A stretch of 63,854 nt of DNA, counting the filler, from Klebsormidium nitens (lineage: Eukaryota > Plantae > Klebsormidiophyceae): the NCBI GenBank assembly GCA_000708835.1. It is 7 parts of 7 records of this genome, joined end to end, with 100 filler letters (N's around TTAATTAATTAA, not from the genome) between each part and the next. Parts side by side here need not be neighbours in the genome. Positions count along the whole stretch, not along the records: positions 42,983 to 52,334 come from DF238199.1; 6 more parts are not named here. The stretch is one strand, 5' to 3'. Below, one piece after another: positions 1 to 63,854 of this stretch (its first letter is position 1; each line of letters starts with the position of its first letter). The notes beneath the pieces are model-generated. The model had not been told where the DNA came from. It made no database searches and saw nothing but the letters and a program-made list of their open reading frames with translations. Made by a program: the position numbers and the translations under genes.

Positions 1-3000
1 CTCCCCGAACTCCAATCTCTTAGAGAGCTATCACTCAACAGCCATCTTCAGCTTGTATTCAACTCCTCGTATGTCGTCTCTCCAGCCCGTATCTCTCTCA
101 CCCCGAGTCGATTCTGTTCAGCGCCGCTTCACATGCCCGCCACTCGATTCCTTTGGTGGGGATCTTTGTGTTCTGGGTTATTGACTCGGGTTTGGGTAGG
201 CTGGCGGTGACGGGGGAGGGGGCTGCCTGCTCGGCGCGGGCTGCATGAATGGAGTTTTTGTTGCCTGTCTGGTGCCCACGGTCGTCAAATGAAACGTGCA
301 CCTCGCGCTCATTCTTTCCTGTAACATGAAACAGAAAGTTCATTTTCACCTATTGCAGATTTTCTTCTCGCTTTCTGTCTTCCATTCATCGGTCTCAGGC
401 ATGTTTTTTTAGAGTGAAAGGCCGGAAGCAGAAGAGAAGATGGTGCGTCGGTGGAATTGAGATTCCTACACCTTCCGTTTGTCTGGTCGGAGTGCATGAG
501 TCTGGAGCTTACAGCCGAGGCTATCTAAAACAGTCCTCCACTGATGACATGGCTATCCAAAGTCCTACCGTTTAGTTTTGTAATGATCCATCGACGGACA
601 AGGAGGCAAACGTAGTAGTCATGCAGTGTCGCACACTCGGCGATCGGCACCGTGCCAAGCATAAACATCCCTTCAACAACCCAGGCTTCACTGTCTTCAG
701 GGAGCCTGTTCCGCAGGCAGCTCGGAAATAGCTTCTCGACGAGGTGCCTGAGGAACTTTGACTTCTGCCCTTTGCGCATTCTCCCGTTGGCATCAAACAG
801 CGCTTGCGCTTCCGGCACTGTTTGAGTGAGGGAGGGATCAAACGGCACGTTCTTCCGAGATGCATCGTATGCTCGTTTGTACACTAGCGAGGCCTGCTTC
901 TGTTGCGCCGCTTGCGCTGAACGAGGATTCCCCTTTTTGACTTGAGTTGGTCTAACGCTTTTAAAGCCTAACAAATGTTGCTTCTTGGCAGGGGGGAGTC
1001 TGCTAGTTGGCAACTCTTGGAGGATGGTGTGCTTTACGAAGTCGAAAAGGAGGTTGGTTCCTACAGTGCGGAAGCCTAGGAGGTCGTCTTCGGATTGGCG
1101 ACGGGCTTCCTTTCCGCTGAAAAGGTGCCACAGCTTGTCGCCCGGATGTGCATCCGAGGGAACAGGTGAGAGGGAGCTAGACCCTAAGAGTTCTACCGCC
1201 CCCTGTATGTTTGTTTCAGAGTTTTGGTGCGCCCCTAAGTCTGGTGCACGGGGGAGCCTGACTGTATTCCGACGGCCGCAGCTGACTTGGACTTTGAAGA
1301 TCTTGAGGGTCACGCTCCTAAAGTTTAGATAGTTGGTGCTAAGAGAGGCGGCAGTGGGCGGTCGATTCATAGACATTTTCAGGTCCCGGTTGATGAGCGT
1401 CTCGTGCGCTTCATCGAGCGCCAGGCTTTTGTAGGGACGTCCTTTTAGGCTGACGGTCCACAGTCCCTGCTTTAAAGCGCCGGAAATCTCGGGGGGCAGC
1501 TGCTGGAGGTGCGCGAGGTGGAGAGGTATCAGCCGCTGGTAGTGCGTCCTATCGTAGGCTCGGAACAGGGGGCCCAGCAGCTTGTAGGCCGCGACGCGCA
1601 GATCCCAGTCCTCAGTCCTAATAGCTAGCCACAGGGATATGTACGCCTTCATGTCCACCATAACAAAGCGCCACCAAAAGCCCAGGTTTTGTTTCCTTCC
1701 TGCAGCGCCTCGCCCTAGGACCGGAATTCCTCCTCCAAACCGTCCAAGTCCTTCCGCGCTGCCGCCAGCACTGCCTGAACCTGCGCGGTGAGAATCAATC
1801 GCTTATCTTTCTGGTTTTGTTCCCTGCATTTCTTTGAGTTCAGATGCTTCTAAGACAGTCCTGCACTTTTGGCTGTATTGACCTGCTGGTCGACATCAAG
1901 AACGCGATTTTGTAAGCCTTCTTTCTCTGACCTTGGCAAGAAAGCAAAGTAGTCGGACGTGACTGCTCTCGATGCTAGCAAAACAACATCTGAGGAGCTA
2001 GCCAGGGTGTTGCGTGAATAGTGTGGGCCTCGCAGGCACAGAACACAGAAATTTCGAGAGCGAAAGAATGCACATATGTGGTCAAGACTCTGTCCTACGA
2101 ATTACCTTGGGGACTGTGGCATCAGTTCGTGTCGTGGGGTTCGCTCCTCCGGTTCCCAATCTTGCTTCAACCCCCTGAACGTGGCCTCCACGGTTGCCCC
2201 TGCCCCATCAGGGGCGTACCCCTTGCCCTCCAGAAACAGCTGGATCATCTTCCGATACATGGCCTCCCAGCACTCTATCAGGAACAAGTTGTTCCTTCGA
2301 AAGTTCCGCCCATCTTTGAGGCTTGTTTGGACCGCCCCTTCTGCATACCCCATCTTTCCCGCCAGCTTGTCCAGCCCCGCATCGAAAAAGATCCTTTTGA
2401 ATATGGGCTGGGCGTTCATCAGCGTGTGCCAATCGCCGGGGAACGGGTATAACCAGGCAAAGTCTCCGGGCATGTCGTTCTTTATGTCCACCATCAGAGC
2501 CCAGGCCTGCTGGTCGCCCACCACCAGCAAGTACGGTTGCCGGATGCCAATCTCCATGGCGCTCTTAACTCGGCACAAACACTCCGTCAACTCCTCTTTG
2601 TTGCTAACCTTCAAGTCGTACGTGGCTACGTACACAATCTTCGACTGCTCCGGGAGTGTTGGCTGATCAGTTGCTGACGCCATCTCGTCCCTTAAGCTGG
2701 GCCTCTTTACCCCTTTCTCTGTAGTTCTCTCGCGGCGGAGGACGTTCCTGAACAGTCGCTTGTCGAAGCTACTGCTGCTTGCAGCCTCGTCAGCTGTCAG
2801 GTTTAGAGTTTCTGACGCCGTCTTGTTCCCATGCAGGTCGGCAAAGGGACCGTGGTAGTGGGTTCCAGCGCCATCGAGGACGGCGCTTTTGACACCCCCG
2901 GACGGCTCCGCCTGAGCGGCTGCTTCACTCCCCTCGGCGCCCTCCTCCCCGTTCCCACTCTCCCCCGTTGCTGCTGACCCCGTCGCTGGCGGCGCGCCAC

Positions 3001-4140
3001 GGCCGACCCTCTCGGTGAGACTCCTAGATCTCCGGTTCTGTCGCCCAATATTGCTTTGCGGCTCCGTAGAAGGTGGCGGAATCCTTGCCGCCGCCGCGCG
3101 TCGTCTGATTGACGCTTTGCAGTGCAATTGAACCGTGACCCCGTGGAAGTCGACGGCCTCTTTGCCGTCGTGCTTCACTCCTCCCGCAACCTTGTCGACG
3201 TTGTCCACGCTCACGACCACGTGGGAGAGCTCGACCCGAGAGGGAGCTGCTTGAAAGGCCCCTCTGCCTCTTTGCGCGTGCCCACCTCGTAGATGTACCG
3301 GTCGAGGGTGGATTTGCTGGTCGTAACGCCGAGGTGGTTTAGGACAGCGATCAGTGAGGGGGAGCTGCTCATGCTCTCTACGACGTCGGTGAGGGCTAGC
3401 TGGAAGGGGTGTTTTGCCTGCGGGTTAGTTGCGTATATGAGGACGCAAAGCGCAAAGAAAGTCCGAAGCTTAAATAGCTTTCCTTCATGCGAGTCGCTTC
3501 CTTGCAGGAGCAGCTTGGATTGGCCGGAACAGCTCCCGACCGACGGCACCGCTCCAGAGCCCCCCCGCCCGTTCGCCGCTTCGTTCCAGGTAAGGCGCTC
3601 TAGCACGTCGAGGAGCTTTGGGTCGAACTTTTGCATCTCCTCGTGCACGTCGAGTTTGCTGATGTCGAACCCTGGCTGCCCCTCGCCCCCATTGTACGCA
3701 GGACCACGGAGCCGTTTTACCTCCTCGCGCACTAGCTTGTTCAGCTCGACGGCCAGCGTTGCCATGTCCGGCGCTTTTGAAGCGTCCAACTGCTCCCGCA
3801 ATCCGTGAAGCTCCTTCATCAACCGATGGATCTCTCGATCGTGAAAGTGCCAATCTTTGTGCAGCAGCTCCACCGCATCCTGAGTTTTAGGCCACAGGAT
3901 AGTTCCAAATGGCCCCATGGCCGTGTGCCACTTGACGTGGTCGCTCATTCTTTCTTTGACAACGTGCAGGACGTCGTCCGCTCTTGCCGCCCCGTCCAAA
4001 CCGTCCGCAATCTTGCTCGTGGTCGTCAGCTTGCGTCTCCCAAGGACCGCGCTGTTGACCTTGGTGATGATCTCAGCGACAACCGCTTCTGCAGACAAGT
4101 GGGTGAGGTCAGTGCTTGCTTGTCTGCTGTCTTTCCACAA
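1..4140 (-). mobile_element. Academ-type (AcademX-like) DNA transposon, decayed, runs off the left window edge
   Basis: ORF pieces 3211-4140, 2102-3220, 525-1790 and 98-349 carry, in order, LIAVLNHLGVTTS, VDNVD...FHGVT, VVGDQQAW, GDWHTLMN...AGL, WAFWWRF...DWDLRV...YDRTHYQR, DEAHETLINRDLK, then LFDANGRMRKGQKS, WVVEGMFML and VHVSFDD...SIHAAR. This matches my recollection of an Academ transposase followed by an XPG/PIN-like domain. TIRs not located. Confidence 0.65.
98..4140 (-). pseudogene. Academ-like transposase plus XPG/PIN-like nuclease, with frameshifts and an in-frame stop
   Basis: Frame change at ~3215. Probable intron at ~1786-2103 (AG|GTAATT donor, CGCAG acceptor; phases do not match without a further indel). 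In-frame TAG at ~1720 (FRS*GEAL). Frame break between 525 and 349. Confidence 0.6.
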
Positions 4141-5384
4141 GTTGATGATGACGTGGCATGGGAAGTACTGTTTCTGAGACTTTCATATCTCTGCAGCAAC
4201 TTGAGCCTAATTCTGAAAGCACTTTTTGAGGATTGCTAACCTGGAAGCCTTCCCCGTTCGTCGCGGTAATACAGTAGTAGAGCCGGAAAAAGGATGTTGT
4301 CTTCCCGTTTGCGGTGCTGCAATTTGGAAATCAGGTTTACTTGGACTTGTGCTCAGTCAAGTGGCAGAGCTTATGTCTCATGAGCTAATGTGAGACGCTA
4401 GACCAGTCGTCGACCCAATTTACGGCTGGAGTCAGGCAAAAGTGGACGTTTTGAAGCATGTTGGCCTTATTCTGTGAGGGCAGGGGGGAGCGCTGATCAT
4501 GCCCCAACTTCGGCCAGTCCACAAGGAAGTAGTCTTGCATAAAGATCGTTGTAGCGAGTCAAGACCGTTACTACGTCCTTACGTTGTGCTCAGTCCCCAT
4601 TCTAAGGCACTTGTCCTGGTCCTTGAATATCATCCGTCAGGCTTTCACGACCTTTATTAAACCCGTGCAGATCGATGGGCCCGTACCTGCGTCCTGGTTG
4701 GCGGTGCGCCTCTCCGTCCCCATGGCAGCAGGCGGAATGGCAGCAGAGAAGGTGAGACCGACTGCCGTGGAAGGCCTTCTTTCTTCAATGTTTCCATTCG
4801 CCGGTGTGAATGGAGAGGTTTGAGAGGTCGATGCCCATGCCAGTCGGATGCTTGCGTCAGGTTCGAGGCATGTTTAGCACCAACAACGGAAAACGAAGAC
4901 CGTGTTTCACACTTGCCTCCCAATTTGGGTTACGAGGGCGTGGAAATTTGTGCCAGAACTTTTGTCATGTTGGAACTAACTACAACGCTGGGCTATGCTA
5001 AATTTCAAATGAGCACTTCGACCAGTAGGCACGTTATCCAAAGACCGTGCCGCTCACCTCCGCCATTGAGAATCTCCGGTGCGAGTCGCGCATCGCTGAC
5101 AGGGGCCTGCTGTTCTTGCACGTTCTGTCGACGGGGTGCTGCACATACAAGGAGTGCTAGCGAGTTGAACTTCTCATCAACCCTCCTTTGCTTAAAAGGA
5201 CCAGGGGGACATTAATTCCGTGTCAGTCTTTGAGTCGGACACTATTGCGGATCTGGAAGAGTTCCGAGGAGCTAGCAGAATTGTCCAAGCGTGCTGTGGC
5301 GGTGTTCAAGAAGTCTTTGCCCCTAATTGACGCCAAATTCTGGACTGAATGCTAGCGAGTGGAACCTTCTCTGATCGAAAGTTT

Positions 5385-6831
5385 CTATTGAAAAGTACAA
5401 TTGACTGTGATGCTAGAAATCTTTGCAAGTTTTGGAAGTCGACATGGCATTGTGGTTAGATATGTGTAGCTTTCCGTTTTACCTGTCTGGCCTTGAACCC
5501 CCTGCGCCTCCCTAGCAGTACTGCCGCTTGTTTGTGGTTGACCTTGAACATCTTCTGTAGACAAATGAGTCACCTCTTGTTTAAACGTTTTTGAGTTGCT
5601 CATCTTGTGTCTCTCTTTTTGCAGATACTGCATTCCGAAACACAAGATACGTGGTGCGGGTTGCTGCCGTTGGGTCACGGTTGATGTCTGACGTGTCCTG
5701 CACGACTTCATTTGCATATTGTCAAGGTACGTGCTCCAGATCCTCGCATTCCTTTCAGTTAAGAGAAGGAGCAAGCATACGGTTCTCACCAGGCCCCTTG
5801 GACAAGGCGACAACGTCGTGGAAGCTTCGTTTCCAGGTTCTAACTCCAACCAGTCCGTCGTTGTTTTGAGATCGCGGATCAGTCCTGACTGTTGTCAGCA
5901 TGGGGGGCGCTCGCTCCGGTGTCCGGGCCACCGCCTCAAATGCGGCCTGGATTTTGTTAGCAAGGCGCGGGAGCCGTGCGGTGTGTTGGCGCTGCGCGGT
6001 GCAGTGGACAGCATGTCAGAAAAAAACTCACTCCTGGAGCAGTATTGGGATCCTTCTCAACTAAATCTCCTTTGGCAGTACCGCGATACTTTCAAACCTA
6101 TTCTGCTTGGCATTGTTGCAGACGCATTGCAGCCATACGTCTAGGATCAGGAGTGCCCTTCTTTACGTCGCTGGCTTTGCCACGGTACAAATCTTTTCAT
6201 TGGCAATCAGCACCTATCGAATCAGCTCATAGGCCAGCATACGACCACACTTCCAATCTGCTTATGAAGACTGCAAACATGCCTTTTTCTCCCGGTTTGT
6301 CCTCAGCTCCGTAAAGGACATTGGCCGCCCAGTTCCACTGATTCGCTGTCCTCTTTCCGATGTTTCTCCTGGAGGTGTTGTGGCCTGACGCTTCTCTCTG
6401 CGACTCTGTACAGGTGTCCAGCCATGTTCCAGGTCCTCCTCGTCAGAGTCGTAGCTGCCGAAGTGTGGTCTCGACGCTTGTGCTACAACCGCGGCATGGG
6501 GGGTGGTCTTAGGTGGAGTTTGCTGAGCCTCCAGCTGACTGGTAGGTCGCCTAGGCGTGCCATACTCCTCGACCTGCTCGACTGATGTGTCATACTGCAA
6601 TTCGTCCGCAAGAATGCCTGTACCCACGTTCAAAACGGTGTCCAGAATGTGCTTAAGTCCTTCGTCAAGGCAGTAAAGCTTTTGGTAAATATGAAGGTCA
6701 GGATCAGATCGCAACATCCCGTAGTAATCTTTTGCCGCATCTACCAGGAGGCGGATTTGCTGCCGTCGGAAGGTTCGATCTGCTTGCTTTTTGGTTTCCA
6801 AGCCTTTGGAATTTTTGGTCTTTGGCCCCAT
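5385..6831 (-). pseudogene. Degenerate ORF resembling non-LTR retrotransposon ORF1
   Basis: 189-aa ORF with WTPVQSRR, followed in shifted frames by AANVLYGAEDKPGE, YLVFRN and GFKARQVKRKATHI fragments, similar to LINE ORF1 RRM regions. Many stops, and no ORF2 recognised. Confidence 0.3.
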
Positions 6832-8609
6832 CTTTATATGAAGTGGCTCAAGTGGCAGTCACACCTCAAAGTTTCATCCCATTTATAGAGACATCTCCTT
6901 TTGCAGAAAATGACGGGCCTGGCGCAGGCAATGCGGCACCTTGTTGTTGCACCCAGCTAATCCTTCGACGTTGCGTCCATGTAAGCATCCAAGTCAAAAT
7001 GACAGACTTTTGTTTTGCACATCGCTTCGATTCCAGACAATCCCAGAGCACTTGGTTTGGAGGACGCACTGCAACAACCCTAATGTAGTGAATCCGAGTA
7101 AGACCGGGTGCTTAGCTTAGTGAGCAATCATGTTGAACTATATGGTTAGGGATCTCACGAATCTCAATTATGCCTCATGCCAGGTACCTCAAGTTCGAAA
7201 TACTCATGCAATCGGCTCATGAGCGTGGTCGGCCGGCCCATGCATGTGCATATTTGTAGTCTTTTTAGCAGTTCAGACCGTTCATGACTGTCAGTGAGAC
7301 CACTGTAGACTGTGCATCAATTTATGCGCAAGCATGCAGCTCTAGGCCTACTACCTATACATATATATGGCATGTCTCATCTCATGAGATCGCGGCTCCG
7401 GTGAGCGGGGCCTATGCTATAGGCATATCACCATTCGACAGGACCTATAAAATAATACATTGAGAATTTCCATGTAGTCGGGTATACTGTACCAGGCACC
7501 ACTGAGACCGTACGGGCCCGGATTAAGTTTTTTAATTCAAACTCGACGCGTCAATCAGGCGCTGAGTGGGTTGAGGTTGTTAGGCTTGACATGCGGCCCG
7601 TGCCAACTGTGAATGCAAACTTGAAATACCGGCAGTGATGTAGGGAGTCTACTGTATCATGAATAGCTATCATTTAAGGGGAACTCCGGGAAGTCCATAC
7701 TCTGTAGTCCGGAGTCGAGAGTTCTGAGTGCCGCCGTACACTGCAATTAACAACCGCCGGACGCGCGCGTGTTTTACAATCTGCGGCTGCGCTTGTGCCC
7801 GAAAAATCCGACGGTGCCGAACTTCTGAATCCCAATTTGGCTGAGGTTCCGAAACGCAGCAACCCAAATGAAGTTCGGACTAAAATTTGGGCCACTCAGA
7901 GAGCGCCATGTCAGCCCCCCCGGAAGTCGCAAGAGTGGAGGTAGCAGGCCGGTGCCTAACCGCGGTCGAAGGCCCATCCCAGAAGTGGTACGTACCACAT
8001 TGTGTTGTCTGGTATCAACCGGGCACTCAGTGAGGCACAAGAGGACCGTATGCAGCCTTTCCTTCCTTAAGTGAGGAGGTTGTGGCATACGAAGGATATA
8101 TTCTCCGTTATGGTCTTATTACACACAAATTCCCAACTTGATTACCCAAGAGAAAAAGCCCTACTACTAATCTATTATCTTTTTCTTCCGAAAAAGTCTA
8201 TGTATGGAACTTTTTGGGTATGGCCTTACTTCGTACATATTCCCCTATAAACCCCCAAAGGGAAGACTTCCTACTGCGTATCTGTTATACTTTTCTTCTG
8301 TAAAACCAGAGGAAGAAAAATATCACAAATTTGTGCTNNNNNNNNNNNNNNNNNNNNNNNNNNNNNNNNNNNNNNNNNNNNTTAATTAATTAANNNNNNN
8401 NNNNNNNNNNNNNNNNNNNNNNNNNNNNNNNNNNNNNTTCGATCATGCAGATTGATGGCCCAGGGCCAATGCAACTTACAGAAAACCCTATGGTCGCGAT
8501 GGGTGAAAACCCTATATAGCTAATGGCGGAAAGCTCTAGTAACTAGCATGAGGCATTACTGGCACGTGTAGCCGAGCCGTCACAGCAACGAGCCCATACA
8601 GCGTGACAC

Positions 8610-9724
8610 ATGGCCGATGCTAGTGACCGTGTTCCGGGTTTTGGAGTTAGAGTCGACCCAGATGTTGGCGGAGGTCAGGAGGATTCGGAAGGTTCTAAGG
8701 AAAGCGGGTCTTCGGATGAGTCCATGCTTTCTCCCGTCAAGGCGGCGGAGACTATTAGGGCCTTCTTAAGAGGATCGATGTTCTTGAGACGCATGCGACG
8801 ATCTCAGTCTCGGCTGTCGACAAGATGAACATTGCGGGTTCAAGTCGCTATAAGGCAAGGTTTGAGTTTGCTAAGCCTCCTAAGTTCTCGGGTGCTAAGA
8901 CTCAAGATATCCGGGAGTGGCTTCAGATTATGGAGTCTTATTGCGTCGGAACCGGGGTGGTTGGTGATACTCTTCGCTTGAACCTCACAGTTTCCTATTC
9001 GGACAGGAACGCTTGTACTTAGTGTACTTATTGGTCGGCACGCGAGTCCGCGTTGCGTCTTGAGAGAGATCTTGCCGGGGAGCCTAAGATTCCGACTCTT
9101 AAATTCTCTGGGGACTCTATGATCACGGGGTTTGGGACTATTGACCCGATTCAGTCGGCTTGGGACCGTTTGGTCAAGCTTCGTCAGGGGAGTCTCTCAG
9201 TTGAAGAAAATGCTCGTCAGTTTGACTCCCTTTGCGCGGAGCTTGGGTTAGAGGGGCCTAGCGAGAACGATAAGATCGTCCGATTCAAGAGCGGCCTTCA
9301 CCCCAAAATGCAAACCCGGGTGGTAGCCCAACACGACGGCAAACGTTGGACTAACTACCGCGATCTTGTGGCCTATGCTTCGATGGTGTGGAGCCACGTG
9401 GGGCCTACTTTGGACGCCGCGGGACCGGGCGTCGTGGCGAAAGCTGTCGGAGGTCCAAGTCCCACCTTCCGCCGCGACAAGCGCAAACACGACAACCCCA
9501 ATGCCCCCTGTCAGCAAGGGCCTAAGGGAGCGGGCGGCCAAGGGCTCTCCAAGAAGCACCGTCAAGCGGTCAAGCATAACGGGCTTCCCAAGGCTAAGCG
9601 GGTGCTTCCGGACGCGTATCGTCAAAAGCTCCTCAAGGAAGGCAAGTGCTTGAACTGTGAAGAGAAGGATCACTTTGCTAGGGAGTGCCCTAACCCGCCT
9701 AAGGAGGTTCCTCAGGGTTTTTAG
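8610..9724 (+). pseudogene. gag: Ty3/Gypsy gag (element A), fragmented
   Basis: KPPKFSG..DIREWL capsid motif, DPIQSAWDRLVKLRQGSLSVEE...RFKSGL Retrotrans_gag motif, and CLNCEEKDHFAREC zinc knuckle. Split across ORFs 8610-8828, 8825-9022 and 9053-9724. Confidence 0.85.
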
Positions 9725-10545
9725 ATCCGCAGGCTAGTGAGAGTGGGCCTAGTGCTGCGGTAGCGATCCAGTCGTCTCATAGGCTAGATCTAGGAGAACA
9801 AACATTCGCGGACTTGGATCTAGCCTTCTTGACAAGAAGTTTTTCTCCGGAGTTGTTCGTTCATCCTCTAGCCTTGCGACCGATTGGAATCCCACATATG
9901 CCGAATCCTTTAAGAATGGTATGCATTGGTTCAACTTTGCAAAGGCAAGTGGATTGCAACGCGCTATCTCAAACTTTTCCGACATACGCTTGAAGACCGA
10001 AGGGAGTCTCTCGGCTTGTGTGTTGGTAGCAGATTGTTGGCTGAAGTCTATTCGCCCTCTCTTGGTGGGTTGGCGGAGAGTCTTGTCTTTACCGGTTGGG
10101 TCTCAAGTTCGTTATGTCTCGGATCGAGTCGGAGTCGACTGACATTCAAACGGCCCGAAGTAAGACTCGGCTTTGGGTGTACTAATGTCCGCCCAAGACT
10201 CAGTTGATCGGCTTGAAGCTCCGGGTGTTAGAGTCGACCAAGATGCCGGCGGAGGTCAAGAATTGGGTAAGGGGTGCTTCCCATGCGACCGTTTCCGCTA
10301 AAAATTCACGGAGCCTTCCCGGAAGCATGTGGGACCTCGTGGTACCTAGTGTAGCGGATTTGTCATCACATGCGGTTCCAGGTACCGTTCCGTTAATCGG
10401 CGCCGGCCGGCATCGCGGCAGCCGGCCGACTGAGTCAGGCTTGTAGGCTGCGCGGCACACCAGCCGACGGAGGTACACACAAGGCTGCGCAGCCAACAGA
10501 CAGTTTGTTGCAAAGAGGGCATGTACGATCAGGGCGCCACGAATC

Positions 10546-12567
10546 ATGGACCCGTCAGGTATCATAACACTGGCGGTCACTACTGCAGGCGTTCTGCTGG
10601 CACTAGCAGCTATCCATGGCACTGTCATGTGCTCTATGCCAGACATTCTAGCGGGCCGCGTTGCTTGCACATCAGATGACCCCCTCTACTACCCAGATGA
10701 CGAAGACGACAATCTCAGCATACTTCTAGTCCTCAACGCACAGATGGAGGATGCTGCAGCAGCAGCGGCTGCTCTCTGCGCTGAGGGGCTCCTTACAAGC
10801 GTCCACCTCTTTGGCATGAACGTTGGACAATGGTACATAAAGCCACGTTCGATGACGTGGTTTGAGAATTTTGTACAGAATGTGTACGACGATGAGCGAT
10901 GGAAGAGGCTTTTCCGCATCAATAGACAGACCTTCTTATACCTGGAAGAATCATTAGGTGAACGCCTCCAACAAGCCCCTCCAGCTAGTTTGGCTAGAAG
11001 TATCCCCACTAGATTATTGTCTGTCAAGAAGCAACTTGTGGTGGCCCTCTACAAGCTTGGCCATGGTGTGTCCAATTTTGGGGTTGGCGAACTGTTTGGA
11101 ATTGGTGAGAGTACTGTAAGCAAAGTATTCTGGAGAGTCTCTCAGGCGATTGTTGCAATTGAAGCTCCTCTGCGGATCAGATGGCCCCAAGAAGGGGAAG
11201 AACGCGCAGCTGCTATCGCTCAAATGCAGGCTGTTCATGGCATTCCAAACTGCGTGGGAGCGATTGACTGCACCCACATCAATCATGATGCGCCGGCAGG
11301 GTACCTGACAACAGATTACTTTGATCGAGATCACAACTACAGTACTGTGGTACAGCTGGTAGGAGATGTGAGTATCTCAACAAGCCCCTGACTGCTCCAT
11401 TCTGGTTCTTATGAGTGCTTTAAGGTATGTTGCGAGCTGCCAACCATGCTGGAGTTGTTTCAAAGAGCAAGCAAAGGTGTTTGTTGACGAGAACCTTTTG
11501 CACCGGTGTACGTATGTGGTTGGCTAGACCATGTAGCTTCTTGCATCCGGTGATCTATTAAAATGCAGTTGATGCGCAAGAGGTGGCTGCTTGTGCTCAA
11601 GAGGTCGCTGCACTGTACAGATATGACCTTCTGGTGCTTCGGATTTGCCAACTCATCAACTTTGTGAAAAGTGCTTTCGTGGGAGCAGTCATTGCATGTC
11701 TGGCTAAGCCTTCAAGCTACTTTACTAGACTTACAAACGGTGATTGCTTTGAAGCTGGTTGTTCTTGAACTGCCATCTGTGTGTCTCAATTGTTAGAGAA
11801 TGTCTGAATATACGTGTTGATGGAATCGAGTTGCGCTTTGTCTCATGCATCTATGGTACTCCTTCGGGATTATCCTTGCCAAACGCTTTAAGACAATGCA
11901 GTTGGTTGAACTCCTGAAATCCTTAGAGTACAAATGGACCTGCGTAAGCTGTGGTGCGCGTTTCTTTTCAAGGACAGTATTTCATCTCTTCCTGTGTTTT
12001 GCTTTCATGCAGCAACAACACCGCATCCTGAATGTGAACGTGGGTTATCCCGGATCTGTCCACGATTCTCGCGTCCTTTTCAACTCGGAGCTCACCACCA
12101 ATACGGAGGCTTTTCTCAGAGGTCCTTCCGTCAACGTCAATGGGATTGAGGTACCTCAAATGCTCGTAGCGGATGCCGGCTACTCATTGCAGCCCTGGCT
12201 TATAACCCCGTTCCCGGGTCAGAATCTGAATCCCACTCAAGCTGGATTCAACTTTAAGCACTCCAGTACGCGCATGTGCATCGAACAAATCAACGGAGAG
12301 TTGAAAGGGGTTCAACGTTATCTGCTCACACGGATTCAAAAGCCCAATATGAAACGACTGCCTATTTATGTTGTAGCTTGTTGCACGCTGCACAATCTCA
12401 GGATAGACATGGGCGACGGTATGGAACGTGCAGCTAGAGCACCAGATCCAGACGCAGGGCAAGCAGTACTAGGTGGTTCTGAAAGAGCTGCGACAGGCGC
12501 TAGGAACATCGAACGGGCCATAGACATCAAAGATGCCATTGCCGAGTATTTAAGCGAGAGAGTCTAA
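10546..12567 (+). CDS. Harbinger DDE transposase (HARBI1/DDE_Tnp_4 type); exons 10546-11367 and 12013-12567
   Basis: WKRLFRINRQTFLYL, KQLVVALYKLGHG helix-turn-helix, CVGAIDCTHI, splice junction giving VGD|QQHRILNVNVGYPGSVHDSRV, LVADAGY, FNFKHSSTRMCIEQINGELKG and CCTLHN. GT-AG intron 11368-12012 in phase 0. Confidence 0.9.
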
Positions 12568-13738
12568 TTCCGTGATTATACGATCCAAGTTCTTGAAAGC
12601 ATCAAATGCATGGGTCATTTGACGGGAATGTTGCCAATACGACAAGGTTGTATATCTGGAATATTTCAGTCTGCATGGGTTCGCGGTTATGCAACTAGGT
12701 GGTAGCAGTGTAACCTATGCAAGTGGGCATGGATATGATTCATAATATTGCTACGAGTATACAATCTGGTATGTAGAAAAACAATGGCATTGAAAAAGAT
12801 AATGGCATTGATGAATCATGTTTCAGTGGTTTCACCATGAGCGAGCTATGGTATATTGTCGATTGGGTTGTGCCTGGCGGCGTCTCTTGGCTTGCGCTCA
12901 AGAGAAGATGGTTCAATTCCAGCAACAGCTGGGGTTGCAGGATTGCTTGGTGGGCTCGGGGTTTGGACAACTGTCAGATGGGCCCGACGTCGTATGTTTG
13001 TCTCGCCCATGCAAATGCATGGGGCTTGAGGGTTCGTCAGTATGATGAACCGGCCGGGCATCGGAAGTGGAGGAACGGATGGTGGGCGGTTCAAAGGGAG
13101 AGGTACGGTGGATATCGAGGGGTTTTCTTGCCCCTTCTTATTGCTCAATGTTATGCTCCAATGAGGGCCGGGAAGTTCTTCGGGTACCACGTAATTTCTC
13201 TCCATGCATTCGAACATACATGTGTATACATGAGCTTGATTGACTTGCCAGTGCACGACCATTCAATAGATGCACGAGCAATAACGCCTATTTGCACCTA
13301 CACGCAAGTCCATAGATAGCTAGGCGCACTTGAACGATCAGTCAACTAAGTAGTGTACGTAAAGAGCGGTTTGGATGTATGTATTGCAAGTCATCACTTG
13401 TTTTTTTCGTGATAAACCGCGCGCATACAGTGTGCTTATGAATGCACCACTGAAAAGCCGGATTGCAAGTTCTACTAGTCAACAAAAGATTCGCATGCAT
13501 ACAAGACGCCATTAAATCCATTGCCCTATAGTGCAGGTGCATGTTTTGCTGCTTGCATCTTTCATCGGGATCATAGATTATTATCCAGCTGACAATGATC
13601 TCAGTAGTGGTTATCTTAGCCAATGATAATTTGTCTCAAAACCATGAGTTAATAGTTGCTGATAGGGTCCAGAGGAGAATGCAGGAAATAATATCGAATA
13701 AAATCATCATTATTACTCTACCTCCACTTCTGGACTAC

Positions 13739-15764
13739 CTACTTATTGGCCAAAACAATAACGGCTTTGGCCAAGTCCCCCAAAGCTGCTATCAAACCTT
13801 GACCCGTTTGGGCCGCCGTCACCGCGCCCTTCTCAACCACCTTCAACTTCTCTTCCTCTAGCTTTAGCTCCCTCTCTTTCAAAGCTTTCATCTCTTTGTG
13901 ACGAGCATCTTTCAGCTGCTCACAATCTCTAAGCATACTATTCGTGTCAGCGTTATTCGCTCTCAAAGTGTCACTCAAACCAGCTGCAGATCTGTCCCGC
14001 TTCAAACCTTTCACACGCTGGTTTTCACCTGCGCTTTGCCCACGAGCGCCTCCCCTCATGATTCCTGAACTGTCTGAAGGTGCTGTAGGGGTCTCTTTAT
14101 CGCTGTCGTCTTCGTCCTCGCCCTCTGGAGTTGCAGTCTGATGAGCCCGGCCACTGTCGTACACGAAAGGGGGCTCGACACTGGTTCTCTGCTTCATCCA
14201 CAGCATGCTGCAACAAGACACACATAGTCAGTGCTTTCCAAACTCCACTACAGCCTGAAAGCTAACCCAATAGTGTGTTTTCAACGGCCCTCATATCTTC
14301 AAACGTCTGGCTAGTTAAGTATACATGAATGCAGAACACTGTGGTCACATGTACAGTCATCATATAATACAAATGTCGTCAAACACATCTTGGCTGGCCA
14401 GGGAATTCAAGCTGACCAAAACATCTCTTTACCTAGAGCACCACAACCAGGACAGTGCCGAAGTGGCCATCATACTGTGGGTTTTGAAGAAATCAAACAA
14501 TATGGACAAATCTACAAAAAGCTTTATGGTACAGACTTTTTGATGCAAATGAAAGCTTTTTGATGACAATGAAACAAACATCCAACTCGGAGTGGTCCAA
14601 AGAGCAACTTCAAGTTAAAAGCCAAGCCAGAAAAGCCTGCTGTCCGTGGACCACCTTTGAAGAGTAACCAAAGGCCAGTGCCACCACATGATGTAAGCAG
14701 TCTGGATAGAATCGAAAGATAAAATTGAAAAAGCTAAGCAATTCGCAGTGCCTCTGACCGGCACTGAAAGCACGATCCCTTTCACCATCGCTTGCACCAT
14801 TCTGTGATTACAAGGTGTTGATTCTTCTTCCATTGGCTCAAAGGGTCAATGAGCTTCAGTTCAGTTTTTTAAACGCTCGCAACCTCGATTGCAACACCAG
14901 TCTATTGGATTGTCCTGAAACCTGTTTATCAACACGAAAGATGTCCGCCAAGCTTGACTTGCTGCTGGTAGCAACAAAGAGAGTCAGATGCAAACATACT
15001 TGCCTGTCAAAGAGAGCTTTGGGGAAAGCTGGGGGCATCTTCTGGTCCTTCTTCATATCCTGTGTCATGTTCCAATACGAGGGCTTCCCACTTGGAGGCT
15101 GCTTGTCCCAGTCGTACACCTTCTTGAAGTCGCTCGTCATTCTATCCCACTTGTCTTCAATCTGGCTGATTGTGCGGTGCACTGGTGGATTCAACTGAGA
15201 TAAGCGCTCGCTGATCATGGTGAATCTCTCTGCGCCGCTCATTGTTCTATACTTGATGCCCGTGCTCGGATCCAGCAGCATGTCCTCGTGTATCTTCATC
15301 TGAGCATTCAGCATGTCACCTTCATACACCGACCAGTTCGTTCTGGTCTTTTTTCCAGTATTGGCAGGGGCCCCTGGCAAGACAACAGTGTCACCTCCTG
15401 CATCGACCTCAGATTGCACTTCAGCCTGTAGTCCCCCAAACGGAGAAGCTCCCGCAGTCGGAGCCTTTACCGGCGTAATGAAACCAGTGCTATGCTGTGC
15501 AGTGTGTACAAGCTGGGCCTGGTGCAACTGATGCGCAAGTCGAGCAGACACAGCTTGCTGGAGTTGCTCGACAATGCTGACCAATGCAGAATTGTCAGAG
15601 CTCGGGTCCAAGCAAGCCAGCTGACAAAACTCAGCGTTCATTACCATCTCGGTAGCGATCTGGTGAGGGTGTGCTTGGACAAAATTTGAAGGCTCTAGCT
15701 TGCTAACATAACCTACAGCATGGGGATATAATAGCATTGCCGCGTCCATATCGGAGAACGCCAT
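13739..15764 (-). CDS. Harbinger Myb/SANT (trihelix-like) DNA-binding protein; exons 15764-15004 and 14207-13739
   Basis: RTNWSVYEGDML...RFTMISERL...RTISQIEDKWDRMTSDFKKVYDW...PSYWNM...MPPAF is a trihelix/Myb_DNA-bind_4 pattern. Second exon has RTSVEPPFVYDS and a coiled coil. Splicing AG|GCAAGT to TTGCAG|C restores the frame (LFDSMLWM). Confidence 0.85.
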
Positions 15765-16239
15765 AAAGCCTCCCTGCCCGGGCCACCCTGTCCTGCCTCG
15801 CAAGCTAGCTGCCAGCACCGTTCAGTCTGCTTTGCAGCCTGCATGAGGCGAGCCTGGCAGCTAGTGGCACGGTGTGGGTCGAGGTGCCAGGCATATTGGG
15901 GGGAACGAAGCGACCCAATGGGGTGTCTCTGAAGTGCCACGGTGGATTGTAACGGAGTCCGCTACAATCTGTGGGATGTATACGGGCAGTTTACAGGAAG
16001 CGGAAATCGACAAGATGTAGCGGAAATTTGCGCGCGAAACAGGCTCCGATTTAGCGGAAAGGGTCGCATGGAACGGTGGTTTTCTCCGGTTTCCGCTAAA
16101 AATTGTCGATAATGTACCGGAAACGGTCGCATGGGAAGCACCCCTAAGTCACATGACCGAGGAATTCTCGGACTTCTTTGTTGACCCTCTTCCAATCATC
16201 AGATCCGGATTTCGGATGAGGACGTGGTAAGACTGCTTT

Positions 16240-17573
16240 CCGAACACCTTTTGGTCATTTCCAATTCAAGGTCTTGATAGAGGGGTTAACTAGCGCTCCG
16301 GCGTCGTTTCAGACGGTGATGAACGACATCTTTTGAAAATACCTTCGGGATTTCGTGGTCGTTTATCTTGATGACGTCTTGATCTATTCTAAGACGCTTG
16401 AAGAACATCAGCGGCATGTGCGGCTGGTTTTGAAAGTGTTGCGAATAGAACAGTTCTTTGCTTGCAAAGCTAAGTCGGACTTTTGGAAGGACGAGATTAA
16501 GGTCTTGGGGCACATCGTCAGCGCGGATGGCAGTTGGGTGAACCCCGCCAAGGTGGCCGCCGTTGCCGATTGGCCGCCTCCAAAGAACGTCCACGAGCCT
16601 GGTACGTTCCTTCTTGGGGCTAGCTAATTATTTCCGCAAGTTTCTTCAAGGTTATGCGAAGCTTGCTACACCTCTGATTGATTTGACTAAGAAGTCGACG
16701 GTTTGGAACTGGACTGCAGCTTGTCAAGAGTCCTTTGAAGGGATTAAGTGGGCGTTAACGAATGCTCCTCTTCTGCGGTCACCTAGGTAGGATGTTCCTT
16801 TTGAGGTTGTGAGTGATCAATGCTTCGATCACTGGTTTAGGGGCAGTTCTTCGTCAGGACGGTCAACCTGTTGCTTTTGAAAGTCGAAAGCTCAGCCCGG
16901 TTGAAAGGAACTATACTACGACTGAGCAAGAATTGTTGGGAGTGGTGCACGCCTTGCAAGTTTGGCGATGTTATCTGGAAGGTAATGACTTCACGGTTGT
17001 GACAGATCATAACCCAAGTACCTATCTCCAGACACAGCCCTTGTTATCAAGGCGGCAGGCCCGTTGGAAGAAATTTCTGCAGAGATTTGACATTCAGTGG
17101 CAATACCGGCCTGGCCGGACTAATGTCGCTGATCCGTTAAGTCGCTTTCCGGTTGGTCCTGCCTTGGCCGTCATTACTCGGAGCTGCAGAGGTGTGGGTG
17201 GCATTCTCCGGAGCGGCCACTCTGACGCGATTGCCCCCTCCACAGCGCCTGCTAAAGGAAGTAAATCTGTCCTCCCAGATCTGGCCGACCCTTTGCGTGC
17301 CCAGATATTGGAAGCTTACTCCACGGATGCTTGGCTGCGAGATGCAAACAGTCAAAGCGTTCCACCACTGGAAGTTTCCCTTGAAGGGTTTTGGCTACAG
17401 GGCATCAAAATCATTGAGGTGCCGAACGGCTTAGGAGTTCGTGACTCGGTATTCCAAGATTTGCACGACTCAAAGTATTCGGGCCGATTTGGTGTAACTA
17501 AGACATTCAAGGCAGTGGATTCAGTCTTTTGGTGGCGCCCACGCTGAAAGCTGAATTCTTGCAGTATGTTCGT
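16240..17573 (+). pseudogene. pol: Ty3/Gypsy pol remnant of element A (RT C-half, RNase H, start of integrase)
   Basis: [80 protein letters not shown], and LHDSKYSGRFGVTKT..FWW. Stops and frameshifts present. Ends abruptly after YVR at ~17573. Confidence 0.92.
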
Positions 17574-17869
17574 TGAGATGTTGAGCTGGCTTGATTGAGT
17601 GTTCTGTGGTTGAGCTGGTTTTGAGATATATAAAAGGAGCTGGGTTGTTGACTTTTGGCTCACCTTGTCGGGGGGCAATCAATTAGTCTAGATACCTTTG
17701 CTGTTCACACTTTGGGCAGTTCTGGTTTTTGGTTTCTCATGTCGAGAAACAATCAGATATGCTCAAAGAAGTCCTGGTATGAGACACATGTTACATTGAG
17801 CTGGTTGGTGAACCTGTGACTTGGAATCATATGCTTATGTTCTGACGTGTTACGAACATCGCAGAATCG

Positions 17870-20800
17870 ATGGAGACTGAGGAGAAGCTTCAGGAAATTG
17901 AGCTTGGGGGTGATGTAGATTTTGCCGAGAGAGAGAGTGTTGCACATGAGAGAATCGATGAGTTGAATCACAAGGAGAGAGAGCTTGAGGTGCGGGAGCG
18001 TCAGCTCCAAGAGGTTTTGCATGAGAAGATTGTGGAGCAGCGCTTGCGTGAGCTCCAGGGTAAGAGTCATGTTTCAGCTGAAATGTCGTCCCCTCGTCAT
18101 GTTGAGACTTATTCCTTGCCAAAGGAGGATAGAGAGGTCCTGATGGCTGGTTTGCAACAGCAAATGACTGAGCAGCTTAAATCTTTCGGTGAAAGTCTAC
18201 TTGCCGAGTTGCTCCAGCAACATTTGGAGGTGCTTGTTACTCGTCCCGTGCTTTCAGTTCTGGTTGGCAGCCCGGCTGCTGAGGCTTCCGTTGCTCAAAC
18301 TTCTGCTTCCTTAGATGTGTCGGAATCTGGACTTATGGGAATGCAAACTTCTGGTGGATTTCCTTCTTTTCACCCTGGTTTGACTGCATCGGTGAGTCGT
18401 CCTGATGTAAGCGTTTCAATCTCATCAGGGAGTGTATTATCTACCTCGTCAGCGTTTGCATCTGGTGGTGCACGTGTGTCACAAGCTGTTGGTGCTTCCA
18501 GGGGGACATTTCCAGCCACTGCGGCAACCGGTTTTGGCTCAACCATATTTTCTGAGGTGCCGCCAGCAGTGACGTCAGCAAAGGATCCCCCCTGGCAGCC
18601 TGGTACTTCGTCGTTTGTGTTTGGGGCTCAGAACCCCGCATCGTCTACAACTCAATCTGTTCCTCAGTTTACAGGTCAAAATACTACTTATTCGTCCGGC
18701 TTTGCGAGTTACGAGGCCGCCGCTCCGTCGCCACAGGGTTTTGCTCAGAACATGATGTCCCCGGGCTTTTTCACACCTGCTTATGTCAACCCGGGTTTCG
18801 TCTCACCTATTCCGTCTCAGGGTGCTGGCTCACCCAACTTGCAGATTCTTCCGACTTTTGATGGCACAAGAAAGGGTCTGACTGCACGGTCCTGGCTGGT
18901 GACGGACCTTGAGCAGGTCCGTGCCTTGTACAATCTTTCGGACCAGAAGATGACCCCATTAGCTCGTCTGCGGTGTATTGGCAAAGCCCGTGACTGGGCA
19001 GAGATTCAACCTGAGCATCAATCTTGGGAGGAGTTCAAGTCCGCATTTCTGCTTGAGTATGGTGAAAAGAATCAGAACAAACTCTTCTTTGAGATGATCA
19101 ATCACACCCAGGATGACTCTTCTGTTGGTGAATACGCAACCACAATGCAGCGCTACTTTCGTCAGTTGACAAACGTGACCCCGGAAAAGCAAAAGGAATA
19201 CTTCGTCAGAAACTTAAAAATGGGTCTTCGTGAGAGTGTGTTTGCTGCCAGTCCGTCGTCCCTAGCACAGGCTATTGAGATTGCTCGTCGCGTTGAGGAC
19301 ATGTATGCAGCTTTGCCCGGCAAGCAGGAAGAGCCCGGCACTGAAATCCGTAAGCTTCGGAAGCAGGTTGAGCTCCTTTCAATTCAGAAGAAGCCTGCCC
19401 ACCTTCGTATGTTACCTCGTCGTGCACCTGGTCCTGCATAGCCTGCTATTCATAATTCTGGGCCACAAACTGACAACGGTGATGCAGGCGGCTTTGATCA
19501 AAGATGCCTGGCATGCAATGATCCTAACCACGTCGTCCGGAATTGTCCGAATCCTCCGAAATATCCGTACTTCTCTTGCTGTGGTTTCTGGCGCAGGCAC
19601 AGGGATGAGTGTCCCGAGCTCGGCAAGATGCAAGCAACACACGCTCAGAACTTCCTCGGTGCTAACATCAATTTCCTTGAGCCTAGTTCTCCGGATTCTG
19701 CAGGTCGCCCACCGGAGGAGATCGTTGCGTTCACTGACGATGAATCTGACGCCTCGTCTGACTCGTCTGGTTACGAAAGCTCTGACACAGAATCTCAAAA
19801 CTCTGATCAAGAGATCTTTGCAGGAAAGAGAAGGCGAGAACCAGAGCCAAGGCGTGAAGCGGAGGCACCGGGTGGCGCGAAAGCGCAGAAACGTGACGTC
19901 AACCAGCTTCCTCGCAAGCGTGAAGCCGTAAAACCCGTCTTAAATCCTCTTTCTGCAGAAGAGAAGCAAAAACGGAAGAAGACGCGTGAGCGCAACCGGG
20001 AGATCAATCGCGAGACCAACCTCGGAATCATCCGTTCACTGCTTAAGGGTGTTCAACAAGATATTGCCGCTCATCGTAACCTGAAACATTTCCGCACAGA
20101 TCTGCATCACCACATCGACAAGATTCTCTTCCACAACCGGGAGGAGAAGAAGGCCGTCCGTCCGCCGAAAGTGGACAAGTCGTCAAGTTCGTCTAAGCCG
20201 CCTGAGTCTCTCTTCGCAGACAAACAATCCGAGGTGATCCCGAACTCGTCACAAGACAAGACACAATCGTCTTCCGAATCTCGTTACATGCACATCGAGC
20301 TTGAGCGTGGTTCGTATGGTCGGAAAGAATGGTATGACGTGCCTTCGTTTCCTCTTCGGACTCAAATCTTTGCTGAGGTTGAGGGCGTAAAAATGAGAGT
20401 CCAGCTTGATTCTGGTGCCACGTTTTCCGGAATCTCCCGGGAAGCTGTGGACAAGTGTGGTTTGGCCGGCAAAATCAAGCCGACCCGTATGACTTACAAA
20501 ACTTCGTCTGGTGAAATTCGTCCTGCCGAAGGCAAAGTCCGTGTGCACATTCAGGATGAGCGCCTCCGAGTTACTTCCACAATGCTCGTCATGCCTTACG
20601 GTTGTTCTTACAATCTTCTTCTGGCCAATGACATCGTCGGTCCCCTCACAGGAGATGTCTGTCGTAGCACAAAGCATGTGAAGTTCTTCTGGGCGGGGAA
20701 AACCATCCTAACTCCTTTGTTGCATGAGACGTCTGATGATGACGTCAAAGTCCGTGAGTCGTACTTTCTGACCGTCAACCAGTTGTCTTCGGAGTGCCAA

Positions 20801-20881
20801 GATTCAGACGGTCCAAAGCCTGTGGCTTACATTGATGACCCGCCTAACTTCGTCGTGCTCGATGGTTCAAAAAACGAGTAG
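17870..20881 (+). pseudogene. gag: Element B ORF1: gag capsid, zinc knuckle and aspartic protease (one in-frame TAG at 19439-19441)
   Basis: LPTFDG..ARSWL..., SWEEFKSAFLLEYG, PSSLAQAIEIARRVED, CLACNDPNHVVRNC, VQLDSGATFSGIS and YNLLLAND. ORFs 17870-19441 and 19628-20881 are in the same frame. Confidence 0.9.
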
Positions 20882-22704
20882 TTGACCCTCCTCTTAGCTC
20901 CGGAACTTACAAAGTTGAACCTAAACGGGGGCCTGTTTTGAAAGGAGTTAAGATTCGTTCCGAGAGTGACCTAGAAGTCTGCCGTTCCTGGATGCGTGCC
21001 AACAAGTTGAAAAACGGAAGAATCAAGCACATCTTGAAGCATGCCAGGAAAGCCGTCAACAATTCTGCCGTCCCTGATTTCGTTTGGTTGTATCCTGAGG
21101 GTATTTCCGACCCTCCGATTAGTCGGTTGCGTGTTCAAATCGAGCTCGTGACTGACAGTGTGCAAGAAATCTATTCGGTTGACACCACTTCGTCTAGTGC
21201 ACCAGAGTATACAGCCGAAGAAGTTGAGAAGATCATAAATACCATCTCGTTTGGCAAGAATTTGTCGGAGTCAGAAACAGAGTTGCTGCAAAACGTCGTA
21301 AAGAAAAATATAAGAGCTTTCAGTCGTTACAAAGGTGATCTCGGGTTTACAACTCTCATTGAACATGAGATCGATCTCGTCAGTAATACTCCGGTCAAAC
21401 TTCGTCCTTATAAGCTGTCCTTTGAAGAGCAAAAAGCCGCAGCAGTCGGAGTATGTCGCTGAGTTAATCCGTGAAGGACAGGTTGTTCCAAGTAAGTCCC
21501 CGTGGTCGAGTCCTGCTTTTCTCGTCCCAAAGCCTGACGGTTCTTATCGTTTTGTCGTCGATTATCGCAAGCTCAATGAAGTCACGCGTTCCTGGTCTAT
21601 GCCACTGCCTTTCATGTCTGACTTGCAACAACAGTTGGGCCAGTCCCGTTACTTTGCAACAATGGATATTGCGAGCGTTTTCTATAACGTTCCTATGAAA
21701 GCTGAACATCTTCAGTACACAGCATTTTGTCTTCGTAATCTTGGCCTTTTTGAGTGGCTCGTTATGCCAATGGGGCTGAAAAACGCCCCGGCCACCTTTA
21801 CTCGCCTGCAAGAGTTCGTCTTTCCTCCACTCGATTGGTCTTCTTTTCTGAAAGTTTTCATCGATGACATGTGCGTTTTTGCTAACTCTATCCCTGAACT
21901 TGCGCGCTTCCTCGACCGTGTGCTTTCTCGTGTGATCTGGGCCGGTCTCAAACTTGCACCCAAGAAATGTTTCTTTGATACCGACTCCGTCAAGTTTCTG
22001 GGGCATATTATCTCTAACGGTCAGATCACGATGGATCCGAAAAAGGTCGTGGCAATCCGTAACCTGCTTCCCCCCGAAGATAGACATCAACTGCAGCAAG
22101 TTCATGGGCTCTTTCAGTACTACCGAGTTTTCATACCTAAGTTCGCACACATTGCTCGTCCTATGTCCAAGCTGCTTTCGAAAGATGAGCCGTTCGTTTG
22201 GTCCACTGCTTGTCAGGAAGCTTTCGACTTTCTGAAAGATGCACTGTGTTCGTCCCCTGTTTTGGCTTGTTACGATCCTCAAATTGAGTTCGTCCTTGAC
22301 ACAGACTACCAGCAGAACGCTATTTCGGCTATTCTTGGAATGCGGAATCCTAAGTACAGGCAAGAACAAGTCATCGAGTATGCTTCCCGCACACTTACAA
22401 AACAAGAACAGCGCCTGCTGCGACCGAGGGAGAGCTTCTCGCGGTCACTTTCGGCCTTCGTCGCTTTTCCGTTTATCTTCGAGGGCGTCCGGAATTCGTC
22501 TTGCGTACTGATCACAGGGCTCTTACCTGGCTAAAAACTCTTAATCCAACAACCGGGAAGCTTGCCCGTTGGTCATACCTGTTGCAGGCGGAATTCAACT
22601 TCCGAGTTGAACACCGTGAAGGGAAAAGTCACCTAAACGCTGACGCTTTATCCCGAGCTGTGGCATTACACTTGAAACAACGGCCGTACTTAGAAAAGGA
22701 TTGA
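20866..22704 (+). pseudogene. pol: Element B ORF2: linker, reverse transcriptase and RNase H
   Basis: GDLGFTTLIEHEIDL..PVKLRPYK, SPWSSPAFLVPKPDGSYRFVVDYRKLN, FIDDMC, LDTDYQQNAISAIL, IEYASRTL, RTDHRALTWL and HLNADALSR. Two compensating 1-nt lesions at ~21450 and ~22420. Natural-looking stop at 22704. Confidence 0.92.
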
Positions 22705-22776
22705 TCAGACTGTTTTTCCTCTTGTCCGTTTTCAGCCTGGCTAATCTTTCCTAGTCTCTCTTACAGTGTTCAGAAC

Positions 22777-24566
22777 ATGGCCTCGTTTGGCTTGGATCAG
22801 CATATGAGATCGTCATCGTCAAGTCCATCGTCGTCTCGTCACCCGTCACCCGCTTCGGGAAAGCGGAAATCGTCCTCTCAAGATCTTAGCGACATGGAAG
22901 GTGAGCCAACGTCAAAGAAGAAGCGGAACTCGTCCATTTCGTCTCCTTCGTCTCCCGGTAAGAAAAAGAAGCATGTGTACACTGAAGAACAAAAACGCCA
23001 GCTTCGTTAAGACCATTACAAGTTGCTTCACGAGATTGATCACTTTCAACGAACTGCGTCATTTCCGGAGTGGGTCAAATCAAAGTCTGATCGGCAGAAT
23101 TTTAAACGAAAGGCAAAGCCGTTTTGTATTGTCGCGGACCAGCTTCACAAAAACTCGTCAACTCCAAATCGTCCTTGTCGTGTGTTGTGGGAAATGAGAT
23201 TTATCCAATGCTGAAAGAGCTTCATGAAAAGGGCGCTCACTATCCAAAAGATCAAGGTAAGTTTCGTACTCTCGTCGAGCAACGTTTCTTCTTTCCTCAG
23301 ATTTCTGAAATCACTCGTCAATTCATTCTGACATGTGACACGTGTCAAAAGGAGAAAGCGTCTAAGGCTAGTCGGACCGATAGGGAGTATAACCCGCCCC
23401 CACCGACTGATCCCTACTTCCGTGTGCACGTTGATTTGTGTGGGCCTTTTCGGAATCGTCTCAACAAGAAACGTTTCGTCTTTGTCTGTCTTGATTCCGT
23501 CACCAAGTGCGCGTCAGTCAAAGTCATCCCGAACAAAAAGGCTGCTACCGTGGCACGGGTATTTGAAGATGAGATTCTTGACCGTCACGGGTGTCCGTTC
23601 GAAGTCGTTACTGACCAGGGCACGGAGTTCAATGCAGAATTTTCTGATCTTCTAAAGGGTGCCGGTCTTTGTCACGTCCGAGTCCGTCCGAAAAACCCAC
23701 AGGCAAACGGTCAGGTGGAAAGATTCATGCAAATTCTAAAGTCCACCTTGCGTGCCACGTGTCACGAGCATCCGTCAGACTGGGAACGCTTCGTTCAGAA
23801 AACAGCCTTCAAATACAACGTCTCATTTCAGCAGTCGATCAAAACCAGTCCCTTCGTTTGTCTTTTTGATAGGCAACCTATTCTTCCGGCCGACCATGTG
23901 TTTCCGTCCGCACTTTCTGAGGCTGTGGATCAGCCCACGGCAGACTCTTTAGAGAATCAGGCTTCTTGTCTGGAGGCGATTCGGAACTTGCAAAGACAAT
24001 CCAAACTTCTCATCGAACAAGCTCAGATCAAAGCGAAAGAATACTTTGCACGGTGGAACATTCCTCGTCGTCCCCGCTCAGATTCTCTTTCCCCAGGCGA
24101 TTACGTCATCATGCAACGTCCCGGTAACATTCGCGGGTTTAAACTTCACTGGGAGGGTCCGCATCACTTCGACGGCTGGGTTGGAGAGGAACCAAACCGT
24201 CGTGCGGTTCTTCGAGATCAAAAGGGTCAAGTCCGGCAGCGCCCTAGTGTTGAAGTCCTGAGCTACCTACCTAGGGAGACATTCTTAGACAAATTCGTCC
24301 AACCTTTGCAAACAGAAATCGAAAACACTGGTCAAACTCCTTTGCCCAAAGCCATTGCAGGAGCTACGTTGCAGGAAGCAGAAACGATTCCGTCTGAACC
24401 TCCCTCGTCTCCTGAAATCGTCCTCATGTTCGATTCTGAAAAGCCTGCCGAATTTCCAAACTTCGATCCTACCTCTTCAAGTTTATTTCGTCCTTTTGAT
24501 TCCGTGCAGGAGCCAGAAGTTCGACAGTCAACAATACCGAAGAAGAAGAGCTCGCGCTTATCTTAG
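22777..24566 (+). pseudogene. Element B ORF3: stand-alone integrase
   Basis: Own ATG with a basic NLS-like N-terminus, H-x-H/CDTC zinc motif, FRVHVDLCGPF, VTDQGTEF and PQANGQVERF (D-D-35-E), and WEGPH GPY/F-like motif. One stop at 23010 and one frameshift at ~23200. Confidence 0.9.
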
Positions 24567-24631
24567 ATTCTCAAGGTTGAAATGAACAGTACTAACGATT
24601 CTGAATTCCCCCTATACAGATGTAGTACCAG

Positions 24632-25958
24632 TTGCACCAGTTCCGGTTCCGCCATTACCAGTGGTCGTCCCTGTTCATCCTCAACAGCAGAATCTGCCCG
24701 TCTACCAACGTGATCCTGACAACTGGGGCCGCTTCCCTGTTGTGCGGGACATGTTCAACGCCCTCTTTCATATCGTCCTCATTCTTGGGTCTACCTCCTC
24801 TTGTCCGCCATCCATTTTTGGGATGACCTCAGTCGGCCGGACCAAGTAACACTGGAGCAGCACGTTGTCAAGAGTCTTTGGGGAAATGAGAGGTATCAGC
24901 AGTGTCGTCAGAGGGACCCTCAGCTTGCAGTTTACCTCGACTGCCTAGAGGGAATGTTACAGGGTGAGCTCGCCTACGAAGTTGACGAGCTCATTGCCAG
25001 TGTAGAGTTTCATTGTCCCTCTCCCCCAAAGCAGGAGTTTGGTGTCTGGCTGGATCGTCTCAAGCCGGAATACACGGAAAAGAAAATTAGAGACGACCTC
25101 GTCTACTTCTGGTTACGGTTGGAAAAGCTACCCCGTTCTCCTATCCTCCTTCCTACCCACATCTTCCCTCCAGATCAAGTGCTCAATCTCGGAGCACCTC
25201 CGCCTCCTCCAAATCCTCCAGCTGGTAGAGCGTTAAGAGAGGAACGGGTAGCGGCAGGGATTTCGTCCCAAGCGCAAGCTGCGCTGCAGAGAATTGACTC
25301 GTCGAATCCTCCCCCTCGTCCTCGTCAACCGGCAGTGCCTTCGTTTGTTGCCCCTTCGTCTGTTGTGCTTCCTGCACAACAACCATCGTCTTCGTCTTTT
25401 GTGCCTCTGGCACAAACCTCGTCACTTTCGTCTCCTTCGTCCCCGGCTGCACAGCCACCGTCCCTATCGTCTTTTGGCTGCGCGCCGGCTCTCTCCTCGT
25501 CTTTACCTGCGTCAATTTTGTCTCTTTCCCCCTCGTCGGTTCTCCCTTCGTCTTTTCGTCCTCCTCCGGAGCCAAATCAGCCCCCTCCCCTCCTCTATCC
25601 ACTTCCGCCTTCAACAAGCATTTCCCCCGCCCATCCCTCATTCCGCCATTCCGTTTCCGTTCCCACCCCCATTCCGTCCAACTGGGAGCTGATCGTGGAG
25701 CCGACTACACGCCAGCCGCTGCGCCGATCCATGTGGGAGGAGGAGATTCACATCATGGACGCCGTGCACGAGAGGTTCATCATTCTCATCATCAACAACC
25801 GGCCGCCTGATGGCAACCTCGGGGTTGGCCCATGTACGTCACCCAGTTTTACTTTCGTCAACTGGGTGACGTACATGGGCCAGTGTTTGGGCACGCGTCC
25901 TCACCAGAGCATTACGGCCACGACGTACTTTCCGTCCAGCTTTCCAAGCTACCCATGA
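24632..25958 (+). CDS. Element B ORF4: unknown protein with a Pro/Ser-rich middle region
   Basis: 385-aa ORF 24801-25958, with a probable upstream part in another frame from ~24632, downstream of integrase. No recognisable family. Confidence 0.5.
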
Positions 25959-28759
25959 TGCTATAAAGACAATCTGTGCGGCGGCGCTATCCGATGCAAC
26001 TCACTTTCATACACGGCGGAAGATAACGTAAGCAACTATCATAGAACACTGTGGGCATGGATGGCTGTGAGCATGAAGATAAGATCGATGGTTGTAAGCG
26101 CTTATTTGCTTGAAAGCTTCTCTCTTAAAGTAGGCCCGGGTCCTTCTTCTTTGCTTCCCTTAAAGTCTGATTTTTACCTAGCAAAAAGTAGAATCGGACT
26201 CTAGTCGAACACTATATACAATCTGATTGTCATCAGGCTTCTCTTTGACCTGATTCTAGTTCCGGAACTCACTTGGCACGCGTGAAAGAGTTTAGCTAAC
26301 AGAGTTTCACGTGAAACTTACTGACGAGCCAATCAGGTCTCTGACACGCTGTACAACTTCATCTAACATTGGCTTCAAAAGTTAGTGCCGGGGATCCGCC
26401 GAGGTTACAATCACTAAGCACTCGGTTAAGTCTTAACTCTGTTAGTCGATTTCTACGGTAGCAACTTTTTGAGCTAACAGCTGTTATCTCACCCCCACCT
26501 TAAAACTACACGCGTCCTCGCGTGACTGTAGATTAGTGTGTTAATTGTGTATAGTGCATGTCCTGACCACCTTGTGTGCTGAGATTGTAATGTTTTCTGC
26601 GCCGACCGCGAGTGCGCAGTGTGTACAGTCATGCCGTAGACAGTGAGTAGCTAGTTTTTGAGGGGAGTGATTTATGAGATAACAATTACGCGTACTGACT
26701 TTCACATGTTCAAGCCGGGATTCCTTCAGAAGCTCAGCAAACTCTGCATTGAACTGACTTTCTTGATCAGTGACAATCTCAAAAGGGCAGCCATGACGCT
26801 CAAGGATCTCACGACGAAAAGCAGCAGCGACAAATTCGGGCTTTTTATTGGGAAGGATTTGAGTAGCAGCAAACTTGGTAGAGAAATCCATAACAGCCAT
26901 AATGTATTTCTTCTTCTTGTTCTTTTCATCAAAAGGTCCTATAAGATCAAGATGGATTCGAAAGAAGGGACTAGTGGAGGAGGCGGATTCAAGTCACGAT
27001 CGGTTCGAGCTTTCAGACCAGCGTTTTCATTCTGACCCTCGAGACAAGAAGAGATGCACTCGTTGCAAACTTCGACCATCTGAGGAAAGTAAAAACGCTG
27101 AGCAACTTTGGTACGAAACTTATGTTAATCCTTAGGATAGTGAGCCCAATCATTCTCGTGCAAGCTTTTTAGAACACTCTCAAGTTCATTCTCCCAAGGA
27201 CACGCAAAGGTTGACCTTCTCACGTTTGTGAAGTTGACGGCAATGTGGATGTACTCTTTAGCCCTACGTTTAAAGTTCTGACGGCGGGTTTTATTGTCTG
27301 CAGAAGATGGCAACTCGCCAGTTCGAAGGAAACGATCAAGATCATGCAAGCTCTGGTAATGTTTGACCCGAAGAGCATTTTTATCTTCCTCACTATATTT
27401 GTACTTTCGTTTTGAAACGGTAGATTTGGCCGAGACAGAGGGATCAGGGGCAGTTTCATCCATGACAACCGTCAGTCAGCCGAAGATAAGATGCACGACA
27501 GATATACACACACCCCAAGTAGAAAAAGTTGCTGACCGCAGCAACAACCAAGCTACGAGTCCATATCAAAATAGTCCAAACGGTTCTCGGGTTCTATGAT
27601 TCTCTTTAACTCGCGGTAAGCACTATCAGCGGCGATTCACTATCCTCTTCGGAATTGGAAGTAGAAGAGGAGGCGAAACTAGCAGCGTTCTGATTGACGG
27701 ATCCCTCATATGATTCAGACGAAGCGTTAAGACCGGAATGATAAGGATTTAATCACCGTAAGCGGGGCGGACACTAACGTCGCTATGGCCAGTACTAAGG
27801 GCAAGGGTGGGTCGAGGAAGAGGATGCGAAGAAATAGAAGACCGAGGAGAAGTGGCTCAAGGATAGCGCCAAGATTGGGGGGCCTATAGTAAGCCAACGC
27901 GCGGGTGATATACGGAGAACGAGCAAAGAACGTACGCCAGTCTCGTTCAAGATCGGTTTGCGGGTTGCCAAAACGGTAAGGGATGCTGGTGCCGTGAAGG
28001 AAGTTATAGGTGTAGGGGGGCCACATAGCACGCAGCAAAAAACTGGAAGGAAAGAAAGAAACTACTTCAGAGGGTTCCGAGCTAAATTCTAGCATCATCC
28101 TCAAGATAGGTATGTTCAAAAAGATGAGAAGCAACAGCACGAGAGAGAGCGTCTGCATTCAAGCTAGTGGCTTTTGCCAGCGCGGTGCTCAATCTTAAAA
28201 TTGAACTCAGCTTGAATCAGATACAAACAACGAGCAAGCTTCCCAGAGGTGGGATTGAGAGTTTTTAACCAAATCAAAGCTCGATCTGTTCGAATGATAA
28301 ACTCGGGACGACCACGAAGATAAACGGAACAGCGTTTCGAACCAAAGATGATAGCCAAACGTTCGATCGCCCTCAGTGGTAGAGAGGCGTTGCTCAGTAG
28401 CATTTAGGGTACGAGAAGCATACTCTAAAACTTGTTCACGTTTTTGACCAGGCGTTTTTATACCAAGGATGGCAGAAATAGCATTCTTCTGATAGTCAGT
28501 ATCTAAAACCAAGGTGTTGGTAGGGTCGTAACGAGTGAGGACGGGATACGAGCAAAGCGCATTTTTAAGGAACTCAAAAGAATCATGGCACTTCTCGGTC
28601 CAGACAAACGGGACGTTTTAGATAGGAGCTTGGTCATAGGACGCGCGATATGAAAGAATTTAGAAATAAACACACGATTATACTGAAGAAGACCCAGAAC
28701 TTGCTGGAGTTGATTGACAGTGGAGGGGGGCAAAAGTTTTTCTACTGCAGCGGGTTTTA

Positions 28760-29999
28760 ACCGGAACGCTAATCCGGGCCTTGGGGGATTCTGGAGGAAT
28801 TGGGGTTTGAAACAGGTCACAAGGGGTTAAAAAGGACCATATACAATATAGGGGTTTTGCAAGCTTTACAATACGGCACCATATACTATGTAAAGGGTTT
28901 TTCCTACTCGGGTAACAAGGTGAGTATCTAGCATTATATGAATATATACAAACTGAGGTGCACTCTGAAATCACCTGTAATGTAAGCAATCAAGCAATTA
29001 CGGTCATTCATGGAGCTATAAAGGAGGGGTGCACCTTGAAAATCACTTGTGATTTCAGCAATCAAGCAATTACAAGTTAACCACGGTGATACAGAGGGGC
29101 CGTGCATGGCGTAATTAGCCTACTTTAAGTAACGTGAGCAATTGACCGTATGTGGTGTATGTGCTCGGGCACTGTATGATCCATTAATTAGCCTAATTCG
29201 AGCAATCGAGCAATTGTACGTAAGAGGGGTTGACGAAGGGACTGCGCACGCCATAATTAGCGTAATTTGAGTAACACGAGCAATATGCCTTTCGTCGGTC
29301 ATGCTGGAAGCCTTGTAATTACGTAATTCCGGTAATTTGAGTGATTCAGGGGTGCAATTAGCAGAATTGCTCGAATTAGGCTAATTATCATGGAAACCAT
29401 GGGGAGGGTGCACCTGTAGGCTCTTAGCACTATGAGCAAGGGGTACACATACACCCTAGCCGGAGGAAGTCAAACATCTTGTAATCAGCTAATTTGGCTA
29501 ATTCGAGCAATTGAGAAGTTGTAGTTAGCAGAATCGCTCAAATTACCTATTTATCATGGAAAACATGGCAGGCATGCACCATGGGTCTTGGTGTTTTGAA
29601 CGAAGGAGAGAAGGAACATCCGAGGGATGTCAAAGCACCTTGTAATTAGCTAATTTGGCTAATTTAAGTAATTGTGAGAGGCACAGATTGCGGAATTACT
29701 CCAATTAGCTAATTATTGGGGAAATCATGGTTATGGTACTCCTGCCCGCACGCACTAGCGTGAAGCAAAGTGTTCAACAATATTTGAGGCCCGATGATCA
29801 TGCTAAGTTTCAGTAGAAGTTCAAGCTATTTATGGTACAAACTCAAAGGCATAAAAGTGCTCGAAAAGACAATATAAGACGGAAACAAACATCCAGGGGT
29901 CTTTGGCTTTGCTTAAGGGTTAACCAATGGTAACCATGTTATAGACTACGTCCCGGAATTCCTCCAAAATCCCCCAAGGCCCGGATTAGCGTCCCCCTA
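28760..29999. mobile_element. Non-autonomous TIR element (~1.24 kb) inserted in element C RT
   Basis: 36-bp inverted repeats at 28766-28801 and 29957-29992 (1 mismatch). Flanking direct repeat GGTTTTA at 28753-28759 and 30000-30006. AT-rich interior with many AATTAGCTAATT/AGCAATT repeats. RT coding sequence resumes on both sides. One end starts TAGGG (hAT-like, inferred). Confidence 0.85.
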
Positions 30000-32900
30000 G
30001 GTTTTACGTTTGCTCATAGTCATTTGACCATCACGTATAACATGACCAAGGAACTCGATTGAGTTTGTACCAAATTCGCACTTAGGGGGACAAAGGTTGA
30101 GGCCAGTCCAGATTAAACATTTAACGACACGGTCGAGATGGCTAGCAAGATCAGAAAGAGAGTCAGCGTAAATGCACATATCGTCAATAAAGATTTTAAG
30201 AAAAGAACCCCAATCCATAGGCGGAAAAATCATCTCTTGCAGGCGGGTAAAAGTGGCAGGAGCGTTCGTTAAACCCATGGGCATAACAAGCCACTCAAAC
30301 AAGCCAAGGTTGCGAAGGCAGAAGGCAATGTACTGACGGTTTTCAGGTTTCATTGGAACGTTGTAAAAACCGCTAGTAATATCCATAGTGGCAAACAGTT
30401 TAGCACGGCCTAACTGATGCTGAAGATCAGACATAAAAGGAAGAGGCATGGACCAAGGCTTGGTGGCATCATTGAGTTTACGATAGTCAACGACCATACG
30501 ATAAGTTCCAGGTTCTTTCTTGGGCACAGGAAACGCAGGACTAGACCAGGGAGACTTGCTAGGTTGAATCTGACCCTCTCGAATCAAAGTTTGGACATAA
30601 TTGGCAGCATAACGTTGCTCATCAAAAGATTACTTGTAGGGCTTAAGCATGACAAGGTTACAGCGGACTAAATCGATTTCGTGCTCAATTAAAGTGGTAT
30701 AACCAAGGTCTCCTTTACTACCACTAAAAGCTTGTCTGTTGTTACGAACAACTGACATGAGGAGCTCAGCTTCCTCATGCAAACGATTCGAACCAGATTT
30801 GATATCATTCACAATAGACTCAATCTCCTCAGAGGTATATTCGGGTTTCTTATAACAGCTTCTTGTGTGTAAATTTCGTGAGTAGAATCAGAAGAAAGTC
30901 CGATTTGTACGCGAAGAAGATTTTCCGGCGGTTCGGACAGGGACAAATGATGGAGCCAAACGAATTCACGAAGCTCATGATTTCGTAGAGCACTTCTAGC
31001 TTTGCGAAGGATCTTGCGAAGTTTGCCAGCTTTGAAACCATTTGATTTCAACCAACCTCTCACAGCCTCAAGATCAGAATCGGAACGAACTTTCACACCA
31101 AAGGCAACACGTTCCGAGTCAGAAGACGCGCGATACTTGACCAAGTCTTCTCGAGTGAGGGGCGGCTGAGAATCCGTCCGTTTTTGGGACCGATCTTAGA
31201 ACACAGGGAGAACTTAGGCACGCACTGGTCAACCCAAGCCGTTTGCAAAGGGGCATCTTCTTGAGTGACGAAGTAATAATTTTCCTCACGAGATTGAGAA
31301 AGAGGGGGCAACTCGTGAAGCATGGGGACGATAACCTTTTGACCAGAAAAGTGGAAAGCAACTTCCTGAGAGCTACGCAAAAGATCGACGCGCAGAGGAC
31401 CCATCACGTCGTTGGCAGGCAACTTGAACATCTTGTAAGGACAATTTGCGGGCATAACAATCATAGGAGTTTTGGTTTTCAGACGCCCAATTCGCAGATG
31501 CACATTAACTTTGCCAATTGCCTTGTATGTATCTCCGTGAGAGGTACGATATGTCATACTAGTGCTGCGAATTATGCTGCCAGCCTGCTTGGATGACTAC
31601 GGACTCGGGAATACCAGAAAAGGTGGCGCCATAATCTGAAGTTATAACTTGGTTCTTTAGTTTACCAATGTCTGCATGAATCTCAGTGCGGATGGGAAAG
31701 GTAGGGCGAGACTCGCCGACAAGCTGGGCTTTCAAAAAGTGGGCATCATTCGAAAAGCTTTGAGTGTAAACGGAGGAAGATTCAACGGCAGAGGCGGAAT
31801 TTTTATAACAAGAAAAAGTCACGTTTTTCCGACTATCATTGTAAAGCATGGGACCAGCGCCACCAGAGAGGCGAGCAGATGATTCAGCAGGAACTTTTCC
31901 TTGATCAGGATTCTTTCTAAAGCCCGCGGAGGGCGACGTTCAAGAGAGAAAGCCGCATCAATAAAATGGTGAAGATCAGTTCTGAAGTGCTTTCGGTGTT
32001 TGTGCGACACCAGACTGGAATGCAGAGGCTTGAAAAGCTCCTTGATTATACCATAATTTTGCGCGCTACTTGAGCTCACGATTTCGCTTACGAGTTTTAC
32101 TACGTTTCTTCTTTTCCTCAGTAGACAAAGGGTTTCAAGACAGGCTTAACAGGCTCACGACGACGAGGAAGAGTATTGAGACACGTTTCGGAGACTTAGC
32201 AAGGGACTTTTGCTGATCTCTACCACCCTTATCACGATTACGTTTCTGGGCAAAAGCATCAGCTTTATCTTCACTTTCAGAGGACGACTCATAGTCGGAC
32301 TCAGAATCAGAATCTTCATCAAAAGAGTCACCATCTTCAGCATAAAAGTCGACACTAGAGGGAGGTACGACAGAGACGACGATGTAAGCGGAATCTTCAT
32401 CATTCGAAAAAAGGTCATTTTGAAGTGCTGGACTCACTATCTGAATCTTCGCTTTGCATAAAGTTCGAAGAGTTGAAACGATTGGGGTGATTGGGACAAC
32501 CATCTCTGTAATTCTTCCAGAAGTTACAAATGTGGAAAGGATTTTTAGGCGGATTCACACAATTGCTCGGCCTATGGCCGACCTCATCACAACGGGGGCA
32601 GAACAGAAACTGACCATCAGGAAGCTTTCCGTTCTGAAACTTGTCATCCAATTGAGACTAAGGTGCAGGCGTAGACTGAGAAGCAGACGGAGGGGCAGAG
32701 AAATTTTGTTTATGCGCAAGATACAAGTCAGTGGTCATTTTCTTTACTTGCGCTACTTCACGACCTATCTCAGGTTGTTGTCCTGGAAAAGATGTAAAAA
32801 GATCCTCGGCAATTTTGGCCATCGAGATAGCATCAGACAAAGTGGTGGGTTGCCCGGCAAAAATACCCTCACGCAAGCCTAGACGCAAGGTGACGAATGA

Positions 32901-33933
32901 GATAGTGGACTTGTTGCTCAGCAGAGATGCCATCAATTTGTCTGAAGTATCTCTGCATCGCAGTGGCGTACTCACCGACAGACAAGTCATTTTGATGAAA
33001 AGCCAACATTTCCATACGAAGCTAATCCTGATTCTTATCCCCATATTCCTGAAGAAAAGCGACTCGGGATTGCTCCCATGTCGGATCTTCCGGTTGGATT
33101 TCATCCCACGTACTCTCTGGCTTGATCCGTACACGAAAATCGAGCGGCAGGAATTATCTGACTTTCAGACGTGTTGTACAAGATACGAATTTGTTCTAAG
33201 TCTCTCAACCAAGATTTTGCAGTCAAGCCCTTCCTACGACCGTCAAACTTGGGCAAAGCCTGTAACGGCACAGTGGAAGAACGTCCAACATTCACAGGAT
33301 TTGCAACGAAAGCAGGCTCAATTTCAGAAGGTGGCTGGTACAGATTTGAACGGGCAAAAGGATTGACATACGTGCTGAGATACTTGAGAAGAGGGCGGTA
33401 CAGGAGGAAAAGTAAAAGAATTCAAATTTTGTCTACCAAAAGCTAGGTGAACAGGAGGAGCAGTGGATTGAACGTTAGAGTAACCAAGGCGTGGGTCAAA
33501 TCCTTGATTCTCTACTCTATTTCGAGCGTTAGGATATGCATTAGACGCTGGCATGGTAGTAGAGGCAGGCCCAGGCACTCGAGCAAAACCGGAAGCAAAC
33601 TCACTAGTCACAGTAGGAGCGTTTGTGTACTCAGGTCGGAAATGGGGAAAGAGTGCATATTAGGGTATGGAGTTCGACTAACATTAACGGACCTTACTGT
33701 TTGAGATGGTCCTAAGTTCCTAGGCTGAGGAGGACGAGAGTCGACAGCAGTAGGATCAAAAACGCCGGTTGAGGTTGTGTAGTAAATGCACTAGCTGATG
33801 ATGCAGGTGTGCCAGACATATTGACAATCACTGAAGGCAAGTCTGCAGACTGTGGGGGTTGAACTTCAAATGATTGGTTCAAAATCCGAGAAGACTGTCC
33901 TAAAGTCGGCAAAAGTCCAGAAAAGTCAACTCC

Positions 33934-34079
33934 TGAAGTTCGTACAATCGGATAGAGACTCTGCTCATGATTGTGTACTGAGGCGAGAGTTTGAGAGAGA
34001 GAGAGTTGAAGTTCGTACAATCGGATAGAGACTCTGCTCATGATTGTGTACTGAGGCGAGAGTTTGAGAGAGAGAGAGT
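33934..34079. repeat. Perfect 73-bp tandem duplication in element C gag 5' region
   Basis: 33934-34006 equals 34007-34079. The length is not a multiple of 3, so it shifts the frame. Confidence 0.9.
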
Positions 34080-35872
34080 CCGTACCAGGACGGACGGACA
34101 CCAGGACGGACACCAGACACAGAAGACGGCCGACCTTGCTGGCAGTCATTTGCATGCGAATTAGTGTCGACACGTGCATGCAAGTCCGGGACACTGACAT
34201 AGTGGGCATGAGCCCGGCTAAAAGAAGGATCAGAGGACGGAAGAGTTTCAGAACACGTGGTGAAAGTTTGCATGCGAGTTTCGAATGTCCGATTCAACTC
34301 CTGAGACTCTTCTAGCAACTTTCGGAAGGTCAAGTTTTCGTGAAGGTTGTTTTGAGCTTGAGCCAACAAATTCTCCACCTTCTCAAAAGAGTATCCTCGG
34401 TTTGGGATGATGTCATTGAAGGTGGAGGTGGTTCGTCTTGCGACTCACCCGGAGGTCCCATGGTTTTGGCTATCACTCAACCAAGACACACCCGGAAAAA
34501 ATGATGAGACACACTGTGGCACCCAAACTTACAAAACCTTCAGCCACTCACCAATCGAATCAAGCGGAGAAAAGACTCACCTTATCAAGATCAGAAATCA
34601 GAACCCAAGACTTTTAGGGGTGATCTATCTACTCGTTAGGGAGAACTAACCTTTTGGCATAGATGTTGAGCGGTGGACGGGGAAAAGCTAGAACAACTAA
34701 ACGCTTTTAGCTCAATCTTGGGCACGTAGCCGCAGTCGCCACAGCCAACTGGTGAAGTAATGGAAGTACACCTCGTACACCTCGAAGAAGACAATCACAG
34801 CTCCACCAATAGGAAGAAGCTGGAAACGGTTTGATGCAGTCCAAAGGAGTCCGCTCAAAATCTGCTCAAGGGGAATACAAGTAGTAAGCATTGTGCTCGG
34901 ACGGGAAGGTAAGTGAGTCGCAAGAAATTTCAGAATCCAGGGCGAGGAGAATTGCCAAAACCCCTTCTTTGTACTGAAACTGTCTACAACCTGTTGTACT
35001 TCCTTCACAAATTGCCCGAGAGAAGAGAGTTTAGGTGAAATTTCCTTTTTGAGCTAGAAATGAGCTAGAAGCATGTAGCTAACCAAGAAACATGTATAAA
35101 TTTGCTCTCCCCCGCGCATGTAAAGCATGCATGAAGACTCTACTCTACCCCAAAAGGCATGCAAATAGCCGGCTATCCCGGCAACGGAACCAAAAAGCAC
35201 ACCCCCAAAAACATACTACTACTCGGCGACTTGGGGGCAAAACGGAATAACGGAACGGATGCTTTGTTGCAAGAGCTTGATTGCGAGTTCAATATCTGAG
35301 AATGAAGGCCTAACTCGACCATCGGAAGGTTGAGAGCAAGCTTCGACGGCGCTGTCGCGACGCTGGGCAAATCGGGCGATCACCTGAATCACCGGGCAGC
35401 ACCGCCGAGTCGCCTCGGCGACCGACGCGGCAGCGTGAATGCCTTCGCGGCGACGCGAGGGCGTTATACACTTGCGCCGTCGCAACCAGTCGACGCACAA
35501 ACACGTGCGGCAGAATTGTGAAATTTTCAAAATCTACCGTCGATGAAAATCACGCTCAAAAATCGGCGTCCGGAATTTGCCCCGCAACTGTAACGGTTTG
35601 TCTCGATTCGAAGTTACTTCACATGACTGCTAGCTGGAGTGGTACTACTTCTCGGTAGTATCGCACTTGTCCGGTTAGCTTTGCATGGGCCCCACGTATA
35701 TTTCGCTGCCTGCTAATCGATAGTTAAGTCGTCTGTAGCTCCACGCTGAGTTACGCTAACAGTTAGATGTGGGTTAGTATAACTCTGAGCCATACGGGAG
35801 TGGGAACTAGGAGTGGTGTTTATTGTAAATTGCTAGTGGTCACAGCGTTCCGGTGGTCTTCCTAGTGCAGTA

Positions 35873-36158
35873 CACTGTTCGGCCCTTCCTCCTCCTCATT
35901 TTCCTCCTCACTTCGGGTTTCTCCTTTTCTTCGGCGAAAAAAAGGAGGAGGAGGAAGGCCGAAATCGGGGTACTTACCCTTCCCAGGAAAGCTGCAAAAA
36001 AAATCCAAGTCACAAAACCGGTTTCCTCCGATCCGATCCCTCCGAAAATTCGGCGAGCAAAATTAGGAGGAGGAAGGCCGAATTTGGGGAAGTAAACTGT
36101 CTCCGAATATTCGGCGAGAGAAATGAGGAGGAGGAATCGACCGTAAATCCGAGTAGTG
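35873..36158. mobile_element. MITE-like element (286 bp) with CACT termini and TA flanks
   Basis: Left end CACTGTTCGG, right end reverse complement CACTACTCGG. Both carry TTCCTCCTCCTCATTT subterminally, with TA on both sides. The same TACACTGTT end recurs at 40682 just before a gap. Confidence 0.6.
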
Positions 36159-36262
36159 TATTNNNNNNNNNNNNNNNNNNNNNNNNNNNNNNNNNNNNNN
36201 NNNNNNTTAATTAATTAANNNNNNNNNNNNNNNNNNNNNNNNNNNNNNNNNNNNNNNNNNNN

Positions 36263-39200
36263 TTTCTTAGAACCTCAATGCCCGCAAGTGGGTACGCTCC
36301 ATCAGTTACAGTGTAAAGTGGGCGGCGTGGTCGTACAGTCTCAGCTTGTACCCAGTACTTGATAATTGTTTCTTAGAACCTTAGTGCCCGCAAGTGGGTA
36401 CGCTCCATCAGTTACAGTGTAAAATGCGCGGCGTGGTCGTACAGTCTCAGCTTGTACCCAGTACTTGATAATTGTTTCTTAGAACCTTAATGCCTGCAGG
36501 TGGGTACGCTCCATTAGTTACAGTACAAAGTGGGCGGCGTGGTCGTAAAACCTTAGCTTGTAGCTGTTGGGCACTTTCTTCTTGAATCCTATTGCCCGCA
36601 AGTGGGTACGCGCTATATTGGGCGGTTTGGCCAACGGTGGTGCCCACAATGTCAAGCGGCATGGCCGCCGATTGTACCCAGTGCCGACGTCTTATTTTTC
36701 AACATCCTAATGACCACTAGTGGGTACGCGCGATTCTGAGTGGTCTGGCCGTCCCACGTCTGGCAGGGCGTACCCAGTTCTGGCCATCTGGGTCTTGAAA
36801 TCCTTATGCTTGTTAGAGGGTACGTTCTTTTCGGGGCAGCATGGCCGACCCCCGTCTCGCACTGCCCACTGCTGGCATCTTCTTTCTCGAATCTATAGTG
36901 CCGGCTAACAGGTACGCACCATTCGAGGTGGCATGGCCGACCCCCCGTTCCGTGCATATCCACTGCTGGCTCAAATGTTGGTTCTTGGTATCTCATCTCT
37001 CCTGCAATGATAACTCTCTATCTCGTTCCTTCTCTTTGTACTTATTGTTGGCCAGCTCGTGCATGCATCGGACGGCACTGCACCAGCACCACTGCCCACG
37101 GCGACCTTGGAGCTGCCACAACCTCCCGCTGCTCTCTTTGATCGCCCTCCATATCCTCAGAAACGTCCTTGCCCGAGGATGATTTAGGCAGTTTTTAAAG
37201 AGCCGGGGGCGATACAAGAAGGGCGTGTCGCGAGCGGGTATGAAAGACCACACCCTCGTTCTAGATGCGGACGGGGTGGATCGTCTGAGCAAGCTCGCCA
37301 AGTTGCAGTTCCGGGAAGTCCACACGTGGTGGAAGCATCGGCTTAAGCTCAAGCCCGGGGTTTGCGAGTTTCTAGATTCGGTTGATGTGTCTAGCTTCGA
37401 TCCTCTCTTGGCCCGACCGTCGGGCCACCCCCTCTTGGCACAGGTGACCGACCCTAAGCCCGAGCCAGTCGAGAAGTGTGAGCTTAGCATTCCCGCGCCC
37501 CGGCGTAGCAACGAGCCTTAGCAGGCAAGGTATATATCCTGAGTCTACACAGGCTGCTTCCATCATCAGTTATTGCCCTGGGGCACATACGAGGTATTGT
37601 AATATAATCCGAGCACAAGGATGCAAAAGTTGGTAGATGCTTCTGTAGATCCAAATCACATGGTAGCCCCCTTTGCACATGTACCCAGTAGCTTTCGATT
37701 CTTTCTAGAGATCCTTATGCCTGTCAGTGGGTACGCGCTATCAATCGCAAGGATATTGAGTGGCATGATCGTCGCACGTACCCGGTAGCTTTCGATTCTT
37801 TCTATAGACTCCAAATGCCCGTCAGTGGGTACGCGCTATCAATCGCAAGGATATCGAGTGTCATGATCGTCGCACGTACCCGGTAGCTTTCGATTCTTTC
37901 TATAGATCCAAATGGCCGTCAGTGGGTACGCGCCATCAATCTCAAGGATATCGAGTGGCATGCTCATGGCATGTACCCAATTGTGACCATGGCATGTACC
38001 CAGTCGTGACCAAACTTTTATAAACTCCAAATGCCCGTCAGTGGGTACGCGCCATCAATCGCAAAGATATCGAGTGGCATGATTGTCGCATGTACCCAGT
38101 TGTGACCAAATCTTTATAGACACCAAATGCCCGCCAGTGGGTACGCGCTGTCAATTACAATTAAATCGGGATTGTAACCCACATGGTCGTCTNNNNNNNN
38201 NNNNNNNNNNNNNNNNNNNNNNNNNNNNNNNNNNNNNNNNNNNNNNNNNNNNNNNNNNNNNNNNNNNNNNNNNNNNNNNNNNNNNNNNNNNNNNNNNNNN
38301 NNNNNNNNNNNNNNNNNNNNNNNNNNNNNNNNNNNNNNNNNNNNNNNNNNNNNNNNNNNNNNNNNNNNNNNNNNNNNNNNNNNNNNNNNNNNNNNNNNNN
38401 NNNNNNNNNNNNNNNNNNNNNNNNNNNNNNNNNNNNNNNNNNNNNNNNNNNNNNNNNNNNNNNNNNNNNNNNNNNNNNNNNNNNNNNNNNNNNNNNNNNN
38501 NNNNNNNNNNNNNNNNNNNNNNNNNNNNNNNNNNNNNNNNNNNNNNNNNNNNNNNNNNNNNNNNNNNNNNNNNNNNNNNNNNNNNNNNNNNNNNNNNNNN
38601 NNNNNNNNNNNNNNNNNNNNNNNNNNNNNNNNNNNNNNNNNNNNNNNNNNNNNNNNNNNNNNNNNNNNNNNNNNNNNNNNNNNNNNNNNNNNNNNNNNNN
38701 NNNNNNNNNNNNNNNNNNNNNNNNNNNNNNNNNNNNNNNNNNNNNNNNNNNNNNNNNNNNNNNNNNNNNNNNNNNNNNNNNNNNNNNNNNNNNNNNNNNN
38801 NNNNNNNNNNNNNNNNNNNNNNNNNNNNNNNNNNNNNNNNNNNNNNNNNNNNNNNNNNNNNNNNNNNNNNNNNNNNNNNNNNNNNNNNNNNNNNNNNNNN
38901 NNNNNNNNNNNNNNNNNNNNNNNNNNNNNNNNNNNNNNNNNNNNNNNNTGTAACCCACATGGTCGTCTCGGATGATTGTCGCTATCAATTGCAAGGATAT
39001 CGAGTGGCATAATCGTCGCACGTACCCAGTCGTGACCAAATCTTTATAGACACCAAATGCCCGCCAGTGGGTACGCGCTGTCAATTACAAATCGGGATTG
39101 TAACTTGCACGGCCGTGTCGGATGATTGTCGGCTGTTTGCTCTCTAGACCGCGCATGTACCAAGCATCGTTTGATTGATTCGTAGGACACTGGTTGCCCC

Positions 39201-39440
39201 GGGCCCGCTAGTAGGTACACGCTATCAATCGCAACCGGGAAATCAAGCGGCATGCTCATGGTATGTACCCGGTGCCGGCCAATTGTATTATAGACTCTAA
39301 ATGCCCGTTAGTGCGTACGTGCTATCAATTGCAGTTGGAAATCAATCGACGAGCTTATGGCATGTACCCGGTGCCGGCCAATTGTATTATAGACTCTAAA
39401 TGCCCGTTAGTGGGTACGTGCTATCAATTCCAAGAATGAA
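36263..39440. repeat. Diverging tandem array of ~97-120 bp units, each with an internal inverted pair TGGGTAC...GTACCCA
   Basis: 106-bp units start at 36263, 36369 and 36475. 97-98 bp units start at 37681, 37778 and 37876. The array continues after the gap to ~39440 and is interrupted by unrelated sequence at ~36980-37600. Confidence 0.85.
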
Positions 39441-40093
39441 TATCAAGCGGCATGTCTAACGAGGCTTTGCGGTCACTCTCCAAGGCTGCACGCGTACTTA
39501 GGGATATGTCTCGGCGAGCAAAGATACCAACTTCGTAAACTCTGCAATGGAGGAGCTTGCAGATGGGCGCATACTATGCCGAGCGAGTGGGGTCACCTTT
39601 GAAGGTCGCCAAAATCGCATACGCATGCATCGTCCTGGCCAAGAGCTTGTGCTTCGCACGCAACTGATGGACGGATATAACGCGTACGCCTTTGGCATCT
39701 TTGACCCTACGGATCGTTAATCCTCGCCTTTGGGCTTCATAGCGCGCGAGATCAAGTACCATAGAGTGTTCGACCCCGATTCGCAGAGGGTCCGAGGTGC
39801 GAGCGCGAGTGCACCGCGTCAATCGGGGAAGCCGGGGCCGCTACGGACCGTGGGGATTCGTGGCGGAGATCCTCGACCATCCGAACTGTTGCGCATGCTA
39901 CGATCCCGCTTTGAACGAGACGCTTTGCGAGATCATAATTAGGAATCGATCATAATTTGAAGGGCGCTGGGCATGGGACTTAACATAAGAGACTTCTTTG
40001 GCTCGCTCGATAGGTTCAAGTTAGGTTAAGCGCCATACGTACCTGAGGAGACGCTTCATTCATCCACTTTTTTTATTGGAATCTAAGCAGGTT

Positions 40094-40645
40094 ATGGACG
40101 CTATTCTAAACTACCAACCATCAACAAGACAAAGCATTAAAGAAATGGATCAACTCGTCCGAAATGCAGCCAAAACCAGAATCATCCGTTGCTACCAGGG
40201 GTTTAATATGCATGACACGATTTTGAATGTCGGAGCTCTTGCTGGACTGCGCGCGCTTGCTGCTCCCTATGATCTGAAGCACATAACCAGAGCTCTAGTT
40301 CGTGCACTTATAAAAGATGGTTTTCGAGCGTTTTGGGACGAATTCGAATTGTCCGGTCCATATTCCGTTGTTGTAAGCTGGCGGACTGCATTGAAAGGTT
40401 TTAAACATGCTCGCCGCAGAAAAGGTCGCATTGAAGGTCGATCGAGGTCCACCGAGTCGGGGCATCGAGAAACCGAAATGGCCTTGCCGCTATATACGGA
40501 CAACAGTGCATATTACGAAGTGCCACGACGCGCCCCAAGCGTGGTCTGGAATGATGAAGTGCCTGCATTGATGCTTGATATGCTTGCAAACCCGCAGAAG
40601 GCTCGCATGCCTTGCGATCCCTCCGAAATTACGTCGCCCAGATAA
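40094..40645 (+). CDS. Intronless hypothetical protein, paralog 1 (resembles the NCLDV DUF5759-like pattern)
   Basis: MDAIL...KTRII...APYDLKHITRALVRALIKDGFRAF...VVVSW. Clearly homologous to the ORFs at 41354 and 42067. Family resemblance from memory only. Confidence 0.6.
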   Translation: MDAILNYQPSTRQSIKEMDQLVRNAAKTRIIRCYQGFNMHDTILNVGALAGLRALAAPYDLKHITRALVRALIKDGFRAFWDEFELSGPYSVVVSWRTALKGFKHARRRKGRIEGRSRSTESGHRETEMALPLYTDNSAYYEVPRRAPSVVWNDEVPALMLDMLANPQKARMPCDPSEITSPR

Positions 40646-40789
40646 TGGGATTGTGCCAAAAGTTCCCATTTTAGAATTCTGTACACTGTTNNNNNNNNNN
40701 NNNNNNNNNNNNNNNNNNNNNNNNNNNNNNNNNNTTAATTAATTAANNNNNNNNNNNNNNNNNNNNNNNNNNNNNNNNNNNNNNNNNNN

Positions 40790-42330
40790 NCGGACACCTT
40801 TTTGCCATTGATTACAGGAGATTATTGGTGGCATGGTTGCTGACGTCATCAAGAGAGCCGCTCTCAAAAGGTGCTCCCGGAACTCGGGCACTCGGACACC
40901 AAGTTCGTGCCGTTGATTATAGAGCATTACTGGTGGGGTGGCTGCTGACGTCATCAAGCATGCTCGATCCAATAAAGGTACGTGAAAAATCCAGACATTC
41001 GGACAACTTCGCGCCATTGATCACTATGTGGATTATCGGTGGAATGGTTGCCGACGTCATCAGAGGGGCCGCTCTCAAAAGGTACGTGAGAAAACTCGAG
41101 CAGAATGGTCGCGGGCTGCTGACGTCATCAAGCATGTTCGACCTCGAAAAGGAGCGTCAGGAACTTGGTGCCTGATCAATATAACAGTGAAGTGCTTCCT
41201 AGAAGTTATCGCATCTACCATACTCACTTTGGAGTGCACCCGTTTGCCAGATTGTCAACAAAGGACCGGGAGAATCACGGGGCCTAGAGGCAATCTGAGC
41301 AAGCGTGTAGGTTATTCAGACGCTTCTTTTGTCAAACGTATAGTAGCCACACAATGGACGCAATCCTGGGCTATCGTCCTCCAACCATGTTTGCAATCGA
41401 GCAGATGGATAGAGCTGTTCTTGAGAGCGCGCGAGGCGCAATAGTGAGGTCTTATAAAGACTTTGGGATGCTTGAAACGATTCTTGATCCAGCAGCCCTA
41501 GCAGGAATCCGCGCTCTTGCAGAACCGTTCAACTTGCATCATATTACCAAAGCGCTCGTGCGATCTCTGAATGCTGAAGGATTTCACTCATATTGGGATC
41601 GAAGCGGCATCCATGGCCCATTTGNNNNNNNNNNNNNNNNNNNNTTATAGAGCATTACTGGTGGGGTGGCTGCTGACGTCATCAAGCATGCTCGATCCAA
41701 TAAAGGTACGTGAAAAATCCAGACATTCGGACAACTTTGCGCCATTGATCACTATGTGGATTATCGTTGGAATGGTTGCTGACATCATCAGAGGGGCCGC
41801 TCTCAAAAGGTACGTGAGAAAACTCGAGCAGAATGGTCGCGGGCTGCTGACTTCATCAAGCATGTTCGACCTCGAAAAGGAGCGTCAGGAACTTGGTGCC
41901 TGATCGATATAACAGTGAAGTGCTTCCTAGAAGTTATCGCATCTACCATAGTCACTTTGGAGTGCACCCGTTTGCCAGATTGTCAACAAAGGACCGGGAG
42001 AATCACGGGGCCTAGAGGCAATCTGAGCAAGCGTGTAGGTTATTTGGACGCTTATTTTGTCAAACATGGACGCAATCCTGGGCTATCGTTGTCCAACCAT
42101 GTTTGCAATCGAGCAGATGGATAGAGCTGTTCTTGAGAGCGCGCGAGACGCAATGGTGAGGTTTTATAAAGACTTTGGGATGCTTGAAACGATTCTTGAT
42201 TCAGCAGCCCTAGCAGGAATCCGCGCTCTTGCAGAACCGTTCAACTTGCATCATATTACCAAAGCGCTCGTGCGATCTCTGAATGCTGAAGGATTTCACT
42301 CATATTGGGATCGAAGCGGCATCCATGGCC
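40790..42330 (+). repeat. Diverged tandem duplication (~40915-41623 vs 41645-42330) including a TGACGTCA-rich upstream region
   Basis: Near-identical blocks with substitutions and an indel before the ATG. Repeated GCTGACGTCATCA units at ~40840, 40945, 41050, 41118, 41673 and later variants. Confidence 0.85.
41354..41623 (+). CDS. Paralog 2 of the intronless family, cut by a gap
   Basis: MDAILGYRPPTMFAIEQMDR...EGFHSYWDRSGIHGPF, then Ns. Confidence 0.55.
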
Positions 42331-42620
42331 CATTTGCTGTTAAAGTAAGTTGGCGGGTTGCCCTCAAAAACGCATCTCGGGCTCAACGTCAAGCAAAGAA
42401 GCTACGCTTGAGGGAAGCACAATTAGAAAACATGTCGTACGAACGCGAGTCGGTTTTTCCAAGCGCTTGCTCAGAGATCCGAGCCCGTTCTCCATCGAGT
42501 GCCCAATATGCCCCTGGCATGGTGTGGAGTGAGGCACCAATCCTGGAATTAGAGGCGCTTGCAAATCCCAACAAGACCCGCTTTACCCACGAGTCTCCAC
42601 AACATCTCTCTCCTAGATAG
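42067..42620 (+). CDS. Paralog 3 of the intronless family
   Basis: MDAILGYRCP...EPFNLHHITKALVRSLNAEGFHSYW...VKVSWRVALK...ELEALANPNK..SPR. The C-terminal ..LANP.K.R....SPR motif is shared with paralog 1. Confidence 0.6.
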
Positions 42621-42982
42621 ACGAATTGCTGAAAAGGCTCCGTTATAGAGATCATGTACACCCATATTCGTGTATCTGGCAATAGGCGGATATCGGCCGA
42701 TAATAGAAAAGCGTCAAAGCCCCCATGTCGGATTCTAGAAGCTTTTGCGTGTGGGATAACCATGAAACTCTCCTAGGCGCACCAAAACGGTGAATACAAA
42801 GATGGACACGGATATTCGGTATCTGAGCACTTTGCGGCCAGATGCTGTTCATTTTTTTTTCTCGGTATCCAGATACATAACANNNNNNNNNNNNNNNNNN
42901 NNNNNNNNNNNNNNNNNNNNNNNNNNTTAATTAATTAANNNNNNNNNNNNNNNNNNNNNNNNNNNNNNNNNNNNNNNNNNNN

Positions 42983-43137
42983 TTGTACGAGAGAGGCACT
43001 TCATGACAACCGCTCAAGGAACCTTTGCTTCGGCAGCCATGGAGAGAGACGCCGGAGCGCAACACAACACTTGCTTGGATGGAAGGCGCCTCAAAGCGCT
43101 TCTCTTCTTAAAGGCTAACTTACAAAAGGTTGCTTAA
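42983..43137 (+). pseudogene. Possible hAT transposase C-terminal (dimerisation domain) remnant
   Basis: ERHF...HNTCLDGRRLKALLFLKANLQKVA* immediately after a gap. Resembles the ER.FS....R..L....L.LLFLK.N pattern. Confidence 0.35.
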
Positions 43138-43591
43138 GCAACCACAAAGTTCAGGAAGTCCCAAATTCGGGGCACTTCTCCTAAGTCCGTCAAGTGACGA
43201 CCACAAGTCTTCTAGGGTCTTCTAGGTACGACAGCCTGGTAACGACCCCTTGGTAGCGACACCTATGACATCACAATACTTCTAGGGACTTCTAATGACC
43301 ACATCCGACCTCTGGTTTAACCATACCAACAACTAGGTCGGGCTAAAAGCCGTCCACAATACTAGCAATAACAATAGTCTATTGTCAACTATTACCAATC
43401 ACTAGCAGTCATTACCGCTTCGGCTACATGTTCCCCCGGCAGACAGCTCCCGCCGGAATTGGAGGCAAAATCCTTCCTCCGGCGTATGTACAGTGGCCAT
43501 CGAAGGGCCATATATAGCTTTGTGATGATTTGTGTGGGTTTGTATTAGACAATCAATCGATACATGCTTGCATCGGCGGTACGGCAAGGAC

Positions 43592-44173
43592 CTAGTACCG
43601 CACGGCATGCTCAATGGGGCCATTGCCCCTCTCAAAATCTAGACCATTACCATGGCGAGCTGAAGCATGATTAAGTGGTGTAACAAATGCCCCGCCATTG
43701 CGGGGACTCGGGGTGGCGTCCCTTTCACGCCTCCCTGACAAAAGATTCCCTCGCATTATGTCATGCACAATTACATTGCCTGCATCATCAGCTGTGGTAG
43801 TACCATCATGGTTACCACCTAAATCAGCCATATCCTTACCCTGGGGAAAGTTGAGGCGCCGCTTCACAGAGACCCGAGGAGACGTTGGTGGGGATGGTGT
43901 GCGGCAACGTTTGGGTGCTACCACCCCTTCGTCTTCAGCGTCACTAACCTCAAGGTCAGAGAATGTGTCGTTGTCGTCAAGCGGGTACCAGCTTGGACCG
44001 GAGTCCCACGGGGAGCAGAGATCCTGCTCCGGCTCCTGCCACAACCTCAATGGAGTAGGCCCGGGACTGGCTGGGCACGTTGGGGAAGGCGGCCGAGGAG
44101 AGGCGCCCATACAAGCGAACTTCTGCAAGAATTCTAAGAGGCGAGTTGGAAATGAAAGTTTCCAGCTCGCCAA
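43592..44173 (-). CDS. Low-complexity hypothetical ORF divergent from the kinase gene
   Basis: 193-aa ORF with Pro-rich, acidic and KRCRTP..KRRLNF segments. No family recognised. Confidence 0.35.
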   Translation of the reverse strand: MASWKLSFPTRLLEFLQKFACMGASPRPPSPTCPASPGPTPLRLWQEPEQDLCSPWDSGPSWYPLDDNDTFSDLEVSDAEDEGVVAPKRCRTPSPPTSPRVSVKRRLNFPQGKDMADLGGNHDGTTTADDAGNVIVHDIMRGNLLSGRRERDATPSPRNGGAFVTPLNHASARHGNGLDFERGNGPIEHAVRY

Positions 44174-44642
44174 TGCACTATTTATACTAGTGACTTACAG
44201 GCTACGCAGGATTATTAGATTTATTCGAAAGTCTTATCGAACTATTCACCACTATTATCGCACCTGCACCTATTCGATAATAGTCTACTCCTAGACTCAG
44301 GCTAGAGGCTAGAGGCTAGAGGCTAGTAGTCGAGCAGCTCTAGCGCCTTCCATTGTTTAGCACCATTCGCCCCAAGGATAGAGATCATCATTCTTCCTCT
44401 TCCTCTCGCTAGCTTTTGGCAGTCTAAAATGTTGTGGCGCTGCTCAGGTTTGAGTTAACACACGTCCTTTACTTCTACAGCAAAGTGAACCCTACAGCTA
44501 GCTCAAATTTAGCCTTCTGCAATGGCCTGTAGGGTTTTAAGTTTCCATGAGATTTGCTGACCAAGTAACTTAGAGTTTTTCAAATGTCATGGCATTGCCG
44601 TGCGGCTTATTCACTTTTCAACCACCCTTTTAGCGCTAGGCT

Positions 44643-47600
44643 ATGGCGTCCGGTTCTCGAACCCTACATTTGACGAGGAAACAGTCCGCTGGGCGCCAAC
44701 GAGCGTCCTCTCTAGGCTTTGTGTTGGCCTGCATAGTTTTGGTGGGATGCACAAGTGTAGCAGGTAGAAGTATTGACAGGGCCGCGCACTTTGCAAGCAG
44801 ACGGGACGACGAGAATGGCAACAGCAATAATAACAACAATAATAACAACAACAATAACAATAGTAACAACAAGTGCTGTATGGGCCAGCTTGGGCTGTCA
44901 GCAGATACATGCAAGGAGGTGAGGGCTCTTCCTTTCCTTTTTTTGGATAATGCTTCTTAGAATCGTTGGTGGATACTTGCTCTAACTCTAATAGGATCTC
45001 AGGGTTCCGTGATTCTGCACTGGAAGAGGGCATTGTGAGATGGTAGTAGTTCTGGTTGTGAAAATGCCGCTTGTAAGGGAACTTTTCAGCCCAGTCTGCT
45101 TAAGAATGTGCGCGAGAGTGAGTGCCTCTTGCTCCACACTGTTTATCGGGCGCAAAGCATTACTTATCTGTTCCGTTCAGATCTGGGCACATAGTATTCT
45201 GTCTGCGTCTCTCTTTTCAACCTTTTCCTATCTGGTATTTCCATACAAACTACCTTCGTAATCTACGTTGTGACATATTCTTTGTCGATGCAGAAAGGCC
45301 CTCTTATGAACCTCGTATTATACTTCCTGACTTTCTTGAAATTTCAGCTTTCGAAACTCCCTTCAACTGTATCCTCCTGGAAGAATTGTGTTGACATGGT
45401 ATTCCCTGATTGGTGAAGTTTTGCTCTGGCTGGTTCGTACCAACAGGAAAGTCAGCTCATACTTGAAAGGCACTGTAGAGTAAGTATGGCCTCTTACAAT
45501 GCGGGCTTTCCCATTAGGATTGCAGAATAACGCACCTGGAGGATATACCGGTCAAATGCAATGTCCATGTTTCTTACTCATCAAAGAGAAAGCTGTCAAT
45601 TCAAAACGACAGGGCTCATGCAAAAGTACTGTCCCAAACAAGCTCAGGAAGTCATTTTTGTCCTGTCAATCACACACTTTGTTCCCATCTTTCAGGATTG
45701 CAAGACCTTCTGTGTGTGCACGTCAGACAGATGCGATGTGCAGAGCTGCCCTCCCGGGACGCTTTACAACGTGGGCATCGCAATTTGCGACGCTGCTTCG
45801 AACGTGGCGTGCGGGAAAGACGCGAAACCCACTCCTGCACCAAAAGTTACGCCTGCCCCAAAAACACCAAACACACCCGCCCTAGTTGTCCCCAGCCCAG
45901 TTGCAAGCACTCCGGTGCCGACTCCAGTGTTAACCCCGGCCCCGACACCTGTCCCTCCTGCTCCGACAGCTGTCACCACTTTTGCGCCGACACCTGTCGC
46001 CACTCTCGCGCCGACACCTGTCACCCAGGCGCCAATACCTGTAACACCGGCGCCAACTCCAGTTCTCCCCACTGCAACGCCGGTTTCCCTTCCAACGCAG
46101 ATTGTTGTGGCCCCAACCGCCACGCCAGTCACTGTTGCGCCGACGGCCACTCCTGTGCGGACAGCTGGCAACCCCGCAAACCCCACCTTAACCTCGATTC
46201 CCACGAGCACCACCCCCATTCCGAGTCCCTTGGTGGTGTTGCAAAACTTCACTTTGTCCCCAAGCGTCAATGTTACGATAAACCCCCTTTCTAACCTAAC
46301 CATAACCCCCTCCTTGAACCTATCAATCTTTCCCGTCCTGAATTCTTCAATCGCCCCTGGATCGAACGCCAGTACAAGCACAGCCATCATTCTCCCCCCC
46401 GGTGCAAACGGAACTTTGGGCAACATAACGACCACTTTGCCAAAGCAGACTGATCCTCCAGCAGCAAGAGACAAGGGGGGGTCCAACACAGGGGTCATCA
46501 TTGCGGCCGTCGTGATTGTGGTGATTGTAGTGGCGCTTATTGCGCTGTGCACGGTTCTCTGTTGCTGCTACCGTCAGAGAATAGCTGTCGCTTGGGGGCG
46601 CCGAGGAAAGGGTTCGCTCTTCAAAGGAGGTGAGGTGCCGGCCCTTGGTGTTGCTTTATTTTTGGAAGCGTTTCCCTTCATGAAAGTGTGAAACCAGCTG
46701 CCCTAGTCTTGTGGGCGATTCCTCTTTGTAACCCATAGGTCTGATGAGACTTGAGCCTGTGCTTACATGGGAAAGCTAAAACATACCACCTTCCAAGTTG
46801 CTTATGTACCGACCCGTTTGGAACCAGGTTCGGTGGATGTTCAGCCGCCACCTTTCGAGCCTGCTCGCTAGCACTTTTGATATCTGGACGCTGCGAGCAC
46901 CTCCAAGGATGCTCTTCCACTGGAATGCCTTGAATCTTTGCCAGCTACACTTATCCGAGATTGCACATGTCCAAAGCAGTGCGGTACAGTTGGGTCGCAA
47001 TAGAACCCAACGGCACCAGGTCAAAACCTGAAATCTCCCTCCTTTCCAGGTCGCGAGCCTCGCTTCGTGCCCTTCGCCGCCGCCCCAAGCGCGAGCCACT
47101 CAACCCCGTCGGTCACCGCTAACCCGAACCGAAACCCCGTCCAAACCCCAGCAGCCCCACCCAGCGCGGCCGCGGGTTTCTCGAAGGTGTACCCGTTCTC
47201 GTACCAAGATATCCAGAAAGCGACTTCGAAGTTTTCGGAGGCGCATTTGTTAGGAGAGGGGGGTTTCGGGATGGTTTACTACGGGCGGTTAGCGGATGGG
47301 CGGGGGGTGGCCGTCAAGAAGGCGACCGCGGGCAGGCGGGAGACGCAGGAGCAGTTCAGGAATGAGGTCAGCTGTTGCTTGTTGACTTCATGAAGCGTCT
47401 CCGGATCAACATCAGCTGCTTATGATAAGGTTGCCGGGTCTGATCCGTATGGGGTTCCGTCAGGATTCTCAGGTTTGGTTCTTTCACAGTGCTACAGTGG
47501 GTACTCTATACTGCAGCTTGGATGGCTTCGCAAAATACCTGGGGGCCTGCTGCAAGAGTGGTGCTTTCAAGCTTTCGGGACATCTGCGAGTACGTTCTAT

Positions 47601-50600
47601 TCAAGTTTGCACACCAGAGACTTCGTACCTTTTCCAACAGATGGCCGTAGAGACTGGATTCCCACTGCAGAGCTGGTTCACTCGAGCCCTGACCGGTGGT
47701 TGGGAGCCTGGCCCAAAACCCAAAATGCAAGGCATACAGAAACTCTCGAATTTCGATAACGTAGAATTTCCTACACCTTGCAATGGTTAGGTCGTTCTTG
47801 AGCTGTGGTTGAGTATCTTAGAACCCGAATTTTTCACCCTGTGAACACCTGAACCCCTCGCAGGTGGACTTCCTGAGCCGCGTGCATCACCGGCACTTGG
47901 TCGCGCTATTGGGCTACTGTCAGGAGGGCGGCGAACAGATGCTCGTCTACGAGCTGATGCCGGAGGGATCCCTCTCCAACCATCTCTACGGTGAGTGCCT
48001 CTTTCTTCTCCGTTCTGTGCTTGACACGTCCATCGTCTTTTTACTGCTGCTCTTTGTTTGTGGGCGCTTATTGTACAGGCTTGTGCGCCTTCCGGGCGGC
48101 CAAGCATGTCACCTGTATCCGTTCCAAAGCTGAAAAGTGATGTACCGTTGAATGATTGTTCTAAAGCCCAAGCAAGCGGAGAAGCCCAAATTCACGGCGA
48201 CCGTGCAACGTGTTCCCCCTGTAGTGAGGAGTCAGTCTGCATCATCCGCTTCGAATCGAGGCCTTTCGTTGCCCTCCACCATCATCTTCGCGCACTTATC
48301 CAAACTTAAGCGTTTTGAAGATAGGTTAAGGATTGCGTTGCTTCTTTAATTATTCTACCACCCCCGGCGTGTTCTCTGAATGGCGGCACCGTCCACTGGC
48401 TGCAGGGAGGGGCGACCCGTTGACCTGGCAGCAGCGCATGAAGATCGCCCTCGGCGCTGCACGGGGCCTGGAGTACCTCCACGTGGGTGCGCACCCGGCG
48501 ATCGTCCACCGGGACGTCAAAACGGACAACCTCCTGCTGACAAAAGACTTCGACTGCAAGGTGGGCGGATGCCGTCACAGCTTGGGTGTGGGGATGACTT
48601 CACAGCTTGGGTTCGGGGCTTAAATCGAGCATCCGCGCTTTGCACCGCTCAATGTCGTCAAGCGTTGGAGGTTTGGAAGGGTTGGTGAAGTGAGAGAGGA
48701 TACTGAGAATGTTGCGTACCAGTCTAGAAATACGTTCCGCCTGACCGCTGTTCTTATTCTGCTCTGGCCTTGTGGACCAGTCTAATGCGGATAGATGCAA
48801 GTGACCTCGTAGACAGTGAGTCTTATTTTCGGAGGGCGACTCTTTCACACGCAGCAAACGGGAAAATCCAACCTCCAAAGCGCAGCAAGGAATTTCGGTG
48901 AGGAGGGGACGAACTTCTGCCGCGTCCTGATGAATGCAAGAGCTCTGGGATCACTCCCATTCTTGATGTGATTGCTTCTCGATGCTGACAACGGCTGTAA
49001 AAGCCCCGGTTTTAAAGCTCCTTTTTGAAACGCTCCATTTTCTATTGTCAGGTCGCAGACTTCGGGTTATCCCGGCTGCCCTCAACCCAGGGAACGAGCG
49101 TCTCTTACGAGACGATGCCGTCAGCCGTGAAAGGAACCTTAGGTTGGTCGCCAATCTCGTCCAACTCGGTTCCCTCCTCGTTCTCCTCCAGTTTCTTCCT
49201 TTCTGCTGATGGCTCCTGTCTCTTTCTTGACCCGTAGTTGTCAGCAACTTCTGCCTGCAGCAGAACAAATGGATGGATCACCCGTTTACCAAGCTGCTAA
49301 CTAGCTGTCACGCGCAGCAAACCCAAGTTCCTTTGTTGTCCTGCTTAACGTGAAACGTTGCTTTGCAACCGATTGGCCGTGTGTTGTTGCGCCACATCTT
49401 GATACGTGCACGCTGATAAATTTGCTGTCAGCTGCCAAGAACGAGAAACGAAGCGCATTCGCCCGCAGGTTACTTGGACCCCGATTACGTCACGGGGAAC
49501 CCGATCACGACCAAGAGTGACGTGTACAGCTTCGGCGTGGTCCTGCTCCAGCTGGCCTCCGGACGTCCGGCGATTGACATGCGGTCCGGGTCCGAATGCC
49601 GATCGCTTGTCGATTGGGTGAGTGTCTTCTGCCGTTTCTCAGCATTTGTGGCGCCTTACAGGAATTGTCCCTGGAGCAGATTTGCATTGCCTTGATTGAT
49701 ATAGCCTTGCGTCGAAGTTTCTTCAACCACTCATTCAACCAATCAAATGGCGAGTGGCATTTGGACTTGAACCGCAGGGCTGACCTAGGTCAGGCCATAA
49801 GGAGCGGAAGAATTGGACTAGAAACCACATAGAAAGAAAAGTCTCCGTGCTGATACTTCTGTTCTTTCACAATAGGCCGCTCTTCGGTCAATTCGGTGGT
49901 CTACTCGGTGATAAACACAGCAAAGCTACCCATTTGCGGAACCCCGAGTTGGCACTTTTGAAAGCCCTTTTGATGCGCTGGGTTCAAATTCGTACTCTGG
50001 TCGAGTTGTTGCTTTTTGCGTCTCTTCTGCAACTGCTTTTCATTGAAGTCGATCAACACTCACAAAAAAGCACGATTTTCCCGTTCAGATTGTCAGCTGC
50101 CCGGTGTCATGCTGACGGAAGTCGGGTCTTTCACCAATTATGAGTGCTTCCGCTTTTCGGCACATACCCCTGTCCCTCTACTGAAGACTTAAGTTTCACC
50201 CGCTTCCATCTTTGCAGGCCCGGCCGTTCCTCCAAGCTCAGAACTACGGCCCGGTGATGGACCCCCGGCTGCACGGGCGCTTCTCCCGTGACGACTTCGC
50301 GCAGCTCTGCGCGCTCGCGGCCGCGTGCGTCGACCGGTCGCCCCTCCGCCGGCCGTCCATGACCGAAACCGTCAGGATTTTGGAGGTCTTAGAGAGCGCC
50401 GCGCGCCTAGCCGACGCAGCGCCGGCGCTCGGCGGCGCGTTCCACGCGCTGGGGCTCGGGAAATTCTCGCCGGGCGCGAGCTCGAGCGAATCATTTTCGG
50501 GGGGGAGTTTTGCGGGCGCGTTTGATGGGGGGCACGGCGTGACTTCGTCCCCGGGGGGGCGTTCTGCCGGTGCGTTTGAGGGGGGTAATGGAGTTTCAAA

Positions 50601-50769
50601 CGGGTCGGCGGTTCCGTTTGTGAGACGGTATGAGTGGAGAAGTGGGTCGTCAACGCAGAGCGGAATGCTCTCGAGTCGGCCGCCGAGTGACGGGTCGGGG
50701 CGCCGGGATATGGAAAGTTTTTCGGGAAACCTCGGAGAGCTGACGGTCTCAGAGGTGAATCCCCGGTGA
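44643..50769 (+). CDS. Receptor-like kinase (RLK/Pelle, RD type) with CBM14-type chitin-binding ectodomain, Pro/Thr stalk and TM helix
   Basis: Exons 44643-44918, tentative 45447-45479 and 45526-?, then 45696-46629, 47050-47366, 47864-47990, 48406-48560, 49052-49142, 49469-49617 and 50218-50769. From 45696 onward all are joined by phase-compatible GT-AG introns. Motifs: [93 protein letters not shown] and RRPSM. TM segment [22 protein letters not shown]. Confidence 0.93.
44819..44872 (+). repeat. AAC/AAT microsatellite encoding poly-Asn in kinase exon 1
   Basis: Run of AAC/AAT codons giving [16 protein letters not shown]. Confidence 0.9.
45696..45812 (+). other. CBM14/peritrophin-A (ChtBD2)-like cysteine domain
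   Basis: [39 protein letters not shown] has C-x5-C-x9-C-x12-C-x7-C spacing with DC..F, CP.GT.(Y)N, CD and V.C. The first Cys is probably in HCRNNAPGGY on upstream mini-exons. Confidence 0.8.
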
Positions 50770-52543
50770 GGTGGACCGGGCAGACGACGAAGAGTTTGTT
50801 TGATGACGGTTTGGAAGGCCCGCCGGGTCATCGCAAACCGGCTGGTCGAACGGGGTTGACACGGCTTGAAAGCAGTGCCCGGTAAACTCCACTGAGGCAG
50901 TCAACAGGAACACACCCTTGCATGAGCGGCTGTTGAACGGGCACTCGAGGCAGAGCTCATCGGCCAGGAGCGCTTTCGGTGATCTCAAAACGGGCGGTTA
51001 ACACTGAACGAAATGTTCTGGAGTTCCCGCCGGTTGTGAAGTACTCGGCAGGCGACTCGACGAGAAACACCGCATTGATTGCGCCGCAAATCGGCGAGGC
51101 TTGCTCGCCGTTCGGCCGCTGTTGAGGCAGAGCGAATATGCATGGGCCCGCTTCGGGTCAAGCGAGCAAGTCGACGTTCTCAATATGCCCTCCACGACTG
51201 TGACCAGCGGGTCATGGTCCTGCACCACCGGAGACTGGCGCCAGAATGTCCAGCTCGTCAGACTCGGCCTCTGCTTATGTTCCTAACTTATTGCTCTAGG
51301 CAGGCAAGAGGAAAAGTAGTGAACTAGATAGGCGAGTCATCAATTTTGGAGTTAGTAGAGAGGAAGGGCTAGCTAGGTGTTTCTTAGTCAAAGGTTTGGC
51401 GGAAGACGCCTAAGCAGCAAAGCTAGCAAAGGCACGCGCGTTGCTGAGTTCGTAGGGGTCGGAGGCTAGCTGTCAGGCACGCCGGAAGATCTAGGTATAT
51501 GAGTTGAGCGAGCAGTCCTCTTAAACTTTTGGTAGTTGTTTAGTACGGAGTGAAGTGATTCATACAGAGTCACGTTTTAGTTTAGTTGGGCGTTGATTAC
51601 TCTGGTGTCTGTTAGAGAGCGCAGCGCTTGCGCGTGTTAGTCTGGGCGGCTCAAGTTCGAGCAAGCCTGAACCCTGTTCATTTGCGCAAGATTTTTCCAG
51701 AAGTATCCATATCAACTCAACAGGTTTGACATGAAGTGCCGTGTCTCTCCATTTGAAGAGTCCACACCGCACAGTAGACACAAATGGTTGTCCTGCAGTC
51801 ATATGAGTCAAGCTGGTGAAAGACAAGTAAGGCGTGGTACATCGTTTGGTGCTAGATTCGAGTCCCTCAGAGTCAAAGGCTACTTGGTGAATCTTCTGGC
51901 TACACTAGCTCGCGGTTGGCATATGCCTAGCTCAACAGGGACTCAAATGCTGCGCTTATAGGCATCTCCCAGGCCGGCCATCCATACGCGTGTATCATTT
52001 GCACAAACGTGCATGGCATCATGGCGGTGCATAGATGTTATGATGGCACCATGTATGCCCGGCCATATAGTTTTAGTTTTAGTTGATTTAACGTCGGTTC
52101 GGAGCCGTGGTCGGCTAAGTCGACGAATGTCTCTATTTACTAACTCTGCACTAAACTCGCTCTTAATGCAAAGCTTAAGTGCAAATACTTTCCTATCACG
52201 TAAGTATCTTGTAGACTAAGGAACGATCTCAAGTTTATCTCTCCTCTATCCTGAAAGATATATGGGAAGTCTATCCTGAGGTCAGTATACACTGGGCAAG
52301 TGAACACGAAGTGATGTTCGTCCTCTATTTCACGNNNNNNNNNNNNNNNNNNNNNNNNNNNNNNNNNNNNNNNNNNNNTTAATTAATTAANNNNNNNNNN
52401 NNNNNNNNNNNNNNNNNNNNNNNNNNNNNNNNNNCACCTCTGATCCTTTGGACGCCGCCGGTACAGAGGGCCAAGAATTGTGACCTTCAAACACAGTTCT
52501 TCAAATCAACCTTCAAACTTTCAACTCTCATTCTCTGACGGTC

Positions 52544-52830
52544 ATGGCTCTCTCTGGTGCACGCAACACGGTCATACAGGCTTTGGACGACTGCGTAGCG
52601 AACGCCATCTTGACGATCCTGGACGAGGAGCAAGAACTCAAGGATCCATTCATGGTCGTGACTTACGACGAGAGTGCCGGTTTGACGAGGGCAGCAGTCT
52701 ACAGCTCACCGTACGCGGTCTTAGTCCAAGATTTTCGGGGAACACCAGACTCGCGAGAGGTACAAGCTGGCGTCCGCATCTTGAAGAGCAGCGTAATGTC
52801 AGATCTTCAGGTGAAGTATGTCAACTTTGT
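52544..52830 (+). CDS. Intronless hypothetical ORF running into the IS630-like transposase
   Basis: MALSGARNTVIQALDDCV...SDLQVK. The frame continues over the transposase start to 52981, suggesting interruption by insertion. Confidence 0.4.
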
Positions 52831-52832
52831 CA

Positions 52833-53800
52833 ATGACCTACCTGATCGGCGTTCGACAAGCCGTCATCCGCCTGCTTACAACCACAAATATGAGCATGAG
52901 ACGAGTAGCTTCTACGTTCGCCATTGGTGCAAGTACAGTGAGCCGTTGGGCAAGGTGCGGTATTGCCATCAAACAACGTAAATTCTCTACCAAAGTAAGC
53001 TCAAACATCGTCACTACTATCAAAAGCAGCCTCCTACACGACCCTTGTTTGGGTTTGAGACCGTTGTGTTCAAGAATCTTTGACGCATTTGGAGTTCGCA
53101 TCTCCAAATCTTTAGCGGCCACTGCAATCAAGAAGGCGGGCTTTACACACAAGAAGGCACGCCGGCAGTATACACCTAAAAGTCCAGAGGCCCTAAACTC
53201 CCTGCGAGAGGAGTTTTGCAAGAGAGTGGCTTTGTACGCTGATAGACATATCGTGTTTACGGACGAGTCTGGATTCTCACTGCGCAATCAATCCCCCGTG
53301 TATGGCTATGCACCCAAAGGCCAGCCCCTTTGTGTTTCTTCCAGCCCTCCGAGTGGAAAATCTGTGACTCTCGTCGCTGCCATCTCAAACTCCGAGTATA
53401 GAGCTTGTATGACACTGAGGGGACCACTGAATCCTCAAGGATTTGCTACCTTTCTATCGACCGCAGGAATCCCTGCAAGAAGCGTTATTGTAATGGACAA
53501 TGCTGCGATCCATAGGACTGAGCAGGTGCGTGACACGATAGCAGGTCTGAATTGCGAAGCGCTCTTCATTCCACCATATTCACCAGATTACAATGCAATT
53601 GAAAATATCTTTGGCATCATGAAGGGCAGATTTATGGAGGAAAAACGCATCAATGACGGAACGTACAGTACAGAATGCATTCTTTGACGTGGAGCCTGAT
53701 ATAGTTTTGAGGACGAGCGGACGATGTTTGAAAGAGTTCTGGAAAACGATGAAGCCGAGAATGGGAAATTTGGGGGCCAAGGAAAGTCACGACTTGTAGT
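52833..53800 (+). mobile_element. IS630/Tc1-mariner (DDE_3) transposase
   Basis: MTYLIGVRQAVI..MSMRRVASTFAIGASTVSRW HTH, GFTHKK, IVFTDESGF, YGYAPKG, VIVMDNAAIH and LFIPPYSPDYNAIENIFGIMK (DD34E-type). The ORF stops at 53687, but a likely C-terminus (VQNAFFDVEPDIVL..CLKEF) continues in a shifted frame to ~53800. Confidence 0.9.
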
Positions 53801-53988
53801 AAGCCAGACGTCCGAAAAGGCCCTGCCTGACAACCCTGAACCTTGCAAACTGGCCACGTGGTGGAGACAGGCGTCCGATCCATGTTCAGACTGGAAGATT
53901 TTTGGAAGTTGTAAGAGAAGTGGCGTCCGAAACGGTCCCACTTGAGAGTATAAAAAGGGCAATCTCAGTTTCATTTCCACACAAACAG

Positions 53989-54875
53989 ATGGAGGAAGAA
54001 ACGGAGGATCCCGAGAGGGCAAAGAGGACGCGCCCAGATGTTTCTGCACGTTGGAAACTGCGGAAGGACAAGGAGACATCGGTGGTTCAGACAGGATGGA
54101 GGGTCCTCTGCCAGGACCTAGGAATAACGGATCGAATCGAAGAGATCATCCCCGAGGTTACCCGCATCCGAGTCGAGACTTGCCTCCTGCTGAACCTCCA
54201 CTTCATCCGCCTTCTGGAGGAAGAAAGACCCGTGCCTCTAATCGACCAGAATCTGGTCGGTCGTGCAATGCAATGTACATACTCCCGGAAGCCACAAGCC
54301 GACCCTGACCTACTCCACACATTCTCGACTACTACCTGCCCCTCTGTCCCAATCGCCCGGTCAACAGCTGCCTGCCTCGAATAGCAAACATCCTGTTAGA
54401 CCTGCGCAACCAAATGCTCAGCAACATCAGGAACCACGTGGCAGTCCACTTCCAGTCGCGACACCGGGCCTTCATGCGGCTACTGTGGAAGCTCATTGCA
54501 GAGCCAGAGTTCTTCACCAATAAAAACGCAAACTTTCAAGAAAACACGCGACAGAAACTCGCCGAAATTTTGACGAGTGGAAAACTCGTGCACACAGAAT
54601 GCATCGGTAATGTCTCTGGAAGGGTCTTTCGGTACTTCATCAGACGTCTACTCGAGAAAATACCGACTGAAGAGAGACGACTCAATCGACTGATGTTCTC
54701 GACGATTTTCGGCGTCTCACCTGCCGAACACGATATCAAAGAATTGAATTACAACATACTTTTTGACGATAAGATCAAGATGAACGTCTATCAGAGATTT
54801 GCCAGGAACGAAGAGACGGGCAAGTACCGCACGGATGATTCTTGTCTGTGCGAGATCGACGTAACATACATTTAA
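53989..54875 (+). pseudogene. Fanzor1-like N-terminal fragment (TnpB-related), frameshifted, RuvC not present
   Basis: VVQTGWRVLCQD..ITDRIEEIIPEVTRIRVETCLLLNLHFIRLLEEERPVPLIDQNLVGRAM...DPDLLHTF, frameshift at ~54330, then YYLPL...LRNQMLSNIRNHVAVHFQSRH. This follows the Fanzor1 N-terminal pattern. TATA at 53949. Stop at 54875 before any RuvC motif. Confidence 0.7.
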
Positions 54876-55574
54876 GGTTACATCAGGAATGACAATGGAA
54901 CTGTACAAAGTGAAAGATGTCCACAGCGGACATTTCCTCCCAACAGGCACGTGCCCCCAACGAGCACTTGCTGCCAGCTTCTCCGTGATTTTCGGAGGAC
55001 CTTCGCGTGCCCCCTAAGGTCGAGGACCTTCGGACGGTCCGGAATTATTTTCTATGCGTCATTTGAGACAGACCTTGGCNNNNNNNNNNNNNNNNNNNNN
55101 NNNNNNNNNNNNNNNNNNNNNNNNNNNNNNNNNNNNNNNNNNNNNNNNNNNNNNNNNNNNNNNNNNNNNNNNNNNNNNNNNNNNNNNNNNNNNNNNNNNN
55201 NNNNNNNNNNNNNNNNNNNNNNNNNNNNNNNNNNNNNNNNNNNNNNNNNNNNNNNNNNNNNNNNNNNNNNNNNNNNNNNNNNNNNNNNNNNNNNNNNNNN
55301 NNNNNNNNNNNNNNNNNNNNNNNNNNNNNNNNNNNNNNNNNNNNNNNNNNNNNNNNNNNNNNNNNNNNNNNNNNNNNNNNNNNNNNNNNNNNNNNNNNNN
55401 NNNNNNNNNNNNNNNNNNNNNNNNNNNNNNNNNNNNNNNNNNNNNNNNNNNNNNNNNNNNNNNNNNNNNNNNNNNNNNNNNNNNNNNNNNNNNGGAGCCC
55501 TTGTTCGGCACCGCTGCCACCATGTGCGAATAGTTAGGAGCACGTGTCAAATACATATTAGAAAATAAATCTTC

Positions 55575-56945
55575 TCATGAGGGATTAGGATTTCCCGTCG
55601 CAGACCTCTCCCTAGCCCTCTTCCTCTCCTTAGCAACTGCATTTACGTATGTCTCCCTCATCGACTGTCTCTCTATCTCCCTCAGGACCATCCCTGCGAG
55701 GTCGTCTCCTAATGTCTCCCCTCCGTTCTCTTCGATTCTGCGCAGAGTCTCGACTGCAAGTTCATCGTATCTTATGAGTTCAACGAAGTAACCTTTCAGC
55801 CTGTTGCAACGACCACATACCCAGGAGAAGTTTCCCACATAAGATTCCACTGCAACGTCCGTTCGGTCGATTTGTGGAAAGCTGCCCCACCCTCCACGCA
55901 GTATGTTCCAGTCGCAACCCATGTCACAGATCGAGCATCTGCGCTCCTGACGCAACCAGGCAACCATCGCTTCCTCCTCGGTCAAAAGTTGCGGCGTCCT
56001 ACCGACGACGTCGCACCTCCTCTTGCTGGCCGAGATACGATTGGCAACGCTCTTCTTAATGAGCTTGTCTTCGTACTTCTCGGAGAAAAATTGCATGTAT
56101 GTGGATTCCACTGGTTCGAGCTGGTTTCTCATCTTTGGAAGCTGCTCAGTAAGGGTAGATAACGCCTTGAGCGACTCATATGTCGGTAGTTTGCTTTCCA
56201 CCTTGTCCCACTTGGCCAACTGAGAAACCCTCGCGTCCACCTTTTTCTCCTCTGCCTCTTCGGCTGCAGTCATTCTCCGGCTGTTCTCTTGCATCTTGTC
56301 GAATATCTCCGAAAAGGTCAGGTAAATGCCCTTGAGTAGAGGATCGTCTCTTCCCATGAGTTCTTCCAGGATCCTCCGTCTCTCCTGCCTCACCATCGTC
56401 AGCCTTTCATCAAAGGCCACTGATCGAGCCAGCCCGGTCCGACAAGATAGGCACATCCACGCCGGATGCAGCTCATCGTCCAAGGCGAGAAAGACTTCGT
56501 GCAGGGATTTGGCCGTTCCGCACAGCGTGCACCTATCCAGAAACTCGGGAACCTCTTCCACTTCGATCTCGTCCGACTCGTACATAGCGCACCTCATGAG
56601 TTTGAACAGACCGGCGACTTTGTCCTTCAGGAGAACTTCTTCCGAATCGATCTGCTCGACCACTTCTCTCATCTCACGAATCATCTGCCGGGTCTCGTCA
56701 GCCAATGCCAGGATCTCAGCGATTTTCTTCTCGTTCCTCTCATCTTCCTTCGCCTTGCGCTCTTTCAAGAGCCTTGCCTTCTTCTCTTCGCGAACTCGCT
56801 CCCTTTCCGCCGCCTTCCTCTCCTTCTCCTGTATCGCCTCCGCGGCCGTGTAGACCCTCACGTTCCCCTCGGTTCGTTTGCGCTCGATGTTGATATCCAC
56901 GCTCATGCCATCGGCTATCTGTAGAGTGTACTTGCGTTTGGCCAT
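55575..56945 (-). CDS. Intronless coiled-coil protein with Zn ribbon and C-terminal HNH/His-Me-finger-like domain
   Basis: CTLC...CLSC; RRCSICD...QIDRTD...YVGNFSWVCGRCNRLKG matches the IDR.D...Y..GN...C..CN..K endonuclease pattern common in phages and large DNA viruses. TATA ~45 nt upstream. Confidence 0.7.
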   Translation of the reverse strand: MAKRKYTLQIADGMSVDINIERKRTEGNVRVYTAAEAIQEKERKAAERERVREEKKARLLKERKAKEDERNEKKIAEILALADETRQMIREMREVVEQIDSEEVLLKDKVAGLFKLMRCAMYESDEIEVEEVPEFLDRCTLCGTAKSLHEVFLALDDELHPAWMCLSCRTGLARSVAFDERLTMVRQERRRILEELMGRDDPLLKGIYLTFSEIFDKMQENSRRMTAAEEAEEKKVDARVSQLAKWDKVESKLPTYESLKALSTLTEQLPKMRNQLEPVESTYMQFFSEKYEDKLIKKSVANRISASKRRCDVVGRTPQLLTEEEAMVAWLRQERRCSICDMGCDWNILRGGWGSFPQIDRTDVAVESYVGNFSWVCGRCNRLKGYFVELIRYDELAVETLRRIEENGGETLGDDLAGMVLREIERQSMRETYVNAVAKERKRARERSATGNPNPS

Positions 56946-57004
56946 CTCGTGTCTAGTCGGAATGATGGTAGAATGGCCCATGAGATCCTCCTTATATAGG
57001 CAAA

Positions 57005-57160
57005 TCGTGGCGTCCGAAACTCGAAGTCTAGATGCCACGTGGAAAGAGAAACCGTCCGAAGCTGGCGTCCGAAACAGTCCTGTAAGTTCTAGATGCCACG
57101 TGGAGAGAGAAACCGTCCGAAGCTGGCGTCCGAAAGCGCGGCTCGGACCCTATATAGGCA
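57005..57160. promoter_or_regulatory. Bidirectional promoter with ~62-bp tandem repeat (GCCACGTGG G-box plus GCGTCCGAAA) and two outward TATA boxes
   Basis: CTAGATGCCACGTGGA.AGAGAAACCGTCCGAAGCTGGCGTCCGAAA occurs twice. TATATA at ~56993 (minus) and 57151 (plus), each ~40-45 nt from an ATG. Confidence 0.7.
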
Positions 57161-57191
57161 GGATGCGAAAATCGACCAACCATTTCAAACG

Positions 57192-57983
57192 ATGGAGCCT
57201 ACCATCTCACAAAGGGAAGTGTACGCCAAGTTGCCAATCGAAATCGCAAAGGACATCAGCGATCGCGCCAAGAGAAGGGAGGTCAAATTGCTCTATCGTT
57301 GGATATGCGACCAGAAGCGACTGCTCGAGCGCGAGATCTTGGTGCTGCCCAGACGCGGAGCTTTCGCGGATTACGCGTATGGTCTGAGCTTTTATGACAC
57401 GTACCAAGATGCGACCATACCCACCGAAGTACGCTGGTATGGGGAGGAACACTTTTCCTCTCTAAAGTTCGACGAGTTGAAGGAATTGTCGGTAAACGTC
57501 TCTGTTGACGATGTGGATGTGATGTCAAAGACCACAGCTCTGAACATGTTATACTGTATGATCGTGAGCAAATGGTGGGGAGACTTCCTCATATCCAAGC
57601 TGAGGTGTTCGTACGAGGACGCACCTAAGGGTGACGACTCCGAAGACGAGTCTAATTCCGAAGACTCGGACGGCGAAGACTCGGACGGCGAAGAAGATCA
57701 GAGACCCTACTCAGAGATAGCAAAGGACTTCTTCCCGGACTCCCGGACGCTCGATGCGTTCGTCAGCATGATGACCCTGCACAAAAAGGATCTCGCGACA
57801 TTTTGTAAGGAATACGAACAGAGTCGAGTCGAAGTGGAAGAATATCTCCAGCAGCTATACTTGGAAGATCTGAGAGTGTTGTTCGAGAACCAGAGTACAG
57901 AGAGTGAGGTCAAAGCAAAAGGATACTACTCGGAAACCCTGGAATTGCTCTTGCTCTTCGAAGGAGGGCACCTGGACACATGA
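57192..57983 (+). CDS. Intronless hypothetical protein with an acidic tract
   Basis: 263-aa ORF from the ATG 40 nt after TATA, with a DDSEDESNSEDSDGEDSDGEED tract. No family recognised. Confidence 0.6.
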   Translation: MEPTISQREVYAKLPIEIAKDISDRAKRREVKLLYRWICDQKRLLEREILVLPRRGAFADYAYGLSFYDTYQDATIPTEVRWYGEEHFSSLKFDELKELSVNVSVDDVDVMSKTTALNMLYCMIVSKWWGDFLISKLRCSYEDAPKGDDSEDESNSEDSDGEDSDGEEDQRPYSEIAKDFFPDSRTLDAFVSMMTLHKKDLATFCKEYEQSRVEVEEYLQQLYLEDLRVLFENQSTESEVKAKGYYSETLELLLLFEGGHLDT

Positions 57984-58099
57984 ACGGAAACCCGGACAGG
58001 ATATACCTCGATTCATTCCGCTCGAACGTCCGAATGCCAATGCCCAAACATGCATGCACGCATTTGGAGAGTAGCCCAAAAATTCCCTGGGAGTATACT

Positions 58100-58425
58100 A
58101 TATCCTCGTCATGGATAACGTCATAGTCGTGCTAGTCGGATTTGCACTCGTGTGTCAGATCCTCATAATATGTATGATATGCATCAGTGCAATCTGTCCG
58201 GACGAGGAGGAAGAGAAGTATCTTCTCGAATGATGTAGAAAAAACAGAGGTCCGATTCTGGCGTCCGAAACTTCCAAACTTCGTCCTAGACAACGACTTC
58301 GTCCAGTTTCGCCAAGAGCATGTCCAGTTGAGAACTATGCAGTCCATTCATAGCTCTCTCCCTTTCCTGCGCCGCTCCCCTCTTCTGCCTCTCCGCCTCT
58401 AGATCCTCGCGCAGCTCTTCTGCTC
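58100..58425 (-). pseudogene. Coiled-coil ORF remnant with stops, cut by a gap
   Basis: AEELREDLEAERQKR...LDEVVV*DEVWKFRTPESDLCFFYIIREDTSLPP. Confidence 0.3.
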
Positions 58426-58526
58426 NNNNNNNNNNNNNNNNNNNNNNNNNNNNNNNNNNNNNNNNNNNNTTAATTAATTAANNNNNNNNNNNNNNNNNNN
58501 NNNNNNNNNNNNNNNNNNNNNNNNNA

Positions 58527-59869
58527 TCCCCGCGAGGGGCTCGGAAAGCTAGCGCCGTTACACTTGCGCCTCCCACTCGCACAGACTGCCTTGCACCCAC
58601 TTCCCCTCCCAGTCTGCTGCGCGAGGTTTGCAAACGGAGGGCCCCTCCCTCTCGACAAGCAGCTAACAGCCACATCAAGGTGTTGAGATCCATCGCTTGT
58701 CCCAGCAACTCGCGGCGTGTGTGCTCTGAGATTCCTGGAGCGGCTTTGAAGCCGCGCGGAAAACCCATTGCCAACTCCCGTTCTTCGGCCGTTGGCTCCC
58801 CAAAGGTGACATCTCCCGCTGCATCCGTACACCTGAGGACGCCCCCACCACCCCTGGAGAACGCATAGGACCCCGGGTAACTCACAAAGGTGTTGAGCGC
58901 GCGCCTGGGATCCCCTGGTTTTTCCACCTTGGCCCAAGGGGCCACTCCTGAGGTCTGGGGCGCCCTAGCCTGACGCCCGCGCCCCAGCACCTGGTGCACA
59001 AAGAGGCCGGGGGGACGAGCTTGTTGGGCCAGCGTCGTGCGCAAGAGCGCGGGCCCCTCCAGGTTTGTCCACCACGCTCGCAGCCTGTGGGCCCTCGACC
59101 CCAGCTGCGCAGCGTCCACCACCAGCTCCGGCCCTAGCAACCCACGCGCCGCGTCGTAATGCTCGCGTACCTTGGGGCGCTTGTCAAACCCTGCCGCCAA
59201 GTGCTCCACCACGTATCCAAAAGAGCGCCCCCAGCCCTTATGCAGCCGTTGCATGCACTTCAGCACCCGCATCAGCTCCGTGAACAGCCCCGACCGCCCG
59301 TCGTCCAACCCCTGCCCCGTGCCTGCAGCACTGCTCCCCTGACATGGCCACCCCGCCACCACCAGGTCGACAGGCCCCAAGTCGTGCAGATGGGCCTCGG
59401 TGACCAGCTGGATGTCCTGCGGGAGGCGGTGGTGAAGTTGGGCTGAAGATTTGGGTGCCACCCGCGCTGGAAACTCCCTGCACAGCTGCGCCGCTGCGTG
59501 CTTGTGCACCTGCCGCGCCGCCCCCCTTCGCTCACACGCTATCACCTCTCCGATTGAGTAACCCAGCCGCGCAACCGCCTGTGTTGCAGCCCCCACCCCA
59601 GCGAATAGCTCCACCACTCTCAACGGCCTATCCGTAGGCAGTGGTGCCACCACTGTCCAGTCTAACTTTTCACAGCCCTCCAATTGCGGCAAGTACACCC
59701 GGCGTGGTGCCCCCACCCTTTCCCTCCGCTGCTGAACTGCCGCCAGCACAGCTTGACGCGCCCCTGCCGCCACGTCTAACTTAGGCCCCCGCGGCCACCG
59801 CCGCAGCTCCCAGGCCTTAACCCTCTCCTCCCTGGTGGCCCTCCCTGCCACCTCATGCTCTGGGGGCAT
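58527..59869 (-). CDS. C5 cytosine DNA methyltransferase (DNMT3-like, retrotransposon-encoded)
   Basis: Motif I VELFAGVG, PQDI, motif IV DLVVAGWPCQG, DGRSGLF, motif VI VVEHL, motif VIII AHRLRAWWTN, motif IX PTAEERELAMGFP and motif X RRELLGQAM. Confidence 0.93.
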
Positions 59870-59929
59870 CTGAGGCCATGTCCTCCCTCGAGCTCCCCCA
59901 GCCCTTGGCCCCAGACCCCCCGGATCCTG

Positions 59930-60421
59930 TCACTTAGTGAGGCAGCACGCCAGGGCCGCCCCGGCTGGGCCCTGCGCGCTACCCCTGTTTCCTGCCGCTG
60001 GGCGCTTTTGGTGCAGCTGCATCGGCAGGGCACCGACTCTTTGACCCGCCCCAGCCCAGTCCACCCTGTAAACCGCCCTCTCCTGCCACCTGTTCACCGA
60101 CAACCCGCAAGGGTAGGCAGCTCGGGTACCCAGCAAGAGGTCGTACCCGGTGGAGTCAGTGATCGCCAGACGCTCATACAGGGTGAGCTCATCTGGCGTT
60201 CCCGCGTTCAACACGATGGGAACCGGCTGTCGTGTGAGGCCCCCCTTGAGCGCCTCGATCCTCCCGGTTGCCGTGTGGACGCGCAGCCCCGCTGAGTCCA
60301 TGTCCTCTGGCTGCAGCCCCAAGTGTGCTTTTGCTTTCAACTTGGCCCCCGCCATTGAGTAAAAGCTCCCGCCGTCAATCAAAACTTTGTGCGGCACCAC
60401 CAACCCATGGGGCGTCGCCAC
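59930..60421 (-). CDS. Retropepsin-like aspartic protease
   Basis: KVLIDGGSFYSM (D-G-G variant), VHTATG and YDLLLGT. Confidence 0.75.
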   Translation of the reverse strand: MATPHGLVVPHKVLIDGGSFYSMAGAKLKAKAHLGLQPEDMDSAGLRVHTATGRIEALKGGLTRQPVPIVLNAGTPDELTLYERLAITDSTGYDLLLGTRAAYPCGLSVNRWQERAVYRVDWAGAGQRVGALPMQLHQKRPAAGNRGSAQGPAGAALACCLTK

Positions 60422-61336
60422 CTAGACCACCCGTCCCTTGTTGTCTACCCAGTCAGGAATTCCTTCCACCCCACCGCGCTCGGAAGGGCTAACCTTGGGT
60501 CGCCCTTCTGCAAAACACGCCATTGCCCTGGTATGGGCGTGGGCATCCTCCACCAGCTGTCCGTTCTCACTTTTTCCCGCTGCCTGCAGCGTAACCGCCG
60601 CGACCTGGCGTGCCCCCCTCCATTGGCCCGCGCCCAGCTTGCGTTCCCATGCTAGCCCCCGTTCCAGATCCGCCTGCAAGTCGCTCTCCCCTTCTGCCTT
60701 TTGCTTCCCTTTTCCTTCAACCACCTCCGCCTGCTCTCCCTGTGGCCCGCTCTCCTTCTCCCCCGGCTTCTGCGCCGCCAGCGCCACTGCCCGATCCACC
60801 CCCTTCTCCTGAGCTTCCCTGGCGACCAGCTCCATTGCCAACTCCGCATCCCGACTGGTCGCGACCACCCGCTCCTCTCGCGCCCTATATGCCTGATCCT
60901 CCTCCTGCCGCGCGATCTCACGCGCCAGTGCCTCGTCTGCTGCCACGCGCCCCCGCGCCGCCCTGTCCTCCGCCATGCGAGAGCTCTCCGGCTCATCGAT
61001 TGGCGCGGCGCTCTAACTGCTGCTTGCGCCCCCCTTTGCTACCTGCACCCAGCTCTGGGGCTTCTCCCCGCCCTGTCCAGTCTGCAAACTCTCACCACCC
61101 AACACCTCGCCGGCCTCGCGCGCGCGGAGTGCCTTCATTGCAATGGGCGACAGCCCCGCCCCCGAGCCCTTCACGCCTGATTTGGGTGTCTGCATTTCCA
61201 TCACCCCCCCTGCACGCGTCATCTCAGCAACCGCCGCCAGGTCCATCCCAGCGCGTCCAGCCAGCGCCAGGAAGGCGCCCAACCCCAGCGTCACCGTCCC
61301 CTGCGCCGTTGGCCCCTGCCCGTCGCTGGCTAGGCT

Positions 61337-63082
61337 TCACCCCGAGCTGAGACCCCCCCCTGTCCTGTCTGCCGTCAGGACAGCGCGCGCCTCCGCCCGC
61401 GCCTGACTGGCCGCCTCACCTATGACCTGGCCGCGCACCTCCGGCCTGCTCCCTCTTGCCTGTGCACTGACGGCCACCGCGAAGCCCTTGGGCAATCTGT
61501 TGAGCCCCTGCGGGGCCACGTGGCGACCGTGGTCGGGCAGCTTCACCAACCGCTCCCTTGCGGCTGCCTTGTCCCTGCGCGCCTTGAGCGCCTCTGTCGC
61601 CGCCAGGTCCACCGGAGGAGCGATTTTTGCAGTCCCAACAGGGCCCCCCACACTGTTTCCCTGTACTCCCCCCTTGACAGCTAAACCGCTCTGCGCTCCT
61701 GGCCCCCCGCTGCGTGCCGCCCTGGTTGCTCTGGCCTTCTCCGCGCCTGCGCGGGTCCCGGCTGCTGCCATCACAACGGGCAACCCCTCCTGCTCAAACA
61801 ACGGGAGCGCCACCGCCCCCAGCCCGTATTCCAGCTCGTCCCACTCGCAGTCGTCCTCGTCCGTTGGCCCCTCGACCTGCGCTGCGACTGCCGCCTGTGA
61901 CATGGCGCGCCAGTCTTGGAACGCCTTAAACTCCGCCGCGCTAATGTCCCCTCCGAACGTGCCCCCGCCTGCGTTGGTGGCCGCAGCTGCAACCACTGGG
62001 GCGGCCCGCTTGGCGCACTGGGCCGCCAAGTGTGTGGTTTCCCCGCACACAAAGCACGACCTGGGCCCCCGACCGCCACCTCCTCTGCCACCGGCTCCCT
62101 GACCCCTCCCGGAGCTGTTCCGTCTTGGGTGGGGGCAACCGTTGCGGTAGTGCCCTACCTCCCCACAGTTGTGGCAGGCCCCCGAGCCTCCACCAACTGC
62201 GGGACCGGCCGCACCCAGCTGTACCGGCGCTGCAACCGCGGCAACGTGTGCAGCCGCCGGCTTCTGCCCCCACCGCGCCCTCGATGTGTCAGCCACTCTT
62301 GGCACCAACTCCCGTGCGATCCGCAACCTGGCGTTGATGGACTGAACCCTCAACGCAGCCTTGTACGCCTCGTCTAACGTGTAGGCGCCACCCGGCTCCG
62401 ACTTGGTTGCTGCCATGGCCTGGGAACTAGTCTGCTCCGCCAGCCGCCTCTCCAAGCTCGTAATGAACTTGGTGACCAGCTCCTGATCAGCATCTTGCTT
62501 GTCCAAGTCAATTGCCAACCCTTTCAACCTGAACAGGAGTGACGGCAGCTCCTCCCCCGGCTCGCGTCGGAAGTCAACCCACTCCTGCGCCTTGCCCTCC
62601 TTCCGATCCTCGAAGTGACGCTTGAGCGACTTCAGCAGCGCCCCCATAGGGTCCGTCTCCGTGCAATGCTCCTCATACTCCCGCTCATGCGCCAACTTCG
62701 CCGGGTTGTCAAGGAACTCACCGAGGTAGATGCAGTACCTGCCGTTAAACTCCGCCCCGTCTACTGGGTTCCCAACATCCTTCTGAAGCTTCTTGAAGCG
62801 GTCCTGCAGGCTTCCCTTGACCATCAACTCAAATTGCTTCAAGGTGAGCCCCTCACCCTTCTTGCCCGAAAACCTCTGCCGCCCCTCCAACCCCGTGCCC
62901 GAGGCCATGTCAACCTCCTCCTCTTCCCACCAGCCCCCTTGGCTTGCCTGCACCTCCTCCCGCGATCCGCTCCTCCGCAACTGAGCCCTCACTCTCCGCG
63001 TTCGCCGCTTCGGTGCTCTGCGACACCGTGTCATGACCTCCCTATACCGCGCTGCCAGCTGAGACCTAGTCTCCACTGGCAT
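61337..63082 (-). CDS. gag: gag (capsid-like domain plus two CCHC zinc knuckles)
   Basis: RQRFSGKKGE, DFRREPGEELPSLLFRL, KFITSL, YTLDEAYKAALRV, CHNCGEVGHYRNGC and CFVCGETTHLAAQC. Confidence 0.85.
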   Translation of the reverse strand: MPVETRSQLAARYREVMTRCRRAPKRRTRRVRAQLRRSGSREEVQASQGGWWEEEEVDMASGTGLEGRQRFSGKKGEGLTLKQFELMVKGSLQDRFKKLQKDVGNPVDGAEFNGRYCIYLGEFLDNPAKLAHEREYEEHCTETDPMGALLKSLKRHFEDRKEGKAQEWVDFRREPGEELPSLLFRLKGLAIDLDKQDADQELVTKFITSLERRLAEQTSSQAMAATKSEPGGAYTLDEAYKAALRVQSINARLRIARELVPRVADTSRARWGQKPAAAHVAAVAAPVQLGAAGPAVGGGSGACHNCGEVGHYRNGCPHPRRNSSGRGQGAGGRGGGGRGPRSCFVCGETTHLAAQCAKRAAPVVAAAATNAGGGTFGGDISAAEFKAFQDWRAMSQAAVAAQVEGPTDEDDCEWDELEYGLGAVALPLFEQEGLPVVMAAAGTRAGAEKARATRAARSGGPGAQSGLAVKGGVQGNSVGGPVGTAKIAPPVDLAATEALKARRDKAAARERLVKLPDHGRHVAPQGLNRLPKGFAVAVSAQARGSRPEVRGQVIGEAASQARAEARAVLTADRTGGGLSSG

Positions 63083-63769
63083 AGGAGGAACTTACTCTCC
63101 TAAACCCTATTGCCTTCTCCCTGCTCCCAGGCCACCTCACCCGGGACCCTTGCTCTTCACACTCTGTGTGCTCTGGTGAATCCTCCCCCAGGAGGACTAA
63201 CCACCGCAACCGTCTACACACGTGCCACAGCGCCACCCAGCGATGATGAGCGCCTACCGCTGCCTTCGCCGCGATCACTTCTAGCACGTCCCGCGGTAGG
63301 TCCAGCAACTGAGTGGCTGTGTTTGCGCCCTCCCCCGCCAGCTTCAGTCCAGCTGGTCGATTGCCCCTTCCCCGGGTGATCTTCCCGTCTGCGCCCCTGA
63401 CCGCGCGGCCTGCCTACTCTCCCAGCGATCCCTGGCGCTGTCACTCCAGCACCAGCTGCAGCGCAGCTCCTGCGAACCACCAGCTCCCCACGCCCGCACC
63501 TGCTCCCGCCCGTCTGCCACTTCAAACCCCGCAAACGCCTCGTCGCTCTCCGGAGCGTCACAAATGACGCAGTCTGTCAAGCAACCACTCTGGGACAGCG
63601 GCCAGTGGTCAGCCGGGTCTACCTCAAAGCCCAACCTCTCTGCTGCTTCTTGGTTGTTTGCCAGAAAGTTTACCCACAACTTTTCACCGGGCAACCCAAC
63701 CCACTCAGCTGCAAACGCTTCCCACCTCTGCATAAACACGCCCCAAGCTACAGCTTCCTCACGGTCCAT
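63066..63769 (-). CDS. Extra ORF upstream of gag: CxxC/CxxC Zn-ribbon part plus F-box-like part
   Basis: 63769-63344 contains DCVICD...RCSWCW. A shifted frame continues QLLDLPRDVLEVIAAK...WVALWHVCRRLRWLV, ending over the gag start. Confidence 0.45.
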
Positions 63770-63854
63770 GCACCACAGCCGTCACCAACTGACACACCCT
63801 CAGGTCAAGGCAAAGGGGGCACTTTCCAAGGCTTACGTACGCGACCTGAAGCGG

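Follow-up and report, generated by a model that had tools for sequence, protein, structure and literature searches.

The known plant chitin receptors are the LysM receptor kinases CERK1, LYK5 and NFR1/5, which combine an RLK/Pelle kinase and one transmembrane (TM) helix, as does the algal gene described here, with a small glycan-binding ectodomain; in fact, the kinase exons of the algal gene have the CERK1 kinase among their PDB matches. Their ectodomain, however, is of an unrelated fold and forms a compact three-LysM globule, whereas the algal gene has a long stalk and no LysM domain. Plant RLKs are built from modules, and the range of ectodomains in use determines what the cell is able to perceive. 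The proline-rich RLKs (PERKs) share a Pro-rich ectodomain, a TM helix and an RLK kinase with the algal gene, but they are without a folded Cys-rich head, and the algal stalk is in turn without the Ser-Pro3-5 motif. The yeast wall-integrity sensors Wsc1 and Mid2 carry a Cys-rich head of carbohydrate-binding type on a long glycosylated Ser/Thr/Pro stalk with one TM helix. Since their head is a WSC domain (no PF01822 match was found here), their tail is short and lacks a kinase, and their lineage is unrelated, this likeness is an analogy only.

To our knowledge, the characterised CBM14 domains bind chitin, with EHEP as the exception. Animal peritrophin-A/ChtBD2 proteins (peritrophins, cbd-1-like proteins, and modules of chitinases and chitin deacetylases) share the Pfam family and the fold with the algal head at a repeat identity of 28–44%, together with the motifs DC-x-(K/T)-F, QSC-x-PGT-x-FN, CD and NV-x-C, and Pro/Thr-rich linkers beside CBM14 are common in them too. 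Unlike the algal gene product, they are secreted, usually multi-repeat and devoid of a kinase, and they have W, F or Y after Cys5-Asp, where Ala or Thr stands in the algal head, which also carries four extra cysteines. Cladosporium fulvum Avr4 and human CHIT1 (6BN0, 5HBF) likewise share the fold (Foldseek ranks 2–12), the Pro of CP-x-G and the Asp after Cys5, but their decisive binding residues (Avr4 Trp100; Avr4 Tyr103, which equals CHIT1 Trp465) are not conserved in the algal head. In the sources searched, CBM14 is limited to animal, fungal-effector and viral proteins, none of them on a kinase or a plant-lineage receptor, and no CBM14 receptor kinase is described in the literature that we searched (CBM14/peritrophin with RLKs, algae and streptophytes). 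The Zygnema genome paper mentions neither CBM nor chitin, a paper on green-algal cellulase names CBM14 merely for comparison, and a 2024 review of charophyte RLK ectodomains gives only LRR, Pro-rich, extensin, C-lectin, LysM and malectin types, a proline-rich class having been reported from Klebsormidium and Chara. The remark in the initial annotation that this architecture had no known characterisation thus holds for the literature searched, and a CBM14 head on a kinase receptor is a fresh ectodomain variant on a known receptor class.

The gene lies in a window of 63,854 nucleotides from Klebsormidium nitens, meaning the whole stretch of DNA that was analysed, along which all positions are counted. 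From the window sequence, it is a complete eight-exon gene at 44643–50769 on the + strand, with an unbroken reading frame of 866 codons, a product of 866 aa, and introns that are GT..AG in 7/7 cases. Its features are as follows:

44429..44642, + strand: 5′ leader with five short uORFs (ATGs at 44429, 44522, 44547, 44584 and 44589)
44643, + strand: start codon ATG (window sequence)
44643..44918, + strand: exon 1, with the ATG, a signal-peptide-like region (residues 1–41), poly-Asn (59–76), C78, C79 and C90 (joint 44918>45696 in four runs)
44819–44872, + strand: poly-Asn tract, a (CAA/AAC)n repeat (sequence)
44919..45695, + strand: intron 1, 777 nt, phase 0, GT..AG, splitting the CBM14 module (transcript joints)
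45696–46629, + strand: exon 2, with the CBM14 core, stalk, N-glycan-rich segment, TM helix and juxtamembrane start (sequence, transcript joints)
45696..45812, + strand: CBM14 (peritrophin-A/ChtBD2) core, residues 93–131, seven Cys (PF01607, PDB phmmer, AF2, Foldseek)
45813..46205, + strand: Pro/Thr/Ala/Val-rich stalk, residues 132–262 (composition)
45942–46025, + strand: 24-nt tandem repeat inside the stalk (sequence)
46206..46478, + strand: membrane-proximal N-glycan-rich segment, residues 263–353 (eight N-x-S/T sequons)
46488..46565, + strand: TM helix, residues 357–382 (Kyte-Doolittle)
46566..46629, + strand: end of exon 2, the start of the intracellular juxtamembrane region; the next intron is phase 1 (sequence, transcript joints)
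47050..47366, + strand: exon 3, juxtamembrane region and kinase N-lobe with GEGGFG (residue 472) and VAVK (490) (motifs, transcript joints)
47864..47990, + strand: exon 4, kinase subdomains III–V (PF07714, 30.4 bits)
48406..48560, + strand: exon 5, catalytic loop HRDVKTDN of an RD kinase (motif, Pfam)
49052..49142, + strand: exon 6, DFG and activation segment (motif, transcript joints)
49469..49617, + strand: exon 7, GYLDPDY (APE-equivalent motif), subdomain IX and DVYSFG (motif, Pfam)
50218..50403, + strand: first part of exon 8, end of the kinase C-lobe, subdomains X–XI, RPSM (motif)
50404..50769, + strand: second part of exon 8, Gly/Ser-rich C-terminal tail, residues 746–866, then stop (sequence)
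50767–50769, + strand: stop codon (window sequence)

Spliced transcript contigs from four runs of four studies confirmed 7/7 introns, and single contigs connect exon 1 with the CBM14 exon and the kinase exons, which is the transcript that the initial annotation had called for. The gene stretch is present in 20 runs from 7 studies, and it is clear that the gene is real and expressed. An isoform in which intron 5 is retained occurs as well. The same transcripts supplied the missing first cysteine or cysteines, which are those at the end of exon 1 (C78, C79 and C90); the mini-exons proposed earlier at 45447–45550 are ruled out, all four runs joining 44918 directly to 45696. Transcript contigs reach at least 195–235 nt upstream of 44560, and the uORF that begins at 44584 overlaps the main ATG. 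At the other end, the C-terminal tail closes in a conserved motif beginning RDM. The flanking ORFs of the examined piece (the surroundings of 44643–50769) gave no Pfam match, and the piece itself gave no Rfam match.

Two further intact genes of the same plan were found, one in a Logan contig (L003, SRR23617307) and one in a JGI metagenome contig (L001, 3300060284). Both have eight collinear exons with matching intron phases, an identical position of intron 1, 10/10 head cysteines and a conserved TM helix. Compared with L003 (dS 0.44), the head has a dN/dS of 0.27, the stalk one of 0.37 and the kinase one of 0.08; compared with L001 the synonymous sites are saturated, and the head is still 64% identical. 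The architecture, head included, is kept under purifying selection in at least three genomes. It is scarcely credible that this gene is an artefact, whether a chimera of the assembly, a wrongly joined gene model, a pseudogene or a gene whose CBM14 exon came from contaminating animal DNA. A library of 1.84 billion proteins does lack any protein with such an ectodomain, the gene's own product included; against this, single transcript contigs of four independent studies join exon 1, CBM14 and kinase at GT..AG borders, a collinear gene stands in two genomic contigs from unrelated data sets, and the ORFs are intact with dN/dS below 1.

The head contains 10 cysteines, three from exon 1 (C78, C79 and C90) and seven from exon 2, and the CBM14 spacing noted at the outset was found to be exact (C94-x5-C100-x9-C110-x12-C123-x7-C131), with CPPGTLYN and CD both present. 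The six-cysteine CBM14 framework is complete, the Cys1 candidates C78/C79 sitting 14–15 residues before C94, and four cysteines lie beyond it; all head cysteines are kept in the three genes. The dN/dS of 0.27 for the head denotes a constraint of unspecified purpose, much of which could be accounted for by the cysteine framework on its own. When checked by HMMER as had been suggested, the window protein matched PF01607 (CBM_14) with 28.8 bits (E 1.4e-6), above the curated gathering cut-off of 22.1 bits, and once the exon 1/2 junction is included the match spans profile positions 5–53 of 53. The heads of L003 (31.5 bits) and L001 (35.7 bits) are above this cut-off too.

Structural comparison gave the same assignment. 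CBM14 proteins were the sole matches of phmmer against the PDB, with EHEP as the best match by sequence (E 2.5e-5) and also by fold. The AF2 model, which takes in the exon-2 part of the head only, has a mean pLDDT of 78.7 (82–89 across model residues 1–40) and four strands, and Foldseek ranked CBM14 structures in all of places 1–12 (EHEP, Avr4, tachycitin, Der f 23 and CHIT1-CBM14), with TM scores by query of 0.50–0.69, probabilities of 0.80–1.00 and E-values of 0.08 or more, which are weak because the domain is tiny. Structure matches in the Atlas were arthropod CBM14 proteins with TM scores of 0.70–0.74. The head thus belongs to CBM14 by HMM, by sequence and by fold, a small distorted β-sandwich. 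EHEP itself, the '25 kDa polyphenol-binding protein' of the mollusc Aplysia kurodai (8IN3/8IN6), also has Ala after Cys-Asp in its first domain, but it is a secreted three-domain protein without stalk, TM helix or kinase. It was solved with tannic acid, not chitin, which we counted for a non-classical site.

The residue after Cys5-Asp is Ala in the window protein, Ala in L003 and Thr in L001. In the 70 nearest animal CBM14 repeats this position is W in 30, F in 22, Y in 8 and H in 5 (aromatic W/F/Y in 60/70), and Ala or Thr in none of the 70. It aligns with Avr4 Tyr103 and with CHIT1 Trp465, which is crucial for chitin binding by human CHIT1 (PMC6128652). Trp100 of Avr4, its main CH-π contact with chitin (PMC6128652), is replaced by Ile in the window protein, Asn in L003 and Ser in L001. 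The only aromatics of the head are F97 and Y116, at positions that are F/Y in 70/70 and F/Y/W in 70/70 of the repeats, and by inference these belong to the core, not the surface. Pro111, on the other hand, aligns with CHIT1 Pro451 and Avr4 Pro87, and the consensus near the binding loop is kept (CP-x-GT-L-(Y/F)-N, Cys5-Asp and SNV). The absence of the aromatic residue from three genes, as against its presence in 60/70 nearest repeats, suggests a non-classical ligand site in the head. Our preferred reading, which we put forward tentatively, is that the head may bind an extracellular polymer in a way different from the classical CBM14 chitin site and signal via the RD kinase.

The more familiar reading would be a receptor for chitin or chito-oligosaccharides, directed against fungi, chytrids, oomycete-like parasites or arthropods, with GlcNAc polymers bound by the head and a defence response set off by the kinase. 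It would agree with a head that is a true CBM14 member, with the retained loop consensus and the Pro111 equivalent of CHIT1 Pro451, and with the absence of a LysM domain; yet the Ala, Ala, Thr series at the CHIT1 Trp465/Avr4 Tyr103 position, not seen in any of the 70 nearest repeats, the Ile, Asn, Ser series at the Avr4 Trp100 position, and the core placement of F97 and Y116 make it rather unlikely. As for the LysM-independent chitin or glycan receptor of the initial annotation, the LysM-independent part stood, since neither exon 1 nor exon 2 gave a LysM (PF01476) match at E up to 10, whereas the chitin part was weakened by the Ala/Ala/Thr series. That an animal- or virus-type CBM14 taken up from beyond the green lineage was grafted onto a proline-rich RLK, giving a receptor that senses chitin or a similar polymer of GlcNAc independently of LysM, appears improbable to us. 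Were such a GlcNAc-polymer receptor true, chitin perception would have been invented independently, and in a lineage-specific manner, in algal relatives of land plants.

Between head and membrane, the stalk (residues 132–262) has 37 Pro and 29 Thr in 131 residues, with AP/TP dipeptides, and judging from this composition it is probably O-glycosylated. The Ser-Pro(3-5) extensin motif is absent from the window and L001 proteins. Of the eight N-x-S/T sequons in residues 263–353, six have an exact 8-residue spacing (276–316); the equivalent segment has six sequons in L001 and a similar set in L003. Kyte-Doolittle analysis gave a signal-peptide-like h-region at 21–41 and the TM helix at 357–382 (mean up to 3.6), which is followed by a Cys cluster at 381–383 and basic residues. 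By hydropathy, the protein has the receptor configuration of signal peptide, ectodomain, one TM helix and cytoplasmic kinase, and the TM helix, long Pro/Thr stalk and Cys tip described initially are all borne by one transcribed gene.

In the preferred polymer-binding reading, the stalk and its N-glycan-rich base, together about 220 aa, would carry the CBM14 knot at the stalk tip into the cell wall or past it. The ligand would most likely be a polymer, namely a glycan of the wall or surface, or perhaps a phenolic one, and engagement or displacement of the head may be relayed to the RD kinase when receptors cluster or dimerise, as other RLKs do. Chitin is a live candidate ligand too. A head that is no lectin at all, serving as a disulfide knot for protein contact (dimerisation, a co-receptor, or a secreted peptide or protein ligand) or simply as the anchor of a mechanical sensor of wall integrity in the manner of Wsc1/Mid2, is unlikely: the loop CP-x-GTL(Y/F)N...CD-x-ASNV-x-CGK seems over-conserved for a bare scaffold, with 33/50 positions identical to L001 at saturated dS, even though exposed carbohydrate-binding aromatics are missing, the layout recalls the fungal wall-stress sensors, and the stalk is itself constrained (dN/dS 0.37). 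If the head does bind a glycan, the gene would represent an independent type of cell-surface glycan sensing, to be set beside LysM, malectin, lectin and WAK receptors, and would open a way to study how parasites or the cell's own wall are perceived by algae. With a ligand of another kind, the head would join EHEP as a second case in which the CBM14 fold has been re-used for something other than chitin.

Domain capture, as supposed in the initial annotation, is a plausible origin of the head. Its source is less clear, the best single-repeat matches being animal repeats at no more than 29.8 bits, with no close viral relative; a viral-contig scan with the head alignment gave no match. An exhaustive search of the 1.84-billion-protein library with exon 2 returned 93 matches, none of which (0/93) has a kinase. 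The nine top matches scanned with Pfam were multi-CBM14 proteins (9/9), and all top matches with an organism name were animal. Since a lone diverged CBM14 reaches at most about 30 bits, which is below visibility, the absence of other CBM14 kinases is weakly supported. Metagenome scans with the head alignment and with the exon-8 alignment gave no match, and a feature-based search of the ESM Atlas yielded none that could be used.

The kinase part agrees with the initial description of an intact spliced RD kinase. Its catalytic motifs GEGGFG (472), VAVK (490), HRDVKTDN (586) and DFG (606) are intact and identical in L001, and the kinase exons match Pfam PF07714 and PF00069. In the per-exon PDB searches, on whose scores the closeness of the kinase rests, BAK1, FERONIA, PBL2, SYMRK, CARK1-type kinases and CERK1 came first and IRAK4 about 10–20 bits lower; exon 4 matched PBL2, a lectin-RLK and FERONIA. 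On these motifs and plant RLK/RLCK matches, the sequence is that of an RD kinase of the plant RLK/Pelle family. Some of its motifs, HHRHLV and LVDWARP, are what we take to be PERK-like and serve as a lead only.

The piece of Klebsormidium nitens DNA at 42983-52334 was read and its open reading frames (ORFs) were tabulated, and a model of eight exons was built by hand:

Hand-built exon model of the receptor kinase gene
44643-44918, + strand, exon 1
45696-46629, + strand, exon 2
47050-47366, + strand, exon 3
47864-47990, + strand, exon 4
48406-48560, + strand, exon 5
49052-49142, + strand, exon 6
49469-49617, + strand, exon 7
50218-50769, + strand, exon 8

With GT..AG at every intron, these exons encode 866 uninterrupted residues, and the CBM14 head, Pro/Thr stalk, TM helix and RD kinase described in the initial annotation do lie in one intact ORF:

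Layout of the predicted protein
Residues 21-41, signal-peptide-like hydrophobic stretch
Residues 59-76, poly-Asn tract
Residues 78-131, ten-cysteine head
Residues 132-262, Pro/Thr/Ala/Val stalk (37 P and 29 T in 131 residues)
Residues 263-353, segment with eight N-glycosylation sequons
Residues 357-382, strong TM helix with basic residues after it
Residues 456-745, kinase with the motifs [18 protein letters not shown] (RD type), DFG and GYLDPDY
Residues 746-866, Gly/Ser-rich tail

The stalk is built of AP/TP dipeptides, and the extensin motif Ser-Pro3-5 is absent from it. When used as a query, the gene was found in 20 public runs from 7 studies. In transcript contigs from four runs (four studies), the predicted sites of all seven introns are the exact splice sites, and single contigs carry exon 1 spliced through the CBM14 exon to the kinase exons, bearing out the suggested union of head and kinase; one contig of 2771 nt, from run X15, starts upstream of exon 1 and ends inside exon 7. 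Since spliced contigs can derive only from RNA, the gene is transcribed. The mini-exons suspected earlier at 45447-45550 are ruled out and remain unused in the model, as 44918 splices straight to 45696 in the transcript contigs.

The Pfam PF01607 profile matches the 39 residues at the start of exon 2 (profile positions 14-53) with 28.8 bits and an E-value of 1.4e-6, above the cut-off of 22.1. Once the confirmed exon 1/2 junction is included, the match grows to profile positions 5-53, and therefore the first cysteine of the domain, which had been missing from the initial annotation, comes from exon 1. A phmmer search of the PDB returned CBM14 proteins only, namely the Aplysia kurodai protein EHEP (8IN3, E 2.5e-5), tachycitin, chitinase CBM14 modules and a squid beak chitin-binding protein. 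A HMMER search of 1.84 billion protein representatives gave 93 matches, nearly all of them aligning best with the head, within roughly the first 50 query residues; each of nine top matches scanned against Pfam contains 7-15 CBM_14 repeats, and where a top match has an organism name, the species is a mollusc, an insect or a hemichordate. AlphaFold, given a 72-sequence alignment, yielded a model of the head's exon-2 portion alone (mean pLDDT 78.7; 82-89 across residues 1-40). Foldseek ranks 1-12 against the PDB are all CBM14 (EHEP, Avr4 from two fungi, tachycitin, Der f 23 and CHIT1; TM by query 0.50-0.69), with E-values that are weak (>=0.08) because the domain has only 50 residues, and the ESM Atlas matches are arthropod CBM14 proteins (TM 0.70-0.74). 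From the HMM, the PDB sequence matches, the protein search and the fold, the head is accepted as a CBM14 family member.

The gene's own product is absent from the large protein libraries (1.84 billion representatives searched), and relatives were traced by single-exon word searches leading to exon-sized ORFs on unannotated eukaryotic contigs. L001, on a 113-kb JGI metagenome contig, is an intact 802-aa gene with the same eight exons, the same intron phases and kinase exons 4-7 of equal length; L003, on a Logan contig of SRR23617307, is a closer copy (794 codons, intact to the contig end); and L002, on an ENA contig, comprises exon 3 only. L001 and L003, the two full copies, also score above the CBM_14 cut-off (35.7 and 31.5 bits, respectively), and the ten head cysteines align in all three genes, the seven of exon 2 with identical spacing. 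Between the window and L001, only the exons can be aligned and synonymous sites are saturated, with 64% identity in the head and 79% in the kinase. Between the window and L003 (dS 0.44), dN/dS is 0.27 for the head, 0.37 for the stalk, 0.30 for the N-glycan segment and 0.08 for the kinase. Judged from these sequence comparisons, the CBM14-kinase architecture is old, and purifying selection acts on the entire ectodomain, head included.

In the Avr4-(GlcNAc)6 structure, Trp100 and Asp102 are essential for binding, and in human CHIT1, Pro451, Leu454 and Trp465, aligned with Avr4 Pro87, Leu90 and Tyr103, are crucial (PMC6128652). The Pro of CP-x-G and the Asp after Cys5 (the fifth framework cysteine) are retained in the window, L003 and L001, this Asp being present in 70/70 of the nearest animal repeats. 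The residue after Cys5-Asp (CHIT1 Trp465, Avr4 Tyr103) is Ala in the window and L003 and Thr in L001, neither of which ever occurs there in the 70 repeats (W30, F22, Y8, H5). The residue before Cys5 (Avr4 Trp100) is Ile, Asn and Ser in the window, L003 and L001, respectively, and mostly V or I in the repeats. The only aromatic residues of the head, F97 and Y116, occupy positions that are F/Y and F/Y/W, respectively, in 70/70 repeats, and by inference would be core rather than exposed. The structure of EHEP, the best PDB relative and a protein of CBM14 type, was determined with tannic acid, and the first domain of EHEP has Ala after Cys-Asp, as in the window head. Because of the residue comparison and this likeness to EHEP, chitin binding by the head, while possible, is not favoured and seems rather unlikely.

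When the kinase exons were searched exon by exon against the PDB, plant RLKs/RLCKs were best (BAK1, FERONIA, PBL2, SYMRK, lectin-RLK, CERK1 and BRI1), with no single solved RLK subfamily standing out, and animal IRAK4 ranked after them and clearly lower; this order assigns the kinase, by sequence likeness, to the plant side of RLK/Pelle. A few of its motifs may be PERK-like. The protein may be pictured as a surface sensor, whose disulfide-knotted head would be kept off the membrane by an extended, probably glycosylated stalk and would bind a wall or surface polymer as its putative ligand, the signal being relayed, by a presumed mode of activation, to an active RD kinase. We take this layout to resemble, by analogy, PERK-type and yeast Wsc1-type wall sensors.

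None of the 93 HMMER matches contains a kinase, which is weak evidence of absence because a diverged CBM14 on its own reaches <=30 bits and is invisible in that search. Metagenome and viral contigs, scanned by pattern, gave no further relatives, and the literature searched for receptor kinases or algae together with CBM14, peritrophin or PF01607 describes no such protein. The ectodomains given for charophyte RLKs in a 2024 review are limited to LRR, Pro-rich, extensin, C-lectin, LysM and malectin types; surveys of this kind would probably have classed the gene as 'proline-rich'.

Several minor features were also seen. In the transcribed 5' leader (44429-44673) there are five upstream ORFs, each only 8-29 codons long; one of them, starting at 44584, extends over the main ATG in a different frame, hinting at translational control. 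Intron 5 (48561-49051) is kept in contigs from 4/4 runs (presence only, contig depth not being quantitative), including the main X15 contig of 2771 nt; read-through adds 20 residues and then a stop ahead of the DFG motif, predicting either a transcript subject to NMD or a membrane-anchored product without kinase activity. At 49548 in exon 7, contigs of runs X9 and X15 diverge into typical RLK-segment coding sequence, and the depth of the 49360-49559 bin is 3-10x that of other exons; this is probably an assembly cross-over with paralogous RLK transcripts sharing this conserved stretch.

Six N-x-S/T sequons (NFT, NVT, NLT, NLS, NSS, NAS) follow an exact 8-residue period at 46245-46388 (residues 276-323); this degenerate peptide repeat, undetected by TRF at the DNA level, is kept in L003 and mostly missing from L001. 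The poly-Asn run directly ahead of the head, encoded by a (CAA/AAC)n tract at 44819-44872, differs in length in L003, is absent from L001 and looks like a dispensable low-complexity insertion. A Cys-Cys-Cys cluster at the cytoplasmic TM end (46560-46568, residues 381-383; CC in L003, CCC plus one more CC in L001) could be a site of S-acylation. The tail ends in ~24 residues (RDM[18 protein letters not shown]; window 50695-50766, L001 10466-10537) that are conserved between the window and L001, unlike the rest of it; this stretch has no Pfam match and may serve in docking or regulation. Upstream of the gene lies a 193-codon ORF on the opposite strand (43592-44173, - strand; no Pfam match), and on the L001 metagenome contig the homologous gene is followed, ~7 kb downstream, by a Ty3/gypsy capsid-like ORF (17511-18323; PF19259, PF03732).
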